Positions 1 through 64,000 of a stretch of DNA of 64,000 nucleotides are shown here, piece after piece. Source of the stretch: an uncultured cyanobacterium (GTDB taxonomy: Bacteria > Cyanobacteriota > Cyanobacteriia > Cyanobacteriales > CAWUOF01); contig CAVUSO010000001.1 of NCBI GenBank assembly GCA_963744145.1, positions 224,001-288,000 on the forward strand, read 5' to 3'. Each line of letters starts with the position of its first letter. Within the stretch, counting starts at the first letter, position 1. The notes under the pieces were generated by a model. The model made no database searches. It saw only the letters and a list, made by a program, of their open reading frames with translations, and was not told the origin of the DNA. Both the position numbers and the translations under genes were made by a program.

Positions 1-390
1 TGTTTAAATTTGGAAATATCGGGAAATGCTAGTCCTTTAATGGATACTGGTGTAGGGTTAGATCCAGTTAGAGGAATGAACTTACAACGGATTCAACAAG
101 ACATGATCCACCAAGAAATTGATAAGGTAACGACTGCTTTAGAAGTTTATCGTCAACTTGGCAAAGAACAGGGAATTAATACAGAATCAGATTATAAGAT
201 TGGTGAACCAGGAGTGTGGATTTGTGATGTGTCTCGGAATTGGGGGGCAGATTTAATTGTCCTTGGTCGTCGTGGACGTCAGGTTTTAGCAGAAATTTTT
301 CTGGGTAGTGTTAGTAATTATGTGGTTCATCATGCTCCTTGCTCAGTTTTAGTGGTCCAAGGATTCACCCCACCCATGGAAAATCGATAA
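1..390 (+). CDS. Universal stress protein (UspA family), probably 5'-truncated by the window edge
   Basis: ADLIVLGRRG...LGSVSNYVVHHAPCSVLVV is the Usp C-terminal signature; the true start is likely upstream of base 1. Confidence 0.85.
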   Translation, partial: CLNLEISGNASPLMDTGVGLDPVRGMNLQRIQQDMIHQEIDKVTTALEVYRQLGKEQGINTESDYKIGEPGVWICDVSRNWGADLIVLGRRGRQVLAEIFLGSVSNYVVHHAPCSVLVVQGFTPPMENR

Positions 391-415
391 TTAAGCATAA
401 TAGAAAGGTAAAATT

Positions 416-1303
416 ATGGCTCATCTCAACCAACGTCGTCCCCAAAATATCTCCGGAGATTTTTATGTAGATTCTACTTGTATTGATTGTGATACTTGTC
501 GTTGGATGTCACCGAACGTATTTGAGCGTCGAGATCAACAATCTGCTGTTTATCACCAACCAACAGACCAGACAGAACGACTAGGAGCTATGCAAGCTTT
601 ATTATCTTGTCCCACAGCTTCCATTGGGACTGTAGAAAAACCACAGGATATTCGGGATATTCAGCAAAGTTTTCCAATTTTAGTCGCTGAAAATGTTTAT
701 CACTGTGGTTATCATGCCGAAAATTCCTATGGAGCTGCTAGTTATTTAATTGTGCGATCGTCTGGTAATATTCTGGTGGATTCACCTCGATTTGCACCAC
801 CATTAGTTAAACGTTTAGAAGCATTGGGTGAGATTCGTTATATGTATCTTACCCATAAAGATGATGTGGCTGATCATGCCAAATTTCACCAACATTTCCA
901 TTGCGATCGCATTCTGCACCAAGATGACCTTAATGATCAAACTCGCGATGTAGAAATTCAACTTTCTGGTGAAGAGCCAGTCGAGCTAGACCAAGATTTG
1001 TTAATTATCCCTGTTCCCGGTCATACCAAAGGACACACAGTTTTACTGTACCAGAATAAATTTTTATTTACTGGTGATCATCTAGCTTGGTCTGGGGTCA
1101 ACCATCCTGACTTAAAACAGTTAATTGCGTTTCCGCGGGTTTGTTGGTATTCCTGGACAGCACAAATAAAATCAATGCAAAAATTAGCTAGCTACTCCTT
1201 TGAATGGGTATTACCTGGTCATGGTCGTCGTTATCATAGCGATCGAGAAACGATGAAAGCACAAATGGAAAAGTGTATTACTTGGATGGAAAGCATTAGC
1301 TGA
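416..1303 (+). CDS. Ferredoxin-fused metallo-beta-lactamase-fold hydrolase
   Basis: N-terminal CIDCDTC...CP Fe-S motif; THKDDVADH, GHTKGH, TGDH and PGHG MBL motifs. Confidence 0.85.
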   Translation: MAHLNQRRPQNISGDFYVDSTCIDCDTCRWMSPNVFERRDQQSAVYHQPTDQTERLGAMQALLSCPTASIGTVEKPQDIRDIQQSFPILVAENVYHCGYHAENSYGAASYLIVRSSGNILVDSPRFAPPLVKRLEALGEIRYMYLTHKDDVADHAKFHQHFHCDRILHQDDLNDQTRDVEIQLSGEEPVELDQDLLIIPVPGHTKGHTVLLYQNKFLFTGDHLAWSGVNHPDLKQLIAFPRVCWYSWTAQIKSMQKLASYSFEWVLPGHGRRYHSDRETMKAQMEKCITWMESIS

Positions 1304-1318
1304 GGCTCATAACTAACA

Positions 1319-1819
1319 TCAAATATTGTTGGCACTCGGTGGACCATCTCTAACTTCCAGAACTTCCGATGCTGGTTTACCCAAAATTCTGGCAATTGGA
1401 TCAATTAAGATATCATCAATTGGCTTGCCTTGATAAATATTTCTTAAGTCTGGCAAAGACAATCGATAGGAATCGCAAAATCTAGCAAATTCTTTATCAC
1501 TGACATCTAATTCTTCTTGTCGATCTCGGAGCAAGTAAGCGATCGCAAAAGATCCGTATTTGGGACGTTGCCCCATGGCCAGATATTTTTTCATCACCTG
1601 CTCGATTTGTTTTGGATCACCCCCTGTTCGTTTAATGACATCAAGACAAGCAACTCTTAATGCTTTGCGTAATTTGTCTTCTTCATTCAGAATGCCTACA
1701 ATTTTTTCGGCATATTCGGCATAGCAAAATCCCACAACCCCGCCATTATAGGTTACAGGAACCAGAGATTTAGTTTGGTTAAACTGCCAAGGTAAAGGCT
1801 GACTTGGTGGTATTGCCAT
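1319..1819 (-). CDS. Hypothetical protein with possible C-terminal XRE-like HTH
   Basis: ORF; AGAGGAGG ribosome-binding site precedes the ATG at 1819 rather than 1849; C-terminal helical pattern resembles Cro/XRE folds. Confidence 0.6.
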   Translation of the reverse strand: MAIPPSQPLPWQFNQTKSLVPVTYNGGVVGFCYAEYAEKIVGILNEEDKLRKALRVACLDVIKRTGGDPKQIEQVMKKYLAMGQRPKYGSFAIAYLLRDRQEELDVSDKEFARFCDSYRLSLPDLRNIYQGKPIDDILIDPIARILGKPASEVLEVRDGPPSANNI

Positions 1820-1927
1820 TGCAGCACCTCCTCTAAAACTTATATTCACTACAGGCTTAAATGCTTGTAAGGTATAATAATATCAGTCTGGGGAAACATC
1901 TGAAAAAAGATATTTACGATTATGGGG

Positions 1928-2296
1928 TTAGGGAGTAATTATCCGTCCCCTGGTCAATTCCACCGTGATTTTGCCGCTATATCCGGGAATAGGTGGGGCT
2001 AATTTCGTGAGTCGGACTTGCACTTGATCGATTTGTGCTGATTGCAGGACAAGTTCGGCGATCGCAGTAGCTAGTTTTTCGATTAAGGCAAATTTACTAT
2101 TTTCGATTAAATCGCGCACTATGGTAATTGTCTGACGATAATCAACGGTATCTTCAAGGAGATCGCTGCTTCCAGCTCCAGATAAGTCTAACCATAAAGT
2201 CAAATCCACTTCAAACCACTGACCCAATACTTGCTCTTCTGGTAAATGACCTGTATAACCATAACCACGAATCCCAGTCAGTTGCATTGCATCCAT
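1928..2296 (-). CDS. folB: Dihydroneopterin aldolase
   Basis: GYGYTGHLPEEQVLGQWFEVD, DTVDY, LIEKLA and TKLAPP motifs. Confidence 0.92.
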   Translation of the reverse strand: MDAMQLTGIRGYGYTGHLPEEQVLGQWFEVDLTLWLDLSGAGSSDLLEDTVDYRQTITIVRDLIENSKFALIEKLATAIAELVLQSAQIDQVQVRLTKLAPPIPGYSGKITVELTRGRIITP

Positions 2297-2334
2297 AAAT
2301 CACTCCCATTAAACATAAATATATTAATTGGAAA

Positions 2335-3447
2335 ATGTCAGATAAAATGAGTAAAGTTGTAATTATTGGTTGTGGAATTATTGGTGCAGCGATCGCTTAT
2401 GAACTTAGTCAAGTATCAGGACTTGAAATTACAGTGATTGATCAACAACAACCCGGACAAGCTGCTACTGCTGCTGCTCTTGGGGTATTAATGAGTAATC
2501 TGAGTTCTAAAACTAAGGGAAAATCTTGGCAATTACGTCAAATTAGTCTGCAACGTTATGAAACTCTGATTCCAGAATTAGAAAATCTCACCAAGCTGAA
2601 AATTCCTTTTAATCGTCACGGAATTCTGATGTTGGGTTGTCTGGAAGAAGAGTTGGTTTCCTGTGAAAGGTTAGTGCGGATTCGTCATTTCCAAGGGTTG
2701 CAATTAGAATTTTGGGATCAAACCCGAGTTGAGTCTCAATGTCCTCATCTTCATCTTGAACAAGTGATCACTGCTGTTTATTCTCCCCAAGATCGACAAG
2801 TAGAACCTTTAGCTCTTACCCAAGCTTTGATTGCAGCTGCTAAACTTCATGGTGTTAATTTTAAGTTTGGAGTTAAGGTGATCGACGCAGACTATATTAA
2901 TGAAACAGCATCTTCCCGTCGATGTCAATCTATTCATACTACTGAAGGATCGCTCCAGGTTGATTGGTTAGCGATCGCTGCTGGTAATGGTTCAACTCCC
3001 TTAACTGTTGCTCTCAACCAACCAGTAGACATTAGACCAGTTTTAGGTCAAGCTTTGCACTTGCGTTTACCCCAACCTTTAGGACATCCAGATTTCCAAC
3101 CAATTATTACGATTAATGATACTTATATTGTACCCCTAGGTCAAGGTGATTATTGGGTAGGTGCGACCTTAGAGTTTCCCGATGGTAAAGATGATCTTGT
3201 TGCTGTCCCCGCAGCATTAACTACATTAAAAGAACGCGCTATCTCTTTTTGTCCTGGATTAGCTGAAGCTACAGTGATTAGCACTTGGTCTGGTTTACGT
3301 CCACGTCCTGAAGAACGGGGAGCACCAATTATTGAATATTTACCTAATTATAGTAATGTAGTTCTCGCTACAGGTCATTATCGCAATGGGGTATTACTTG
3401 CTCCAGCTACAGCGATCGCGGTCCGACAGATGATTAGCAAAAATTGA
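2335..3447 (+). CDS. FAD-dependent oxidoreductase (glycine oxidase/DAO family)
   Basis: GxGxxG Rossmann start; WSGLRP and ATGHYRNGVLLAPATA motifs. Confidence 0.85.
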   Translation: MSDKMSKVVIIGCGIIGAAIAYELSQVSGLEITVIDQQQPGQAATAAALGVLMSNLSSKTKGKSWQLRQISLQRYETLIPELENLTKLKIPFNRHGILMLGCLEEELVSCERLVRIRHFQGLQLEFWDQTRVESQCPHLHLEQVITAVYSPQDRQVEPLALTQALIAAAKLHGVNFKFGVKVIDADYINETASSRRCQSIHTTEGSLQVDWLAIAAGNGSTPLTVALNQPVDIRPVLGQALHLRLPQPLGHPDFQPIITINDTYIVPLGQGDYWVGATLEFPDGKDDLVAVPAALTTLKERAISFCPGLAEATVISTWSGLRPRPEERGAPIIEYLPNYSNVVLATGHYRNGVLLAPATAIAVRQMISKN

Positions 3448-3463
3448 TGACTATTTCCTTAAG

Positions 3464-5035
3464 TCATTTATGGATGATTTTTTGGTTACCATATATAGCT
3501 ATAGCTTGTCCAGGTGGTACTTCTAGATTACTGAAACCATTTGCTGACACTGTGATCATATTACCAGTACAATTTTGACCATCTTTAGTTAATTCGCCCG
3601 TAATAATATTACAATATAGTCCTGGTGACAATCCAGTTTGTAATCTATGTTTTAAAGCAAAATTCTCTTTATTAAGAGCGACAAAACCTTGATTACCTCG
3701 ACTAAAAGCAATTTGATTATTACCGTTACTCCACCAGTTAGAAATATAAAAATCTGTGGCTGTATAATTGCGAAATTCTACCATATTAGCGATCGCCGTT
3801 TGTCGATGTTCACAAATCCATCTCGAAAAGCAATTCCGACTATTATTTTTGTCCCTTCGACTACGCTCAGGGTAAACGTAAATATCCAGAGTGTTACCAA
3901 AAAAATCCGCCGGAGGTCCTTGATCACGCTCTTTAAAATCATAACTAGACATAATTTGCGGATATCCATAGGGCCAAGCTAACATAAAAATATTAGCTAG
4001 TGTATATAGTTGACCGTCTTTATAAGTAAGCACATGATGACTGACCCGATCTGCACGTTGGTTATCGTGGTTATCAACAAAGACGATCGCTTTTTGGCTA
4101 GGAATAAATCCATTAGTTAAGCCAAATTTCTTTAAAGATGCTAGTTGACTATATCGGAAAATATCGCTTAATTGTACACTATATTTAAATTCAGTTACAC
4201 TACCATTAGGAAAATATTCGGAAGCTTTGATCGGCTCATTACCATGATCAATTACTTCTTGATAAATAAAAGCTGGGTGATGCAGGAGCCGAAAAATAGC
4301 TTGGAGATCATTACTAGCAATATGTTTAGCCGCATCAATCCGAAATCCAGCTACTCCCAAGGTTAATAAATCATTCAGATAATCAGCTAAACGCGATCGC
4401 ACATATTCAGAGCTAGTATCAAGATCGGCTAAATGCACCAATTGACAATTTTGCACTTCCCAACGGTCTTGATAATTTTGGATATCATCATTACCATGAC
4501 GATGACAATGATGGAAATCTTTAAATGAATAAATTCCCGGATATTCATAACGACCAAACCAAGAACCAGCAAAGCCAATCTCAGTTTGTCCAGGTTCTAA
4601 AACTCCCGTAGTATGATTAAGCACCGCATCAACATAAATATCAACTCCTACTGCTTTACAGCGTTTTACCATATCCACAAATTCGGCGCGATTTCCACTA
4701 CGACTTGCAATTTTATAACTTACAGTTTGATAACGTTCATACCAAGGATTACCTATAATAACTCGATGTTCATTTACTGGTGAAACTTGAACTGCGGCAA
4801 ATCCTTTCGGACCAAGAAAATTCTCACATTCCCGGGCGATATCTGTCCATTTCCATTCAAATAAATGCACAAAAACTGTACGGTTTTTTTTAATTACTTG
4901 ATCAGACTTAACAGTTTCAGCAATACTAGATTGATCGGAAGCATGCTGTAAAGTTTGGTTGAAATAATTTTTGTCATAACTAAATATTACCAGTAAAAAA
5001 CTGGCCATAACCATCAAGAATATTTTTTTCCCCAT
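3464..5035 (-). CDS. Secreted alpha-amylase (GH13) with a 24-nt in-frame insertion
   Basis: VHLFEW, DAVLNH, GFRIDAAKH, QEVID, FVDNHD catalytic regions; hydrophobic N-terminus. Confidence 0.92.
   Translation of the reverse strand: MGKKIFLMVMASFLLVIFSYDKNYFNQTLQHASDQSSIAETVKSDQVIKKNRTVFVHLFEWKWTDIARECENFLGPKGFAAVQVSPVNEHRVIIGNPWYERYQTVSYKIASRSGNRAEFVDMVKRCKAVGVDIYVDAVLNHTTGVLEPGQTEIGFAGSWFGRYEYPGIYSFKDFHHCHRHGNDDIQNYQDRWEVQNCQLVHLADLDTSSEYVRSRLADYLNDLLTLGVAGFRIDAAKHIASNDLQAIFRLLHHPAFIYQEVIDHGNEPIKASEYFPNGSVTEFKYSVQLSDIFRYSQLASLKKFGLTNGFIPSQKAIVFVDNHDNQRADRVSHHVLTYKDGQLYTLANIFMLAWPYGYPQIMSSYDFKERDQGPPADFFGNTLDIYVYPERSRRDKNNSRNCFSRWICEHRQTAIANMVEFRNYTATDFYISNWWSNGNNQIAFSRGNQGFVALNKENFALKHRLQTGLSPGLYCNIITGELTKDGQNCTGNMITVSANGFSNLEVPPGQAIAIYGNQKIIHK
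3853..3876 (+). mobile_element. 24-nt small dispersed repeat (SDR-like) inserted in the amylase gene
   Basis: CCCTTCGACTACGCTCAGGGTAAA, identical to the insertion at 27695-27718; removing it restores ...DIYDKN... Confidence 0.8.
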
Positions 5036-5322
5036 ATTTAATCAGCTATTTCTCATGATAGTGTCAAAATTCGATACAACTTAGACCCTTAATTTTCCGG
5101 AATAGCTTTTTAGCCTTGAATATCGGCTCTAAATAATTATGGTTAGCAATAATATATTTTTTTCTCAGTCGAAATAAATAGTATTTTTATCTGAAAATCT
5201 AGTTATGCTTGACTCAAACAGTTAAACAGAATAAATCTTAAGCTTTTTTTCATAAATAATAGCTCAGGTAAAAAGTAACATGGGGATGTTGATCAGTTCT
5301 TGATTATTAGGAGAAAATTAGG

Positions 5323-5742
5323 ATGCCTACGCTGATTACAACAACCTTGCCCGGTTTGGGAATAGGATATGTTTGCAAAGTAGGTTATATGGCTTCCCCA
5401 GGAGCTAATTATGCTTTATTAGAACTGAAAACGGGTAATGATATTGGGTTAAGTGCATCTGCTCGTTTTAGTGAAGGTACTGTTGTCCTTAATTCTTACA
5501 TTAATGGAAATTGGGGCAAAGAAGAAAGACCGACTGGGTTTCCCTTAGTAATCGGACAACAATTATCTGTAATTGTGATTGTTCTACCAACCGAATTTGA
5601 AATTCAAGCGGTTCAGGAAGGTACAGAAAATCAACCCTGGGTATATAAATATCAGCATCGTTTACCAGCCAGCTTTGATGTAGTTAACTTTACTGCTGAA
5701 AATGTTACTATGAAAGATTTTTTTGTAACCAAAGCGTTTTAG
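5323..5742 (+). CDS. Galectin-like carbohydrate-recognition-domain protein
   Basis: DIGLSASARF..VVLNS...GNWGKEER..FP and HRLP match galectin CRD spacing; AGGAG RBS upstream. Confidence 0.7.
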   Translation: MPTLITTTLPGLGIGYVCKVGYMASPGANYALLELKTGNDIGLSASARFSEGTVVLNSYINGNWGKEERPTGFPLVIGQQLSVIVIVLPTEFEIQAVQEGTENQPWVYKYQHRLPASFDVVNFTAENVTMKDFFVTKAF

Positions 5743-5896
5743 TAGATTTAAGCTAAGAGCGCGATTACTATAGTTTCTTATAGCGATCGCGCTGTAAAAA
5801 TGAAAAAGTGAGTTAATTTTATTGGCTGAGAAAATAGCTATTTTAATATAATTAAACGCTTTCAAATTATCTAGAAGCAAATTCAACTTTTTAGGT

Positions 5897-6106
5897 TTAT
5901 AAAAGTTCTTCTAGAAAGAGAACAAGTTGATGAGCTAGACTCTGAGAATCATAGTTAATATCTACGTTGGGTTCTAATTCAGAAACCGGCTTTATCCCTT
6001 CTTCTTTAGCTAATTCACTAACTAAAAATTGGATCACCCGGAGCTTATCAGCATGGGATAATTGGCGCAGTTCGGCAAGTAATTCGTCAATTTGCATAGC
6101 AGGCAA
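5897..6106 (-). CDS. Small hypothetical protein
   Basis: 69-aa ORF with LRQLSHADKLRVIQFLVSELAKEE, a pattern common in small cyanobacterial proteins. Confidence 0.55.
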   Translation of the reverse strand: MPAMQIDELLAELRQLSHADKLRVIQFLVSELAKEEGIKPVSELEPNVDINYDSQSLAHQLVLFLEELL

Positions 6107-6228
6107 TTAGATTTAGCATCCCCATTCTAGCACTTGCCAGCTTTTTTGCTATCAAAGCTAAATTACCTGCATCATCCTCAAAAGCATTATCAAAATTGTT
6201 GTCCGATCGCTAAAACACCATCATCAAA

Positions 6229-6260
6229 CAAAAAAAACAGCCATCTGGATGGATGGCTGC
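6229..6260 (-). terminator. Rho-independent terminator of glnA
   Basis: CAGCCATC/GATGGCTG stem followed by a T run on the minus strand, just after the glnA stop. Confidence 0.75.
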
Positions 6261-6287
6261 TTGAGTTAACTCATTAAATTGTCAAAA

Positions 6288-7706
6288 TTAGACATCATAA
6301 TAGAGAGCAAACTCATAAGGGTGAGGACGAAGCCGCATGGGGTTAACTTCATTATCGAGTTTGTATTTAATCCAAGTATCTAAAAAGTCGTTGGTAAATA
6401 CTCCAGGAGCTATTAAAAACTCATGGTCTTTTTCTAATGCTGCGAGTGCCCCTTCCAGAGAACCAGGAGTTGAAGGAACATTCTTCAATTCTTCTGGGCT
6501 GAGATCATAAATATCCTTATCCAGTGGTTCACCTGGGTCAATTTGATTTTTGATTCCATCAATTCCAGCACATAACATGGCTGCAAAAGCGAGGTAAGGG
6601 TTACAGGTAGCATCAGGACACCGGAACTCTAACCGTTTAGCTTTGGGATTATCACCAGAGAGGGGAATCCGAATTGATGCGGAACGATTACCTTGAGAAT
6701 AGGCTAAGTTTACCGGAGCTTCAAACCCGGGAACTAAGCGTTTGTAAGAATTGGTAGTGGGATTGGTAATTGCTAACAGGGCTGGTGCGTGCTTGAGTAA
6801 ACCACCAATATAGTATAGCGCCATTTGGCTCAGTTTCGCATACTTATCGCCAGCAAACAGAGGTACACCACCTTTCCAGATGGATTGGTGAGTGTGCATC
6901 CCGGAACCATTGTCATTAAACAGTGGTTTTGGCATAAAAGTAACAGTTTTACCGTATTTTTTAGCCACATTTTTAATGACGTATTTATAAGTCATCAAAT
7001 AGTCTGCTGCTTGAACTAAGGGTGCAAACCGAAAACCAAGTTCATTTTGACCACCTGTTGCTACTTCATGGTGATGCTTTTCAATGGGTACTCCACACTC
7101 TGCCATTGTCAGCAACATTTCCGTCCGGATATCTTGCATGGTATCTGTGGGAGCTACAGGGAAGTAACCTTCTTTGTAGCGAGGTTTGTAACCTAGGTTC
7201 GGACCTTCTTCTTTACCAGAGTTCCAACGTCCTTCAACTGTATCGACGTAATAAAAACCTTTATTTTCGCTTTGGTCAAATCGGACATCATCAAATATAA
7301 AAAACTCTGCTTCTGGGCCAATAAATGCCATATCGCCCAGACCAGTGCTAATTAAGTAATCGAGAGCTTTTTTCGCAATTGTCCGAGGGTCACGACTGTA
7401 CCATTCCCCTGTCCTTGGTTCTTTGATGCTACAGATTAGGCTCAAAGTCGGTTCTTTCATAAATGGGTCGATCCAGGCAGTCGTCGGATCGGGCACCATG
7501 GACATATCGGATTCGTTGATCGCTTTCCAACCGCGAATACTAGATCCGTCAAAGGGTACACCCTCAGTAAAGGAACTAGCATCAATTTGATTTTGGTAAA
7601 ATGAACAGTGTTGCCAAATTCCTGGCATATCGATGAATTTGAGATCGACAATCTTGATCCCTTTTTCTTGGATTAGATTTAAAACTTCTTGGGCTGTTTC
7701 AGGCAT
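6288..7706 (-). CDS. glnA: Glutamine synthetase type I
   Basis: [38 protein letters not shown] motifs. Confidence 0.98.
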
Positions 7707-7835
7707 GACTTACTCCTTACTGGTAACATTGTTCCGCCAATGGAACAAAAAATGATTTGCTCATCCTAATTAGCTATGGCAAACCTCGCGATCGCTTGTT
7801 TCCCTCTTTTCAAAGGACAAGTTGACGCCAAAATC

Positions 7836-7877
7836 ATCCTAGATATAGGTCTCTGGATATTTTGTATTATTTGTTAC
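7836..7877 (-). promoter_or_regulatory. NtcA-activated promoter of glnA
   Basis: GTA-N8-TAC at 7864-7877, 22-nt spacer, then -10 box TAGGAT (7841-7836) on the minus strand: canonical NtcA geometry. Confidence 0.88.
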
Positions 7878-8137
7878 AAATATTTAGAGGATATCTGAGT
7901 AATCCTAGGGAAATCTGAATTCAATCTGACTAGAAAACATCTACCAAAGATGAAAAACTGGATCAAATTTAACTAAATCTGGGACTGATGACCTGATTTT
8001 TTGGCCAATCTTTTGCTTGAAGAATTAATAAGTGTGTTAATTGATCCCAGGCATTAGTGTAGACTATAAGCGGCTATTCATCCCAAAACCCAGGTGGCGG
8101 GACTCAATTTTGCCAAAATTGTTGGGAGAAAAATTCA

Positions 8138-8647
8138 ATGCGGGACGCAGTTACCAGCCTAATTTCAAATTACGATATTACTGGTCGATATCTAGACCGG
8201 GATGCCATTGATTCGTTGAAATCCTATTTTGACACCGGATTAGCCAGAGTCAGCGCTGCTGCGGTGATTAATGCTAGTGCCACCGATATAGTCAAACAAG
8301 CAGGAACACAGTTATTTGCTGATGTCCCAGAATTGATTCGTCCAGGTGGAAATGCTTATACCACTCGGCGCTATGCTGCTTGTTTGCGGGATATGGATTA
8401 TTATTTGCGCTATGCCACTTATGCGTTGGTCGCTGGTAGTACAGATGTACTAGATGAGCGGGTACTTCAAGGTTTACGGGAAACTTACAACTCTTTAAGT
8501 GTGCCAATTGGACCGACGGTAATGGGTATTCAACTCCTCAAGGACATTGTGAAAGGAAAAGTAGCAGCTGCCAATATTCCCACTGGTGAATATTTAGATC
8601 AGCCCTTTGACTATTTAACTCGTGAGTTGAGCGAACAGGATATCTAG
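8138..8647 (+). CDS. apcF: Allophycocyanin beta-18 subunit
   Basis: MRDAVTSLI start, RPGGNAYTTRRYAACLRD chromophore motif, 169 aa, divergent from glnA. Confidence 0.93.
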   Translation: MRDAVTSLISNYDITGRYLDRDAIDSLKSYFDTGLARVSAAAVINASATDIVKQAGTQLFADVPELIRPGGNAYTTRRYAACLRDMDYYLRYATYALVAGSTDVLDERVLQGLRETYNSLSVPIGPTVMGIQLLKDIVKGKVAAANIPTGEYLDQPFDYLTRELSEQDI

Positions 8648-8731
8648 TCTCCAGTCTACCTAAACTAATAGCGATCGCGCTCCTTCAAGGTAATCGTGAT
8701 CGCTTTGTGTTTTTTTAGCAAGATTTAACAA

Positions 8732-10177
8732 TTAGGTAGGAATTTCTTCGAGATGACTAATTGTTTCGGTGTTCAGTTCGAGGACAACTTCGACTGAGGA
8801 GTTGGGTTTGGCTGGGCTTGAAGATTTTTGGGCTTGATCATCAATATTGGGCAGAAAATTGGAGTCAGGCAACCAACCAATTAAGCTTAGAGGCAGTAGA
8901 GAACTTAAAGCAGCAATCAGAATTAATAGCCAAAGAGATTCAAAGTTCGTCGGTGTGATGCCAAACCATTCCATCAGCAGAGCGCCCAATTCTGATGATA
9001 CCAATCCACCTAGATTCAAAACCGACATTAATAGGGCAAATAAAGTCGCTTCAACTCCTAATGGACAGAGTCGGGCTGATAGGACTAGGAGGGGCATATA
9101 AGTAATCTGTCCCATCACGGTGAGGATGAGACTGTCACCGATACTAAACCAATGGTCATCGATTCCTAACGATCGGTTAGCATGAGTAACCAGGATTAAC
9201 GGAGTCAACCTGAACAGGATGGAAATAATTGCAGCCCAGGTAAAAATAGTCCGAAAGGGCAGGGATTTCAAAAACCGTTGGAACAACCAAATACCGAATA
9301 AAGTAGCTAAACTGGTAACCAAACGTACTCGTCCTAAAAATTCTGGTTCAAAGCCAAGTTCGTTAGTCGTAAAGAAAAAGAAAGCTGCATCACTTGATGG
9401 GGTAGCTTGCCAAACAAACATAACACCAACAGGTATCCAAATCTTTTTTTGACTAATTACTTGACGCAGTTGGACCAATTGTGTTTTGATGTTTTTCCAG
9501 TCAGTCGGTTGGGCATAAGGTACCTCAGCAATTAACCAAGCTACTCCAGAAACAATTAACGGAAATAAAGCTGTAATCAAAAATATTGTTTTAGAACCGA
9601 AAGTTTGTAAAAGATAACCGCTAAGATAGGCGGTGATAATACCGCCTAAAGCTGATGCGATCTTACAGAGAGATTGCAACGAACCAATATCGCTAACCGA
9701 TTCAGATTTGGCTCGTTCCACGACTAAGGAGTCGATGATCACATCACTAAAGGCGATCGCGAGAGACCCCAAGGTGATCGCACAGGTTGCTTCCCCAGCA
9801 TTATCGACGATGGTTGATAAGGCAATCCAAGAGCAACCTCCCAATATTCCTGATAAAATTAGGTAAGGTCTACGTCGATAGCCAAATACAGGGAATCCAT
9901 CCGACATAAACCCTAATAGGGGTTTGATTACCCAAGGTAGGACACTAATCCCGAAGAGAGCAGATACTTCACTTGGACTTAACCCTAATTCATCTTTCAG
10001 AAAAAAGCTCACTGCTAGACGAGCCAATCCTAAGATGCCTTCGACAAAATAAACCAGTAATATGGCGATTAATTCCGGATTTAGCTCATTGCCAAACAGG
10101 ATTTTTTCTGTTATCGATTTTTTCACTTTGTTCAAAACCACTGCTGAAAATTGCATTGAATATAGATTTTGTAACAA
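8732..10177 (-). CDS. Folate/biopterin (BT1) MFS transporter
   Basis: VYFVEGILGLARLAVSFFLKDELGL, LPWVIKPLLGFMSD, GYRRRPYL; multiple TM segments; start may be 10156. Confidence 0.88.
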   Translation of the reverse strand: MLQNLYSMQFSAVVLNKVKKSITEKILFGNELNPELIAILLVYFVEGILGLARLAVSFFLKDELGLSPSEVSALFGISVLPWVIKPLLGFMSDGFPVFGYRRRPYLILSGILGGCSWIALSTIVDNAGEATCAITLGSLAIAFSDVIIDSLVVERAKSESVSDIGSLQSLCKIASALGGIITAYLSGYLLQTFGSKTIFLITALFPLIVSGVAWLIAEVPYAQPTDWKNIKTQLVQLRQVISQKKIWIPVGVMFVWQATPSSDAAFFFFTTNELGFEPEFLGRVRLVTSLATLFGIWLFQRFLKSLPFRTIFTWAAIISILFRLTPLILVTHANRSLGIDDHWFSIGDSLILTVMGQITYMPLLVLSARLCPLGVEATLFALLMSVLNLGGLVSSELGALLMEWFGITPTNFESLWLLILIAALSSLLPLSLIGWLPDSNFLPNIDDQAQKSSSPAKPNSSVEVVLELNTETISHLEEIPT

Positions 10178-10412
10178 TTCTCAATATTTATAACATATTT
10201 TCTGGGATTGGAGTAACATGACCCTCTTGCAATCGATCAGAATCCCAGGATAGTCATTTTGAGTGTCCCACAAGAGTCATTGGTTCTGGTGGGTGGGACA
10301 GAGAGCTGGTCGTAGCATCTCTATCCGATCATAAGACTTTTGCTTTCTTGTCTATTGAGATAGACTTATACAAACTGTTACATTAAAAAAATCTTTATCT
10401 AAATACCAGGTT

Positions 10413-10613
10413 ATGCTCCAGCATTCTTCCTCATCCACTGAGACAAGTGATAGTCCACCACCAGAAACAAACTCAACAGCACCTCAACCAAGTTACGTGA
10501 AACTAGCGATGCGTAATATGGTGCAAAAGCGAGGAACATCAATCTATCATTTTATCATCACAACGATGGGTCTGTTAGCGCTGTTGGTTGGTTTAGCTTA
10601 TTTGACCCGCTAA
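10413..10613 (+). CDS. Small membrane protein (DUF3285-like)
   Basis: PSYVKLAMRNMV...LLVGLAYLTR; usual position upstream of ybeY. Confidence 0.75.
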   Translation: MLQHSSSSTETSDSPPPETNSTAPQPSYVKLAMRNMVQKRGTSIYHFIITTMGLLALLVGLAYLTR

Positions 10614-10632
10614 AACAGCAGGAGTATCAACG

Positions 10633-11157
10633 GTGGAATTAGAATTGACCGTACAGCATGGAGATGATTTACTGAGCGAGTTAGAGTTACCAGAGGTCGA
10701 ATCAGACCTGCCAATTTCTGCTCAAACTTGGTCAGCTTGGTTTGTTAAATGGTTAGAAATACTTGCTTCAGCTCTCCCTCATGCGATCGGTTATGAAATT
10801 ACCTTACGTCTTACTAATGATGTAGAAATTCAAACACTTAACCATCAATATCGTGATCAAAATCAACCCACTGATGTTTTAGCATTTGCCTCCTTAGAGG
10901 TAGATTATCCCCAGTCGGAGGAATTCTTAGAGTCTCAACCCTTACATCTGGGTGATATTGTCATTTCTATAGATACAGCTCAACGACAAGCCCAACAACA
11001 GGGACATTCTTTAAAAATCGAACTAGCTTGGTTAACAACCCACGGACTGTTACATCTCTTAGGTTGGGATCATCCTGATCCAGAAAGTTTGCAGAGTATG
11101 CTTGATCAGCAAGCTATTTTACTAGAGAGCATCGGTTTAATTGACAAAAAAGTTTAA
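10633..11157 (+). CDS. ybeY: rRNA maturation endoribonuclease YbeY
   Basis: PTDVLAF, LGDIVIS, HGLLHLLGWDH. Confidence 0.93.
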   Translation: MELELTVQHGDDLLSELELPEVESDLPISAQTWSAWFVKWLEILASALPHAIGYEITLRLTNDVEIQTLNHQYRDQNQPTDVLAFASLEVDYPQSEEFLESQPLHLGDIVISIDTAQRQAQQQGHSLKIELAWLTTHGLLHLLGWDHPDPESLQSMLDQQAILLESIGLIDKKV

Positions 11158-11306
11158 GCAGCTAACTATTTTTGGTGGTTAGTCTACCACATAGATGGGA
11201 TAACACCTGGGTTTTAAATAATTATAGTGGAGGGTGAGATTGAGGTAATTATTATCTTATTTGCGATCGGAATTTTCGAGTTAGCAAAATCAATAAACCG
11301 TTAATA

Positions 11307-11789
11307 TTGTCAGCGACTGTCCCAGCACTTTATATGTCTCAAAATTTTCCCAATCCCACCAAAAGCACTAATAACCAAGTAATGAAGCCAAATCGAGAAT
11401 TGTCCTGGCAAGTAGCCACAAATTTAGTAATTAGTTTCAAATATGCCTGGGATGGAGTTAGTTATGCGTTTTGTACTCAAAGAAATTTTCGGATTCATGT
11501 GGTGATTGGGATTCTGGTCATTAGTTTGAGTGTTTTTTTACATCTAAGTTCGGTAGAAATCTCTGTAATTGGACTGACAATTGGGGCAGTTTTAGGGATG
11601 GAGTTAATCAATACTGCGCTGGAAGCTGTGGTTGACTTAACTGTCAAACAGGCTTACCATGATTTAGCCAGAATTGCTAAAGATTGTGCTGCCGGTGCTG
11701 TCCTGGTTTCATCTTTGGCCGCAATATTGGTCGCTAGTGCCCTATTGTTGCCCCCCCTATTAATTTTACTCCATAGGCTCATTCATTAG
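11307..11789 (+). CDS. dgkA: Diacylglycerol kinase family protein
   Basis: SFKYAWDG, QRNFRIH, ELINTALEAVVDL, AKDCAAGAVL; start may be 11334. Confidence 0.85.
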   Translation: MSATVPALYMSQNFPNPTKSTNNQVMKPNRELSWQVATNLVISFKYAWDGVSYAFCTQRNFRIHVVIGILVISLSVFLHLSSVEISVIGLTIGAVLGMELINTALEAVVDLTVKQAYHDLARIAKDCAAGAVLVSSLAAILVASALLLPPLLILLHRLIH

Positions 11790-11861
11790 TAGTTAGTCTG
11801 CGGCATTAGCTTAAAAAAAATCTGCTCAATCAAACCCGATAGGATAATTTTTTGAGCGGCA

Positions 11862-12665
11862 ATGATCGAAACTATAGAAAACCACGTAATCATGATGAAA
11901 CGGCGACAATTGATACGATATTCAGGAGCAAGTTGTTTGGCGGCGATCGCGACCGGGATCGGTTCTCGATTCCAACCATCTTCAGCACAAACCCCAGATG
12001 TACTTTCAGTCCAATGGCTGGGTCATACTTGTTTTTTGTTTACAGGTAGCGGTCGTCGAGTTCTAGTCAATCCTTTTCGGACCATAGGTTGTACTCAGGG
12101 TTATCGTTCTCCTCAAGTTCAAGCTGATTTTGTTTTTATTAGTAGTCGCTTATTGGATGAAGGAGCGAGTGAAAACTTACCAGGAAACCCGCAATTGATC
12201 TACCAAGCAGCCTTATATGATTTTCTTGGTAATCAGTTGAGTGGTATTACTACCGATAAAGATCGGGAAGGAGGAAGAAGTTTGGGCCAAAATGTCGCAT
12301 GGCTCTGGACTCAAGCAGGGATCAAAATTCTACATTTAGGTGCCCTCGCCAGTCCGATTTCGTTAGAGAAGAAAATTCTGATGGGCACTCCTGATCTGCT
12401 ATTCTTGCCAGTTGGTGGGGGAAAAAAATCCTATACTCCTGACGAGGCTAAAAAAGCACTTGCTACCATTAATCCCAAAATTGTCATTCCTACCCATTAT
12501 CGGACACCAGCTGCTGATCATGAATGTGATTTAAGTCCTTTAGAAGATTTCTTAACATTAATGAAAGATCTTCCAATCCAACGTTCTGAAAGTGATACAA
12601 TTAAGATCTCATCGAATAGTTTACCAGCAAAAGGTCCAATTATTCAGGTATTAAATTACAAGTAG
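11862..12665 (+). CDS. Exported MBL-fold protein (Tat-like leader)
   Basis: KRRQLI leader; WLGHTCF, ILHLG, PTHY motifs; start likely ~11892. Confidence 0.75.
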   Translation: MIETIENHVIMMKRRQLIRYSGASCLAAIATGIGSRFQPSSAQTPDVLSVQWLGHTCFLFTGSGRRVLVNPFRTIGCTQGYRSPQVQADFVFISSRLLDEGASENLPGNPQLIYQAALYDFLGNQLSGITTDKDREGGRSLGQNVAWLWTQAGIKILHLGALASPISLEKKILMGTPDLLFLPVGGGKKSYTPDEAKKALATINPKIVIPTHYRTPAADHECDLSPLEDFLTLMKDLPIQRSESDTIKISSNSLPAKGPIIQVLNYK

Positions 12666-12669
12666 TCAC

Positions 12670-13038
12670 CGAGAAAGCCCACCCCTTTCAGGGGTCGGGA
12701 TGAATCGGATAGCTGTTGGCTTAGGAGCCGTGAAAATTAATTATTAAATTATATTTTAATCGCGTATTTTCTTTGGAAAATACGCGATATTAGTATCAAT
12801 CGGTGGCAACGCTGAAAATTGTGGCAAGCGTCGCACAGCGTAATTTTAGGATCTAACGATCCGATTGTCCATCAATAATCTACAACTAATCAAATGTTGT
12901 TAAAAAAATACGGCGGGGCACGCCGGAATTTATACGCTCTTCTGAGATTGGGCCTCTGGCTAATTCTAAGCAATTAGGGTTGGTTAAGCACGGTCGTTGA
13001 TTCAAGAATCCCACTGCCTTTAGGCGTGGGAGTGTCAA
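12670..13038 (+). mobile_element. Non-autonomous IS200/IS605-type element: left end, tnpB 3' remnant/reRNA region, right end
   Basis: Left hairpin AAAGCCCACCCCTTTCAGGGGTCGGGATGAAT; TnpB-tail-like AAT ACG GCG GGG CAC GCC GGA ATT TAT; right end GAATCCCACTGCCTTTAGGCGTGGGAGTGTCAA; no ORF. Confidence 0.75.
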
Positions 13039-13051
13039 AAGTTTTAAAGAT

Positions 13052-13084
13052 GAAAAAGTGGAAAGTAAATCTTTTCACTTTTTT
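13052..13084 (+). terminator. Probable terminator hairpin
   Basis: AAAAAGTGGAAAG/CTTTTCACTTTTTT inverted repeat downstream of the MBL gene and IS remnant. Confidence 0.5.
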
Positions 13085-13307
13085 CCGGCCTCAATAAAAT
13101 TATTTGATTAAATTAAATATTACCATCAAAATCAGGACTGACAAGGAGTTTCTTTAAATATCCCTAAATATTTATCGAAAAGTTAATCCTCGTTTAAAGT
13201 TTAGTTAAATTTGCTATAATTACCCGAATTAATTAAGTTGAAACTCTTGAAATAAATAGCTCTTTAGAGCTATGATGGCAGAAAATAGGGAAGTTTATCA
13301 TTGAGAT

Positions 13308-14213
13308 ATGACGATTATTCCTAAGATTCAAGCTAAATTAATTCATTCCTGTATGAATTATCTCAGCATTGAGTATCAACATATTTATGGTGGCAAATAT
13401 CAGGAATATCTGGAATTATTTAATCTGATTGCGACCCAGACTTTAACAGCGATCGCTGGTTGTGACTCGGCTTATCATAATCTGGAACATACAGTCCAAG
13501 TTGTTTTAGTCGGGCAAGAAATTATTCATGGTAAATATGTTTGTGAAGAACCAATTTCTCCCCAGGAGTGGCTTGAATATATTGTCTCATTACTGTGCCA
13601 TGATATTGGATATCGGAAAGGGATTTGTCGTGATGATCGAGTCGAAGAGTATAGATTTGTAACTGGAATTAATTCTGATCATATCACTCTTGATTCTACA
13701 GCAACAGGAGCTAGTTTAACCCCCTACCATGTGGATCGAGGTAAATTATTTGTAGCGGAAAATTTTAGCGACTATAAATTAATTAACTTGGAAACTATTC
13801 AACTAAATATTGAATTAACTCGTTTTCCAGCGCCGAAAGATGAACTACATCAAGACACAATTGATTTTCCAGGATTAACTCGTGGTGCTGACTTGATCGG
13901 TCAGCTATCTGATCCCTATTACCTGGCTAAATTACCAGCTCTATTCTCTGAATTTGAAGAAATTGGTAGTAATAAAGTTCTCGGATATTCCGACTCAAAA
14001 GACTTACGAGCTGGTTATCCTCGATTTTACTGGCACGTTATTTCTTTGTATCTAAAACATAGTATTCGCTATTTAGAAATGACTCAAACTGGACAAGCGA
14101 TTTTGGCAAATTTATATGGTAATAGAACCGTGGTGGAAAAAGAGCTAGATCGTCTTTACAATAGCGACCATAATCTGTGGACTGACCTATTAAATTGGTT
14201 CAAAAAACGTTAA
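13308..14213 (+). CDS. HD-domain metalloprotein (Npun_R2479-like)
   Basis: AYHNLEHT, LCHDIGY, TPYHVDRG, ADLIGQL motifs. Confidence 0.8.
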   Translation: MTIIPKIQAKLIHSCMNYLSIEYQHIYGGKYQEYLELFNLIATQTLTAIAGCDSAYHNLEHTVQVVLVGQEIIHGKYVCEEPISPQEWLEYIVSLLCHDIGYRKGICRDDRVEEYRFVTGINSDHITLDSTATGASLTPYHVDRGKLFVAENFSDYKLINLETIQLNIELTRFPAPKDELHQDTIDFPGLTRGADLIGQLSDPYYLAKLPALFSEFEEIGSNKVLGYSDSKDLRAGYPRFYWHVISLYLKHSIRYLEMTQTGQAILANLYGNRTVVEKELDRLYNSDHNLWTDLLNWFKKR

Positions 14214-14299
14214 TGCGATCGCGATCAAAATCCAAATTATTGGTGGCAGAGGGTAAAAAAATGCTAATATTTAATAATTAGTGATTAGGTGTTTTCTGT

Positions 14300-16822
14300 T
14301 CATGCTCCCAGAGGAATTTCAATCAAAAATTCAACTCCTTTCCCTTGTTCAGAAAGACACTGTAAAATACCACCATGTTTTTCGACTACAATCTCATAGC
14401 TAATCGCTAAACCCAAGTCTATTGCTCCCATCTCGGGTTTAACACCTAAGAAGGGATTAAAGATCTGCGATCGCTCCGATCCGCTGATTTCTGGTCCATT
14501 GTCGGTTAGTCGAATTATGAGTGATGAGTGTGGGGTGATTGCTGATTGGTCATTATTTACAGATCCTGGTTGATTAGCTATTACTTTTTCTTCCCGATTA
14601 ACTACTTCAGTATAAATCGCGATCGTCGCAGGAGTAGCTTGAATTTCTGCGATTGTGCGCTGTGCATTATACTTATTAAGTCTATCTATCATCTTACTCA
14701 GAATATTCATAAAAACTTGATTCATCAGAGCTGCATAACACTCGATATTAGGCAAATTGCCATAATTTTTGATGATTTTAATTCCTAAATGATTAGATTT
14801 TGTTTTTAATCGATTGCTTAAAATTAGTAAAGTGCTATCCAAACCATTGTGAATATTAACTGATTTCATTTCAGCTTCATCCACGCGAGTGAAATTTCGT
14901 AATGACTGCACTAAATCGCGGATTTTTTCTACTCCTAAATTCATTGATTTAAGCAGTCTAGGTAAATCTTCGATTACAAATTCTAAATCTCTGATCTTAC
15001 TCTCTTTTTGGATCTCTGGTACAGGTTCGGGATAATACTTTGTATAAAGATTGATCAGTGCGATCAAATCTTGAGTATAGTTATCAGCATGAGTGAGATT
15101 TCCATAAATAAAATTAACCGGATTATTAATTTCATAGGCTAATCCAGCAACCATTTGTCCTAAAGAAGACATTTTTTCCTGCTGGATTATTTGATTTTGA
15201 GTGCGCTGAAGTTGATGTAATGTAATTTCTAACTGAGTTGATTTTTCTCTTTCTCTAATTTCAGATTCTTGTAAAGCTATATTCAATAGTGCTAGTTCTT
15301 CTGTTTTCCGTAGCACAATATTAATGATGGCATTTCTTAATTCAATCGCTGCTTCTACTTCACATTTTTGCCAAGGTAAACACTTTAATTTAACAGATTC
15401 TTTCCATAATTCAAATGACTTTCGAGGAGACATCCGTACTTCTCCATCATTGCTGATTTCAAATAATTTTTCTGGATTTCCTGCCCAATTTACCGTTTGC
15501 ATAACTTCTGGTCTAAACCAAATTATATAATTTTTCTGATTTTGAGAAATTGAAATTGCTAATAAACCACTAGCTAGCTCTTTAAACGCTTCAGCTTCTT
15601 GATAGATTTTTGCTAAAGAATCTGTATAAAAAATATTGTCTTGAATATTATTTGTTATCCATTCTACTATTTTTTTTAGATGTTCTTCTTGGGGAGTTTT
15701 TCCTACCACCATCCAATTTCCATTTAAGCAGATCGCAGCTCCCGTAGACTTGGTTAAGTCTAATAAGTTTAGGTCATATTTAATCAAACCTTCGATAAAA
15801 TTTTCTTCCCTTGACATATATTCAATCAATTTTTGATTCACTGATTTCAATTTAATTTGATAATCTAGGTCTTCATGTCCTTCTTTAAAAGATAGTTCTA
15901 AAGACATCACTTGTCCTAAGAATTCGCAAGCTTTTCTGATTTCATAAGCAACATATTTGGGAGACTGATGATGACAAGCAATCAGTCCCCATAGTTTTTG
16001 CTCCTTCATTAAGGAGATAGACATAGAAGCACCAACACCCATATTTTGTAAATATTCTATGTGCATTGGTGAGACACTTCTGAGGACGCTGAAACTAAGA
16101 TCGAGGGGTTGTTTAGTAATCGGGTTATCTTGGGGGATAATTGCTACTGGTTGATAATTGACATCTGCTATTAACCTGAGCATATTTACTGAATAAAGTC
16201 GTCGCGCTTGTTTAGGAATATCTGATTGAGGATAATGCAATCCTAACCAAGAAGGTAAGTATTCCTGTTTATCTTCAGCGATTACTATCCCATTTTTTTC
16301 TAGATCGAATTGATAGACCATGACCCGATCGAAACCACTTAGTTGTCGAATTTCTTTGACAATTATTTCACTCAAATTTTGCAAATTAAAAGCACTTTGA
16401 ATTTTGGATGCAGATAATCTGACTAAATGATAAAAGCTGAGAAATCCGTTAACATGATTAGATATGTTAGGTTCCAATTCTAAAATTAATACTTCGTCCC
16501 TACGATGAATTATGCCATCAAAGATATTAGTTTTATTAGCTAAAGATATTGATAAATTAATTGGATTTATTTTTTGTAAATCTTCGTAAACTAGCGCTCT
16601 TTTTAAATCGTTGATCTGAGTTTTATCTAGGAGTATATCTAGATTTTTGTTAATCAATTCTTCTGGAGGTATTCCGAAAATATTTAAGGTATTTTGACTA
16701 ACTTGTAATATGCTTAGATCAGATTCGTTTAAGACTAGAAGAACGCCATGAGGCTGAATTGAGCCAGGAATATGAATAGGTTCGTCATCACAATTATTAA
16801 AATTAATTTGTTGCAAGTCCAT
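14300..16822 (-). CDS. Bacteriophytochrome-type photoreceptor (PAS-GAF-PHY) with degenerate histidine kinase
   Basis: NCDDEPIHIPGSIQPHG, DRVMVY, SDIP, SPMHIEYLQNM, PRKSF motifs; H-box reads AGLAYEINNP; start probably 16822 (ORF track gives 16867). Confidence 0.9.
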   Translation of the reverse strand: MDLQQINFNNCDDEPIHIPGSIQPHGVLLVLNESDLSILQVSQNTLNIFGIPPEELINKNLDILLDKTQINDLKRALVYEDLQKINPINLSISLANKTNIFDGIIHRRDEVLILELEPNISNHVNGFLSFYHLVRLSASKIQSAFNLQNLSEIIVKEIRQLSGFDRVMVYQFDLEKNGIVIAEDKQEYLPSWLGLHYPQSDIPKQARRLYSVNMLRLIADVNYQPVAIIPQDNPITKQPLDLSFSVLRSVSPMHIEYLQNMGVGASMSISLMKEQKLWGLIACHHQSPKYVAYEIRKACEFLGQVMSLELSFKEGHEDLDYQIKLKSVNQKLIEYMSREENFIEGLIKYDLNLLDLTKSTGAAICLNGNWMVVGKTPQEEHLKKIVEWITNNIQDNIFYTDSLAKIYQEAEAFKELASGLLAISISQNQKNYIIWFRPEVMQTVNWAGNPEKLFEISNDGEVRMSPRKSFELWKESVKLKCLPWQKCEVEAAIELRNAIINIVLRKTEELALLNIALQESEIREREKSTQLEITLHQLQRTQNQIIQQEKMSSLGQMVAGLAYEINNPVNFIYGNLTHADNYTQDLIALINLYTKYYPEPVPEIQKESKIRDLEFVIEDLPRLLKSMNLGVEKIRDLVQSLRNFTRVDEAEMKSVNIHNGLDSTLLILSNRLKTKSNHLGIKIIKNYGNLPNIECYAALMNQVFMNILSKMIDRLNKYNAQRTIAEIQATPATIAIYTEVVNREEKVIANQPGSVNNDQSAITPHSSLIIRLTDNGPEISGSERSQIFNPFLGVKPEMGAIDLGLAISYEIVVEKHGGILQCLSEQGKGVEFLIEIPLGA

Positions 16823-17182
16823 ATTATTCTTACTGTTGAATTTCTTTTTTTTATATAGACAAATCAAAAACTATTGGTTTGTCTATCATCAGGAATTAGA
16901 TTTTCAGTTATCTATTTTGCTCGTATAGTAGCGGATGATTGTACATCTGCAATTAGTAAATTTACTTAAATAAAAGTGAGATTAGGATAGATATACCGTG
17001 AAGATACGCCCAAAATCGAACAGAAAGTAAATAAATGTAAAGAAAATCGCACCTGAAACTAAATTATTGCAATGAATCTGCATAAATATCTGGTCAAAAA
17101 TAAAGATAACTCTGGAAAATAGGGAATGGGGCTACTCCAAACTTAATATTTTGCCCCATCAGTAAAATACCTCCAAGATTGT

Positions 17183-17728
17183 TTATTTTAAATCTAACAA
17201 TCCACTAGCTTTCAGTTTGGGATTGAAGACAATTCCTTCAGTTACTCCACGAGCGGTTAAAGTAGTGATAATTTCTGCTTCAACTCGTCGAGCTACGTTT
17301 TTTAAGATTTTCGATTGCTGTAATTCTTCTCCTTTAGCTTGATCATAACTTGCTTGTTCTGCTGGTGTCATGAGTAATTTGACATTAATTGGTTGAGTCC
17401 ATTGAGCTTCTTCCCGATCATTACCAATGGGAGTAGTACCATTTTCCCCGATCCAAGCATCACGGATATTTTCTAATAAAGTTCGGTGAGGACGATCTAT
17501 AATTTGGACTTTTATCCAATAGCACTGATCCGGTTGACGGACTAAATGTTGTTTCAGACTGAGAAAAATATCCCGGGAATAACCAATAAACTGTAAGATG
17601 CGATCGCGATCGAAAATTCCATAGACTCCGATTTTACCTGACAAATTTTCGGGCAGATGTCCCGCATCAAGGTAGGGGATATATGCTAGACTAGCGAGAG
17701 TGGGAAGTAATGGTTCAGTTGTCATCAA
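17183..17728 (-). CDS. GIY-YIG-like family protein
   Basis: GVYGIF...FIGYSRDI...LKQHLVRQP. Confidence 0.75.
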   Translation of the reverse strand: MMTTEPLLPTLASLAYIPYLDAGHLPENLSGKIGVYGIFDRDRILQFIGYSRDIFLSLKQHLVRQPDQCYWIKVQIIDRPHRTLLENIRDAWIGENGTTPIGNDREEAQWTQPINVKLLMTPAEQASYDQAKGEELQQSKILKNVARRVEAEIITTLTARGVTEGIVFNPKLKASGLLDLK

Positions 17729-18119
17729 TACTACTAGGTGGAGCAGGGTTGTTTCATTCTACCTTACTTGTTGTTTTCCACAGAAACCACCATGTATTAA
17801 ATTTCACCTAATCATAATCTAATCACAAAACACAAATGCTAATTTTATAAAAATAATTCTTATTGTGTACAATGTTGCACTAAAGATGGTTGAAAGTTGG
17901 GATAATTGCTTTCATAGGTTTTCCAAAATTGAATTAATCAGTCATGCCCAATCCGTCCCCCAATTTAACGTCCAACAGTTTCAATGTCACTAACAACTCA
18001 CCCATCCGATCGCGATTCACAAATGTGGGAGAAACTGGGATAGCGATCGCTCAAACCTGTTGCGTGAAATAGTAGAGATCGACTAAAGTATCTGCTCCTC
18101 AAGTAGAGCATCATCGATC

Positions 18120-18962
18120 ATGTCCTTTGATAACCTGTGTAAACTCATCGCCGAAAAATATCCAGTTCCTTTTGCCACTTGGATTTTAGGTGAACCGCAG
18201 CCGAGCGTGCAAGTCTTAAAGACCGAACTCAGTATCGAACCAATTCGAGCTGATTCCGTGATATTTCTGCAAACCGCAGACCGGATCTTACATTTAGAAT
18301 TCCAAGTGAGACTCGAATCAGAGCCCCCCTTACCTTTAAGAATGCTAGACTATTGGGTGAGGTTATATCGATTATACCGCAAACCAATCACCCAAGTCAT
18401 AATTTTATTACTACCTCCCACCCCAGGCACCATCATTGAAACCCAATTTGTCTTGGAAACAACTCACCACGAGTATCAAGTCATTCGGTTATGGGAAGAA
18501 GACCCCAACATATTTCTATCTGATCCAGCATTATTACCCCTAGCATCTTTAGCTGCAACCTCCCAACCAGAGGAATTGCTCAACCAGGTGGCACAGCAAT
18601 TAAATAAAATAGAATCAGTCCAGCAAAAACAGGAAGTATCAGCCTACGTCCAAATCTTAGCAGGATTAAAGTTTAGCCAACCAATATTGCATCGATTATT
18701 TCGGGAGAATGCCATGAGAGAATCAGTAATTTATCAGGAGATTGTGCAGGTCGGTCGAGAAGAAGGTCTCCAGGAAGGTCTCCAGAAGGAACGCGCTTTG
18801 ATTCTGCGTCTGCTGACGCGACGGGTTGGGACAATTGATGACAACCTGCGATCGCAAATTTCTGCTCTACCAGTAGCTTTACTCGAAGACTTAGGGGAAG
18901 CACTCTTAGATTTTTCCTCGGTAGCTGATTTATCAGCTTGGTTAGTCACTCATCAACCCTAA
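18120..18962 (+). CDS. Rpn family PD-(D/E)xK nuclease with DUF4351-like C-terminus
   Basis: IRADSVIFL..ILHLEFQ, RMLDYW, MRESVIYQEI, LEDLGEALLDF. Confidence 0.85.
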   Translation: MSFDNLCKLIAEKYPVPFATWILGEPQPSVQVLKTELSIEPIRADSVIFLQTADRILHLEFQVRLESEPPLPLRMLDYWVRLYRLYRKPITQVIILLLPPTPGTIIETQFVLETTHHEYQVIRLWEEDPNIFLSDPALLPLASLAATSQPEELLNQVAQQLNKIESVQQKQEVSAYVQILAGLKFSQPILHRLFRENAMRESVIYQEIVQVGREEGLQEGLQKERALILRLLTRRVGTIDDNLRSQISALPVALLEDLGEALLDFSSVADLSAWLVTHQP

Positions 18963-19104
18963 CTAATTTTTGACGACGATCGCTCCCTGGTACTACAGGA
19001 AAAATTAATCTCACGAGAGCGATCGCATTAAATAGTTACATAAATCAGTTAAAATACCTGCTCCTAAAAATAATGATATCATCTCTTGATTAATCATTTT
19101 ACAA

Positions 19105-19962
19105 TTAGCTGCCATGATCACAAAAATCAGGAATGGTCAAAGCGAGCTGATAAATTTGACGACGAGGAAGAGATATTTGTTCAGCTAATTGTTTACTTGC
19201 TTGACTACGAGATATTCCTTGGTTTAATAAAGCTTGTAATTCAGTTTTAATCGCTGCTTCTGATAAGACTGGTGTGACTAAATCGCTCCCGTTAACTACT
19301 AAAGTAAATTCTCCTTGAGGTTCACGGATAGTATAATTAGCGATCGCATCTCTAATTTGACCGCGCCAAAATTCTTCATGTAATTTAGTTAATTCTCTGG
19401 CAATTACTAATAAACGCTCTTGACCGAAATTTTCCGCAAAATCTTGCAGAGTTTGGCGCAAACGATGGGGTGCTTCATAGAAAATTATTGTCCGTTCTTC
19501 CCTTGATAAAATTGTTAATCGTTGCTGTTTTTCTGAAGCTTTAGTTGGTAAAAATCCTTCAAAAATAAACCGATCTGTTGATAATCCTGAGCCAATCAGA
19601 GCAGCGATCGCCGCCGTTGGTCCAGGAATGGGTACAACAGTAATTTCCGCATCAATACAAGCTTTAATTAATTCATAACCAGGATCAGAAATACCGGGCA
19701 TTCCTGCATCAGTAACGAGGGCGATCGATTGTCCAGATTGGAGTTGATTAATAATCGTGGGAATCCGATTTTTCTGATTATGTTCATGGTAACTAATTTG
19801 GGGAGTTTTAATTTGGAAGTGCTGTAATAATTTGCCCGTATGACGGGTATCTTCAGCTGCGATCGCGTCTACTGTTTGCAAAATTCTTACTGCTCGGAAT
19901 GTGATATCTTCCAAGTTACCAATTGGTGTCCCGACTAGATAAAGAATCCCGAACTTATCCAT
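19105..19962 (-). CDS. rsmI: 16S rRNA C1402 2'-O-methyltransferase
   Basis: LYLVGTPIGNLEDIT, AEDTR, DAGMPGISDPG, RELTKLHEE. Confidence 0.95.
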   Translation of the reverse strand: MDKFGILYLVGTPIGNLEDITFRAVRILQTVDAIAAEDTRHTGKLLQHFQIKTPQISYHEHNQKNRIPTIINQLQSGQSIALVTDAGMPGISDPGYELIKACIDAEITVVPIPGPTAAIAALIGSGLSTDRFIFEGFLPTKASEKQQRLTILSREERTIIFYEAPHRLRQTLQDFAENFGQERLLVIARELTKLHEEFWRGQIRDAIANYTIREPQGEFTLVVNGSDLVTPVLSEAAIKTELQALLNQGISRSQASKQLAEQISLPRRQIYQLALTIPDFCDHGS

Positions 19963-20740
19963 TTGTGCTAAATAATAGAGAACGTATTCCCCAAAATATT
20001 AAATAGGAATCACTTTTAATTTTATCAGTTATCCCGGGAAATAAAACCTGTAAATAATTGCAGATCAATTGATGATCACCACCAGTGACAACGATCGCAC
20101 TCCCTGGAAACTTTTGCTCCCAATCAGTAATAAAATCTCTAATCCCCGCCAAAATAGTATAGATCACTCCACTGTGAATTGCTGTAGCTGTATTTAAAGC
20201 CCACCGATCTGGTAAATATTCAGGTAATTTGAGGGCTGGAAGTAATGCGGTTTCTTGATGGAGTGATTTTAATTGCAAACTTAATCCTGGTAAAATTGCC
20301 CCACCAATCAAACAGCGGTTGTGATCAGCACCAGTAAAAGTTAACGCAGTCCCCGCGTCCAGGACTAAGGTGGGCCATCCCCATTGTTGACCCGCACCCC
20401 AAACTGCGATCGCGCGATCAATTCCCAAAGTAGAATAAACTCCCAATAAAGGAATTTGTTCTAGGGTAATGACGGTAATATGGGGATAATTTTGCCAAAG
20501 TTGGGTTTGAGCGGGAATAACCGAGACTAAATATAAGGGAGTTGAACAGGGAAAAGTTCCCAACTCATGGGAGAATGCTGGTATGCCTGAGTGACAAATA
20601 TTTTGGACTATTTCCTGGTCAAAGTGGGGGGTATCCCAAGCTTGGTGTAGATTAGTACCAGTAAAAGCAGCCCAGTGTAAACGAGAATTGCCAATTATTA
20701 ACGCTAACCAGTGGTGAGGAGGCTTAAACACTAACTTCAC
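19955..20740 (-). CDS. coaX: Type III pantothenate kinase
   Basis: IGNSRLHWA, LGIDR, DAGTALT, GGAILPG, TGGD. Confidence 0.9.
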   Translation of the reverse strand: MKLVFKPPHHWLALIIGNSRLHWAAFTGTNLHQAWDTPHFDQEIVQNICHSGIPAFSHELGTFPCSTPLYLVSVIPAQTQLWQNYPHITVITLEQIPLLGVYSTLGIDRAIAVWGAGQQWGWPTLVLDAGTALTFTGADHNRCLIGGAILPGLSLQLKSLHQETALLPALKLPEYLPDRWALNTATAIHSGVIYTILAGIRDFITDWEQKFPGSAIVVTGGDHQLICNYLQVLFPGITDKIKSDSYLIFWGIRSLLFSTNG

Positions 20741-20842
20741 TTATTATAATGATAAAAAAGTATAACTTTACTTAATTACGTTTAGTCAGGCAAGATAGTA
20801 AAGAGAAGAGAAAAACCAACGAGTTGCTCAAAAGGAGACAGA

Positions 20843-22573
20843 ATGATGATAGCGATGACAGAACGAGTTCAACGTAGACTCACAACACAGACTGAGGAAA
20901 TCGCGACCGACACTACAGCAATTCGTACACTAGATTGGGATCGCGATCGCTTTGACATCGAATTTGGGTTGCAAAATGGCACTACCTATAATTCTTTTTT
21001 GATTCGAGGTGAGAAAACTGCATTAGTTGATACCTCCCATGAAAAATTTCGTCAACTCTATCTAGATATTCTCACTGGTTTAATTAACCCAACGGACATC
21101 GATTACATCATTATCAGTCATACCGAACCAGATCATAGTGGTTTGGTGAAAGATGTCCTCCAATTAGCACCTGAAGCAACTGTAGTTGGGTCTAAAATAG
21201 CGATTCAATTTTTAGAAAATTTAACCCATCACGAATTTAAACGTCAGCTCGTTAAAAGTGGTGACCAATTAGATTTGGGTAATGGTCACTTATTAGAATT
21301 TGTATCTGCTCCTAATCTCCATTGGCCTGATACAATTTTTACTTATGATCCCAAAACCCAAACCCTATTTACTTGTGATGCGTTTGGAATGCACTACTGT
21401 GGAGACGATATCTATGATGAAGACTTAGGAGCGATCGAGGAAGATTATCATTTTTATTATGAGTGCTTAATGGCTCCCAATGCTCGGTCTGTCTTAAGTG
21501 CAATGAAACGGATGGAAGAATTGGGAGAAATTACGACGATCGCTACGGGTCATGGTCCGCTGCTGCGTCACAATCTGCTCGAACTAACCGGACGCTATAA
21601 AAAATGGAGTCAAGCCCAAACTAAAGCCGAAACTACAGTAGCAGTATTTTATGTGTCTGATTATGGCTATAGCGATCGCCTGAGTCAAGCGATCGCTCAT
21701 GGGGTGACGAAAACTGGTGTAGCAGTAGAAATGATGGATTTACGCACTGCTGAACCCCAAGAAGCAAGAGAATTAGTCCAAATGGCTGCTGGTTTAGTAA
21801 TTTGTGTCCCACCCATTACCGGGACTATCGGTGCTAGTTCTGAAGCAGCAATCAACACAATTTTAGCAACAGTTAATAGTAAACAAACCATCGGTTTGTG
21901 TGAATCTGGAGGTGGTGATGACTTATCTGTGTATCCACTACGCAACAAATTTAAAGAATTAGGATTAAAAGAAGCATTCCCAGCTATTTTGCTGAAAGAA
22001 CCTCCTACAGAAATCACCTATCAATTATGTGATGAAGCTGGGACTGACCTCGGTCAATGGTTGACCAAAGAGAAAACTGTTAAGCAAATGAAATCCCTAG
22101 ACAGTGAACTCGATAAAGCTTTAGGACGGGTGAGCGGTGGATTATATATTATCACTGCTAAAAAAGGGGATGTGAGTAGTGCTATGTTAGCTTCTTGGGT
22201 AGTCCAAGCCAGTTTTCAACCTTTAGGATTAACGATCGCTGTAGCGAAAGACCGTGCGATTGAATCGTTAATGCACATAGAAGATAAGTTTGTTTTAAAT
22301 GTCCTATCTGATAATAATTATCAAGCTCTGATGAAGCACTTCTTAAAGCGGTTTCCTCCCGGAGCCGATCGATTTGCGGATATCAAGACTCAACCAGCTA
22401 GCAATGGTTGTCCGATTTTAACTGATGCTTTAGCTTATTTAGAATGTGAAGTAGTGAGTCGGATGGAATTGACAGACCATCATATTGTTTACGCTCAAGT
22501 TGACACTGGACGAGTCAGCGATCCCAATGGAACACCCGCAGTTCACCATCGGAAAGTTGGTAATCACTACTAA
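20843..22573 (+). CDS. flv3: Flavodiiron protein, Flv3-type
   Basis: SHTEPDH diiron motif, flavodoxin and flavin-reductase domains, HHRKVGNHY end. Confidence 0.85.
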   Translation: MMIAMTERVQRRLTTQTEEIATDTTAIRTLDWDRDRFDIEFGLQNGTTYNSFLIRGEKTALVDTSHEKFRQLYLDILTGLINPTDIDYIIISHTEPDHSGLVKDVLQLAPEATVVGSKIAIQFLENLTHHEFKRQLVKSGDQLDLGNGHLLEFVSAPNLHWPDTIFTYDPKTQTLFTCDAFGMHYCGDDIYDEDLGAIEEDYHFYYECLMAPNARSVLSAMKRMEELGEITTIATGHGPLLRHNLLELTGRYKKWSQAQTKAETTVAVFYVSDYGYSDRLSQAIAHGVTKTGVAVEMMDLRTAEPQEARELVQMAAGLVICVPPITGTIGASSEAAINTILATVNSKQTIGLCESGGGDDLSVYPLRNKFKELGLKEAFPAILLKEPPTEITYQLCDEAGTDLGQWLTKEKTVKQMKSLDSELDKALGRVSGGLYIITAKKGDVSSAMLASWVVQASFQPLGLTIAVAKDRAIESLMHIEDKFVLNVLSDNNYQALMKHFLKRFPPGADRFADIKTQPASNGCPILTDALAYLECEVVSRMELTDHHIVYAQVDTGRVSDPNGTPAVHHRKVGNHY

Positions 22574-22589
22574 ATTAGGTACTTAACCA

Positions 22590-24317
22590 ATGTTAGAAAC
22601 TCAACAGAAACGGGATGTCCAAGTATTGAGGGTTGGTGCTGATACCACAGTCTTGCGATCGCGTACTTGGGATCGGCTCAAATTCGAGGTGGAATATTCA
22701 CTCCAAAAGGGCACTACAGCTAACAGTTATCTCATTACAGCAGATAAAATTGCCATCATCGATCCTCCTGGTGAATCTTTTACCGAGAATTATCTCACCA
22801 CCCTCAAAGAGCGGATTGATTTACACCAGATCAATTATCTGATTTTGGGACATTTTAATGCTAATCGCGGAGTCACCTTAAAAACGCTCTTAGAGTTAGC
22901 ACCCCAACTGAATTTTATTTGCTCAAAACCTGCTGAAATCTCTTTAAGAGCAGCGTTTCCTGACTACAATTTGTCAATTAATGTGATTCGAGGTGAAGAA
23001 ATTCTGGATTTAGGTAGGGGTCATCTATTACAATTTATCACTACCCCAACTCCTCGCTGGCCCGATGGTCTTTGTACTTATGACCCAGCTACAGGGATTA
23101 TCTATAGTGATAAATTTTATGGAGCTCATGTTTGTGGTGATCAAATATTTGATGAAGGTTGGGAAACCTACAGCGAAGACCGACGCTTTTATTATGATTG
23201 CTTACACGCATCCCAAACTAAACAAGTGCTAGCAGCATTGGACAAATTAGCCAATTTATCTCCAGCTAAGTTTTATGCTCCTGGTCATGGACCAATAGTC
23301 CGATATGGATTCACGGAACTGACCCATCTTTATCGTCACTGGAGTCAACAGCAAAATACTAAGGACTTGACAGTAGCGCTAGTTTATGCTTCAGCCTATG
23401 GGAATACCGCGACAATTGCTCAAGCTTTAGCGAAAGGGATTACCAAAGCAGGAGTAGCAGTAGAATTAATTAACTGTGAATCTGCTGAACCTGCGGAGAT
23501 TCAAACTGCGATCGAAAAATGTGATGGTTTTATTATTGGTTCTCCGACTCTAGCAGGACATACTCCGACCCAAGTTAATACAGCACTAGGAATTATTTTA
23601 TCTACTGCGGCTAAAAACAAACTAGCTGGAGTATTTGGATCTTATGGTTGGAGTGGAGAAGCAGTTGATTTCATTGAAAGTAAATTGCTTGATGCTGGTT
23701 ACAAAATGGGTTTTGAACCGATTCGGGTGAAATTTAAACCCAATGATCTCATCTTACAAGAGTGCAAAGAAATTGGTACGGACTTCGCCCAATCTTTGCG
23801 AAAGTCCCAAAAACTCCGCACACCTCGCTCTTCAGTTAATTCTACACAAGCCGATCGCACGGAACAAGCAGCAGGACGAATTGTCGGTCCTCTTTGTGTT
23901 GTCTCTGGGAAACGGGGAGATGTAACTAGTGCGATGTTAGCTTCTTGGGTATCCCAAGCGACTTTTAATCCCCCAGGAATTACCGTAGCAGTTGCTAAGG
24001 AGCGCAGTATTGAAGCACTGATGCACAAAGGGGATCAATTCGTTTTAAACATTTTGGCAGAAGGTAAACAGCTCCGCAAGCATTTTATGAAGACATTTAA
24101 TCCTGGGGAAGATCGTTTTGTTGGGTTAAACACCCAGGAATCTCAAAATGGTTGTCCAATTTTAATGGATGCTCTAGCTTATTTAGAATGTCAGGTAGAA
24201 ACCAGGATGGAATGTGGTGATCACTGGATAGTTTATGCGATCGTCAAGAATGGTCATTTGCTCCAATCAACTGGAGTAACAGCAGTTCACTATCGCAAAT
24301 CTGGTAGTCATTATTAA
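22590..24317 (+). CDS. flv1: Flavodiiron protein, Flv1-type
   Basis: RSRTWDRLKFEVEY; non-canonical iron ligands (GHFNANR); tandem with the Flv3-type gene. Confidence 0.8.
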   Translation: MLETQQKRDVQVLRVGADTTVLRSRTWDRLKFEVEYSLQKGTTANSYLITADKIAIIDPPGESFTENYLTTLKERIDLHQINYLILGHFNANRGVTLKTLLELAPQLNFICSKPAEISLRAAFPDYNLSINVIRGEEILDLGRGHLLQFITTPTPRWPDGLCTYDPATGIIYSDKFYGAHVCGDQIFDEGWETYSEDRRFYYDCLHASQTKQVLAALDKLANLSPAKFYAPGHGPIVRYGFTELTHLYRHWSQQQNTKDLTVALVYASAYGNTATIAQALAKGITKAGVAVELINCESAEPAEIQTAIEKCDGFIIGSPTLAGHTPTQVNTALGIILSTAAKNKLAGVFGSYGWSGEAVDFIESKLLDAGYKMGFEPIRVKFKPNDLILQECKEIGTDFAQSLRKSQKLRTPRSSVNSTQADRTEQAAGRIVGPLCVVSGKRGDVTSAMLASWVSQATFNPPGITVAVAKERSIEALMHKGDQFVLNILAEGKQLRKHFMKTFNPGEDRFVGLNTQESQNGCPILMDALAYLECQVETRMECGDHWIVYAIVKNGHLLQSTGVTAVHYRKSGSHY

Positions 24318-24370
24318 CTAGATTAGGGGCGAATCTTGCGCCCCTAAATTAACACTATATTTTAATACAG

Positions 24371-24492
24371 TAGACTTCTTGCAAAAATAACTAGGACAGG
24401 CAAGATGCCTGTCCCACAACAAAAAAACTCTTGTGGGACAGGCATCTTGCCTGTCCAGTAAATTGATCACCACGACTTTTGCAAGAGGTCTA
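24371..24492. mobile_element. MITE-like element with internal REP-like palindrome pair
   Basis: Terminal inverted repeats TAGACTTCTTGCAAAA/TTTTGCAAGAGGTCTA; inner perfect pair GGACAGGCAAGATGCCTGTCCCACAA/TTGTGGGACAGGCATCTTGCCTGTCC. Confidence 0.75.
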
Positions 24493-24776
24493 GTTTAGTT
24501 AACTGAACGGAATTGGATTATAATATAATTAATACCAAATTATTTTCAAAATATTCCAGAGGTAGTAGATTATATTCAGATTAAGAAGTTTAGACCTACA
24601 TGACTTAATTATTTAAGTAATGATTGTGATTAGTCTATGATTAGTCTATGCTCTGATTGGCTGAATATAGCGATTAGCGATCGCTGTCCCAATCCGGTTG
24701 GAACATTTAATTTTTGTCCACGTCTAACTAATCACAGCCCAATCAATTTGTTATCCTGTACAATCTACCCTTTTTT

Positions 24777-26030
24777 ATGATGTTTAAAAATTACTGGCGC
24801 ACTGGAACTGCTACTTTTGCAGCTTTGGGAATCATTGCTGGGGCTGCGACACCTATTATTGCACCTGCACCTGCTTTTGCTCAAACCTCTTTTTCTGATG
24901 TTTCCTCTGGCTATTGGGCCCAAGGATTTATTCAAGCTCTAGCAGCACGTAACATTATTGCTGGTTTTCCCGATGGTACTTTTAAACCTGATGCTCCGGT
25001 AACTAGGGCCCAGTTTGCCGCGATCGTTAATAAAGCTTTTCAACAATCCCAAATTCGTAGTGCGATCAACTTTAATGATGTAGCAAGTAGCTATTGGGCT
25101 TATAGCGCCATTAATAATGCTTATCAAATGGCATTTATGAGCGGATATCCGAATAATCTGTTTCAACCGGATCAAAATATTACTCGCGCTCAAGCTTTAG
25201 TAGCTTTGGCTAGTGGTTTAAATTATACCACTTCCACTCCAACTTCAAGTCTTTTACAGACTTACACTGATGCGGCTAATATTCCTAGTTATGCGACAGA
25301 TAAAATCGCTGCTGCTACTCAGAAACAGATTGTCGTTAACTATCCTAGTGTTAATAATCTAAATCCCACTCAAAATGCTACTCGTGCGGATGTAGCAGCT
25401 TTTGTTTACCAAGCATTGGTCAATAATGGCACTGTTCAAGCTATTTCTTCCCCCTATATTGTCGTCGCTCAAGGTACTCAATCCTTACCCCAACCTCAAC
25501 AAAACATAATTCCCGCTGGAACCACAATTCCTGTTAGCTATAGTAAGAGTCAAATTCTGGTTGCTCCCAATGAACCTAACCCCGTACCTGTAACTTTGAC
25601 AGTTGCTCAAAATCTGGTTTCTTCTCAAGGAACGGTACTAGTTCCATCGGGTTCTCAGGTAGTTGGTGAAATCCGTACAACATCCAACGGTGCTCAGTTT
25701 TTTGCGAAACAATTAGTGCTAGCTAATGGTCAACAACTAGCAATTAATGCTACTTCTGGTGTAGTTACCACCACTCAACAAGTTAACAAAGGTCTTGATG
25801 TGCTAGCACTGGTTAGAAATGCGGCAATTGGTGCAGGAGCAGCAGCGGTAATTGCTGGTGTGACTGGTAATAAATCTATTGCTACGGAAAAAGTCCTGCT
25901 TGGTGCTGGTGTGACTACCGTATTAAGTCTGCTTGGTGTTTTACCCGCTCAGGATAAAGCTACTTTAATCTCGATTAATCCTAATAATGATTTGACTCTG
26001 AAATTAAATTCTGATTTGGTGTTGAATTAG
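24777..26030 (+). CDS. S-layer homology (SLH) domain protein
   Basis: Signal peptide ending AFA; three SLH repeats (FSDV..YWA, GFPDGTFKP..VTRAQ, ATRAD). Confidence 0.9.
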   Translation: MMFKNYWRTGTATFAALGIIAGAATPIIAPAPAFAQTSFSDVSSGYWAQGFIQALAARNIIAGFPDGTFKPDAPVTRAQFAAIVNKAFQQSQIRSAINFNDVASSYWAYSAINNAYQMAFMSGYPNNLFQPDQNITRAQALVALASGLNYTTSTPTSSLLQTYTDAANIPSYATDKIAAATQKQIVVNYPSVNNLNPTQNATRADVAAFVYQALVNNGTVQAISSPYIVVAQGTQSLPQPQQNIIPAGTTIPVSYSKSQILVAPNEPNPVPVTLTVAQNLVSSQGTVLVPSGSQVVGEIRTTSNGAQFFAKQLVLANGQQLAINATSGVVTTTQQVNKGLDVLALVRNAAIGAGAAAVIAGVTGNKSIATEKVLLGAGVTTVLSLLGVLPAQDKATLISINPNNDLTLKLNSDLVLN

Positions 26031-26062
26031 TCGATCGCGACCTGGTTTAGTTAAGTAGTGCA

Positions 26063-26098
26063 TAGTTCATGGATGATTTCCCATCTTGCCATGAACTA
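26063..26098. terminator. Hairpin downstream of the SLH gene
   Basis: TAGTTCATGG/CCATGAACTA inverted repeat; no clear U-tract. Confidence 0.4.
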
Positions 26099-27694
26099 TA
26101 GCATCCTCGTAGGGGCAAAGCATTTCGGCGCATAAATGATTGCTGGAGCGAAAAATAATATTACCGAAATGCTTTGCCCTCGGTATCTATGCAACCAACA
26201 GATCAACTAGATATTACAATCCATTCAGTTAAGAATTTTTGGGGAGCGATCGGCACAGAATAAGAAGAAGGGCGAAGCATTCGGATCTAATATTGCTGGT
26301 TTGATTGCTCAATTATCGCCCGAATGCTTCGCTCCTACAGCCTATTGATCGGCAAGCGATCGCTGATTAAATACCAATCCAGTTCAGTTTCTTGTAGGGG
26401 CAAAGCATTTCGGCACATAAATGATGGCTGAAGCGAAGGATAATATTACCGAAATGCTTTGCCCTCACCATCTATGCAACCAACAGATCAACTAGATATT
26501 ACAATCCATTCAGTTAAGAATTTTTTGGGAACTCGGCGCAGAAGAAGGGCGAAGCATTCGGATCTAATATTGCGGCTTGATTGTTCAATTATCGCCCGAA
26601 TGCTTCGCCCCTACAACCTATTGATCGGCAAGCGATCGCTGATTAAATACCAATCCAGTTCAGTTCCTCGTAGGGGCAAAGCATTTCGGCGCATAAATGA
26701 TTGCTGAAGCGAAAAATAATATTACCGAAATGCTTTGCCCTCGGTATCTATGCAACCAACAGATCAACTAGATATTACAATCCATTCAGTTAAGAATTTT
26801 TGGGGAGCTCGGCGCAGAATAAGAAGAAGGGCGAAGCATTCGGATCTAATATTGCTGGTTTGATTGTTCAATTATCGCCCGAATGCTTCGCCCCTACAAC
26901 CTATTGATCGGCAAGCGATCGCTGATTAAATACCAATCCAGTTCAGTTACTTGTAGGGGCAAAGCATTTCGGCGCATAAATAATTGCTGAAGCGAAGAAT
27001 AATATTACCGAAATGCTTTGCCCTCACCATCTATGCAACCAACAGATTAACTGAATATTACAATACATTCAGTTAAGAATTTTTTGGGAAGCTGGCGCAG
27101 AAGAAGGGCGAAGCATTCGGATCTAATATTGCTGGTTTGATTGTTCAATTATCGCCCGAATGCTTCGCCCCTACAACCTATTGATCGGTAAGCGATCGCT
27201 GATTAAATACCAATCCAGTTCAGTTACTTGTAGGGGCAAAGCATTTCGGCGCATAAATAATTGCTGAAGCGAAGGATAATATTACCGAAATGCTTTGCCC
27301 TCACCATCTATGCAACCAACAGATCAACTAGATATTACAATCCATTCAGTTAAGAATTTTTGGGGAGCTCGGCGCAGAATAAGAAGAAGGGCGAAGCATT
27401 CGGATCTAATATTGCTGGTTTGATTGTTCAATTATCGCCCGAATGCTTCGCCCCTACAACCTATTGATCGGCAAGCGATCGCTGATTAAATACCAATCCA
27501 GTTCAGTTACTTGTAGGGGCAAAGCATTTGGGCGCATAAATGATGGCTGAAGCGAAGGATAATATTACCGAAATGCTTTGCCCTCACCATCTATGCAACC
27601 AACAGATTAACTGAATATTACAATACATTCAGTTAAGAATTTTTTGGGAGCTCGGCGCAGAAGAAGGGCGAAGCATTCGGATCTAATATTGCTG

Positions 27695-27718
27695 CCCTTC
27701 GACTACGCTCAGGGTAAA
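27695..27718 (+). mobile_element. 24-nt SDR-like element inserted in array unit 6
   Basis: Sister units read GCTG^GTTTG; this one has CCCTTCGACTACGCTCAGGGTAAA at the caret with no duplication. Confidence 0.9.
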
Positions 27719-28024
27719 GTTTGATTGTTCAATTATCGCCCGAATGCTTCGCCCCTACAACCTATTGATCGGTAAGCGATCGCTGATTAAATACCAATCC
27801 AGTTCAGTTACTTGTAGGGGCAAAGCATTTCGGCGCATAAATGATGGCTGAAGCGAAGGATAATATTACCGAAATGCTTTGCCCTCACCATCTATGCAAC
27901 CAACAGATCAACTAGATATTACAATCCATTCAGTTAAGAATTTTTGGGGAGCTCGGCGCAGAAGAAGGGCGAAGCATTCGGATCTAATATTGCGGCTTGA
28001 TTGCTCAATTATCGCCCGAATGCT

Positions 28025-28048
28025 ATGCCTCCGGCACGCTGTCGCGAA
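28025..28048 (+). mobile_element. Second, unrelated ~24-nt insertion in array unit 7
   Basis: ATGCCTCCGGCACGCTGTCGCGAA replaces one T of GCT-T-CGCCCC seen in sister units. Confidence 0.7.
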
Positions 28049-28210
28049 CGCCCCTACACCCTATTGATCGGCAAGCGATCGCACCGGAAGAGATAACAGT
28101 TAAATGCGATCGCTAATATACTATTTATTAAATTGGATTAATTTTGTGAATGGCGATCGCTGCGGACAATTAGGGACAAAGAATTATCTTTTATAATATA
28201 CTATTATTCT

Positions 28211-29347
28211 ATGAGTTTTGTTCCCCGCTTCTCATACAACCACAGTCTGGTTAGACATTTAGGACTCATCAAGGGTGCGCGGGCTGTCATTGAGGTGTTA
28301 CCGCTACCACCTGATACGACTCTGCGTCTGCGCCATGATGCTTTGCAAAGAAGTACGCGCAGCTCGACTCAAATTGAGGGTAATCCCTTAGATGAAGCGG
28401 CGGTGCGACGTGCGATCGCCAGGAGTGATCGCACGGGAAGTGATGCTGAACAGGAAGTACGCAATTATTGGCGGGCGCTTGACTACGTTGAGGAATTTGC
28501 CGAAGCCCAAACCCCGATTACAGAAGCATTTATCAAAGAACTGCACCGGATTGTCATCGTGCGCGGTCGCGGACGACGGGGTAGCAAAAGCGAATATCGC
28601 ATAACTGAATGTCCAGTGGTGGATACAGTCACGCGGGCGATCGATTACGCTCCACCTGAACCAGGGGATGTACCCGTTCTGATGCGGGAATTAGTCGATT
28701 GGCTATCTTCAACAACGGTAGGAGAATTGTCAGCCCCGATCCGTGCTGCTATCCTTACCCACCGCTTTCTCAGCATTCACCCATTTAATGATGGAAACGG
28801 TCGCACAGGGAGACTGATAGCTACTGCTGAACTCTGGCGTTCTGGCTACCGAATGCGAGGGTTTTTCTCGTTTGATGAGTATTTTAATGCCGATCGCGAT
28901 CGCTATTATCGCTCTTTGCAAATGGGACTACCAGTGAATTTCTATGAAGGTCGTCACGATCCTGACCACACACCCTGGCTGCTTTATTTTGTGGAGACGA
29001 TGGCCCGTGCAGCGGATGAACTACAAGCTCAAGCTAAGTCCCTTTATCAAGGCACTGCTCCTGATGCCCTACCCTGGGAAGAATTGCCACGTCGTTCTCA
29101 GCAACTCCTCACCAGACTGTTGGCAAGAGTTCTAGATCAAGTTGAAAATCCTTTTGTGATTGACGTTTCAGATGTTGCATCCTGGTTTGGTATTTCGGAC
29201 AAGACGGCTCGTGAATGGCTGCAAGAATGGACTGCTGGTGGTTTGATCGCTCCGGTTTTGGTGGGTTCTGGGGCAAGAGTCCGCAATTACACACTGGTGG
29301 AGGAGTGGATCTCGGCTTGTTTCAAAATAAGGGAATCAGTTTCGTAA
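28211..29347 (+). CDS. Fic family protein with C-terminal winged-helix-like region
   Basis: HPFNDGNGRTGR catalytic motif; SSTQIEGN inhibitory-type motif; visibly higher GC than flanks. Confidence 0.92.
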   Translation: MSFVPRFSYNHSLVRHLGLIKGARAVIEVLPLPPDTTLRLRHDALQRSTRSSTQIEGNPLDEAAVRRAIARSDRTGSDAEQEVRNYWRALDYVEEFAEAQTPITEAFIKELHRIVIVRGRGRRGSKSEYRITECPVVDTVTRAIDYAPPEPGDVPVLMRELVDWLSSTTVGELSAPIRAAILTHRFLSIHPFNDGNGRTGRLIATAELWRSGYRMRGFFSFDEYFNADRDRYYRSLQMGLPVNFYEGRHDPDHTPWLLYFVETMARAADELQAQAKSLYQGTAPDALPWEELPRRSQQLLTRLLARVLDQVENPFVIDVSDVASWFGISDKTAREWLQEWTAGGLIAPVLVGSGARVRNYTLVEEWISACFKIRESVS

Positions 29348-29638
29348 AATAGCGGAAGTGAATTTGGGGAAATTACCCCTTATTTTAGGGGGACGTTACG
29401 AATTTACAAGGGTTTCAGCTATTATGACTCCAAAAATAACGGAAGTAGGTGTGGAAAAATAACGCCTATTTAGTCGGTGGTTAGCAGTGCGATCGCCAAA
29501 TAAAATCGGCTCTCACAACCTAGCAAAAACTCAAGGGATTTAATCACTATATGTGATGGCTAAATTTCTATAACATAGGTATTATAAACATTAACCTACC
29601 AATTAACTACTTAATGAAAATTATGGGAAAAGCAGATT

Positions 29639-30346
29639 ATGGTTTCAACTCAAAATCTCCCACCATCAGATCGAGTCGATATTTCAGTGTTGTCTCAAAT
29701 TTTTGAGAATACTACCAACTCTTATAAATACCTTTTTTTCATGTCCCTGTTAGACATTATGAAAAGAAGACACTTTGAGCCTTTATTACCTATTCTTTTT
29801 AAAGAAATTATTGTAGAGATGCTGATCAATGCTTGGTATCCTCATAATTATTTTAATCTTTGTTTTGGGACACAAGATCAGATTGCTAATCAATTAGATG
29901 CTCTGAATTTAGTTATTAATGAGCCAATTTTAAGATTTAGAGATCCAGATAAAACAATTTTAAGAAAAATTATTCAAACTCAAAACCTTGACGATATAAT
30001 TACTGTTATAAGTAGGTACGTTCCTTTTCGTCTTATTCGTCCTTTTTTTGCTCAAGAAACTAAGAGATTGCTGGATGCTAAAGTTAATCAAACTGTCCTC
30101 GAACTTGCCAATTCTAAATTTGAAGTAACAAAACCCATCTATCGCTTTGATTCAGAATATCTAAAAGACTGTACAGCGATTATTTTACATGAAGATTGGG
30201 TAGAATATATGGCTCAAAATTATTCGATTCTCAGGTCGTGGACATCTTGGGAATGGCTTAAATATATGCAGCGTCGTAATCCAAATACTCCAGCGATCGC
30301 TGATAAGTTGTTTCCTCCAGCAAACAGAAACTCAGAAAATCATTAG
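29639..30346 (+). pseudogene. N-terminal part of an HNH-endonuclease-family protein, HNH domain absent
   Basis: TTNSYKYLF, RYVPFRLIRPFF and YMQRRNPNTPAIADKLFPP resemble the region that precedes an HNH domain in this family; the ORF stops right after. Confidence 0.55.
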
Positions 30347-30499
30347 CAAATCGGAGGTTCCTGGTATTGTTGGATGAGAAGCAGCTTGTCGCTTACGTCA
30401 GTTAGAAATGCTTTAAGATGAGACAGCGATCGGATCGCTTAAACTACCTCAACCAATTAAAATAAAGTTAGGTGAAGTTTTTTCCTTAGATAAAGTTTA

Positions 30500-32209
30500 A
30501 TGAACATATCACAAAATTTATCAGATGTCAAGCCCACAACCTTACCTCAACCAGAGAAAGAATTTTTGTCCAACCCAACTCCAGCAAGAGTAACTTGGTC
30601 AATCTTTCCTAGGATAGTCAGAGCTTTTCCGATCTATAATCGCGGCAATAGATTATATCGAGTCGGTCGATATGAAGCAGCGATCGCCTATTACGACAGG
30701 GCACTATCCCAAAAACCAGACTGGTGTGCAGCATGGTTAAAACGTGGTTTAGCTTTGGAAAAATTACAGCATTATCCAGAAGCGATCGCAGCTTATGACC
30801 AAATAATTGCCATTAGACCAAGACACTATTGGGCTTGGACATTTCGGGGTCGAGTATTATATTATTTGCACAAGTATGAAGACGCTTTAGCCTGTTATGA
30901 GAAAGTAATTGCTATTAAACCAAATCAACCTGATATTTGGTATGATCGAGGGATAGTTTTAGAAAATTTACATCGATATCAAGAAGCGATCGCCTCCTAT
31001 AACCAAGCTCTAAAAAATCAATTAGCTGGGTATGAAGTTTGGTATCGTCGCGGTAATATACTGAGAAAATTAAATCAATATCAAGAAGCAGTCACATCTT
31101 ATGATCAAGCACTATTATTAAAACCAGAAGCGATCGAAGTCTGGTTAAATCGAGGTGTTACGCTTGATCATGCCCAAAGGTATGCAGCAGCAATTGAATC
31201 TTACGATCAGGTCATTCAATTGAAATCAGATGAGATCAAAGCTTGGTTAAATCGAGGGATTGCTTTAGAAAAAATGCAACGTTACACAGAAGCAGTCGCT
31301 ACTTATGATCAGGTAATTGCGATGCAACCAGATGCTTATGAAGCTTGGTTTAATAAAGGAATGGCACTGAAACATCAATGGCACGAAGCAGCGATCGCAT
31401 CCTTTGACAAAGCAATTACTATTAAGCCAGAATTTCCCTTAGCATGGTGGGGAAAAGGAATAACTTTATCAGAATCTGGACAACATGAAGCAGCGATCGT
31501 TTGTTTTGATAAAGCGATTGAAATTAATCCAGAATTTCCTAGTGCTTGGTTAGGAAGAGGTGCGGCACTTTATCAACTACGTCGATATGAAAAAGCGATT
31601 CTGGCTTTTAGTAACGCAATTCAACTTAAACCAGAGTTTCCTGAAGCTTGGAATAACCGGGGAGAATGCTTAGAACAATTAAAGCGGTATAACGAAGCAC
31701 TTACTGCTTATGAAAAAATAATTTTCATCTGTCAGAATGATGAATTTTGGAATTATCGGGCTTGGTTAAAATGCGGCAATGTGCTAGAAAAAATGCACGA
31801 ATATGAAAAAGCCATCAACGCTTATAATATCGCGATCGAACTCCAACCCCAAAATCCTGATCCTTGGTTAAGACGTGGTCATGCGTTAGAAAAATTAGAA
31901 CAACACCAACAAACAGTTACTCTTGATGCTCAAAACCCAACAGTTAAACCAGAATCAATTTCAACTTGGTTAAAACGTACTGAAGCACCAGAAAAACATC
32001 AATCTTATCTAGAAGCATTAGCAGCTTATAACCAAGTCATCCAACTTCAACCACAAAGTGCTGAAGCATGGGTAAGACGTGGTCATGTCCTCGAAAAAAT
32101 GGAAAGGTATGAAGATGCACTCCGTTCCTATGGTGTTGCGATTGAACTCAAACCTGATTATTATGAAGCCATCGAAAATCGGAAATGGTTGGAGTCACAA
32201 TTAAAATAA
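30500..32209 (+). CDS. Tetratricopeptide repeat protein
   Basis: Many 34-aa W..RG..L..L..Y..A...Y..A repeats. Confidence 0.92.
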   Translation: MNISQNLSDVKPTTLPQPEKEFLSNPTPARVTWSIFPRIVRAFPIYNRGNRLYRVGRYEAAIAYYDRALSQKPDWCAAWLKRGLALEKLQHYPEAIAAYDQIIAIRPRHYWAWTFRGRVLYYLHKYEDALACYEKVIAIKPNQPDIWYDRGIVLENLHRYQEAIASYNQALKNQLAGYEVWYRRGNILRKLNQYQEAVTSYDQALLLKPEAIEVWLNRGVTLDHAQRYAAAIESYDQVIQLKSDEIKAWLNRGIALEKMQRYTEAVATYDQVIAMQPDAYEAWFNKGMALKHQWHEAAIASFDKAITIKPEFPLAWWGKGITLSESGQHEAAIVCFDKAIEINPEFPSAWLGRGAALYQLRRYEKAILAFSNAIQLKPEFPEAWNNRGECLEQLKRYNEALTAYEKIIFICQNDEFWNYRAWLKCGNVLEKMHEYEKAINAYNIAIELQPQNPDPWLRRGHALEKLEQHQQTVTLDAQNPTVKPESISTWLKRTEAPEKHQSYLEALAAYNQVIQLQPQSAEAWVRRGHVLEKMERYEDALRSYGVAIELKPDYYEAIENRKWLESQLK

Positions 32210-32211
32210 AT

Positions 32212-34602
32212 TCAATTGCTGTTCATCCTAGTTTTTTGTCTGTAATTAGCAATTTTTGCTTGCACCTTTTCATATCCAGGAGTTCCTGGAGAAATTTTTG
32301 CCAAAGATTTCAGAGCACCGCTAAAATTACCAACCTCAACTTGAGCATAAGCTTGTTGAACTAAGAAATGAGCTTGAAAACGCTGTTGATGACGATATTG
32401 GGCAATTTTGGCTTTAACTTTATCATAACTAGCCATACCTGCGGGTAGACTCTCTAGTAATTTTAATGCTTCTGTAAAATTACCGACAGCAGCTTGAGCA
32501 TAAGCAGCTTGGATTAAAGGATGAGCTTTAATACTTTGTTTTTCTCGATACTCAGCAATTTTAGCTGTAATTTTATCATAATTAGCCATACCTTTGGGTA
32601 AACTTTCCAGTAATTTCAATGCTTCTGTAAAATTACCAATAGCAGCTTTAGCATAAGCAGCTTGGATTAAACGGTGAGCTTTAATACTTTGTTTTTGTCG
32701 ATATTCGGTAATTTTCGGCTGAATAATAGCATAAGCTGTAGTTCCTGGAGGAATTTGTTCAAGAAAACTAAGCGCATTGGTAAAATCGCGAACTAGAGCA
32801 CACTGATAGGCTTTTTGAATGAATTTTTCAGCTTCTGCTTCAATTTTCGGCTTTGATTGTTGAACAATTGGATGCAGTTTTTCTTGCCAAAAAGCTATAT
32901 TAGGAACTTTGTCAGCTTCCTTAAGTACATCTAGCCAACGTTCTTGTTGAATTGCTTTTTCAACTGCATGGAATTGATTATTAGCAGTTAACCAGTCGGT
33001 TTGCCAATGTTGTTTAGTGGTTTGAGACTGTTGATAAACTGCACTATCGGTAGAGATCGATTGGACTAATGCGATCGCTTGGTGGAAATGTCCAGTCTGA
33101 AATTGAGTCGTCGCTCTTGCGAGGATTTCCGGACCATAATCAGGTGGACCAACTTGGAACAAAGAAGAAACTCCCACCGCGATCGCGACAGCATTAGCGG
33201 TGAACCCCACACTAATTCCAGTGAGGATGATAGCGGTACTAGGAGAAACAGGAATCGAAAAAATTGACTTATGAGTAGTCGTAGATGCTGCTTGATCCTC
33301 AATAACTGTGGTGGAATCGGTCACAGTCAAAGAAATTTCGTTTCGTTCAACAATTTGATTTTCCAGCATTAGGGTCGGAAATACTCGTGATGGAGCAGAT
33401 ATATTTAGCAGCTTTTGGTTGAAGGTTGGAAGTAGTAAAGGTGTAATGTCGCTCCACAAAGACAAAGGTGTTCCACTGTGAAAAACCGTGGTTATTGTCA
33501 AAGGAGCAACGCGACTTTTACCCACTTCTATGCTTGGGAATTCTAGGAGCAGAGGAAAGAAAATCGGTAGGGAAGTTGAGGAACTAGAAAACACAGACTG
33601 TTGAATTGTCAGTGGTAGTCCCTGCTCAGTAGCTCGTTGCTGGAGTGAGTGTAAAACTTCAGTTGCAGACTGATACCGATTTTCCCAGTTGAAATGCACC
33701 ATCTGATTGATCACAGAGGTTAATCGATCGCTCACACAAGTAAATTGTTGCCAATTAACCTCGCCTGATTGTGGGTCTGCTTTTAAATTTCCTGGTGTTA
33801 GTCCAGTTAAAGCTTGAATCGCAATCATCCCTAAAGCATAAATATCGCTGTTAGGATAGGGTTGACCAATGAATTGTTCTCTCGGGATATACCCTAATGG
33901 ATCAACAACATCTGCATCGCCAATTTCGCAGATTCTGTCTCGAATTTGATCAATTTTTTGGGAAAAAATCGGGAGTGAGGGGGGGGATAGCTGGGCTAAA
34001 CCAAAATCGATCAAAACGAATTTACCGTCTGTAGCACGTCGGATCAAATTATCTGGTTTGAGATCACAATGGATCACACCTTGGCTGTGAATAAATTCCA
34101 GAATTAATAAAACTTCGGTTAATAATTGAATAACCTGCTCTTCACTCCAACGTTTGCGACATCGTTTACTAATTGGTAATTGGGAACTGAGGAGTTGGCC
34201 ATCAATAAACTCTTGTACTAAGTAAAATTTTTGTTCCTCAGCAAAATTTCCTAAAAGCTGGGGAATCCCATCGTGATGTCCAAGTTTTTTTAAAATTTCT
34301 GCTTCGTTGATCAATAAACGTTGCTCGAACAAAAATAATTTTTGATTAGCACATTTAAACTGCTTAATCACGCACTGGGGACGATCTGGATTGTGGATGT
34401 CTTTAGCTAAATAGGTTTCTGCAAATGCCCCCACACTTAAGGGTTTAATAATTTGATAACGATCGTTTAATAATTTTGCTGATTTTGAGGTAATGACCTC
34501 AGTTATTGTGGTTAATGTCCGCATACAACCCCATTCCTGATGGAACCGCAAGTGAATTTCTGGCGAGTTATTGTTTGGGCAAACTGGTAACTCAATCAAC
34601 AT
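32212..34602 (-). CDS. Membrane-anchored Ser/Thr protein kinase with C-terminal 51-aa helical repeats
   Basis: CVIKQF, HCDLKPDN, DFG, SDIYALG; central TM segment; repeated KIAEYR units. Confidence 0.88.
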   Translation of the reverse strand: MLIELPVCPNNNSPEIHLRFHQEWGCMRTLTTITEVITSKSAKLLNDRYQIIKPLSVGAFAETYLAKDIHNPDRPQCVIKQFKCANQKLFLFEQRLLINEAEILKKLGHHDGIPQLLGNFAEEQKFYLVQEFIDGQLLSSQLPISKRCRKRWSEEQVIQLLTEVLLILEFIHSQGVIHCDLKPDNLIRRATDGKFVLIDFGLAQLSPPSLPIFSQKIDQIRDRICEIGDADVVDPLGYIPREQFIGQPYPNSDIYALGMIAIQALTGLTPGNLKADPQSGEVNWQQFTCVSDRLTSVINQMVHFNWENRYQSATEVLHSLQQRATEQGLPLTIQQSVFSSSSTSLPIFFPLLLEFPSIEVGKSRVAPLTITTVFHSGTPLSLWSDITPLLLPTFNQKLLNISAPSRVFPTLMLENQIVERNEISLTVTDSTTVIEDQAASTTTHKSIFSIPVSPSTAIILTGISVGFTANAVAIAVGVSSLFQVGPPDYGPEILARATTQFQTGHFHQAIALVQSISTDSAVYQQSQTTKQHWQTDWLTANNQFHAVEKAIQQERWLDVLKEADKVPNIAFWQEKLHPIVQQSKPKIEAEAEKFIQKAYQCALVRDFTNALSFLEQIPPGTTAYAIIQPKITEYRQKQSIKAHRLIQAAYAKAAIGNFTEALKLLESLPKGMANYDKITAKIAEYREKQSIKAHPLIQAAYAQAAVGNFTEALKLLESLPAGMASYDKVKAKIAQYRHQQRFQAHFLVQQAYAQVEVGNFSGALKSLAKISPGTPGYEKVQAKIANYRQKTRMNSN

Positions 34603-34653
34603 CTTTCAGTGCTGCGGCTCTAGTTCAGGAATAAACTAGATCGAGATATTAAA

Positions 34654-35484
34654 GTGCCAGGAGATGAAAAAGTGACAGCAGCTAATATAGCGCCCCCTAC
34701 CCAACTCCCAGATCCCAATCTAGTTAAGTTAGCTGAAGGGGCGATCGCCGAATTTGAGCAATCCATACTCCCCGGTATTTGGCCCGCGATCGATAAGTCA
34801 CAATTGATCACAGATATGCGAGCGCGATTGCAAGATCCCTTTCAAGTTAATCAAGGAAGCCAACCTTTTTGTGGCCCTGCATCACTTTTATTCGAGTTAA
34901 TTCGGCATAATCCTCCTAAATATGTGGAAATTTGCCGTAATTTATATCAAGTTGGTGGCTTTCATACAAAAAGTAAATGGATTACTCCCTCGCGATCGCT
35001 TAGGGAAGATACGGGAAATCCTGATATGCCCTTAGCAGATTGGATGATTTTATCTACTCTTCGGGAATCGGATAATTTAATCTGTCCAGTTAGATCTAAC
35101 GCTCCAGAAATGTTGCGTAATATCAGTGGGATGACTAACCCCTGGGAAATGGAAGGTTGGGTAAAAGAAGTGTTGGGATACAGGAATGCTCAATTTATTA
35201 CAGCTTTTCTGACTGGAGATTTGCAAATATTGCACCAAGTATCAGATATTCTCCAGAGTGGAGGAGTTGCTTTTGCATTAATTACTGCGGAAGGTTTACT
35301 GATGAATCAACCACCATCGGTTCCTTTTCCGAGCCACTGGATTTCTTTATTGGGCAATATTTCTACTGAAAATCCGGATCATATCAGTTTTGATATTTTC
35401 ACTTGGGCACAACAAATGCACATTGATGTCGCAGAAAAACCATTGAAGAGTTATTTCTGGGGAGTGGTAGCTGGGAAACCATAA
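34654..35484 (+). CDS. Hypothetical protein, possible papain-like cysteine peptidase
   Basis: NQGSQPFCGPAS and SHWISL resemble Q/C and H catalytic segments. Confidence 0.55.
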   Translation: MPGDEKVTAANIAPPTQLPDPNLVKLAEGAIAEFEQSILPGIWPAIDKSQLITDMRARLQDPFQVNQGSQPFCGPASLLFELIRHNPPKYVEICRNLYQVGGFHTKSKWITPSRSLREDTGNPDMPLADWMILSTLRESDNLICPVRSNAPEMLRNISGMTNPWEMEGWVKEVLGYRNAQFITAFLTGDLQILHQVSDILQSGGVAFALITAEGLLMNQPPSVPFPSHWISLLGNISTENPDHISFDIFTWAQQMHIDVAEKPLKSYFWGVVAGKP

Positions 35485-35510
35485 TTATTCTGATAATGAT
35501 TTAATCCGCG

Positions 35511-35921
35511 TTTGTAGTAGGGAATGAGAGTCCCCTAATGCTCAATATTTGAGGGAAGACAGCCCTGACTACAAACAAATATTTTTGACTTTCGCTTTCT
35601 TGTCTAATACAGCCTATTCCAGGTTTATGAAGTTCATCAAGGTGATCTGTGGGGCAGGGCGGGTTCATTAATACCTCGACTACCCTTCGACTACGCTCAG
35701 GGCAAGCGCTCGGCACAAGGGTTATTTGTGTGTGGCAAATTCAACGGTGAACCCGCCCCTACAGGGATTCACCAAAAAATCGATCAGGATTAGAGGATGA
35801 CAAGATTAACAGGATTTGTAGGGGCAGGTGAATGAATTTATGATCACAATCAACCGGGATTTGTAGGGGCAGGTTCACCAATCAATTCTGCTCCAAACCG
35901 ATCACTATCATAAACCTGCCC
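35511..35921. repeat. Cluster of REP-like inverted repeats containing nested 24-nt elements
   Basis: GGGCGGGTTCA/TGAACCCGCCCCTAC pair, GGATTTGTAGGGGCAGGT twice, AACCTGCCC; nested SDRs at 35672-35719. Confidence 0.7.
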
Positions 35922-35997
35922 AACCAACACAGATCACTCTCAAGCGACTTTAACTGATCGCCATTCATGCCAAATCTTCCTGTACTTCATCAACAGG

Positions 35998-37996
35998 TCA
36001 TCCGCTGTATTGCTCAAGCTGCTTTAACTTCTGTTCGATCGCTACCAGATCTTCTAAAATTTCTGCAACACTCCTTAACTTTTCCGGTTGATAAAAAATC
36101 TTATTAAAATTAATCTCTACTCCCACCACATTATCTAAATACTTAAAAGGTTTAGTCAGATATTTCTCCATAAAATCAGCAATACCTTTTTGATTTTCTA
36201 TCTGATCTCGATGAAACGGAATAATTTCATAATCCTTTTGATCATCTGGCATCAATTTCACCGTAATTTCAATTCGTTCAGGTAACTTTTTATTAGCCTT
36301 TTTAAAAGCAGCATTTACGACAATTTTACCACAACCTAACTCTTCTCTGATCCGATTTGTTTCTTTAACTAGAGTTTCGCGATCGCGATCAAACCAATAA
36401 CGAGCCTGCTCTGTGATAATTACTATATCCTGATCATCAAAAGAATCAATCAAAGGCTTAAGTTCTTGCTCATAAAATTCCCACAGATTACTTCTAGATA
36501 TGGTAAATTCGGTCAAAACGCGATCGCCATTTTCTATTTTAATTGGCATCAATTTTTGGTGAGTTTTTCCCTCCTTTAACCGACTCACAAAACTCCTTCC
36601 CTCCTGATCTACATTAGTTAATATAATCGCTTGTTTATTAAAATAGAAAAACTCTTGATCAAAAACTCTTGCATAATCATTATCAGCAAACTGACGGAGA
36701 GTTTCGACAATCTCCCAACGACTATCTTGATCAATTTCCTTACGTTTAGCACCCTGATTTTTGGGCAAGGTTTTAAACTTCTCACTCGCATTAATTAAGA
36801 TAACTTTATTTTCGCGACTAATATCTTTATTTTTATTCAAAACCCAAAGATAAGTATAAATACTGGTATTAAAAAACTCAGCCGTTGGTAACTGAATAAT
36901 AGCTTCAACAATATTGCTATCTAACAGCCATTTCCGAATATTACTTTCGGAAGACCCCGCATCTCCAGAAAACAAAGTTGAACCATTATGTACAACTACT
37001 CCAATCCCATTAACATCCATTTTGGAGATTAAATGTTGCATAAACAATAATTGTCCATCAGAAATTGCTGGTAAATATTTAAACCTACCCGTTTGATCAT
37101 TTTCAATATCTTTTTGATATCCCTTCCAACTTACTCCGTAGGGGGGATTTGCAACGACAACATCAAAACTATGATGAGCAAATTTATCTTCTGTTAAACT
37201 ATTACCATATTCAATCTGAGAATTTGTCCGAAATCTACTTTCAATTTTAGCTAAAGCATAAAGCGCATCATTCCAATCTTGTCCGTAGGTTTGAGTACAG
37301 CACTCAAACTTCTGCTTAATCCGATCTTCTACCCCAAATAATAGATTACCACCTCCACAAGTACAATCATAAATCTTCAACAAGCGATCGTCTGATGTTG
37401 AAATTTTCGAGACAATGATTTCCGCGATCAATGCAATCATATCATCCGGTGTATATTGTTCTCCTGCTGTCTCTGCGGAAATATCTGCCCAACGACGCTT
37501 AATATGTTCTTCTAAAGTAGTAATTTCCGAGTTATTAAAAGGTTTGAAATCAATTTTACTCCAGGCTTTAGTATAGTCTAATAAAATCTTTTTTGCCTTC
37601 AGCTTATTAATTATACCTTGAAGATCTTAAAAACTTTTCTCCATTAGTTATCTCCACACCTAATAATTCCTTTGTTTCGCGATCGAATCCTTCTAAATAA
37701 GCGGCAAAATCAACATCAAAGGATTGTTCATTTTGGCAAATATCTGGCAGAGTTTGGTTTTTTTCAAAAATATAAGTATTATCACCTTGATTCCGTTTCT
37801 GAACTTCTGATTGATCTGGACTAATTTCTGTTTGTAAACCCTCTTGGATTCTTACCAGTCTACTTTCAACCATTAACAGCGCAAAAAACGGCATCATATA
37901 GGAAGACCATTCAGATTCCTTAATCCCACATCCCCTCAATAAATCTGCTGTTGCCCAGATTTTCGATTCATATTGAAGAATATTGTGATTAATCAT
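35998..37996 (-). pseudogene. hsdM: Type I restriction-modification methyltransferase (HsdM), +1 frameshift
   Basis: IWATADLLRG start; removing one A near 37627 gives KFLDLQGIINKLK...AGEQYTPDD and joins both ORFs; DCTCGGG and NPPY motifs. Confidence 0.85.
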
Positions 37997-38023
37997 ACAG
38001 AAATTTTATACCGTCATTAGTTA

Positions 38024-38611
38024 TTAATCTGCTTCAGCAGTCTCTAGAATTACATCCTCATAAATCAACTCGATCGAACAGCGAAAATTAACACTCTTTA
38101 ATTCAACTTCATCCCCTTCTGAATAGGTATAAAGCTCCCAAACTCCCTGATCATTTAATTGATAACACTCAATCATTTTCTGTTCAGTATTGATCAATAC
38201 ATATTCTTTTAATGTAGAAATACGGCGATAATTGTAAAACTTTTTACCTCGATCTTTAGCTTCCGTGCTGGGAGAAAGAACCTCAACAATTAGACAGGGA
38301 TAATAGATAGCTTGAATCGCTTGTCGATCGCGTTGATCACAAGTAACCATCACATCGGGATAGTAAAACGGGCCAATTTCCGACACTCCCACCTTAGCAT
38401 CTGCCATAGAAACTTTACACCCTTTTCCTCGCAGGTGATTTTTTAATGCTGTGGTCAGGTTAACGGTAAGATCATTATGGGGAATTGTTCCCCCAGTCAT
38501 AGCAAAAACTTTGCCATCAATATATTCATATTTAATCGATTGTTTTTCTTCCCAGTGCAAATAGTCCTGGGGAGTTAGATATTGCCACTGGGAAACTGCA
38601 ACCATAACCAT
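38024..38611 (-). CDS. Uma2 (DUF820) family endonuclease
   Basis: KYEYIDG, YPDVMVTCD, IVEVLSPST..DRGKKF. Confidence 0.9.
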   Translation of the reverse strand: MVMVAVSQWQYLTPQDYLHWEEKQSIKYEYIDGKVFAMTGGTIPHNDLTVNLTTALKNHLRGKGCKVSMADAKVGVSEIGPFYYPDVMVTCDQRDRQAIQAIYYPCLIVEVLSPSTEAKDRGKKFYNYRRISTLKEYVLINTEQKMIECYQLNDQGVWELYTYSEGDEVELKSVNFRCSIELIYEDVILETAEAD

Positions 38612-38649
38612 CTTCTCATATATTCTAGGTGTAATTGCTCAATTTGATT

Positions 38650-38749
38650 CAATAGGGTTCAGTTAGAGAAGAAAAAATTTCTTAGGTATGTAGTTGAGCT
38701 TCAGCGATCTTGACGCAACTACATACCCGGGCTTAACTGAACCGTATTG
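38650..38749. mobile_element. MITE with CAATACGGTTCAGTTAAG-type terminal repeats
   Basis: CAATAGGGTTCAGTTA.../...TTAACTGAACCGTATTG; flanks CAATTTGATT and CAAGTTGACT (8/10 match, decayed TSD); inner hairpin GGTATGTAGTTG/CAACTACATACC. Confidence 0.75.
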
Positions 38750-38795
38750 CAAGTTGACTCTATTATATGCGATCGCGATTATTCCAGGAGGGGTA

Positions 38796-39311
38796 TTAGG
38801 GGCGATCGCCTTTATCTATGTCTTCGTTTTCTGTTTTTTTACCTTCTAAAGATGATGGCACTGATATCCGGATGTTAATATCAATTGTGCCTGTGTTATG
38901 ATCAAAACCCATATTAACTATTTTTACGATTGGCTCTACTTGCGAATAATGACTATCTTTCTCTTGTTTAGATGATTTAGCTTTATATCCTGCTTCAGCT
39001 AACAAATTATTAATATTTCTCCAATGCCCTACTTTTTCAGTAGAAATATCAGGCATTTTTGTTAAGTATTGATATAAAGTTTTGCACATATAAACTTCAA
39101 CACCTTTGGGACTCTGGACGAGTTTGCGAGCCATTTCAGCGGGACTGTAACCGCACAGCACCCCCCGCAAAAAAAGCTTTTCCCGCTCTGTAAGTCCCTT
39201 TCTAGCGTGAGGAACTACTTGCTTCTTAGCTTCGGCAAGAGCTTGATACAGCCTTTCCAAGTCCCAGTTATTAGCAGCTTCAGCAAACATCTCGTCGTTG
39301 TTATATGCCAT
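38796..39311 (-). CDS. Helix-turn-helix domain protein, probable regulator
   Basis: LTEREKLFLRGVLCGYSPAEMARKL resembles a LuxR/sigma-region-4-like HTH; divergent from adk. Confidence 0.7.
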   Translation of the reverse strand: MAYNNDEMFAEAANNWDLERLYQALAEAKKQVVPHARKGLTEREKLFLRGVLCGYSPAEMARKLVQSPKGVEVYMCKTLYQYLTKMPDISTEKVGHWRNINNLLAEAGYKAKSSKQEKDSHYSQVEPIVKIVNMGFDHNTGTIDINIRISVPSSLEGKKTENEDIDKGDRP

Positions 39312-39439
39312 TGCGTATATGGGTAAATTGATAGCGTATGCCTAACCAAAAGTTATAATGTTAGTTAGGTTCTTATTAGTTAGATCTAGTTTAACATTAG
39401 TGTAGTCAACGTTAATTACTAATAAAAGTAACTATATCA

Positions 39440-40039
39440 ATGCGATTGATCTTTTTAGGGCCACCAGGAGCAGGTAAGGGAACTCAGGCAGCTCTTTTAG
39501 CTAAACCTTTAGGAATTCCTCACATTTCAACAGGTGAATTACTGCGTCAAGCTAAAGCAGAAAAAACACCTCTTGGTCTGAAAGCACAGGAATATATGGA
39601 CAAAGGTGAATTAGTTCCAGACGCTCTGTTACTGGGGATGGTTCGAGAACGTCTGAGTCAACCAGATGCTCAGTTGGGATGGATTTTAGATGGCTTTCCA
39701 CGAAACATCTATCAAGTTGGTGCGTTGGATGGCTTACTGCTGGGGATGAATCAACGAGGTTATGACGGTGTAATCAGTCTGCAAGTACCAGATGATGCTC
39801 TTTTGCCCCGACTGAAGAAACGGGCAATAGAAGCGGTTCCCCCACGTCTGGATGATGCTAAACCAGAAGTGATTCGTAATAGGTTGGAAGTGTATCACGA
39901 AAAAACGGCTCCTTTGATCCAGTTTTACAGCGATCGGCAGCAGCTATTACCAGTCAATGGCTACCAGTCAGTTGAAACCGTCACAGCAGCACTGAAAGCA
40001 CTTATCGACGATCTGAAAAAAACATCCAATCTTGATTAG
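39440..40039 (+). CDS. adk: Adenylate kinase (short LID), outside the ribosomal operon
   Basis: GPPGAGKGTQA, HISTGELLR, GELVPD, GWILDGFPR, RLDD..RLEVYH. Confidence 0.93.
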   Translation: MRLIFLGPPGAGKGTQAALLAKPLGIPHISTGELLRQAKAEKTPLGLKAQEYMDKGELVPDALLLGMVRERLSQPDAQLGWILDGFPRNIYQVGALDGLLLGMNQRGYDGVISLQVPDDALLPRLKKRAIEAVPPRLDDAKPEVIRNRLEVYHEKTAPLIQFYSDRQQLLPVNGYQSVETVTAALKALIDDLKKTSNLD

Positions 40040-40119
40040 CACTCAGCAATTTATTCTATATTGAGCCTTTTTGCAAAGCAAGTAATGTTTAGTTGAATGG
40101 AACGAGAGACGAATAAAAT

Positions 40120-41535
40120 ATGGCATACAATCACGCAAGCAGGTTTACAGGGGAATACGATCAAAACCCTAAGCTGAACTTTGAAATATATGCAGAACAA
40201 CTATGTAGGCAAGCTATAGAGAATACAAGAGAGACTAAAGAAGCATTTACAGTTGGTATCTTTGGTTCATGGGGTAGTGGTAAGACTACTCTAATGCGTC
40301 GTATTGAAAATAATTTTAATGATGAAAACTTTCTTAAGAAATTTAATTTGACTAAATCCCAACCCAGGTCTAATACTGTAAGTAAGAAGATATGTAGAAC
40401 GATTTGGTTTAATCCTTGGAAGTATGATGGTAAAGAAGATGTCAGAAATGCTCTAATTCAGACAATATTACGCGAGATAATTAACGATAGTTCAGACGAG
40501 ATTGTGCTTAAAAAATGTAAACGTTTAGCCGCTAATTTCGCTCGTTGTACAGGAGGAATTTTAGGGCAACTTACTAAAGTTGGTCTATATGGAGCAACTC
40601 AACCAATAGGTGGTGTTCTTGTTGAACCTATAGCCAAAGAAATCGAAGATTTTATTCTTAATAATATAAAAAGTGACGACGATCCATATTTATTTATTAA
40701 TAAATTTGAAGAGAGGTTTAGAGATGCTGTTCACAATTATGTAGGTATTGAGGGTAGACTGATAGTTTTCATTGATGATTTAGATCGTTGCTTGCCCGAA
40801 AATGCACTAACTGTACTTGAATCCCTCAAACTTTATCTGACTCAAGTTAACTGCATTTTTTTTATAGGACTTGATAAGAGAATTATTGAGCAAGCAGTCA
40901 GTCACAGATATGAAAATATTAGAGTAACGGGAAAAGAGTATATAGAAAAGATAATACGTCTTAACTTTTTCCTATTTGATAAAGATCCGGATATAGTAGC
41001 AAAACTTTTTGAACTCGCTGGAATCAGCAACATTTATGATAAAAAACATCCCCAGATAAAAGAAAATGCGGAAAAAATGTGGACTATGATTATTGGTGCT
41101 ACTCAGGCAAATCTTCGCAAAATTGAACAGTTTACCATTGCCTTTGAGCTAATTGAAAAAATTGTCGATGCCCTTAACAAGAAAATTCAAGAAAAAAAGA
41201 AAGGGGAAACACCGGAAAAACAACGTGAAATGGAAAAGCAGATCATAAATTGGCATGAAGTCTATCCTAAATTGGCTAAAGTTTTGCTTATACAGATGAA
41301 CTTTCCTGATTTTTATGATGCTTGGGAAAACAATCATGCTCTTATGGAGGAACTAAATAATACTTATAAAACGGCTACAGAAACATCAGAAAGATTAAAA
41401 TTTATCCAACAAAAATACCCATCAGCAGATCTAAATTTAATTGAATTCATCGTTAATAATTTTGAATTTGGTAAGATTTGCAATGATGATGATTGGAAGA
41501 TCATACATAAATTATCTCAAACCGTAACTTACTAA
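40120..41535 (+). CDS. KAP family P-loop NTPase
   Basis: TVGIFGSWGSGKT Walker A, WFNPWKY, LIVFIDDLDRC Walker B, YIEKII. Confidence 0.9.
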   Translation: MAYNHASRFTGEYDQNPKLNFEIYAEQLCRQAIENTRETKEAFTVGIFGSWGSGKTTLMRRIENNFNDENFLKKFNLTKSQPRSNTVSKKICRTIWFNPWKYDGKEDVRNALIQTILREIINDSSDEIVLKKCKRLAANFARCTGGILGQLTKVGLYGATQPIGGVLVEPIAKEIEDFILNNIKSDDDPYLFINKFEERFRDAVHNYVGIEGRLIVFIDDLDRCLPENALTVLESLKLYLTQVNCIFFIGLDKRIIEQAVSHRYENIRVTGKEYIEKIIRLNFFLFDKDPDIVAKLFELAGISNIYDKKHPQIKENAEKMWTMIIGATQANLRKIEQFTIAFELIEKIVDALNKKIQEKKKGETPEKQREMEKQIINWHEVYPKLAKVLLIQMNFPDFYDAWENNHALMEELNNTYKTATETSERLKFIQQKYPSADLNLIEFIVNNFEFGKICNDDDWKIIHKLSQTVTY

Positions 41536-42632
41536 TGCTGGATAAATTCAAAGTAATGATAGAACATTTAAAAAACCTAGCGATAACCAGAATGTCATTA
41601 AAATCAACAAATACAGCCTCTGTTTTTTTAGAAAAAGCATTTTCAAGCGAAATAGAGTCAGCGATTCATTCAGCCAATGTGCAAATTCATGAAGGTTATA
41701 CTATGGTGAAAACCACAGATTTACTAAGTAGCATTGAAGAAGTTATAAGTGATGAGTTTTGGATTTTGAAAACTTCTGATACTTTGTCAGATGCACTAGC
41801 ATTAATGACTTTACAAAATGTTAGTGATATTATCATTGTTGATAGTAATAATAAGTTTGCGGGAATTGTTAGTGATCTATCAATTATTACTGAACTTCCA
41901 CCACCAGTTTCAGATGTTCCTCTTAGATACCAGCTTAATTTCCCCCAATTTCACAAACAGGTTAGTAGAAATATAGTTAACATGATCCAAAAAAATATTG
42001 GCGAGGTATTTAAACTAAACAGAAATATTCGCCGTTTTTCTAAAGATGAATTTTTAACCAATGCTTTGCAAGAATTAACGAATCCTTATAGAACCTATCT
42101 TGACCCAAGAATAATTCCAATTCTTAATGAGGACGAAACCGTCGCAGGTTTAGTTTCATGTGAAACAGTTTTAAAATATGTGAGGATTAATCTCTTCTTA
42201 ATGGAAGAAAAAGTAGAACGTTTTTTATTAGATAAGTCTCTTAGAAAAGAGCCTTATATTCTCAAACCAGATGATACTCTAACGAAGGCATATTTTGTAA
42301 TGCAGCATCTTCCCATAGATCATATCTTGATATGTGATAACAACAATAAACTTTTAGGGATGGTAGAAAGATATCAAATTAGTGCGTATGCTCATCCCTT
42401 ATACTACCCGTTGATGGATATACCTTTGAGGGAAATTATGAAATCTGTGGATAATTTGTATCTAGTAGAGTCTAGCCAACCTATAAAAGAAATTATCAGT
42501 AGTTTCTTAGATCAGGGGATTAAAGCTGCAATTGCAGTTGATAAATCATCCAGTCAGCTATGTCCGTTGCAGGTCATAACGCCTATGAATATTTTACAAT
42601 TCTTTCGGCAAAATTTTTACAGAAAGCTATAA
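41535..42632 (+). CDS. Multi-CBS-domain protein
   Basis: DTLSDALALM...IIVDSNNKFAGIVS and DTLTKAYFVM...ICDNNNKLLGMV CBS patterns; start overlaps the KAP stop (TAATG). Confidence 0.8.
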   Translation: MLDKFKVMIEHLKNLAITRMSLKSTNTASVFLEKAFSSEIESAIHSANVQIHEGYTMVKTTDLLSSIEEVISDEFWILKTSDTLSDALALMTLQNVSDIIIVDSNNKFAGIVSDLSIITELPPPVSDVPLRYQLNFPQFHKQVSRNIVNMIQKNIGEVFKLNRNIRRFSKDEFLTNALQELTNPYRTYLDPRIIPILNEDETVAGLVSCETVLKYVRINLFLMEEKVERFLLDKSLRKEPYILKPDDTLTKAYFVMQHLPIDHILICDNNNKLLGMVERYQISAYAHPLYYPLMDIPLREIMKSVDNLYLVESSQPIKEIISSFLDQGIKAAIAVDKSSSQLCPLQVITPMNILQFFRQNFYRKL

Positions 42633-42701
42633 CATCGATAAAGGTTAGAGATGTTTCTTTCAGTAGAATTGTAATTCAAACAAAAAGTAAAGGAGATTTT
42701 C

Positions 42702-43751
42702 ATGGTTATGGATTTTGGTAACTGCCCTCAACTTGGCACTGCATTAGTAGAAGTTTTTCGTGAATTTGGTACACTTAGTAATGCAAAAGCTATGAGGTGG
42801 CTAAAGCCCAATGATACAGTGGCAACACTGGGTAGAGCTTTTAATATTCCAATATGTGTTCCACCATATTTCAAGCCTGTTAAAGTCAGAAATATTCCTA
42901 TTTTAGATAATAATCCAGGAGAGTTAAAAGCGTTAATCAACTATATAGATTATAGAAGACTTATAACACCACCAATAGGAATTCTTCCTGTTGATCTTCT
43001 GGATAATGAAACAAGGAAACAAGTTTTTGAATTTATTAATGTAATTACAGATGTGTCTATTTCAGAAGCATTTCCAGAACTTTTTATAGGTCATACGGAA
43101 AGGCTTTCTTCTGGAACTGATACTTTTAGAGATGGAATTAAGAAGCTGAGAGAGCGCCAGGTAGATGAAATCAATAAAATAAGCCGTCGTTATCGAACGC
43201 TACCTGTATTTAATGATAACAGAACCTTAGTGGGGATGCTTTCTTATACCAATGTACTCAGAAAAATTCAGGAAAATTGTGAAGGGTTTTTGGGTGAGAG
43301 AATTGTCTATACGAAAGCTGAAGACCTCTCCACTCTGCCTGGGAATCAAACCCTGTTTAGAGCAGCTGAGATATTAGCAAATGCTCCATTCACTCACATA
43401 CCCATCATAAGATCAGATAGTTCGGAGATTGTTACAGGAATTGTTGATGATTTAATGATTGAAAGTTATCAACATCCGATACTTTTTGAGTCTTTTAAAG
43501 AAAAACTGTTTTTGGAAAAGATTCAAACTCCAATTACAGACGATAATACAGTCACGCTAACTAGCACTGTTCGGGATGTTATAGAAAAGTTTTTAACTAT
43601 TACTTTTCCAGAAAGACCTACAGCTATCTTAGTTTGCACAAAAAGACAAGGAGGAAACTTTGTTCTCGACGGTATTGTTAGCTATACAGACATATTCAAG
43701 CAATTTGAAGCATGGCGAGAAGGTAATATTCAACACAATCGTGAAGAGTAG
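42702..43751 (+). CDS. Multi-CBS-domain protein, paralog of the upstream gene
   Basis: RTLPVFNDNRTLVGMLSYTNV, THIPII...VTGIV, DGIVSYTDI; AAGGAG RBS. Confidence 0.8.
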   Translation: MVMDFGNCPQLGTALVEVFREFGTLSNAKAMRWLKPNDTVATLGRAFNIPICVPPYFKPVKVRNIPILDNNPGELKALINYIDYRRLITPPIGILPVDLLDNETRKQVFEFINVITDVSISEAFPELFIGHTERLSSGTDTFRDGIKKLRERQVDEINKISRRYRTLPVFNDNRTLVGMLSYTNVLRKIQENCEGFLGERIVYTKAEDLSTLPGNQTLFRAAEILANAPFTHIPIIRSDSSEIVTGIVDDLMIESYQHPILFESFKEKLFLEKIQTPITDDNTVTLTSTVRDVIEKFLTITFPERPTAILVCTKRQGGNFVLDGIVSYTDIFKQFEAWREGNIQHNREE

Positions 43752-43898
43752 TCAAAATCTTACTTATGACTCTAATTAAGTTAATTAGCTGGCGACTACC
43801 TCTTTGCCCAGTATAATACGATTATTTCCTAAAAGCGATCGCCCCTCTCCTATTCCCAATCTCAAAGTGCGATCGCTAGTTTTTTGATCAACGATAAA

Positions 43899-44243
43899 TT
43901 ACACATATAAAAGCTGATTGGCAATTTCATCAGCTGTGAGCGTATTTAACAAAATAGCAACCCTTTGGACAATCTCATAGGCGTTCTTTTGCGGAATTAC
44001 AATAATCCCAGAATGTTCTCGTCCTTCTGTCATATATTCTAAGTGTAATTGCTCAAAATCCACGCGATTGTGAGTGAGCAAACATCGCTCAACAGATGCA
44101 GCATAAGCCAATTGTTGGCGATCCAATTGACTCAACATTCCCTGTTCGATCGTAGTCGTCACATCAAAACCTCTAGCCCGCAGCAAAGTAGCGACAAGCT
44201 TAGAAACATCTTCATCTGTATAAATACTTGCGAACAGTTTCAC
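43899..44243 (-). CDS. DUF5615 PIN-like toxin
   Basis: YTDEDV, LRARGFDV, DRQQL, LLTHNRVDF, HSGII. Confidence 0.85.
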   Translation of the reverse strand: MKLFASIYTDEDVSKLVATLLRARGFDVTTTIEQGMLSQLDRQQLAYAASVERCLLTHNRVDFEQLHLEYMTEGREHSGIIVIPQKNAYEIVQRVAILLNTLTADEIANQLLYV

Positions 44244-44533
44244 AGTTTTATCATTCCAGCTTTAACAGCAGGATGAATCAATTCTTCAGGAATTCGATTG
44301 CGCTCAATATAAGTATTTATTTCTTCCTGATTATCCAAATAAAAACTCAGTACGTCAAAAATTTGAGCTAATTTCAGATGAGGTAAGTGCATCGGGATTT
44401 CTTCAGGAGTAATACCTAAACGCCACAATTCTACGATCGCACGAACCGAAGTTCTCGTTCCTGCGATAATTGGTTCCCCTTGCAATATTTCCGAGTGACG
44501 TGTGACATAACGTGAAGCAGATTGTATAGTCAT
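44240..44533 (-). CDS. DUF433 antitoxin-like protein
   Basis: GEPIIAGTRTSV..GITPEEI; 4-nt overlap with the DUF5615 gene. Confidence 0.88.
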   Translation of the reverse strand: MTIQSASRYVTRHSEILQGEPIIAGTRTSVRAIVELWRLGITPEEIPMHLPHLKLAQIFDVLSFYLDNQEEINTYIERNRIPEELIHPAVKAGMIKL

Positions 44534-44653
44534 GGGAGATTAACCGCACATATCGATCTTGATTATAGCTTACGCTAAAACATCTTTTTTGCCAAGCGCG
44601 ATCGCTCTTTCCTAAGTTAAAATATAAATTGTCAGATTCAGAAAGGACAAGCT

Positions 44654-44878
44654 ATGCCCGTAAACTGGAGAGAACATATCGTTAGTACCCCCGATGTACT
44701 GCGAGGTAAACCAAGAATCAAAGGAACTAGAATTCCTGTCAGTCTCATTTTAGGTTATTTAGCATCAAATAATACTGTCGAATATATTATTTCGGAATTT
44801 CCCAATCTAGTTAAAGAACAGATAGATGCTTGTCTTGATTACGCTCGCGATTTGTCAGACTTTGAAACGGTTGCCTAA
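44654..44878 (+). CDS. DUF433 protein
   Basis: GKPRIKGTRIPV...ACLDYA. Confidence 0.88.
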   Translation: MPVNWREHIVSTPDVLRGKPRIKGTRIPVSLILGYLASNNTVEYIISEFPNLVKEQIDACLDYARDLSDFETVA

Positions 44879-45004
44879 TGAGCTTAAGATTGTTCATCGA
44901 TACAATGCGTGCCTAAATCTATTATTCAAATCTTTCGTGATACTAATCATGAAGTTTTTTTATTGAGAGATTACATCCCAATTTAATCTCCAGATATTAT
45001 TGTC
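44878..45004 (+). pseudogene. Degraded DUF5615 PIN-like gene
   Basis: Coupled ATG; MSLRLFID, then a frameshift to QCVPKSIIQIFRDTNHEVFLLRDYIPI*SPD; truncated. Confidence 0.6.
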
Positions 45005-45048
45005 GAATTCCAGCATTGAGAAATTCGTTTCGCCTTTTTTATTCTATC

Positions 45049-45507
45049 TTACCCAAGCGATCGCCCTTCTTGCAAATCCCACAAAAACCACGAATTTTCA
45101 ACAACTGTATATTTACCAATAACACTCAATGGTAACACTTCCCCACTCCCAAGCACATCAACAGAAATTCCATCTCGAATCATAATTTTAAACACTTCAT
45201 TCCTACATTCAATTAAGCTTGCATCTAGTTCAAGAATTTGACCCTCTTCATTCAATACACCCAGTAAATCTGAAGTAGATAAACTAAATACATCTTGAGT
45301 ATTACCTTTCTTAGTCAACTGATCGCCACTCTTTCCAGTAGCATCAATAGCGGAAATCAACTATTCATTAGATAGAGGATAATTTTCAGCTAAATATTCA
45401 ACAATTTTAGCAACTCTGGATTCTATTTTTTCCTGTTCTTCACAGCAGAGTGTAATGGCCCACTTTTGCCTAGCATTTTGGATCAAAGTAGAAGTTTGAG
45501 ATTTCAT
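45049..45507 (-). pseudogene. Inactivated copy of the putative immunity gene at 47751-48188
   Basis: Near-identical DNA; TGG to TAG stop at 45361-45363. Confidence 0.85.
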
Positions 45508-45587
45508 AATGGTTCTGGTATACTATTTCTAGTAGGAGTTACACCAGTAATATTTGGTATCCACCTATATTGATGAGGTGACAGGCA
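45504..45587 (-). pseudogene. Internally deleted remnant of the toxin gene at 48185-48505
   Basis: Keeps only the PHQYRWIPNITGVTPTRNSIPEPL tail, joined to the upstream region. Confidence 0.75.
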
Positions 45588-45636
45588 ATCTAATTTTATT
45601 ATTTTGAGGTAGTCCACTTAATTAGTTTATCACTTA

Positions 45637-46437
45637 TTGGAAAAAAAGCTGATGTTAAAAATTATTAACTGTCCCACAACCGTTGCAGTTAAAAAAACTT
45701 TTTCGATTACAGGAAAAGTTGACCCTATTCATATTGGTAGATACTTGTTATTAAACATAGACAACCAAATTAGTTTGACCGGACCATTAGTAACCGAGAC
45801 TGGTTCTTGGGAAATAGATATAGCATTTCGTCAAGCAGGTAATCATCGGATAGAAATTACCCTTGATTGTGAAAAAAATCAAGTAATAATTCAGGTTATT
45901 AACGAAATATTATCGGAATATTCGGGAGATATTGTCCTATTTTATCTTAGTCAAAAACCCAACTTTCAGGGACGGATGATTGATGAAATTTGGTCTTGGG
46001 ATTATCAAAAACTTGAATATGTCCATAATTATATTCAGTGGCTTTTTCCAACACTCGGAAAAAGTCGCTTCAACCCAACTGTACCTACTTTAAATAGTGA
46101 AACTATTCAAGCTTTCCGAACTCATGAAGAATTAAAATTACGTTTATTCAAATCTTTTAAAATTATGCTCAAATTTTATGGGCTAGAATGTAATAAGTGG
46201 GACAGTCCTGAAATTAAAATTATCAAATCTGAAGAATATCAATCGAGAAAGAATAATTGGATTACTAAAGGAAATCATAACTATCTGCGGATTACTCGAA
46301 TTATTAGTTGCTTAAATACTCTGGGATTAAACAAATATGCACGGGCTTTTTTCCAATGTTTAACACTGATCTACCAAGAAGAAAAAACTAACATTAGTAG
46401 TGATACTTTTATGTACTGGCAAAATGCTATCAAGTAA
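45637..46437 (+). CDS. OGFr (opioid growth factor receptor) conserved-region protein with N-terminal beta-rich domain
   Basis: LEYVHNYIQWLFP, MLKFYG, NHNYLRITRII. Confidence 0.8.
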   Translation: MEKKLMLKIINCPTTVAVKKTFSITGKVDPIHIGRYLLLNIDNQISLTGPLVTETGSWEIDIAFRQAGNHRIEITLDCEKNQVIIQVINEILSEYSGDIVLFYLSQKPNFQGRMIDEIWSWDYQKLEYVHNYIQWLFPTLGKSRFNPTVPTLNSETIQAFRTHEELKLRLFKSFKIMLKFYGLECNKWDSPEIKIIKSEEYQSRKNNWITKGNHNYLRITRIISCLNTLGLNKYARAFFQCLTLIYQEEKTNISSDTFMYWQNAIK

Positions 46438-46472
46438 TACTGATTAAGCTTACATTTGCCCCTAAGCACCCT

Positions 46473-46808
46473 TTAACTAACCGCAAATTCTGTGTATTTT
46501 CTCATTTCTGGGGAACGGAATCCCAAAATAATTCTATCTTTGGGGATTCCAGCATTGAGAAATTCGTTAGCAATTCCATCTTCCGTACCATCTCGATGAA
46601 TCCAAATTTTTCCATCGATAATTTCTACATGAATTAAACAACCGTGAACTTGTCGCACGTCCTCCCAACCCAAAATCATGAGCAGATAGCGATCGCTTTG
46701 GGGATCAAATACCGGATGTCGCTGAATATCTCCATAAGCGTAGGGTATTTGAGCATATTCGGTAATGATCGAACAGATAATTTGACGGTACTTTTCTAAG
46801 CTATCCAT
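46473..46808 (-). CDS. xisI: XisI family protein
   Basis: HGCLIHVEIIDGKIWIHRDGTEDGIA..GIPKDRIILGF. Confidence 0.92.
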   Translation of the reverse strand: MDSLEKYRQIICSIITEYAQIPYAYGDIQRHPVFDPQSDRYLLMILGWEDVRQVHGCLIHVEIIDGKIWIHRDGTEDGIANEFLNAGIPKDRIILGFRSPEMRKYTEFAVS

Positions 46809-47212
46809 TTCAAAATTACCTCCTTTTGAGGTTGAAAAACCATGAGCTTTACCCGATTATTCCTAAGTAATAGCTTACCAATAGGTTCTTCAAATAATCC
46901 TTCATATATTTCATGATGAACCGCAACATAAAGTTCTCGCTCTGGTTCGATTTCTGCTAAAACATCATGATACACAATATACTGACCAATTGCTTTTTCT
47001 AGTTCGTTCATTTCTGATGCACCTATAAAGCTTTTGATTTCTACAGCAATTTTACGTTCAGCTTTTTCAGCAGCGATGAGTTTTTGAACCCCTAAATCTA
47101 CATACATATCCTTAGTACCCCATTTTAGGGTAAGGGGATCGTGAGTAATTGTCCAGTTATCTTTAAGTAAAGCATTTTTGACACAGTTGTGGTAAATGTC
47201 TTTAGCAGGCAT
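46796..47212 (-). CDS. xisH: XisH family protein
   Basis: MPAKDIYH..WTITHDP..KIAVEIKSF..AIGQY. Confidence 0.92.
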   Translation of the reverse strand: MPAKDIYHNCVKNALLKDNWTITHDPLTLKWGTKDMYVDLGVQKLIAAEKAERKIAVEIKSFIGASEMNELEKAIGQYIVYHDVLAEIEPERELYVAVHHEIYEGLFEEPIGKLLLRNNRVKLMVFQPQKEVILKWIA

Positions 47213-47261
47213 AATTATAATCTTTGAGTTCAGCTTCAGAGCGTGAATTTTATGGTAAAAA

Positions 47262-47671
47262 TTAAATGAGGGTTATGGCAATACGGTTCGTTTAAGGATG
47301 TTTTGGGAGATATCAACAAAGAAGGGTGAAGCATTCGGATCTAATATTACTCGTGTGAGCGTTCAATTGTCGCCCGAATGCTTCACCCCTACAACTAACC
47401 GAACCGTATTGAGGGTTATGGGGCACGATCGCAGGTTAGCGCGGATTTGCTCTATAGCTGTAATCCCATCTACAACCTCATCTCGTTGGGATGCTTCCCA
47501 ACCAAGCATTGCGTCTCGCTGGAGTTCAGGAAGTCGTCCCTGATCAATATCTTCTTGCTGTTCGAGTAGTTGAATTCCTGCGAGAATGACTTCGATCGCG
47601 CTTTTATATTTGCCACTCATCAGGTGACGCTGTACGAGGGCTTCGGCTTTAGGTGATCAAACAATTTGCAT
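47262..47671 (-). pseudogene. ParD-like (RHH) antitoxin pseudogene
   Basis: MQIV*SPKAEALVQRHLMSGKYKSAIEVILAGIQLL; TGA at codon 5; MITE inserted near the 3' end. Confidence 0.6.
47279..47411. mobile_element. 133-bp MITE with perfect 10-bp target-site duplication (Nezha-like architecture)
   Basis: TIR CAATACGGTTCG/CGAACCGTATTG; AGGGTTATGG at 47269-47278 and 47412-47421; inner hairpin related to the tandem-array unit. Confidence 0.88.
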
Positions 47672-47750
47672 GGTGTTTGAGAGAATAGGAGTTGATTTTA
47701 TTATAGGCGATCGCCTTTTTTATTCTATCTTACCCAAGCGATCGCTCTGC

Positions 47751-48188
47751 TTACAAATCCCACAAAAACCACGAATTTTCAACAACTATATATTTACCAA
47801 TAACACTCAATGGTAACACTTCCCCACTCCCAAGCACATCAACAGAAATTCCATCTCGAATCATAATTTTAAACACTTCATCCCTACATTCAATTAAGCT
47901 TGCATCTAGTTCAAGAATTTGACCCTCTTCATTCAATACACCCAGTAAATCCGAAGTAGATAAACTAAATACATCTTGAGTATTACCTTTCTTAGTCAAC
48001 TGATCGCCACCCTTTCCAGTAGCATCAATATCGGAAATCATCCATTCATTAGATAGAGGATAATTTTCAGCTAAATATTCAACAATTTTAGCAACTCTGG
48101 ATTCTATTTTTTCCTGTTCTTCACAGCAGAGTGTAACAGCCCACTTTTGGCTAACATTTTCGATCACAGGAGAAGTTTGAGATTTCAT
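47751..48188 (-). CDS. Putative immunity protein
   Basis: Acidic 145-aa ORF translationally coupled (ATGA) behind the toxin-like ORF. Confidence 0.6.
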   Translation of the reverse strand: MKSQTSPVIENVSQKWAVTLCCEEQEKIESRVAKIVEYLAENYPLSNEWMISDIDATGKGGDQLTKKGNTQDVFSLSTSDLLGVLNEEGQILELDASLIECRDEVFKIMIRDGISVDVLGSGEVLPLSVIGKYIVVENSWFLWDL

Positions 48189-48505
48189 AATGGTTCTGGT
48201 CTGTTATTTCTAGTAGGAGTTCCACCAGTAATATTTGGTATCCACCTATGTTGGTGAGGTGGTGATAGATGATCTGGGCGAAGATTACCATTAGGATAAG
48301 TAGGACTGGTAAAATCTAAATCTCTCACAGGCTGTCCAGACGCATCAAATTCTCGCATCTGATAAATCCTCTGGTTATAAGTATCCCATCTTAATTGAGA
48401 GTGCGGTCCTCTAGCATTTGGATCTGGCTTTGCTTCTCCAAGTCTAGGTGGTAGCTGGCTTTTAAGTACAAGTGTACCATCTGCATAGCGCGAGTGGACT
48501 GACAA
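48185..48505 (-). CDS. Stand-alone polymorphic toxin domain (Ntox24-like)
   Basis: PDPNARGPHS, REFD..GQPVRDLDFT, PHQH, NITGGT..R..PEPL pattern; TTG start. Confidence 0.65.
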   Translation of the reverse strand: MSVHSRYADGTLVLKSQLPPRLGEAKPDPNARGPHSQLRWDTYNQRIYQMREFDASGQPVRDLDFTSPTYPNGNLRPDHLSPPHQHRWIPNITGGTPTRNNRPEPL

Positions 48506-48711
48506 TCTAATTTTATTATTTTAAGGTAGTCAACTTAATTATTTTATCACTTATTGGAAAAAAAATAATCGCTATTTACCTCCTTTTGAGATCGGGATCG
48601 GAAAATGGGCCAGTTTCTGGTAAAATGAAACAGCTCTGATAGATTTGCCTAAATATGAAAAAAAATCTGATAATTAATCAATAATAAATAGTGAACTATA
48701 AATTATAAACA

Positions 48712-50439
48712 ATGAGTGTTGATAAACCTTTAGGAGCAGTTATTCAAGGTTCTCTGAGTCAGGGACTAGAAGTCAGATTGCACGCAGATGTTTCTGTAGA
48801 AGATATGCGAGTCGGCAAATTTTTGGTAGTACGCGGAGTCTACTCTGACTTTTTCTGTATGATGACAGATGTCTCTTTAGGAGCTTCTAGTACCCGAATT
48901 TTTGCTAATCCTCCTCAACCAGAAGATTTGTTTCTCCAAGAAGTATTAGCTGGAAGTGGCACTTTTGGCACAATTAATCTGACACCAATGCTCATGCTCA
49001 ACCGGGAACCAACCCAGAAATTCTTCTTTAATCAGACTCCCAATGGTACAGCTAAACAGCAAACAACCAGTTTAGCCTCATTTCAAGCAAATACTAGCCA
49101 ACCGATGGAATTGTTACCTGTGAAAACTATTCCTTGTCACTTTTCCCAAGTATATGATGCGAATGAGCAAGATTTTCGCGCTGTCTTTGGCTGGGAAGAT
49201 GATCCGACTCGACGCAATTTCGCGATCGGACAACCTTTAGATATGGATGTACCAGTTTGTATCGATCTCGATCGCTTGGTAGAACGTAGTAATGGTGTCT
49301 TTGGTAAGTCGGGAACTGGTAAATCTTTTCTGACGCGGTTACTATTATCAGGTATTATCCGCAAGCAGGCAGCAGTTAATTTAATTTTTGATATGCACTC
49401 GGAATATGGTTGGGAAGCTGTCTGTGAAGGGAAAAAGTTTAGTACAGTTAAGGGTTTGCGACAATTATTTCCTGGACAGGTACAGATGTATACCCTTGAT
49501 GCTGAGTCTACTCGGAGACGGGGTGTGCGTGATGCTCAGGAACTTTATCTAAGTTATGATCAAATTGAAGTAGAAGATATTAGTCTGGTGCAACGTGAGC
49601 TAAATCTCTCGGAAGCAAGTATAGAAAATGCGATTATTCTGCGGAATGAGTTCGGTGATAGTTGGATTTCCCACTTGTTGGATATGACTAATGAGGATAT
49701 CCAATTGTTTTGTGAGGAAAAACGGGGTAATACCTCTTCGATTATGGCCCTTCAGCGCAAGCTCATTCGTCTCAGTGAATTAAAATATATGCGTGCTAGA
49801 TGCCCCCATAATTATGTTGGGCAGATTTTAGATTATTTAGAAGCTGGTAAACACGTTGTGATTGAATTCGGCTCCCAGTCCAATATGCTTTCCTATATGT
49901 TAGCGACCAATATGATTTCTCGTCGCATTCATAAAGCTTATGTACAAAGATCAGAGCGGTTTTTGCAGACTAAAAATCCCCTTGATCGTCCCCGTCAGTT
50001 AGTGATCACGATTGAAGAAGCTCACCGTTTTCTTGATCCTGCAACTGTCCGTCAAACAATTTTTGGGACGATCGCCCGGGAAATGCGAAAATATTTTGTG
50101 ACCTTATTGGTGGTCGATCAGCGTCCTTCGGGGATCGATAATGAAGTGATGTCTCAAATTGGTACTCGGATTACCGCTTTGCTTAATGATGAAAAGGATA
50201 TCGAGGCAATTTTTACAGGTGTTTCTGGTGGTGCTAGTTTACGTTCAGTCTTAGCTAAGTTAGATTCTAAACAACAAGCTCTCATCCTGGGTCATGCTGT
50301 CCCCATGCCCGTTGTTGTCCGGACCCGTCCCTACGATCAGACTTTTTACGAAGAAATTGGTGAACCTTGCTGGGAAGAAAAATCTGATCAAGAGGTTTTT
50401 GATGAAGCTGATTCAGCTTTAGCCGATTTAGGATTTTAA
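48712..50439 (+). CDS. HerA-like ATPase (HAS barrel + DUF87)
   Basis: GKSGTGKS, IFDMHSEY, IEEAHRF, REMRKY, DQRPS. Confidence 0.9.
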   Translation: MSVDKPLGAVIQGSLSQGLEVRLHADVSVEDMRVGKFLVVRGVYSDFFCMMTDVSLGASSTRIFANPPQPEDLFLQEVLAGSGTFGTINLTPMLMLNREPTQKFFFNQTPNGTAKQQTTSLASFQANTSQPMELLPVKTIPCHFSQVYDANEQDFRAVFGWEDDPTRRNFAIGQPLDMDVPVCIDLDRLVERSNGVFGKSGTGKSFLTRLLLSGIIRKQAAVNLIFDMHSEYGWEAVCEGKKFSTVKGLRQLFPGQVQMYTLDAESTRRRGVRDAQELYLSYDQIEVEDISLVQRELNLSEASIENAIILRNEFGDSWISHLLDMTNEDIQLFCEEKRGNTSSIMALQRKLIRLSELKYMRARCPHNYVGQILDYLEAGKHVVIEFGSQSNMLSYMLATNMISRRIHKAYVQRSERFLQTKNPLDRPRQLVITIEEAHRFLDPATVRQTIFGTIAREMRKYFVTLLVVDQRPSGIDNEVMSQIGTRITALLNDEKDIEAIFTGVSGGASLRSVLAKLDSKQQALILGHAVPMPVVVRTRPYDQTFYEEIGEPCWEEKSDQEVFDEADSALADLGF

Positions 50440-50471
50440 CTGAGAAACCTGCTTAAATCAATATATTAAGT

Positions 50472-50586
50472 CAATATGATTCAGTTAAGGATATTTTTGG
50501 GGATCTCGGCAGCAGAAGGGTGAAGCATTCGGAGCTAATGTTACTGGTCTGATCGTTCCCTTGTCGCCCGAATGCTTCACCCCTAC
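50472..50586. repeat. Dispersed partial copy of the MITE/array half-unit
   Basis: CAATATGATTCAGTTAAG then GGGTGAAGCATTCGG...CCGAATGCTTCACCCCTAC. Confidence 0.8.
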
Positions 50587-51073
50587 AAATTGGTTCGGCG
50601 ATCGTCCGGATTTCCCCCCTACTCAATCAATAATTACAGATTCATAATAGAAAGAGAGCAAGATCAGTTCAATTAATTGGGCCTAAGTGACAAAAGGGAA
50701 AATTATACAGAGTTCTTAGCGAGAATTTTAAACAAATCTACCAAATTGCCGCTCAGAAAATGAACCTTTTGCCCTTTACAGTGGTCTAAATTTTGTAATA
50801 CAATAAAGAAAAGCAAACTCATAACGATTTTGAGTTTTAAGATCTTGTAACCAGACCCCAGTCATTGAAAGTGGGGAGTATCAGGATGAAGGTGAGAAAT
50901 AAAACAATAAGCAAAGAAGCTTCTAGCCATTGCCATTTGCTTAGGTGAGAAAAGTTAGACCCCTATTTTAATCAAGTTCAGTCATTCCGTCAGAATTCAG
51001 ACGGATGATTTCCCATCGGGAATATCGCATGAACGTGATTTTGTGATCAGATTAAGGAGTTCACGGTTACATC

Positions 51074-52078
51074 ATGCCCACTACCAAAACACCCAACAAG
51101 AGTCCCAAAAACACTGAGCTGAACCGAAAATCCTATAGCTCAAGTGATACAGTTCGCACCTATCTGCATGAGATTGGGCGTGTACCGTTATTAACCCACG
51201 AACAAGAAATTGTCTATGGTAAGCAGGTACAGCAAATGATGAAGTTGCTAGAAAGTAAAGAAGCACTCTTCAAAACGCTGTTACGCGAACCCACCCTGAC
51301 TGAATGGGCGATCGAGGTTCAACACACCGAAGCAGAGTTGAACCGACTGATGCGTCAGGGACAGCAAGCGAAGAAAAAAATGATCGAAGCGAATCTGCGG
51401 TTAGTGGTAGCGATCGCCAAAAAATACCAGAAGCGCTACATGGAATTTTTGGATTTAATCCAAGAAGGCACCTTGGGCCTAGAGCGGGGTGTGGAGAAAT
51501 TTGATCCAATGCGGGGCTACAAATTCTCGACATACGCTTATTGGTGGATTCGTCAAGCGATTACCCGGGCGATCGCCCAGCACGCTCGGACGATTCGGTT
51601 ACCGATTCATATTACGGAAAAACTGAATAAAATTAAACGAGCGCAACGGGAACTCACCCAGACATTAGGACGCAGTCCTACTCCTGCGGAAATTGCCAAA
51701 ACACTAGATTTAGAACCAGCGCAAATTCGGGAATTTCTCCTCTTAGCGCGACACCCAATGTCCCTTGATTTACGGATTGGGGATAATCAAGATACGGAAT
51801 TGAAGGATTTGCTCGAAGATGAAAGCGAATCCCCTGAGCAATTTATTATTCAGGAAATGCTCCGTCAAGACTTAGATAGTTTATTAGCCGAATTGACCCC
51901 CCAACAACGGGAAGTGATTATTCTCCGATTTGGGCTCAAAGATGGGAATGAATTATCTCTAGCTAAAGTAGGAGAACGGATGAGTTTGAGTCGTGAGCGT
52001 GTCCGTCAACTCGAACATCAAGCACTAGTTCAATTACGTCATCGTTGGGCAAAAGTTCGGGAATATCTAGCTAGTTAG
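51074..52078 (+). CDS. Group 2 RNA polymerase sigma factor (SigB-like)
   Basis: DTVRTYLHEIGRVPLL, ANLRLVV, GYKFSTYAYWWIRQAITRA, SRERVRQLE; AAGGAG RBS. Confidence 0.92.
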   Translation: MPTTKTPNKSPKNTELNRKSYSSSDTVRTYLHEIGRVPLLTHEQEIVYGKQVQQMMKLLESKEALFKTLLREPTLTEWAIEVQHTEAELNRLMRQGQQAKKKMIEANLRLVVAIAKKYQKRYMEFLDLIQEGTLGLERGVEKFDPMRGYKFSTYAYWWIRQAITRAIAQHARTIRLPIHITEKLNKIKRAQRELTQTLGRSPTPAEIAKTLDLEPAQIREFLLLARHPMSLDLRIGDNQDTELKDLLEDESESPEQFIIQEMLRQDLDSLLAELTPQQREVIILRFGLKDGNELSLAKVGERMSLSRERVRQLEHQALVQLRHRWAKVREYLAS

Positions 52079-52180
52079 GGAAAAACCTAACCCCCCAACC
52101 CCCTTCCCTACAAGGGAATGGGGAGAAAGATCATTCTTGCTCCCCTTTCCTCTTAGGAGAGGGGTTGGGGGAGAGGTCAA
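52079..52180 (+). repeat. ~100-bp palindromic dispersed repeat
   Basis: CCTAACCCCCCAACCCC...GGGGTTGGGGGAGAGGTCAA; inverted copy at 55562-55711. Confidence 0.8.
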
Positions 52181-52303
52181 GATCCGCGATTCGCCAGTTC
52201 CAGATTATATTCTAACTACTCAATCCATCAGAGAATCTTTAGAAATGCTGGTTTTCCTCAGTAAAGTCTGAAATACCTATTCTACCGTTGCTGATTTTTA
52301 GAG

Positions 52304-53755
52304 TTACAAATCTTTGCGCCAGAAAAGAGACTCCCAACGTCGTCCTAAAGATACGACTTTAACCATCCACACCCCCTCACTAAACCCAAATGCTGGGAGA
52401 TGACCTTTTGGAGCAGTTAGGTTAAATGTTAGGGCAATATATAATAACCAGTTTTTTCCCTTTCTCCATCCCACTTGATCACCAAATTTATCTCTTATTT
52501 GATCATCTGCATTAAGATGACCTCCCACATCCTTACTTTGCCAGAGGTTTTTTTGCACACTAAAACCAAAATGACCAAGCGAGTATTTCACCCATAACTG
52601 ATCTATAGTGTGAAGGTCTTTACTCGGAAACTTTAACCAATCATTACTATCGAGATATCCCTCTCTTTCACGATGAGCAGCTTTAAGTAAAAGACGGTAA
52701 GTTTTCTCATCAGCTTCTTTCCACTTTCCCGCAGCTAAGAGGTCTTGGAGAGGAGTGTAATCTATATTCTTTTGACTTTCGAGAGTAATTTGAAATTGGG
52801 TCGCTGTTGATGATTGATGAATTTGGGTTTTAAGTATTGATGGGTTAAATATTGATGGTTGAGGTCTTAATTTAACATTAAGTTCTTGCCATATTTCCTG
52901 AGCAGATTTATAGCGATCGCTCAAAGGAAGCGAGATCATTTTATCTAAGATCATCCCTAAATCATCACTAATATTAACATATTGTCGCCATACCCATTTC
53001 ATCTCATTAAAATCAAACAAATTATCTATATAATTACAATTTTGTTTGTGTAATAAACAACCTGTCAAAAGCCTAATACAAGTTACCCCTAAACTATATA
53101 TATCACTAGCTGGAAAAGCTTGACCCTGCATTTGTTCTGGAGCTGCATAACTCAGAGTACCAGTTACAGTACCCATACTCATCATTACCGCATCGCTTAA
53201 TTGCTTAGATACTCCAAAATCAATTAACATCAAACAATTATTTATATCTCTAATAATATTATCTGGTTTAATATCTCTATGGATAATATTATTTTTATGG
53301 ATAAAGTCTAAAACTGGGAGAAGTTGACTTAATAAATCTATGATCTGTTCTTCATCAAATTTTCCTTTTTGTTGTAATTCTTTCAATAAATCTTTTCCGT
53401 CGATAAATTCTTGGATTAAATATAAGTGTTTATCTTGTTGAAAGAATGCTAATAAGTCAGGTATTTGGGGATGTTTACCTAAATCTTTTAACCTAATTGC
53501 TTCTTTTTTAAATAATTCTGTTGCTTTTAGTAATTCTTCACTTTCTTGCAACTGAGGTAGAAATTGTTTGATCACACAAAATGTATCTAGTCGTTGCTCA
53601 TCTATGGCTTTGAAGGTTCTCCCAAAACCACCCTTTCCCAGAAATTGCAATGCTCGATAGCGATCGCCCAGCAATAACCTATTCCCACAGAACTGACAAA
53701 GCTTGATCTCAGGTGGGTTGATGTTCTCACATTCAGGGTTTAGACATAGACTCAT
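52304..53755 (-). CDS. Ser/Thr kinase with C-terminal GUN4 domain
   Basis: CLNPEC Zn-like start, GKGGFG, HRDIKPDN, DFG; DYTPLQDLLAAGKWKEAD, IDQLW, GHFGFSVQ, GHLP. Confidence 0.92.
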   Translation of the reverse strand: MSLCLNPECENINPPEIKLCQFCGNRLLLGDRYRALQFLGKGGFGRTFKAIDEQRLDTFCVIKQFLPQLQESEELLKATELFKKEAIRLKDLGKHPQIPDLLAFFQQDKHLYLIQEFIDGKDLLKELQQKGKFDEEQIIDLLSQLLPVLDFIHKNNIIHRDIKPDNIIRDINNCLMLIDFGVSKQLSDAVMMSMGTVTGTLSYAAPEQMQGQAFPASDIYSLGVTCIRLLTGCLLHKQNCNYIDNLFDFNEMKWVWRQYVNISDDLGMILDKMISLPLSDRYKSAQEIWQELNVKLRPQPSIFNPSILKTQIHQSSTATQFQITLESQKNIDYTPLQDLLAAGKWKEADEKTYRLLLKAAHREREGYLDSNDWLKFPSKDLHTIDQLWVKYSLGHFGFSVQKNLWQSKDVGGHLNADDQIRDKFGDQVGWRKGKNWLLYIALTFNLTAPKGHLPAFGFSEGVWMVKVVSLGRRWESLFWRKDL

Positions 53756-53793
53756 AAAACTTCATCAAGCTCTTGACAAATAATCTGAACTTA

Positions 53794-55398
53794 TTATATC
53801 TTGCAGGTTACAAGTCTTTGCGCCAGAGAAGAGACCCCCAACACAAAAAACCACCACCAAACCCAACCACACCCCAACACCGGAAGATGGCCCATAGGAG
53901 CATCGGTGTTAAAAGTTAGGTCATCATAGCTCTTCCAAGTGCCTCCTTTTCTCCATCCTAACTTTTCCACAAATTTTATTTCGATCTCTAGTCTAGCTTT
54001 GGAATCTCCACCCACATCCTTACTCTCCCAGATCTGTTTTTGAACGCTAAACCCAAAATGACCATCAGAATATTTTACCCATAACTGATCTATAGTGAGA
54101 AGGTCTTTACAGGGAAACTTTAACCAATTATCACCATCAAGATATTTCTCTTTTTCACGATTAGCAGCTTTAAGTACAAGTCGATAAGTTTCCACATCAG
54201 CCTCTTTCCATTTACCAGCAGCTAATAAGTCTCGGAGCGGAGCATAATCTATATTTCTTTCACTTTCAAGAATAATTTGATCTACAGATTTATTGAATGG
54301 ATCAGAACTATTGAATAGCCAGTTAAACAAATTATTTTGTTTTTCGTTTATTGTTGGTTCTAAAGGATCTGGTAATAATTGGAAATTCGATTTTTGTGAT
54401 AAATTTGTCTCTAAATTACTAGCCAAATTAATGGTTTTCTGCGCTGCTGTTGGTGGATAATATATACCTCTTAATGGCGAAACTGGTTTGGGATGTTTTA
54501 GAATTGATTGCCCTACTTCTGATCTTTGAAGTGCTTGCAATACTTCGGCAGCAGATTGATAGCGATCGCCCATAGAAATCGATAACATCTTATCTAAGAT
54601 CAACCCTAATTCATCACTTATATTTGCTTGCGATCGCCAGATCCATTTCTGATTTATGGGATCAAATAAATTATTGACAAAAGTATGGTTTTTAATTGCT
54701 GGAAAACAACCTGTTAATAGTCGAATACAAGTAACACCTAAACTGTATATATCACTAGCAGGGTAAGCATAACCTTGAAGTTGCTCCACAGCCATATAAC
54801 CTGGAGTACCCGCTAAAGTTCCTGCTTCGACCTTTAAAGTATCACTTAATAGCTTAGATACACCGAAATCTATTAGTATTAATGAACCACTATTATGTCT
54901 AACAATATTATCTGGCTTTATATCTCGGTGAATAACATTATTTTGATGAATAAATATTAAAACAGGAAGAAGTTGATTTAATAGATCTATAATTTTTTCT
55001 TGACTAAACTTTCCTTGTTCTTGTAATTCCTCTTTTAAATCTTGTCCTTCGATAAATTCTTGGACTAAATATAAATGTTGATCTTGGGGCAGAAATGCCA
55101 ATAAGTCTGGGATTTGCGGATGTTTCCCTAAATCGCATAATCTCATAGCTTCTTTTTCAAAAAATTCAGCATTGTTATTTTCTTGTTGCTCAATAGAAAA
55201 CTGTTTAATAACACATGGAGTTTTAAGTCTATTTTCGTCTATAGCTTTAAATACTCTACCAAAAGCACCAGCACCAATTAACTTTACTGCGCGATAACGA
55301 TCATTTAGTAAAAGGTTGCTTTTACACTTAGAGCAAGATTTTTGATTAAGTGGGTTAAAATATCCGCAACATGAGTTTAAACATAAACATTGTTCCAT
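53794..55398 (-). CDS. Ser/Thr kinase with C-terminal GUN4 domain (paralog)
   Basis: Same architecture; GAGAFG, HRDIKPDN, DFG, GUN4 motifs. Confidence 0.92.
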   Translation of the reverse strand: MEQCLCLNSCCGYFNPLNQKSCSKCKSNLLLNDRYRAVKLIGAGAFGRVFKAIDENRLKTPCVIKQFSIEQQENNNAEFFEKEAMRLCDLGKHPQIPDLLAFLPQDQHLYLVQEFIEGQDLKEELQEQGKFSQEKIIDLLNQLLPVLIFIHQNNVIHRDIKPDNIVRHNSGSLILIDFGVSKLLSDTLKVEAGTLAGTPGYMAVEQLQGYAYPASDIYSLGVTCIRLLTGCFPAIKNHTFVNNLFDPINQKWIWRSQANISDELGLILDKMLSISMGDRYQSAAEVLQALQRSEVGQSILKHPKPVSPLRGIYYPPTAAQKTINLASNLETNLSQKSNFQLLPDPLEPTINEKQNNLFNWLFNSSDPFNKSVDQIILESERNIDYAPLRDLLAAGKWKEADVETYRLVLKAANREKEKYLDGDNWLKFPCKDLLTIDQLWVKYSDGHFGFSVQKQIWESKDVGGDSKARLEIEIKFVEKLGWRKGGTWKSYDDLTFNTDAPMGHLPVLGCGWVWWWFFVLGVSSLAQRLVTCKI

Positions 55399-55561
55399 AT
55401 CTATCTAATCTCTATAATACTTACTCAATCCCTTTAATGGGCATGGTGGTTATTTGACAAAACTCACATACTCATTCTAGTTTATAGTTCGGGTATATGT
55501 CTAGTACATAGAATTCAGATTTTTGGTGATTACGCTAACTAAGGAGAGCGGTTTGCAAAGA

Positions 55562-55711
55562 TTGACCTCTCCCCCAACCCCTCGACCCAGAGGAAAGGGG
55601 AGCAAGAATGATCTTTCTCCCTATCCGTAGTAGGGAAGGGGGTTGGGGGGTTAGGCGTCGCCGTGAGCGCTTGCCCTGAGCGTAGTCGAAGGGTAGTCGA
55701 ACGGTTTTTCC
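55562..55711 (-). repeat. Inverted copy of the 52079-52180 repeat, carrying two nested SDR-like inserts
   Basis: Reverse complement of 52079-52180, with 55656-55704 inserted between GGTTAGG and TTTTTCC. Confidence 0.8.
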
Positions 55712-55806
55712 TGCGATTAAGCCAACTCTCTAACACCCGATTCCGATAAAATATCCTTATGATAAAAAACTGTCTCAACTAGTTTGGCAATTAAAAAGGT
55801 TAATTT

Positions 55807-56715
55807 ATGTTTATCCCTCAAGGTTTTGTACAACACTCGATCGTTACATCTCTGGGGACAATGGTGTATTATACGGCTGAGGCTGAACCCTGGATTGTTA
55901 AGTCTCAAGTCGATCGGGAAAAATTACCTCCCCTGGTTTTTCTACATGGTTTTGGAGGAGGATCATCGGCTTATGAATGGTCAAAAGTCTATCCCGCCTT
56001 TGCCAGTCAATATCGAATTTTAGCACCTGATTTAATTGGTTGGGGTCGTTCTGAACATCCGGAAAGAAATTACCAAGCTCAAGACTATATCAATACCATC
56101 ATTGAGTTTATTGAGAAAACCTGTAGTGAACCAGTCCCAGTTATTGCTTCGTCCCTTACTGGTGCATTAACGATTCGAGCTGCGATCGCTAAACCAAGTT
56201 TATTTCAATCTCTGATCTTAACTACACCCTCTGGGTTATCAGACTTTGGTCAAAATTCTCAAGATAATTTCTTTGTTCACCTAGTCCGAACTCCCATTAT
56301 CGATCGCTTTCTCTATGCTACCGCAGTTGCTAGCGAAGGGGGAATCAGCAGCTTTTTACAAGAACGACAATTTGCTAGTCCCGATCGCGTCTACCCAGAA
56401 ATCGTGGAAGCTTATTTAGACTCAGCAGGACAACCCAATGCAGAATATGCAGCACTTTCCTTTGTCCGAGGAGATCTATCTTTTGACCTATCTCTTTATA
56501 TTACTCAACTAACTACTCCCACTGCGATCATCTGGGGAGAGAAATCCCAATTTACTAGACCGGAAATTGGTCAAAGATTAGCTAATCTGAATCCCCAAGC
56601 AATTCGCTTTTTTCAGAAGCTAGAAGATGTTGGGCTTACACCTCAATTAGAACTACCTGCGGTGACGATCGGTTTAATTAGACAATATTTAACAGTTTTC
56701 CAAACAGATTTGTAA
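55807..56715 (+). CDS. Alpha/beta-fold hydrolase-like protein
   Basis: VFLHGFGGGSSAYEW, APDLIGWGRS; nucleophile elbow is non-canonical (ASSLTG). Confidence 0.82.
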   Translation: MFIPQGFVQHSIVTSLGTMVYYTAEAEPWIVKSQVDREKLPPLVFLHGFGGGSSAYEWSKVYPAFASQYRILAPDLIGWGRSEHPERNYQAQDYINTIIEFIEKTCSEPVPVIASSLTGALTIRAAIAKPSLFQSLILTTPSGLSDFGQNSQDNFFVHLVRTPIIDRFLYATAVASEGGISSFLQERQFASPDRVYPEIVEAYLDSAGQPNAEYAALSFVRGDLSFDLSLYITQLTTPTAIIWGEKSQFTRPEIGQRLANLNPQAIRFFQKLEDVGLTPQLELPAVTIGLIRQYLTVFQTDL

Positions 56716-56719
56716 GTTT

Positions 56720-56754
56720 ATGCAGGTATGAGGGTTAATGCTCTATACCTGCAT
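56720..56754. terminator. Hairpin between convergent genes
   Basis: ATGCAGGTAT/ATACCTGCAT inverted repeat. Confidence 0.55.
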
Positions 56755-56770
56755 TACTTTAATCCATCAC

Positions 56771-57295
56771 CTAATATCTGATATCAATCACACTGGCATT
56801 AAAGTCGTAGTTTACCCCCTCTAGCTCAACTGTGGTGCCAATTTTAACTTTGGTATTACCAAGTACCGGTCCATCAGAGGTAATTTTCGCTTTACCAGTC
56901 AAGGTCATCAGCATACTGGTGTTAAAAGATTCTTCTACTCTGGGATCAGGTACGGCTTTAATCGTACCATTGGGTTGGGGCACAGCTAAAAATCGGTTAA
57001 TCGTTTTATAGGATTTAATATCGATCTCCCCATAGGGGTTATTGCGGATAATTACTTTGGTTTTCTTAGTTCTTTCAAATTCATTGAGAACACTGTTTGG
57101 ATCACGTACACTTAAGCCCCGCACAATTAAGTCTACTTCAATTGGTTTCATGCTATTCCCAAGTTGGGCAACGGAACCATTAGCACCAGGAAAGATAAAA
57201 ATACCTACCAATACTAACAGAATTACCAGCCCAGCGCCCAAATCCAAAATGCTAACCTTACCTAATATGCGACCTTCTGTATCCAAAATTTTCAT
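56771..57295 (-). CDS. DUF4330-like membrane-anchored protein
   Basis: MKILD..GRILGKVSILDLGA plus a TM segment. Confidence 0.75.
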   Translation of the reverse strand: MKILDTEGRILGKVSILDLGAGLVILLVLVGIFIFPGANGSVAQLGNSMKPIEVDLIVRGLSVRDPNSVLNEFERTKKTKVIIRNNPYGEIDIKSYKTINRFLAVPQPNGTIKAVPDPRVEESFNTSMLMTLTGKAKITSDGPVLGNTKVKIGTTVELEGVNYDFNASVIDIRY

Positions 57296-57480
57296 GTGAG
57301 ATTGTCCCAGCGAACCAATTAAACGCTAATAGTTGTTTAAATCAAGACTACCATTTCCCCATCCTCATTTTGCCACTGTCATATTAGTAGTCAATTGGTG
57401 GTAGGGAAACATAAAATAGCATTATTAGTCAACAGGTATATCACAGATTTTGTCAATTTTCTGATTCTTGCTATTGTACC

Positions 57481-58332
57481 ATGTTTAACCCATTATCTTT
57501 AATTTCCGGGCGTTTCCTAAGTCGCCACTGGCATATTCTATTGTCTTTTCTAGTTACTTTGGGCGTAGTGGTTGGTTTCCCGGTCGTCGCTGGGGCTTTT
57601 TCTTGGGCAGATTTAATTCTGCAGGGAGTTCAGGTCATCCAGGTATCCAATATCTCTGATCGTCAAGAAGTAGCTTTAGGTAAGCAAATTAACGATCAGT
57701 TGGTTAGTAGTGGTCAGATTAAACTCTACGACAATTCGGATATTAATCAATATGTTCAGCAAATTGGTCAGCGGTTAGTCCCTGTTAGCGATCGCCCCAA
57801 GATTCCTTATACTTTTCAGGTAGTTGATGATAATAGCGTCAATGCTTTTGCGACGATGGGGGGATTTGTTTACGTTCACCGTGGATTATTGAAAGAAGCA
57901 GATAACGAAGCTCAAGTAGCTAGTGTATTAGCCCATGAAATGGGTCATATTGCTGCTCGTCATTCCGTCAAAAAAATGCGTCAAGCTTTAATCGCTCAGG
58001 GAGCAGCCGCAGCCGCAGGGGTTGATAATAATACTGCGGTTAAGGTTGGTTTAGACCTAGCTATCCAACGCCCAACCAGCCGAGGTTATGAATTTGAAGC
58101 TGATCAAAGAGGATTAAAAACGATCGGACGTTCGGGTTACGCTGAATCAGGGATGGTTGACTTTATGAAAAAATTGCTCAAACAACCTTCTCCTCCGACC
58201 TTTTTAAGCGATCACCCAGCTACAGCCGATCGGGTGATTGCTCTCCAAAATAACCTCGATCCAGCAAAAGCTAATGGAGATGGGTTAGATAATAGTTCCT
58301 ATCAAAACCTAATCAGCTCAAAATTGAATTAA
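57481..58332 (+). CDS. M48 family metallopeptidase
   Basis: VNAFATMGG, AHEMGH, EFEAD, FLSDHP. Confidence 0.9.
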   Translation: MFNPLSLISGRFLSRHWHILLSFLVTLGVVVGFPVVAGAFSWADLILQGVQVIQVSNISDRQEVALGKQINDQLVSSGQIKLYDNSDINQYVQQIGQRLVPVSDRPKIPYTFQVVDDNSVNAFATMGGFVYVHRGLLKEADNEAQVASVLAHEMGHIAARHSVKKMRQALIAQGAAAAAGVDNNTAVKVGLDLAIQRPTSRGYEFEADQRGLKTIGRSGYAESGMVDFMKKLLKQPSPPTFLSDHPATADRVIALQNNLDPAKANGDGLDNSSYQNLISSKLN

Positions 58333-58337
58333 ATCGA

Positions 58338-59102
58338 TTACACATGAGCAGACCGACAACGTTTAGAGGATAATAATTCTGGTTTAATCTGGGTTTCGAT
58401 TTGGGCTAGAGAGAGAACTCGCAGACGATGACTTAGGATATTAAATTGATAAACTTGCTGGTGAGTTAGCTCGATCGCGGTTAACCATCCACTGAACGGA
58501 TGATAAGCACCTGTGTCAATTCCTAACCAACCTTGTCCACGAGCTAGTTGTCCTTTATCAACACCTGGTAAAGTTAAGGTAATTGTATGTCCAATGATAA
58601 TTAATTTATCGGGGAAATAAGGTTCGGTCATAAAATGAAACCGATCGCGAATCCAGCAAAACTGTTCCCGAGTTTGTTTTTTTAGGGGTAATGCTGGATC
58701 AACTCCAGCATGGACTAACCAAAAGTCGCCCAAATCTAAATATAAGGGTAAGGTTTCCATCCACTCAATATGTTCTAACAGCTGATCTGTCTTCCCGTGA
58801 TAACTAGCAAGAGTGCTGTCTCCACCACATAACAGCCATTCTTGCATTAGTGATTCATTGCACTGTCGATTGGGAAAAGATTCCAATAGCATCTGTTCAT
58901 GGTTTCCGAGCAAACAGGAATAGGAATTTTGTCGCACCAAGTCAATTACTTTAGCACTATGGGGACCGCGATCGATTAAATCACCCAGAAAATATACTTG
59001 ATCGGCTGTCCCAGGTGCGATCGCATTGAGGAGTACCATCAATCCCTCATAATGTCCGTGGACATCACCAATGACAATTTGTCTGTGGGTATTTTTTTTC
59101 AT
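58338..59102 (-). CDS. PPP-family Ser/Thr phosphatase (metallophosphoesterase)
   Basis: GDVHG, GDLIDRG, GNHE, HAG, GHT, IDTG. Confidence 0.92.
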   Translation of the reverse strand: MKKNTHRQIVIGDVHGHYEGLMVLLNAIAPGTADQVYFLGDLIDRGPHSAKVIDLVRQNSYSCLLGNHEQMLLESFPNRQCNESLMQEWLLCGGDSTLASYHGKTDQLLEHIEWMETLPLYLDLGDFWLVHAGVDPALPLKKQTREQFCWIRDRFHFMTEPYFPDKLIIIGHTITLTLPGVDKGQLARGQGWLGIDTGAYHPFSGWLTAIELTHQQVYQFNILSHRLRVLSLAQIETQIKPELLSSKRCRSAHV

Positions 59103-59329
59103 AGGAAATCTTCCTTTCTAAGCAGAGTGCATCCTGATTGATTAAAATATTAGCAAAATTTAACTCTTTGTTGTTCTTGTTTATAGTTTTTTTATATATC
59201 AGGAGATTTTCATTAAAGAACCTTTAAAATTAGGAAACTATCACATAGTTGAATAACTAGGTGTAAGCACTCAAATCAGCAACTAATCAGCAATAAAGCT
59301 GATTAATTGCAATCACCGCAACAACATAA

Positions 59330-60067
59330 CTATCGACTGAGAGCTTGGAAAAAACGTCGGACTTCTCCAAAAAATCCCTGACGCTTAATTTGAGGTGATG
59401 AAGATGAATTACTACCGTTGGTTGCTTTGATGAGAATTTGCTCTAAAGCATCACCCAGGGGTTTTTCTGATTCTTCTGCGATCAGTTCATAGCTATTTTC
59501 AGTTTCTAACCACACCAACCAAGCACTAGGAAAACAACGAAAGAGAATTGCATCGGCTAGGGGTCGGATATAATAACAAGAATAAAGACTGTTTAAAAAA
59601 CGTTCTCGCAGTTGACGTCCAGCATAGCCAATCCCGACGATCGCTGCGTCTTCTAAACAGGGATTAAGGAGTACCACCGGGCGATCGCCAGCTAGGTTGC
59701 AGAGTTTTTCGACTTGTTGAATTTCCACTGAACTAGGAGAGACAATCAAATACACCTGGTCTTCGGGTGAAATTTTATGTTCGATGGGAGAGCGACTAGT
59801 ACCCAGATCGCTGATCCCAAATTCTACTTGTCCCCAATCCCGTCGAGCTAGTGCAGCAGCACCAGCATCACAGAATAAGACTTTTAAATGAGAACCAAAT
59901 TGCTCAAAATCTGGAATAAACTGTTCGGTAATGGATTGGGCTTGAAGTTGGATTTCGGGAAAAACTAATTCAACTTGTAACCGAGTATAACCTGCCGCGA
60001 TCGCTTGTTGGGTCGCTGTCCGAGCTTGAGTGATCGCTTCTGCTAAGGAATTGGGAAGTTCAGCCAT
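59330..60067 (-). CDS. DUF1995-like protein
   Basis: LQVELVFPE, DAGAAALARRDW, VGIGYAGRQLRERF. Confidence 0.8.
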   Translation of the reverse strand: MAELPNSLAEAITQARTATQQAIAAGYTRLQVELVFPEIQLQAQSITEQFIPDFEQFGSHLKVLFCDAGAAALARRDWGQVEFGISDLGTSRSPIEHKISPEDQVYLIVSPSSVEIQQVEKLCNLAGDRPVVLLNPCLEDAAIVGIGYAGRQLRERFLNSLYSCYYIRPLADAILFRCFPSAWLVWLETENSYELIAEESEKPLGDALEQILIKATNGSNSSSSPQIKRQGFFGEVRRFFQALSR

Positions 60068-60371
60068 TAATTTTAGTTAATATAGGTTGGATTGGGCAAT
60101 TTCACAATTATCGCAGGTTTGAGGAGATTGAATATCAACTGGTGGATAAATTGCGATCGCATTCCCAGCACTGACTAATTAAATTCAAAAGTTGAGATTA
60201 AGTTATCAAAAATGGGTTTTTTCTGCTTGACTTGTTGATGATCCTTGATCATGATCACCTATAAATTGCCGAATCCTCAATAAATTGCCTGATGTGTAGT
60301 TTTATTAAAAATCACAGCATTTTGATTACCAATAGTAGTTTTAGTAATATTAGAAACTTGACTAAGGGAAA

Positions 60372-60848
60372 TTAATCGGTAATTTGGACACTACCAACGA
60401 GAATCAGACAAAGGAGACGGTCGATCGCTTTGCAATCTTCTTCAGTGATCGATTCATCTAAAAGTGCAGCGGTGATTCTATACCAATCAGACTTTCTCAC
60501 TGTCTGGGTTGTCCCAATATTGGCCACAATTTGGTTAACTTTTGCCCTGATTGTCCCCTGAGTAGTCCCCTGAGTAGTCCCCTGAGTAGTCCCCTGAGCT
60601 TTACCCTGAGCTTTACCCTGAGCTTTACCCTGAGCTTTACCCTGAGCTTTACCCTGAGCGTAGTCGAAGGGGGAGTCGAAGGGGGAGTCGAAGGGGGAGT
60701 CGAAGGGGGAGTCGAAGGGGGAGTCGAAGGGTAGACTTACACTGAGGGTCGTCGAAGTGGTCAAAGGACAGGATGAAAGAGTGTACTTACACTGAGCGTC
60801 ACCGAAGTAGTCAAAGGGTAAAATCGAAGGATGGGAGATTTGAAGCAT
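60372..60848 (-). CDS. Small cyanobacterial hypothetical protein expanded by in-frame repeat insertions
   Basis: C-terminus AALLDESITEEDCKAIDRLL...GSVQITD looks like a real small-protein family; the middle is PFDS/AQGK/TQGT repeat. Confidence 0.6.
   Translation of the reverse strand: MLQISHPSILPFDYFGDAQCKYTLSSCPLTTSTTLSVSLPFDSPFDSPFDSPFDSPFDSPFDYAQGKAQGKAQGKAQGKAQGKAQGTTQGTTQGTTQGTIRAKVNQIVANIGTTQTVRKSDWYRITAALLDESITEEDCKAIDRLLCLILVGSVQITD
60541..60818 (-). repeat. Nested stack of 24-nt SDR-like elements and 12-nt half-repeats
   Basis: Six left halves (60588-60659) abut six right halves (60660-60731); further diverged copies near 60736-60759 and 60786-60809. Confidence 0.9.
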
Positions 60849-61063
60849 TGGTTTTTTCCTGAACTCGATATTTTTATCATCCCCTGGTTTCCTTTACTGC
60901 TAAGTGATGCAGGATTTAACCAAAGCGTGATAGTTTTATGGTGATCCAGTGAGTGCTGGAGATTTTCCGGGTGACTGATATCACTGGTTGATGACCAAAA
61001 ACAATCTGGTTCAAGAGACAAAACGCCTTAACTTTTCTAAAATTGACAAAATCTAGGATAATA

Positions 61064-61507
61064 TTATTGCCATAAACCACGTAAAACTTTTAAATCGTCC
61101 TGATCAAGTTCTACTGGTGTGCCACTCCGAATCAGTTCAGAAAATTCTTCATTAGGAACCATTATACATAGTGCATATAAACGATCGCTTCCAGTATTTT
61201 CAATGACATGGGTTCCTGTGGGTGGTACTAAAATACTGTCTCCCGTCTGAATTGGTACAGTTTTACCATCACAACTAGCTAATCCTTGTCCTTTAAGAAT
61301 AAAAAATATTTCGGTTGCATATTGATGTCGATTAGGTGGAGTTTTCCCACCGACATCAAATATTTCTACACAATAGGTAATCGAAACATTAGCTGTAGCA
61401 CTATCAAAGACAATTGCTAGACGATTAGTGTCATAAGGACTAATTCGGTAAGCTTGATAATCATGAGGACACTTGATGATCGGAATCATGCAGCGAGAGA
61501 CTTCCAT
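61064..61507 (-). CDS. Cupin domain protein
   Basis: TPPNRH...EIFFILKGQG, GDSILVPPTGTHVIEN. Confidence 0.88.
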   Translation of the reverse strand: MEVSRCMIPIIKCPHDYQAYRISPYDTNRLAIVFDSATANVSITYCVEIFDVGGKTPPNRHQYATEIFFILKGQGLASCDGKTVPIQTGDSILVPPTGTHVIENTGSDRLYALCIMVPNEEFSELIRSGTPVELDQDDLKVLRGLWQ

Positions 61508-61561
61508 GATAGTGTTTCCTGATCTGTAATAATTGGTTAAACAACAATCATGGTAAGTCTA

Positions 61562-62344
61562 CTATGAAAGTTTGACTGTTTTAATCGCATCAAAGATTGC
61601 TTGAGAATTTGTGACAAACCCAAAACATTGCTTAATATTGTATATGGTGGCTTGCCAACAATATTCTGGGGATGTGGTTGCTGTACAATCTTTAACTAAA
61701 ATACAGTCATACCCTAAACAGTTAGCATCTTGCAAGGTGGTCATGACGCATTGATCCGCGTTGACCCCACTAAATAGTAATGTGGTTTTCCCCAGATTAC
61801 GCAAAATACTATCTAATGGAGTATCCCAAAAACCGCTCATTCGATATTTATCTACCCGGATATCGACTGGATTGGGTATAAGTTCATCCACGATCGCAGC
61901 TCCCCAACTACCTGCCATTAATACTGTAGCACCATTGCTGGGTAAGCGATCGCCTAAACCAATTCCTGTTCCAGTCGGATTATAAACGTGATGGATGCTC
62001 GCACTAATATTCATTAAATCCGGTCGATTCCCCCAGTTTAACCAAATTACCGGGACTTGGTGCGATCGCAATTCTGGTAACAAGGTGTTTAAGGGTTGAA
62101 TCGGGGTACGAGCTGGATTAATATCTACACCGATATGAGCTAACCAACCATCTCGATGACAAAAATCATTTTGCATATCAATGATCAGAATTGCTGTTTT
62201 AGCTAAGTCTAGATGGAGGGTTTTTGTTTCGGTTGGTAAAATAATTGGATCAGGAGGAAGGGATGATCGGGTAATATCCGCGATCGTCTCATTGACTTTC
62301 CAATTATTCGGAGGTATCCCTAAATTTTTCAGTTGGTCAGTCAT
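61562..62344 (-). CDS. Isochorismatase-family cysteine hydrolase
   Basis: IIDMQNDF, KYRMSGF, GVNADQCV triad. Confidence 0.9.
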   Translation of the reverse strand: MTDQLKNLGIPPNNWKVNETIADITRSSLPPDPIILPTETKTLHLDLAKTAILIIDMQNDFCHRDGWLAHIGVDINPARTPIQPLNTLLPELRSHQVPVIWLNWGNRPDLMNISASIHHVYNPTGTGIGLGDRLPSNGATVLMAGSWGAAIVDELIPNPVDIRVDKYRMSGFWDTPLDSILRNLGKTTLLFSGVNADQCVMTTLQDANCLGYDCILVKDCTATTSPEYCWQATIYNIKQCFGFVTNSQAIFDAIKTVKLS

Positions 62345-62360
62345 AGAATGATTAGATCCC

Positions 62361-63869
62361 TTAAAAATTCTCTTTTAGATGAGTTTCACCACGACGATAC
62401 AACTCACGAGCATAATCAGTCCATGTTCCTTGTCCCCAATACCGAAAACAACTGGTTTGGACTAAAAGATTATTGAGTAATGCTTCCCGATAACGCTTTT
62501 GTTTGGTGATTGTTTCTGGATGAGGGGAATTTTTCAGGAGCGGATCAATTTTTTCATGGAATAAAGCACTGAGTTTATTCATGGGTTCCAGGACATTTTC
62601 ATATCCTTGGACCCAACTCATATTATTAGTCCAAGATGCTCCTTCCATGTGAAACTGATGGTCAGTTTTCCTTAATTCTTGAATTGCTGTTTCCACAGTT
62701 TCAGGGGAGCAATTGTCTGGACTAACTCTATCCCAAATTTTGTGTTGTCCGATCGGTTGACAAGCAGGATAATCATCAGGATTACATCCAGCAGCTTCAA
62801 TTAATTCTAAATATTCAGTACCATTAACTCCCACTACCCCAGATTTACCACCATTTTCATCCCGCATTTTGTACCAAGCTTGTCGGAAACCACTAGGAAA
62901 TTCATTCATCATCACACCCCCATTTTCACCATCACCAATTTGAGTCACAATGGAAGGGATAGAAATATTGCTAATTGTTTGTCGGGATAGGGTTTTTGCT
63001 TCGTAATAAGGTTGCATTTGAGCGACTAATTTGGTATCTGATCCTTGGGTTTTAATTAGTGCTGTAATACTGATGCTTTCTCCATGGGAATTACGAGCGA
63101 TGAGACGGTGGGGTAAGTGTTTGTAATGGAGAGAATGTCCTGCTAAAGTTTCTACTGAATGTTCTTGTACTAGCAACCAGCGATAACCACATTCCTGCAA
63201 TGCTTTAATATATTCAAACAAAGTATCGGGATGATTAGGAAGGTGCATTTCTGGAGGAGAAAATCCCTTAACTCGACTGAGTGCTTCCCAACCAAAAATA
63301 GCAGCAAAGTGGTGTTGCCATGCTAGGATATGGAGTTTGAGATCAGGAATTGGGGTAGAAGGAGCTACAGCATGACTCCACATAGTTCCCAACCATTCTA
63401 CATAAGGTTGGTAGGTGGGTTTAGTAGTAACTTCCTTGAGATTTTCCAGGATATCTCCCCGTCCCATTTGTCGCAATCCCCACAAGAGATTACCAGAATA
63501 ATCTAACATCACGCGAGGGTTACATCCTTGTTCAACTAATTGGGGAATAAATTCCGCAATCCGGGTATAACAATAAGCAAAAGATCCAGCGTTATGGTTA
63601 TCTCCAATGTGAGGATGCTCGAACATATTTTGCAGATTACTGATCGTTTCTCCATTCCCTCCTGCTGGGATGCTCGGTTGGTGCATATGGAGTGCGATCG
63701 CAAAGGATGAGGTAATATCTGGTAAGCGAAGATTAGTGTTTGGTAAAAATACAGAACGATTTTGGTTGGTGACAGCTAAAACTTCATTTTCCCACCCAGA
63801 AATATTAGGTAATCCATCAATTATTTCTGGTAATGTCGAACTGTTAGTTGAGGAGAGCGATGAAACCAT
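62361..63869 (-). CDS. Glycoside hydrolase family 57-like protein
   Basis: LHMHQP, GFSPPEM, GDGENGG, TSCFRYWG. Confidence 0.8.
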   Translation of the reverse strand: MVSSLSSTNSSTLPEIIDGLPNISGWENEVLAVTNQNRSVFLPNTNLRLPDITSSFAIALHMHQPSIPAGGNGETISNLQNMFEHPHIGDNHNAGSFAYCYTRIAEFIPQLVEQGCNPRVMLDYSGNLLWGLRQMGRGDILENLKEVTTKPTYQPYVEWLGTMWSHAVAPSTPIPDLKLHILAWQHHFAAIFGWEALSRVKGFSPPEMHLPNHPDTLFEYIKALQECGYRWLLVQEHSVETLAGHSLHYKHLPHRLIARNSHGESISITALIKTQGSDTKLVAQMQPYYEAKTLSRQTISNISIPSIVTQIGDGENGGVMMNEFPSGFRQAWYKMRDENGGKSGVVGVNGTEYLELIEAAGCNPDDYPACQPIGQHKIWDRVSPDNCSPETVETAIQELRKTDHQFHMEGASWTNNMSWVQGYENVLEPMNKLSALFHEKIDPLLKNSPHPETITKQKRYREALLNNLLVQTSCFRYWGQGTWTDYARELYRRGETHLKENF

Positions 63870-64000
63870 AGGTGTTTATGCTTGAGGGTCAGCAATAATA
63901 AAATCTGCCATCCTTATTATTACCCATATATAGGATATTCGCGCTACAGGACTTTTGTAAAGTTTTAGTGGTTATTCTTAACAATTCTTGCTCGTACTGC

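Follow-up and report, generated by a model that had tools for sequence, protein, structure and literature searches.

A G/T-rich variable loop at the ends of cyanobacterial GUN4 genes and its probable rewriting by a facing Y1 HUH transposase

What could write a stretch of protein-coding DNA in G and T alone? The question is raised by a gene for a Pkinase and GUN4 fusion protein in the window, that is, the whole 64,000-nt stretch of DNA from an uncultured cyanobacterium that was analysed here. On the coding (minus) strand, only G and T occur over 48 nt (53834-53881) and A is absent over 68 nt (53820-53887), while A makes up 34% of the whole gene; the bias reported for this A-rich gene by the sequence-only reading is confirmed. 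The tract is translated as VLGCGWVWWWFFVLG, directly after the residues GHLP. Its length exceeds chance expectation: in 7.7 Mb of genome there are five runs of at least 30 nt made up of G and T alone, four at GUN4 ends and one in a Thr-Pro repeat, and three 500-nt block shuffles of chromosome C1 gave no such run, the longest being 23-26 nt. A contig of run X1, which may be the source sample, has 0 differences to the window over 53665-53932, so the tract is no assembly error. No variant of the tract was seen in X1 at a depth of about 5; within-population variation of the insert was likewise not seen in X1, where the contigs were the material searched. The features are listed in Table 1.

Table 1. 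Features at the two kinase-GUN4 genes (window coordinates).
Feature	Position	Strand	Basis
Ser/Thr kinase-GUN4 gene, 534 aa, carrier of the tract	53794..55398	-	ORF, domain search, GUN4 model
Codons for GHLP, bounding the variable insert on its 5' side	53881..53892	-	alignment to solved GUN4 ends here
Variable insert, 46 nt, all G/T; codes for the model's low-confidence loop	53835..53880	-	
Conserved DNA block, read in this copy as SSLAQRLVTCKI and a stop	53794..53834	-	
Initial 66 nt of the element (~125 nt) by which the block is normally joined to the motif and the facing transposase	53768..53833	-	
Second kinase-GUN4 gene, 483 aa; starts 39 nt past the stop of the first gene	52304..53755	-	
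Insert of the second gene, 63 nt, unrelated to the first, 73% G+T	52331..52393	-	
Block of the second gene, in another frame, SLFWRKDL and a stop; downstream motif absent	52304..52330	-	

The tract is one member of a family. There are 54 GUN4 matches in the genome, of which 50 were examined and four short fragments left out. A GHLP-type anchor followed by a loose match to the downstream block was obtained for 39 of the 50, and 32 remained after seven were dropped as false block matches. All 32 carry G/T-rich inserts of 31-159 nt between GHLP and the block (A14 C9 G43 T34), so the cassette had rightly been called hypervariable and is common to other GUN4 genes, and the proposed comparison of all GUN4 3' ends puts the bias at the block-bearing ones. 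Twelve GUN4 ends without the block have an ordinary composition with no bias, and the canonical GUN4 copy (C1:1114726) retains a normal end and lacks the block. In eight of nine paralog pairs the inserts were only as alike as shuffled sequences, at flank identities of 92-96% upstream and 94-97% downstream. The window insert and that of its closest paralog, a pair picked post hoc, have 20 of the first 24 nt in common, the four differences all being between G and T, which suggests that replacement is not always total.

The block is kept as DNA and is read in all three frames, as SSLAQRLVTCKI, LFSRKDL or FSRAKTCNL, each followed by a stop, so that every insert length yields a closed protein end. 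The insert lengths fall into the three frame classes as 15, 9 and 8 of the 32. In the window copy the second frame reads SLLWRKDL and a stop, and the usual stop of the third frame is gone. Among 401 genomes of the phylum, 27 have GHLP codons followed by 20 G/T positions, against 1 in a reversed control, and the block is present in 92 of the order's 301 genomes; the genome collection held no same-genus relative of the genome studied here (G000). Two further arrangements in this genome deserve mention. A 1066-aa protein (G000:C1:7458283-7460436, minus strand) has four tandem GUN4 domains with 92-96% upstream identity and a different insert in every one, which looks like a record of successive insert states. 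At G000:C1:7020200-7020720, about five repeats of 85-87 nt are arrayed near several GUN4 genes.

The insert falls at a telling place in the protein. Our model of the GUN4 domain reaches a TM score of 0.84 to the porphyrin-bound structure 4xkc, and the insert is its sole low-confidence part (pLDDT 68 and 58, residues 131-150, against 85-98 before it). Sequence similarity to solved GUN4 stops at GHLP, just before Arg214 and Arg217, which are placed at the porphyrin pocket in the available text of PMC1084334. Compared with the canonical GUN4 described there, window-type ends have the same core fold, conserved through GHLP, and carry the variable insert in place of the Arg214/Arg217 stretch of the porphyrin-binding loop. 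The replaced segment corresponds to the R214/R217 end of the alpha6/alpha7 ligand-pocket loop; as the insert replaces this loop end, the likely output is a sensor repertoire with varied binding surfaces, and we infer that the ligand surface is changed. In the available parts of PMC7159879 and PMC8195603, GUN4 is counted among the effector domains of conflict systems and a variable end is not described.

Across 113 inserts the base mix is A14/C10/G42/T33 and is the same at each codon position. In-frame stop triplets number 8 where 101 would be expected, out-of-frame ones are near expectation, and TGG is enriched in frame. A bias independent of codon position, with stops purged in one frame only, argues for a G/T-rich supply that was filtered once, in the current frame. 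At fourfold sites, G stands at 147 of 388 positions in the inserts against 134 of 1307 upstream. Local 11-mer copies number 117, against 14 +/- 8 by chance, and are often copies of the GHLP codons or of the block start; fold-back copies of the flanks are not enriched in the inserts.

A partner gene was found on the other side of the block. At two loci (L034 and L057) an intact Y1 transposase stands tail-to-tail with a GUN4 end. With these two as queries, the best 80 of 161 genome matches and the best 80 of 334 metagenome matches were taken. A GUN4 end was faced within 900 nt by 109 of the 120 loci in this best-match sample that have at least 900 nt downstream of the transposase, and by 24 of 26 loci in a second sample, both shares being upper estimates because the queries came from GUN4-facing genes; GUN4 lay upstream of the transposase at 0 of 123 loci of the best-match sample. 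In 96 of 108 loci, the distance between the start of the block and a motif, (A/T)TACCTG, is 112-113 nt. Among ORF clusters at the transposase loci, GUN4 fusions occur at 113 loci and an antisense ORF cluster at 28; no third gene, for instance one for a polymerase, recurs next to the transposase, the remaining clusters occurring at no more than 11 of 160 loci.

Residues H74, H76, Y136, N140 and P141 are invariant in 69 of 69 transposase sequences. The protein has an HUH motif, a catalytic Tyr within Y---NP and a modelled Y1 fold whose top match is 4er8, the E. coli TnpA-REP; Y---NP is given as the signature of class 2 RAYT proteins in the available part of 10.1101/279083. Going by its conserved residues and predicted fold, the partner is a Y1 HUH transposase of the RAYT/TnpA-REP class 2 type. 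Matches of the model to Thg1 were taken to reflect a common palm-like fold and not as evidence of a polymerase, and a PDB sequence search with a two-sequence transposase profile gave no match. We found no conserved RNA or ssDNA structure or REP hairpin in 55 downstream spacers, the upstream side being checked by eye, no clear helical periodicity of spacer conservation, and no copy of the transposase in viral contigs. A TA about 81 nt before the motif, considered as the cut site, is present at 96 of 100 GUN4 loci but is shifted or variable in picocyanobacteria and absent at cyanobactin targets, and is therefore not established as such.

Convergent orientation and a conserved spacer of fixed length thus characterize the family, while the window copy has lost both the (A/T)TACCTG motif and the facing transposase. 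Its element still matches, at 55 of 66 nt, the copy at C1:378986, which retains the motif and a transposase relic. Five other GUN4 ends of this genome face transposase relics. The only near-full transposase in the genome carries an insertion of 8 residues, meets a stop close to its end, and stands opposite a gene for a peptide precursor rather than GUN4. Because its motif is lost, the window copy is likely a frozen product of the diversification system, although a transposase may act on it in trans.

Two pairs of loci with transposases 100% identical over 650 nt carry unrelated inserts, of 68 and 126 nt in L183/L184 and of 49 and 109 nt in L191/L194. In five of six disjoint close pairs the inserts were no more alike than shuffled sequences, and one pair kept similarity. 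The facing gene varies chiefly in its 3' segment, with divergence rising toward the insert (0.17, against 0.04 in the transposase; six pairs); a G-biased substitution process upstream of the insert was considered, and the six pairs gave no clear spectrum. Genus g55 has an orphan GUN4 end with neither motif nor transposase, whose G/T-rich insert is 31 nt long in 17 of 17 genomes and shows 94% identity among them, whereas the motif-bearing facing locus has seven alleles of 30-126 nt at 36% identity (36.5% when shuffled), five of these seven being metagenome contigs assigned by flank similarity. Upstream flank identity is 86% among the facing alleles and 95% at the orphan locus, which may be under purifying selection of its own. 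In genus g33, too, four orphan copies differ very little from each other. The contrast between orphan and facing ends is the best evidence that the partner matters, and it comes mainly from one orphan locus. As the insert is variable opposite the transposase and fixed in the orphan, we see the transposase rather than a retroelement as the likely driver of the rewriting.

In L194 and in L188/L196, patches rich in G and an inserted TGG are present 5' of GHLP, which suggests that the rewriting process can reach past the GHLP anchor. In L108, L236 and L252 an N-run or contig end falls exactly within the insert, as expected if there is variation inside the sampled population.

We argue that the ligand-pocket loop of these GUN4 domains is probably rewritten, free of any template, by a process that the RAYT-type enzyme initiates. 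The pairing, its spacing, the replacement of inserts, their free length, local recopying, a supply independent of frame, selection in frame and the three-frame tail are all observed. In the mechanism that we propose, the Y1 HUH transposase, lying tail-to-tail with the GUN4 gene, would bind near the motif and nick the DNA; a host polymerase would refill the loop segment upstream through slippage, renewed copying of nearby sequence and addition with poor templating; and the cut would be resealed by the transposase or by repair. Selection would then retain the fold up to GHLP together with the three-frame tail, and finished ends could duplicate onto other kinase, TIR or caspase-type fusions and freeze when the motif is lost. 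The scheme is made plausible by E. coli TnpA-REP, which in vitro cleaves and religates DNA at a distance of hundreds of bases from its own site (PMC3333891). We offer a wider form of this proposal tentatively, as a little short of an even chance: a domesticated HUH transposase triggers template-free rewriting comparable to N-addition in antibody CDR3, as a third kind of cyanobacterial diversification besides DGRs (diversity-generating retroelements) and cassette shuffling, in which any insert length is made viable by the three-frame tail and a single enzyme family diversifies GUN4 sensors as well as cyanobactin and prochlorosin cores.

It is also conceivable, though we think it unlikely, that the transposase merely mobilises the GUN4 3' cassette or hitch-hikes with it, and that the loop changes through slippage and recombination between paralogs under selection for Gly, Trp, Val and Phe, with frameshifts smearing the bias over codon positions. 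The restriction of the bias to GUN4 targets, the in-frame selection for Trp, the many local duplications and the presence of the block in 55 of 239 genomes that have no transposase match would all fit. Against this reading, the out-of-frame stop triplets stand at chance and indicate filtering in one frame only, G is in excess at fourfold sites, and the G/T-rich orphan loop of genus g55 is stable. Sister alleles tried as mosaics of one ancestor had no excess of k-mers in common, and a silent donor cassette was not found in the genome.

Capture by the transposase of foreign or distant pieces of ssDNA, in the manner of spacers, with selection keeping the A-poor ones, we regard as distinctly improbable. 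In its favour, HUH enzymes join a free 3'-OH to a phosphotyrosine end, and recombination of linker sites by E. coli TnpA-REP has been seen in vitro (PMC3333891). Some inserts look complex, and 14-mers of the inserts match their own genome slightly more often than shuffled ones (201 against 153 +/- 13). Against it, 5 of 1797 18-mers of the 32 own-genome inserts recur elsewhere in the genome where 1.4 would be expected, and they come from two inserts. A phage origin, tried for three inserts against 50,697 phage records, gave chance-level matches only, and a G content of 42% is unlike host DNA.

Still less credence is due to a DGR reverse transcriptase (RT) writing the G/T sequence, either by copying a template or by acting in trans once the transposase has nicked the DNA, an explanation that is largely refuted. 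DGR RTs prefer inserting A and C opposite a template A, and the loss of A and C from the inserts fits this preference. The likeness to a DGR that was noticed at the tract is nevertheless unsupported, as the genome has no template, lengths are free and most carriers of the system lack the RT; the reservation expressed with it, that the case is atypical of classical DGRs, was well placed, insert lengths occupying all three frame classes. The suggested template search, run as an A-tolerant genome scan in fixed-length and anchor-bounded form, yielded no template: the best non-self match had 15 non-A mismatches and no homology, no A-rich stretch lay between anchors, and the sequences that match the variable region are GUN4 paralogs only. 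Length-preserving, A-specific substitution is not what is seen: inserts span 31-159 nt, alleles are unalignable, and G and T are themselves rewritten. The target has a GUN4 fold, and not a C-type lectin or Ig-like one.

The window holds no RT, as had been stated, and the three RVT_1 matches of the genome lie megabases away: one RT beside cas1, one of 494 aa, and one truncated. Their labels (beside cas1, among defence-like genes, DGR-like) were assigned by inspection, and the truncated one is putatively DGR-like by its motifs. In the first (L001, G000:C1:5091854) cas1 is directly 3' of the RT gene; the second (L002, G000:C1:3189610-3191088) stands alone, adjoining defence-like genes; the third (L003, G000:C1:5012059-5012883) is flanked by repeats. 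An intact DGR-type RT is absent from this genome, the truncated fragment having neither template nor target as a neighbour. Of the 300 other genomes of the order, 62 have full-length relatives. Of 301 genomes, 62 have the transposase and 239 do not; a DGR-type RT is present in 20 of the former and in 43 of the latter, a weak excess among genomes that are related to each other. Against a role for them, an RT is present at 1 of 190 transposase loci, and 23 of 37 genomes with a near-full-length transposase, four of the 23 being in one or two contigs, have no match to the DGR-like RT. Genome G168 has several G/T-only ends and a single RT, which is broken.

That the tract arose through an error of sequencing or assembly, or is low-complexity coding sequence of an ordinary kind, is scarcely credible, for although G-rich low-complexity runs are error-prone and L108 has its N-run exactly at the insert, the X1 contig is identical, the tract is open in frame, and the pattern recurs across the phylum far above its reversed control.

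The enzyme family is not confined to GUN4. Where the transposase stands opposite something other than GUN4, the target is a cyanobactin-type precursor, so labelled from its FAGDDAE end; in six of eight precursors, 143 nt separate the motif from the end of the core. In picocyanobacteria, the same enzyme family is present in 17 of 151 genomes, and the (A/T)TACCTGGCAC motif is also found 3' of procA genes carrying the hairpin of Laurenceau et al. The variable zones of the picocyanobacterial and cyanobactin targets are not G/T-rich. The bias, missing at these targets, therefore belongs to the GUN4 target and not to the enzyme alone.

That procA faces tnpA-REP in marine picocyanobacteria was reported by Laurenceau et al. 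(bioRxiv 10.1101/2020.03.09.984088), who called the association unique to picocyanobacterial lanthipeptides and made no mention of GUN4; a later note to the preprint (10.1101/2020.03.09.984088) says that phylogeny gives no strong evidence for or against causation. The two systems have the enzyme family in common (39-47% identity to the GUN4-facing protein), the tail-to-tail layout, a conserved spacer, 3' transposase relics beside orphan targets, variation limited to the 3' part of the target and the (A/T)TACCTGGCAC motif. They differ in that the GUN4 target is a loop within a folded sensor domain and procA a free peptide core, and in that the GUN4 form has a three-frame tail that makes any length viable, a G/T-rich fill and no hairpin; the target is a GUN4 domain and not a lanthipeptide precursor, and an intergenic hairpin was not found. 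The procA-tnpA-REP pairing is thus already published, as a preprint, and the GUN4 form was not found in the literature searched: among the papers listed, in a search mostly outside subscription papers and preprint supplements, none concerns a variable GUN4 end or a pair of GUN4 and transposase.

Two other known systems resemble this one in part. Cyanobacterial DGRs with kinase-CLec remote targets, as far as the available part of PMC7517822 describes them, likewise have a ligand-binding 3' end that varies on kinase and other signalling fusions, numerous dispersed paralogs and an A-poor variable region; unlike them, the GUN4 form has no template or linked RT, is free in length and has the GUN4 fold, and GUN4-like is named in that part of the paper solely as an accessory domain. 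The RAYT/TnpA-REP proteins that act with REP/BIME, so far as the available parts of PMC3333891 and 10.1101/279083 cover them, share the Y1 HUH fold and the class 2 Y---NP signature, and the GUN4 partner appears from its sequence to have a C-terminal extension as in subclass 2.1 (10.1101/279083). Both are proposed to diversify linker DNA near the binding site, while the GUN4 partner would act beside protein-coding sequence and its spacer has no REP hairpin.

Bacteria are known to have few mechanisms for diversifying a single selected part of a gene. The GUN4 system works with no RT or template and with length free, and seems to need one 260-residue enzyme and a cis element of ~125 nt. It gives a direct test, in culturable filamentous strains, of how prochlorosin and cyanobactin cores become hypervariable, and it suggests that the large cyanobacterial families of kinase, TIR and caspase-GUN4 proteins are variable receptors and not simple tetrapyrrole sensors. 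The system could become a compact tool for randomising a loop in vivo, and if a template-free mechanism were proven, it would be a new class of diversification.

Some smaller observations were made along the way. By inspection, L064 (2000-2460) and L066 (G000:C1:6188110-6188272; about 7135200-7135400) have small double-glycine-type peptide precursors next to peptidase-ABC/HlyD transporter genes; these precursors face a transposase or its relic and carry the motif, and their upstream zones are A/C-rich, the opposite bias. Picocyanobacterial transposases at L286, L288, L289, L292, L300, L302 and L305 face a second small-gene family, which has a short conserved stretch followed by a variable zone with local duplications. 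Elsewhere in the window (45049-48505), near-duplicate short ORFs (45049-45360 and 47751-48188) lie behind small ORFs that by inspection resemble polymorphic-toxin tips and immunity genes, and an ORF on the minus strand at 60372-60848 has three successive arrays of 12-nt repeats (SPFD, AQGK and TTQG).

Follow-up and report, generated by a model that had tools for sequence, protein, structure and literature searches.

The genome of this uncultured cyanobacterium carries a 24-nt element that inserts exactly, in a fixed orientation, and nests in its own copies at four registers, with the tail of the element tied to the register and its core flanking the gene of a small GIY-YIG nuclease. On balance, we favor a model in which this gene-less element would be moved as a single-stranded DNA hairpin cut by the nuclease whose gene the hairpin flanks, and in which the conspicuous stack of half-units found in the window (the whole stretch of 64,000 nt analyzed here) would have formed by two or three insertions plus slippage. 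The element is of a known kind, the small dispersed repeats, now with a candidate enzyme. To our knowledge, the mechanism that moves repeats of 21 to 27 nt has been open since 2008. How the element moves can be approached with synthetic oligonucleotides and a single small protein, since in this genome an enzyme candidate is named, the substrate strand is defined, the ends are exact, four self-target positions are known, and tail and register are linked by a rule.

The stack and its host gene

Sequence and open reading frame inspection placed a stack of 12-nt half-units on the minus strand around window positions 60541 to 60818, inside a stop-free frame of 158 aa. Its parts are listed here from the gene inward, with the basis of each call in brackets.

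60372..60848, minus strand: host gene of 158 aa, a small cyanobacterial protein carrying some 93 additional in-frame codons close to the N-terminus (paralogues)
60786..60808, minus strand: decayed sibling hairpin with an ACT/AGT stem, behind a decayed left half (sequence)
60736..60758, minus strand: another decayed sibling hairpin, directly repeating 60786..60808 in diverged form, behind a decayed left half (sequence)
60672..60731, minus strand: five identical left halves CCCTTCGACTCC of 12 nt each, encoding PFDS five times (sequence and homogeneity test)
60648..60671, minus strand: intact 24-nt element CCCTTCGACTACGCTCAGGGTAAA (sequence, motif match, and stem covariation)
60600..60659, minus strand: 12-nt right half GCTCAGGGTAAA five times without a difference, the intact copy contributing the first (sequence)
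60552..60599, minus strand: four right halves of another type, GGGGACT/A, encoding AQGT once and TQGT three times (sequence)
60540..60551, minus strand: degenerate right-half-like unit directly before the conserved domain of the host resumes (sequence)

An earlier note on this DNA had described left halves followed by right halves within a preserved reading frame, and both the arrangement and the stop-free frame were borne out by the letters and coordinates. The intact copy at 60648..60671 is the innermost and youngest insertion of the stack, and the loop base of the five left halves differs from that of this central copy. The four unlike right halves at 60552..60599 are an outer layer plus slipped or older units. 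Judged by their mismatches to the core, the two decayed sibling hairpins upstream of the stack are probably older, and because of their presence part of the extra units may belong to older layers. The focal motif is not a chance occurrence, with five matches to its 20-mer in the window versus none in 100 shuffles.

The paralogues show that the host gene is genuine and belongs to a small cyanobacterial family; its long form is a predicted product. Nine paralogues of 62 to 74 aa are encoded in the genome (E 6e-16 to 1e-10), and the leader and start codon of the host gene match one of them; the conserved domain resumes at codon 104, compared to codon 8 to 11 in the paralogues. The ten-member family is partly tandem (window 60372-60848, with paralogues at C1:3095215-3097904 and 7012643-7013346). 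Pfam gave no match for the 158-aa protein and a PADLOC search gave none either, while NCBIfam FliH matches to the repeat peptide were discarded as low-complexity and far below the cut-off. No empty orthologue was found among 30 relatives outside the genus, which matched the neighboring cupin gene or short repeat pieces only, and a word search found nothing; no empty or shorter allele of the host gene turned up in these searches. A representative-genome search returned four matches, the best of which was identical to a paralogue in the same genome. Upstream, on the strand of the host gene, window positions 61064-63869 encode a cupin, an isochorismatase-family protein, and a 502-aa protein without a Pfam match; no link between these neighbors and the element was seen.

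Genome-wide, 12 of the 14 element clusters that lie in long frames add no stop, and Pfam domains were found in 9 of the 10 in-frame hosts tested. The element thus edits proteins, its in-frame copies being mostly stop-free and their hosts mostly having known domains. At C1:4344608-4345954, eight head-to-tail copies lie in frame in the gene of a 2Fe-2S/4Fe-4S protein, and at C1:6189069-6189440 a sibling hairpin lies in frame inside a Y1 transposase gene.

Exact insertion and self-nesting across the genome

The genome (7.7 Mb in 4 contigs) contains 229 exact 16-mer cores of the element and 187 clusters with an intact 24-nt copy. Paralogous repeats exist in filled and empty form; the two differ by exactly 24 nt, whose removal turns the filled form into the empty one and leaves no target duplication behind. 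Four further copies lie in the window.

3853..3876, plus strand: single copy, in frame (antisense) in an alpha-amylase-family gene (motif match, frame and domain check)
27695..27718, plus strand: single copy located within the spacer of a REP-doublet-like repeat that also exists empty in the genome (empty paralogue)
35683..35706, plus strand: copy with tail CAAG, inserted at register 11 in a sibling hairpin with the same core (sequence)
55670..55693, minus strand: copy with tail CAAG, inserted at register 11 in another sibling hairpin (sequence)

Insertion of the element into itself leaves a left piece of k bases and a right piece of 24-k bases in mirrored order, which slippage does not predict. 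To test nesting, 75 of the 152 single-core clusters were used, namely those with one or more extra halves and without 15-base spacing. Of these simple stacks, 53 were balanced (shuffle mean 32, maximum 46), and within balanced stacks 68 of 72 nested layers summed to 24 (shuffle mean 34, maximum 49 in 100,000). Stacks of mixed register were mirrored in 10 of 11 cases, three of which came from one host family. Left and right counts were correlated (Spearman 0.79 over 112 multi-unit clusters), and 73 of these 112 clusters collapsed fully when intact 24-mers were removed, while 39 did not. Nests were also present in four of five other high-copy genomes. Self-insertion of the 24-nt element, as put forward in the earlier note, is therefore real across the genome, and the decisive evidence for it is the mirrored registers of mixed stacks elsewhere in the genome, not the focal stack.

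Within 348 events, the element was opened after base 11 in 21 cases, after base 12 in 21 (five of them focal), after base 13 in 83, and at 13+2 in 25; the midpoint, after base 12, is accordingly a minor self-insertion site. All 69 filled sites at three host-repeat sites had one sense, and antisense nests were rare (4 versus 145 sense events); they appear to be short of about 2 bases of element or host. On the gene strand the tails are TAAA, CAAG, AACA, and others. CA-type tails were found in 37 of 37 non-focal events at registers 11 and 12, and TA/AA/AG-type tails in all 83 events at register 13. This tail-register rule fails in one other genome (G220), which has register 13 with CAAG at three loci. 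The tails AACA, AACG, and AGCA were outermost in 0 of 23 cases and in the second layer in 19 (genome-wide), which suggests either a past wave of insertion or strict self-targeting. In this genome AAC and AGC tails are nearly confined to copies nested in others, whereas in Nostoc loci they are common at the hairpins that flank the gene.

REP-doublet-like repeats house 135 of the 187 clusters; many copies may therefore have travelled as passengers, and the events are not independent. Likewise, the 132 primary targets fall into 27 clusters, and their counts overstate the number of independent events. The target motif was weak (13 of 27 clusters, background 0.19). Strict fold-back pairing of tail and target was rejected as a targeting rule, being found in some junctions and not in most. 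With regard to replication strand, no strand clustering of the element was seen in 400-kb bins, and there was no usable GC skew.

A pattern of three left halves, with 38 matches here and none in 200 other genomes of the class, is not claimed as unique to this genome: on a sibling host, stacks with three such halves are present in two other genomes (G073 and G238), and most assemblies are fragmented. Nesting of the same kind was seen at 12 loci in metagenome contigs of 46 to 63% GC, for cousin hairpins whose loop is shorter or different.

Insertions and slippage in the focal stack

The balance of the focal stack depends on the boundary chosen, and its left and right halves can be counted as 6:5, 6:6, or 6:9(-10). 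The equal counts around an intact copy that the earlier note had reported hold on the 6:6 reading, for which one of the four unlike right halves has to be counted and three set aside, and do not hold on the 6:5 and 6:9 readings. Nor do they stand as proof of six insertions, since stacks of identical units are usually unbalanced and the junction is unique to the focal locus. Among simple stacks with at least two extra left halves, and with the focal stack left out, only 1 of 7 stacks of identical units was balanced compared to 14 of 15 with mixed units (Fisher p 0.0006). The junction GGGTAAAGCTCAG (register 12, tail TAAA) occurs five times in the genome, always within the focal stack.

We consider it quite probable that the focal stack was built by two or three recent insertions, added to earlier ones that are now decayed, and that its 12-nt halves then slipped. 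The five identical left halves CCCTTCGACTCC are likely an expansion by slippage. At register 12, each half amounts to four whole codons, and slippage on either side keeps the frame. A register-11 stack of identical units at C1:7471250, with 9 left and 5 right halves, is the clearest case of slippage in the genome.

That six successive midpoint insertions really took place, as the earlier note proposed, seems to us unlikely, although the counts can be read as 6:6 and mixed stacks of five layers do exist (C1:812122). Selection could narrow the types of insertion retained, because the commonest one (register 13, tail TAAA) would add a stop in the focal frame (stop test), thereby removing it there. 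Furthermore, junctions of TAAA followed by G were found as single nested insertions of cousin hairpins in other bacteria (12 of 77 metagenome hits); since they are seen in this form, a junction of the focal type can arise by insertion, which speaks against slippage at the focal locus, as does the failure to find an empty or shorter allele of the host gene. Six insertions would, however, have to combine features that are not found together elsewhere in the genome: all 16 other register-12 events carry CA-type tails and none has TAAA, and none of the 65 other TAAA self-insertions is at register 12. Moreover, the probability of five identical draws of any type from the genome pool is 0.009, only one in seven stacks of identical units is balanced, and a third homogeneous run adjoins the two runs of focal halves. 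The focal stack is, in fact, the least informative example of the element.

The earlier note had also named an assembly artefact as a condition that would undo its reading, and this is very improbable: although no piece or contig of sequencing run X1 spans the whole stack, each of the three periodic stretches is present in this run, which may be the source sample and whose contig depths do not equal copy number, in the form of 42-nt pieces with depths (6.2, 9.5, and 8.7, versus 2.9 for a single-copy piece) near the 1.3, 3.2, and 3.3 times expected from the assembly, the contig carrying the stack is 7.6 Mb long without N, and the frame is kept across about 93 codons.

The hairpin, a candidate nuclease, and known systems

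On the plus strand of the window, the intact copy reads as a 4-nt foot, a CCCT/AGGG stem, and a GCGNAG(C/T) mini-hairpin core. Stem pairs covary around a fixed 12-nt core (CCT/AGG 61, ACT/AGT 28, GTT/AAC 24, and GCT/AGC 16). Read on the strand opposite the host gene, this core is GA-GCGNAG(T/C)-C-GA; the base that varies freely in it corresponds to N in the GNA loop, and the chief variant besides (14 of 241) is A/G, which on the other strand is T/C opposite G. GCGNAGC is described as an exceptionally stable DNA mini-hairpin with any N in the accessible part of PMC13037366. Because the core on this strand matches that mini-hairpin and its variable positions fit, the substrate is probably single-stranded DNA of the strand opposite the host gene. 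Standard DNA folding indicated no unusual stability (z 0.06 and -0.38), and no Rfam family matched above its gathering score.

Six GIY-YIG matches were found in the genome. One of them is a stand-alone 115-aa gene at C1:140287 (PF01541, above the cut-off), with 8 cores of alternating orientation within 600 bp. A core lay within 500 bp of 23 of 25 close homologues of this nuclease versus 0 of 14 control loci, and in a scan that overlaps the former in part (identical rows) the core flanked a small GIY-YIG gene at all 41 cyanobacterial loci and at 10 of 39 loci from elsewhere, the reversed control giving 0 of 80. In a survey of 250 genomes belonging to the order, 12 of the 22 genomes with at least 50 cores had a close homologue, compared to 12 of the 228 others, the cut-off of 50 having been set after the counts were seen and related genomes not being independent. 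Seven of the 22 high-copy genomes had no nuclease match and three a distant match only; in G073, with 290 cores, the homologue carries a stop. Tyr5, Tyr15, Arg25, His29, and Glu62 were invariant in six of six aligned sequences. A homologue tree made with a quick method (59 of 93 branches open, no SsnA row) was used for labels only. In the openly accessible literature, we found no paper that ties the 12-nt core to a GIY-YIG gene.

Going by these associations, the 115-aa nuclease is likely the enzyme that moves the element. It would bind the hairpin while the DNA is transiently single-stranded. The strand bound would be the one opposite the host gene, on which the element would present its 4-nt foot, a 4-bp stem, two G.A pairs, and the GCGNAG(C/T) mini-hairpin. 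Nicks would then be made at the ends of the element and at exposed, purine-rich target sites, among them hairpin loops, including that of the element itself. The 24-mer would be joined without duplication by host ligase or by the nuclease, giving exact insertion in one orientation into other repeats, genes, and the element's own loop, and slippage could later lengthen runs of identical units. The anatomy of the insertions and the association with the gene are observed, whereas cutting and joining are proposed by analogy with SsnA; the joining step is the weak point of this mechanism. GIY-YIG enzymes are known as hydrolases. For SsnA, a GIY-YIG protein that shares the size and gene layout of the candidate, cutting is demonstrated and joining is not in the accessible part of PMC11893778.

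A stronger form of this proposal, which we hold only tentatively, makes the single-domain GIY-YIG protein, of about 100 aa, the transposase of a single-stranded 24-nt DNA element: the protein would bind the GNA mini-hairpin and cut and rejoin the DNA without duplication, while the 4-nt foot would set the register. If true, the smallest known mobile DNA would gain the enzyme it has been missing and the GIY-YIG fold a new chemistry, and nested stacks would record the order of insertion waves.

Somewhat less probable is movement by a RAYT or other HUH Y1 transposase through single-strand transfer, with the GIY-YIG gene merely sharing the hairpin as a neighbor or regulator. A strand-specific, duplication-free insertion and a 4-nt foot that lies 5' of the hairpin fit the logic of IS200/IS605 and REP elements, 17 Y1 matches are present in the genome, and the residence of 135 of 187 clusters in REP-doublet-like repeats also fits. 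The discussion in PMC11893778, in its accessible part, bears on the same logic. However, no Y1 gene was bracketed by core arrays: within 600 bp, 2 of 14 Y1 loci had any core, as isolated insertions. As judged from the accessible parts of PMC3116915 and PMC3733652, the element resembles REP/REPIN-RAYT systems in that an enzyme gene is bracketed by inverted short dispersed hairpins. In contrast to those systems, the enzyme here is GIY-YIG and not HUH Y1, the unit is a single 24-mer and not a doublet, REP doublets serve as targets, and the foot of the hairpin has no GTAG or CGTC tag.

Least probable of these, and doubtful in our view, is a scheme with no dedicated joining enzyme, in which host repair would copy in the 24-mer by template switching (or from a short RNA) at nicks, guided by weak likeness of the targets to the element's own end. 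Downstream flanks are pyrimidine-rich and, resembling the beginning of the element itself, have C as their first base in 17 of 27 clusters; three head-to-tail arrays of the element are present in the genome. Yet the ends are exact at four registers, with no base lost or doubled in 68 of 72 layers, and the best-matching target, the element's own start, was rarely used (3 arrays versus 83 register-13 events). The conserved motif is, moreover, that of a DNA mini-hairpin, which was less stable as RNA for the variant tested in the accessible part of PMC13037366.

Returning to the GIY-YIG nuclease as the favored enzyme, the closest described parallel is SsnA, a single-domain GIY-YIG protein that cuts one strand of single-stranded DNA near its own hairpin (Chenal et al. 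2025, PMC11893778, accessible part). As in that system, a single-domain GIY-YIG gene of about 100 aa (here 115 aa) is flanked by a dispersed hairpin, the candidate nuclease is below 150 aa with catalytic Tyr, Tyr, and Glu, gene and repeat load go together, and unpaired bases lie 5' of the stem. Unlike it, the SRM pattern overlapped 0 of 325 cores, and no SRM was found within 500 bp of 110 homologue loci. Precise insertion and nesting are evident for our element, whereas for the NTS hairpins mobility is put forward solely as a hypothesis in the accessible part of PMC11893778. The element thus has what looks like an Ssn/SRM layout and fails the SRM pattern, and we do not file it as Ssn; the supplements of that paper may list the clade of the candidate nuclease.

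The small dispersed repeats SDR1-8 of Nostocaceae, reportedly described by Elhai and colleagues in 2008, are said to be hairpins of 21 to 27 nt with covarying stems that reside in other repeats and insert into their own copies, giving nested arrays. We know of no enzyme for them. The likeness to small dispersed cyanobacterial repeats pointed out in the earlier note is upheld: our element is a 24-nt dispersed repeat of a cyanobacterium (187 clusters), within the size range of SDRs, with precise insertion, empty sites, and a hairpin backed by compensatory stem changes. It differs in the link between its core and a GIY-YIG gene and in that core loci beside GIY-YIG genes also occur in Bacteroidota, Chloroflexota, and Pseudomonadota. 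Since the same core is common in Nostoc loci, the element may be one of the described SDR families. In their accessible parts, PMC4390886, PMC5861425, PMC3116915, and PMC2884548 cite the SDRs of 2008 or mention them in one line.

The nearest solved relatives of the nuclease are UPF0213 GIY-YIG proteins (PDB 1ZG2 and 1YWL; E 4e-12 and 4e-10), named only as hypothetical proteins. The hairpin upstream of the nuclease gene (C1:140120-140275) bears a stack of its own, one copy of which is antisense.
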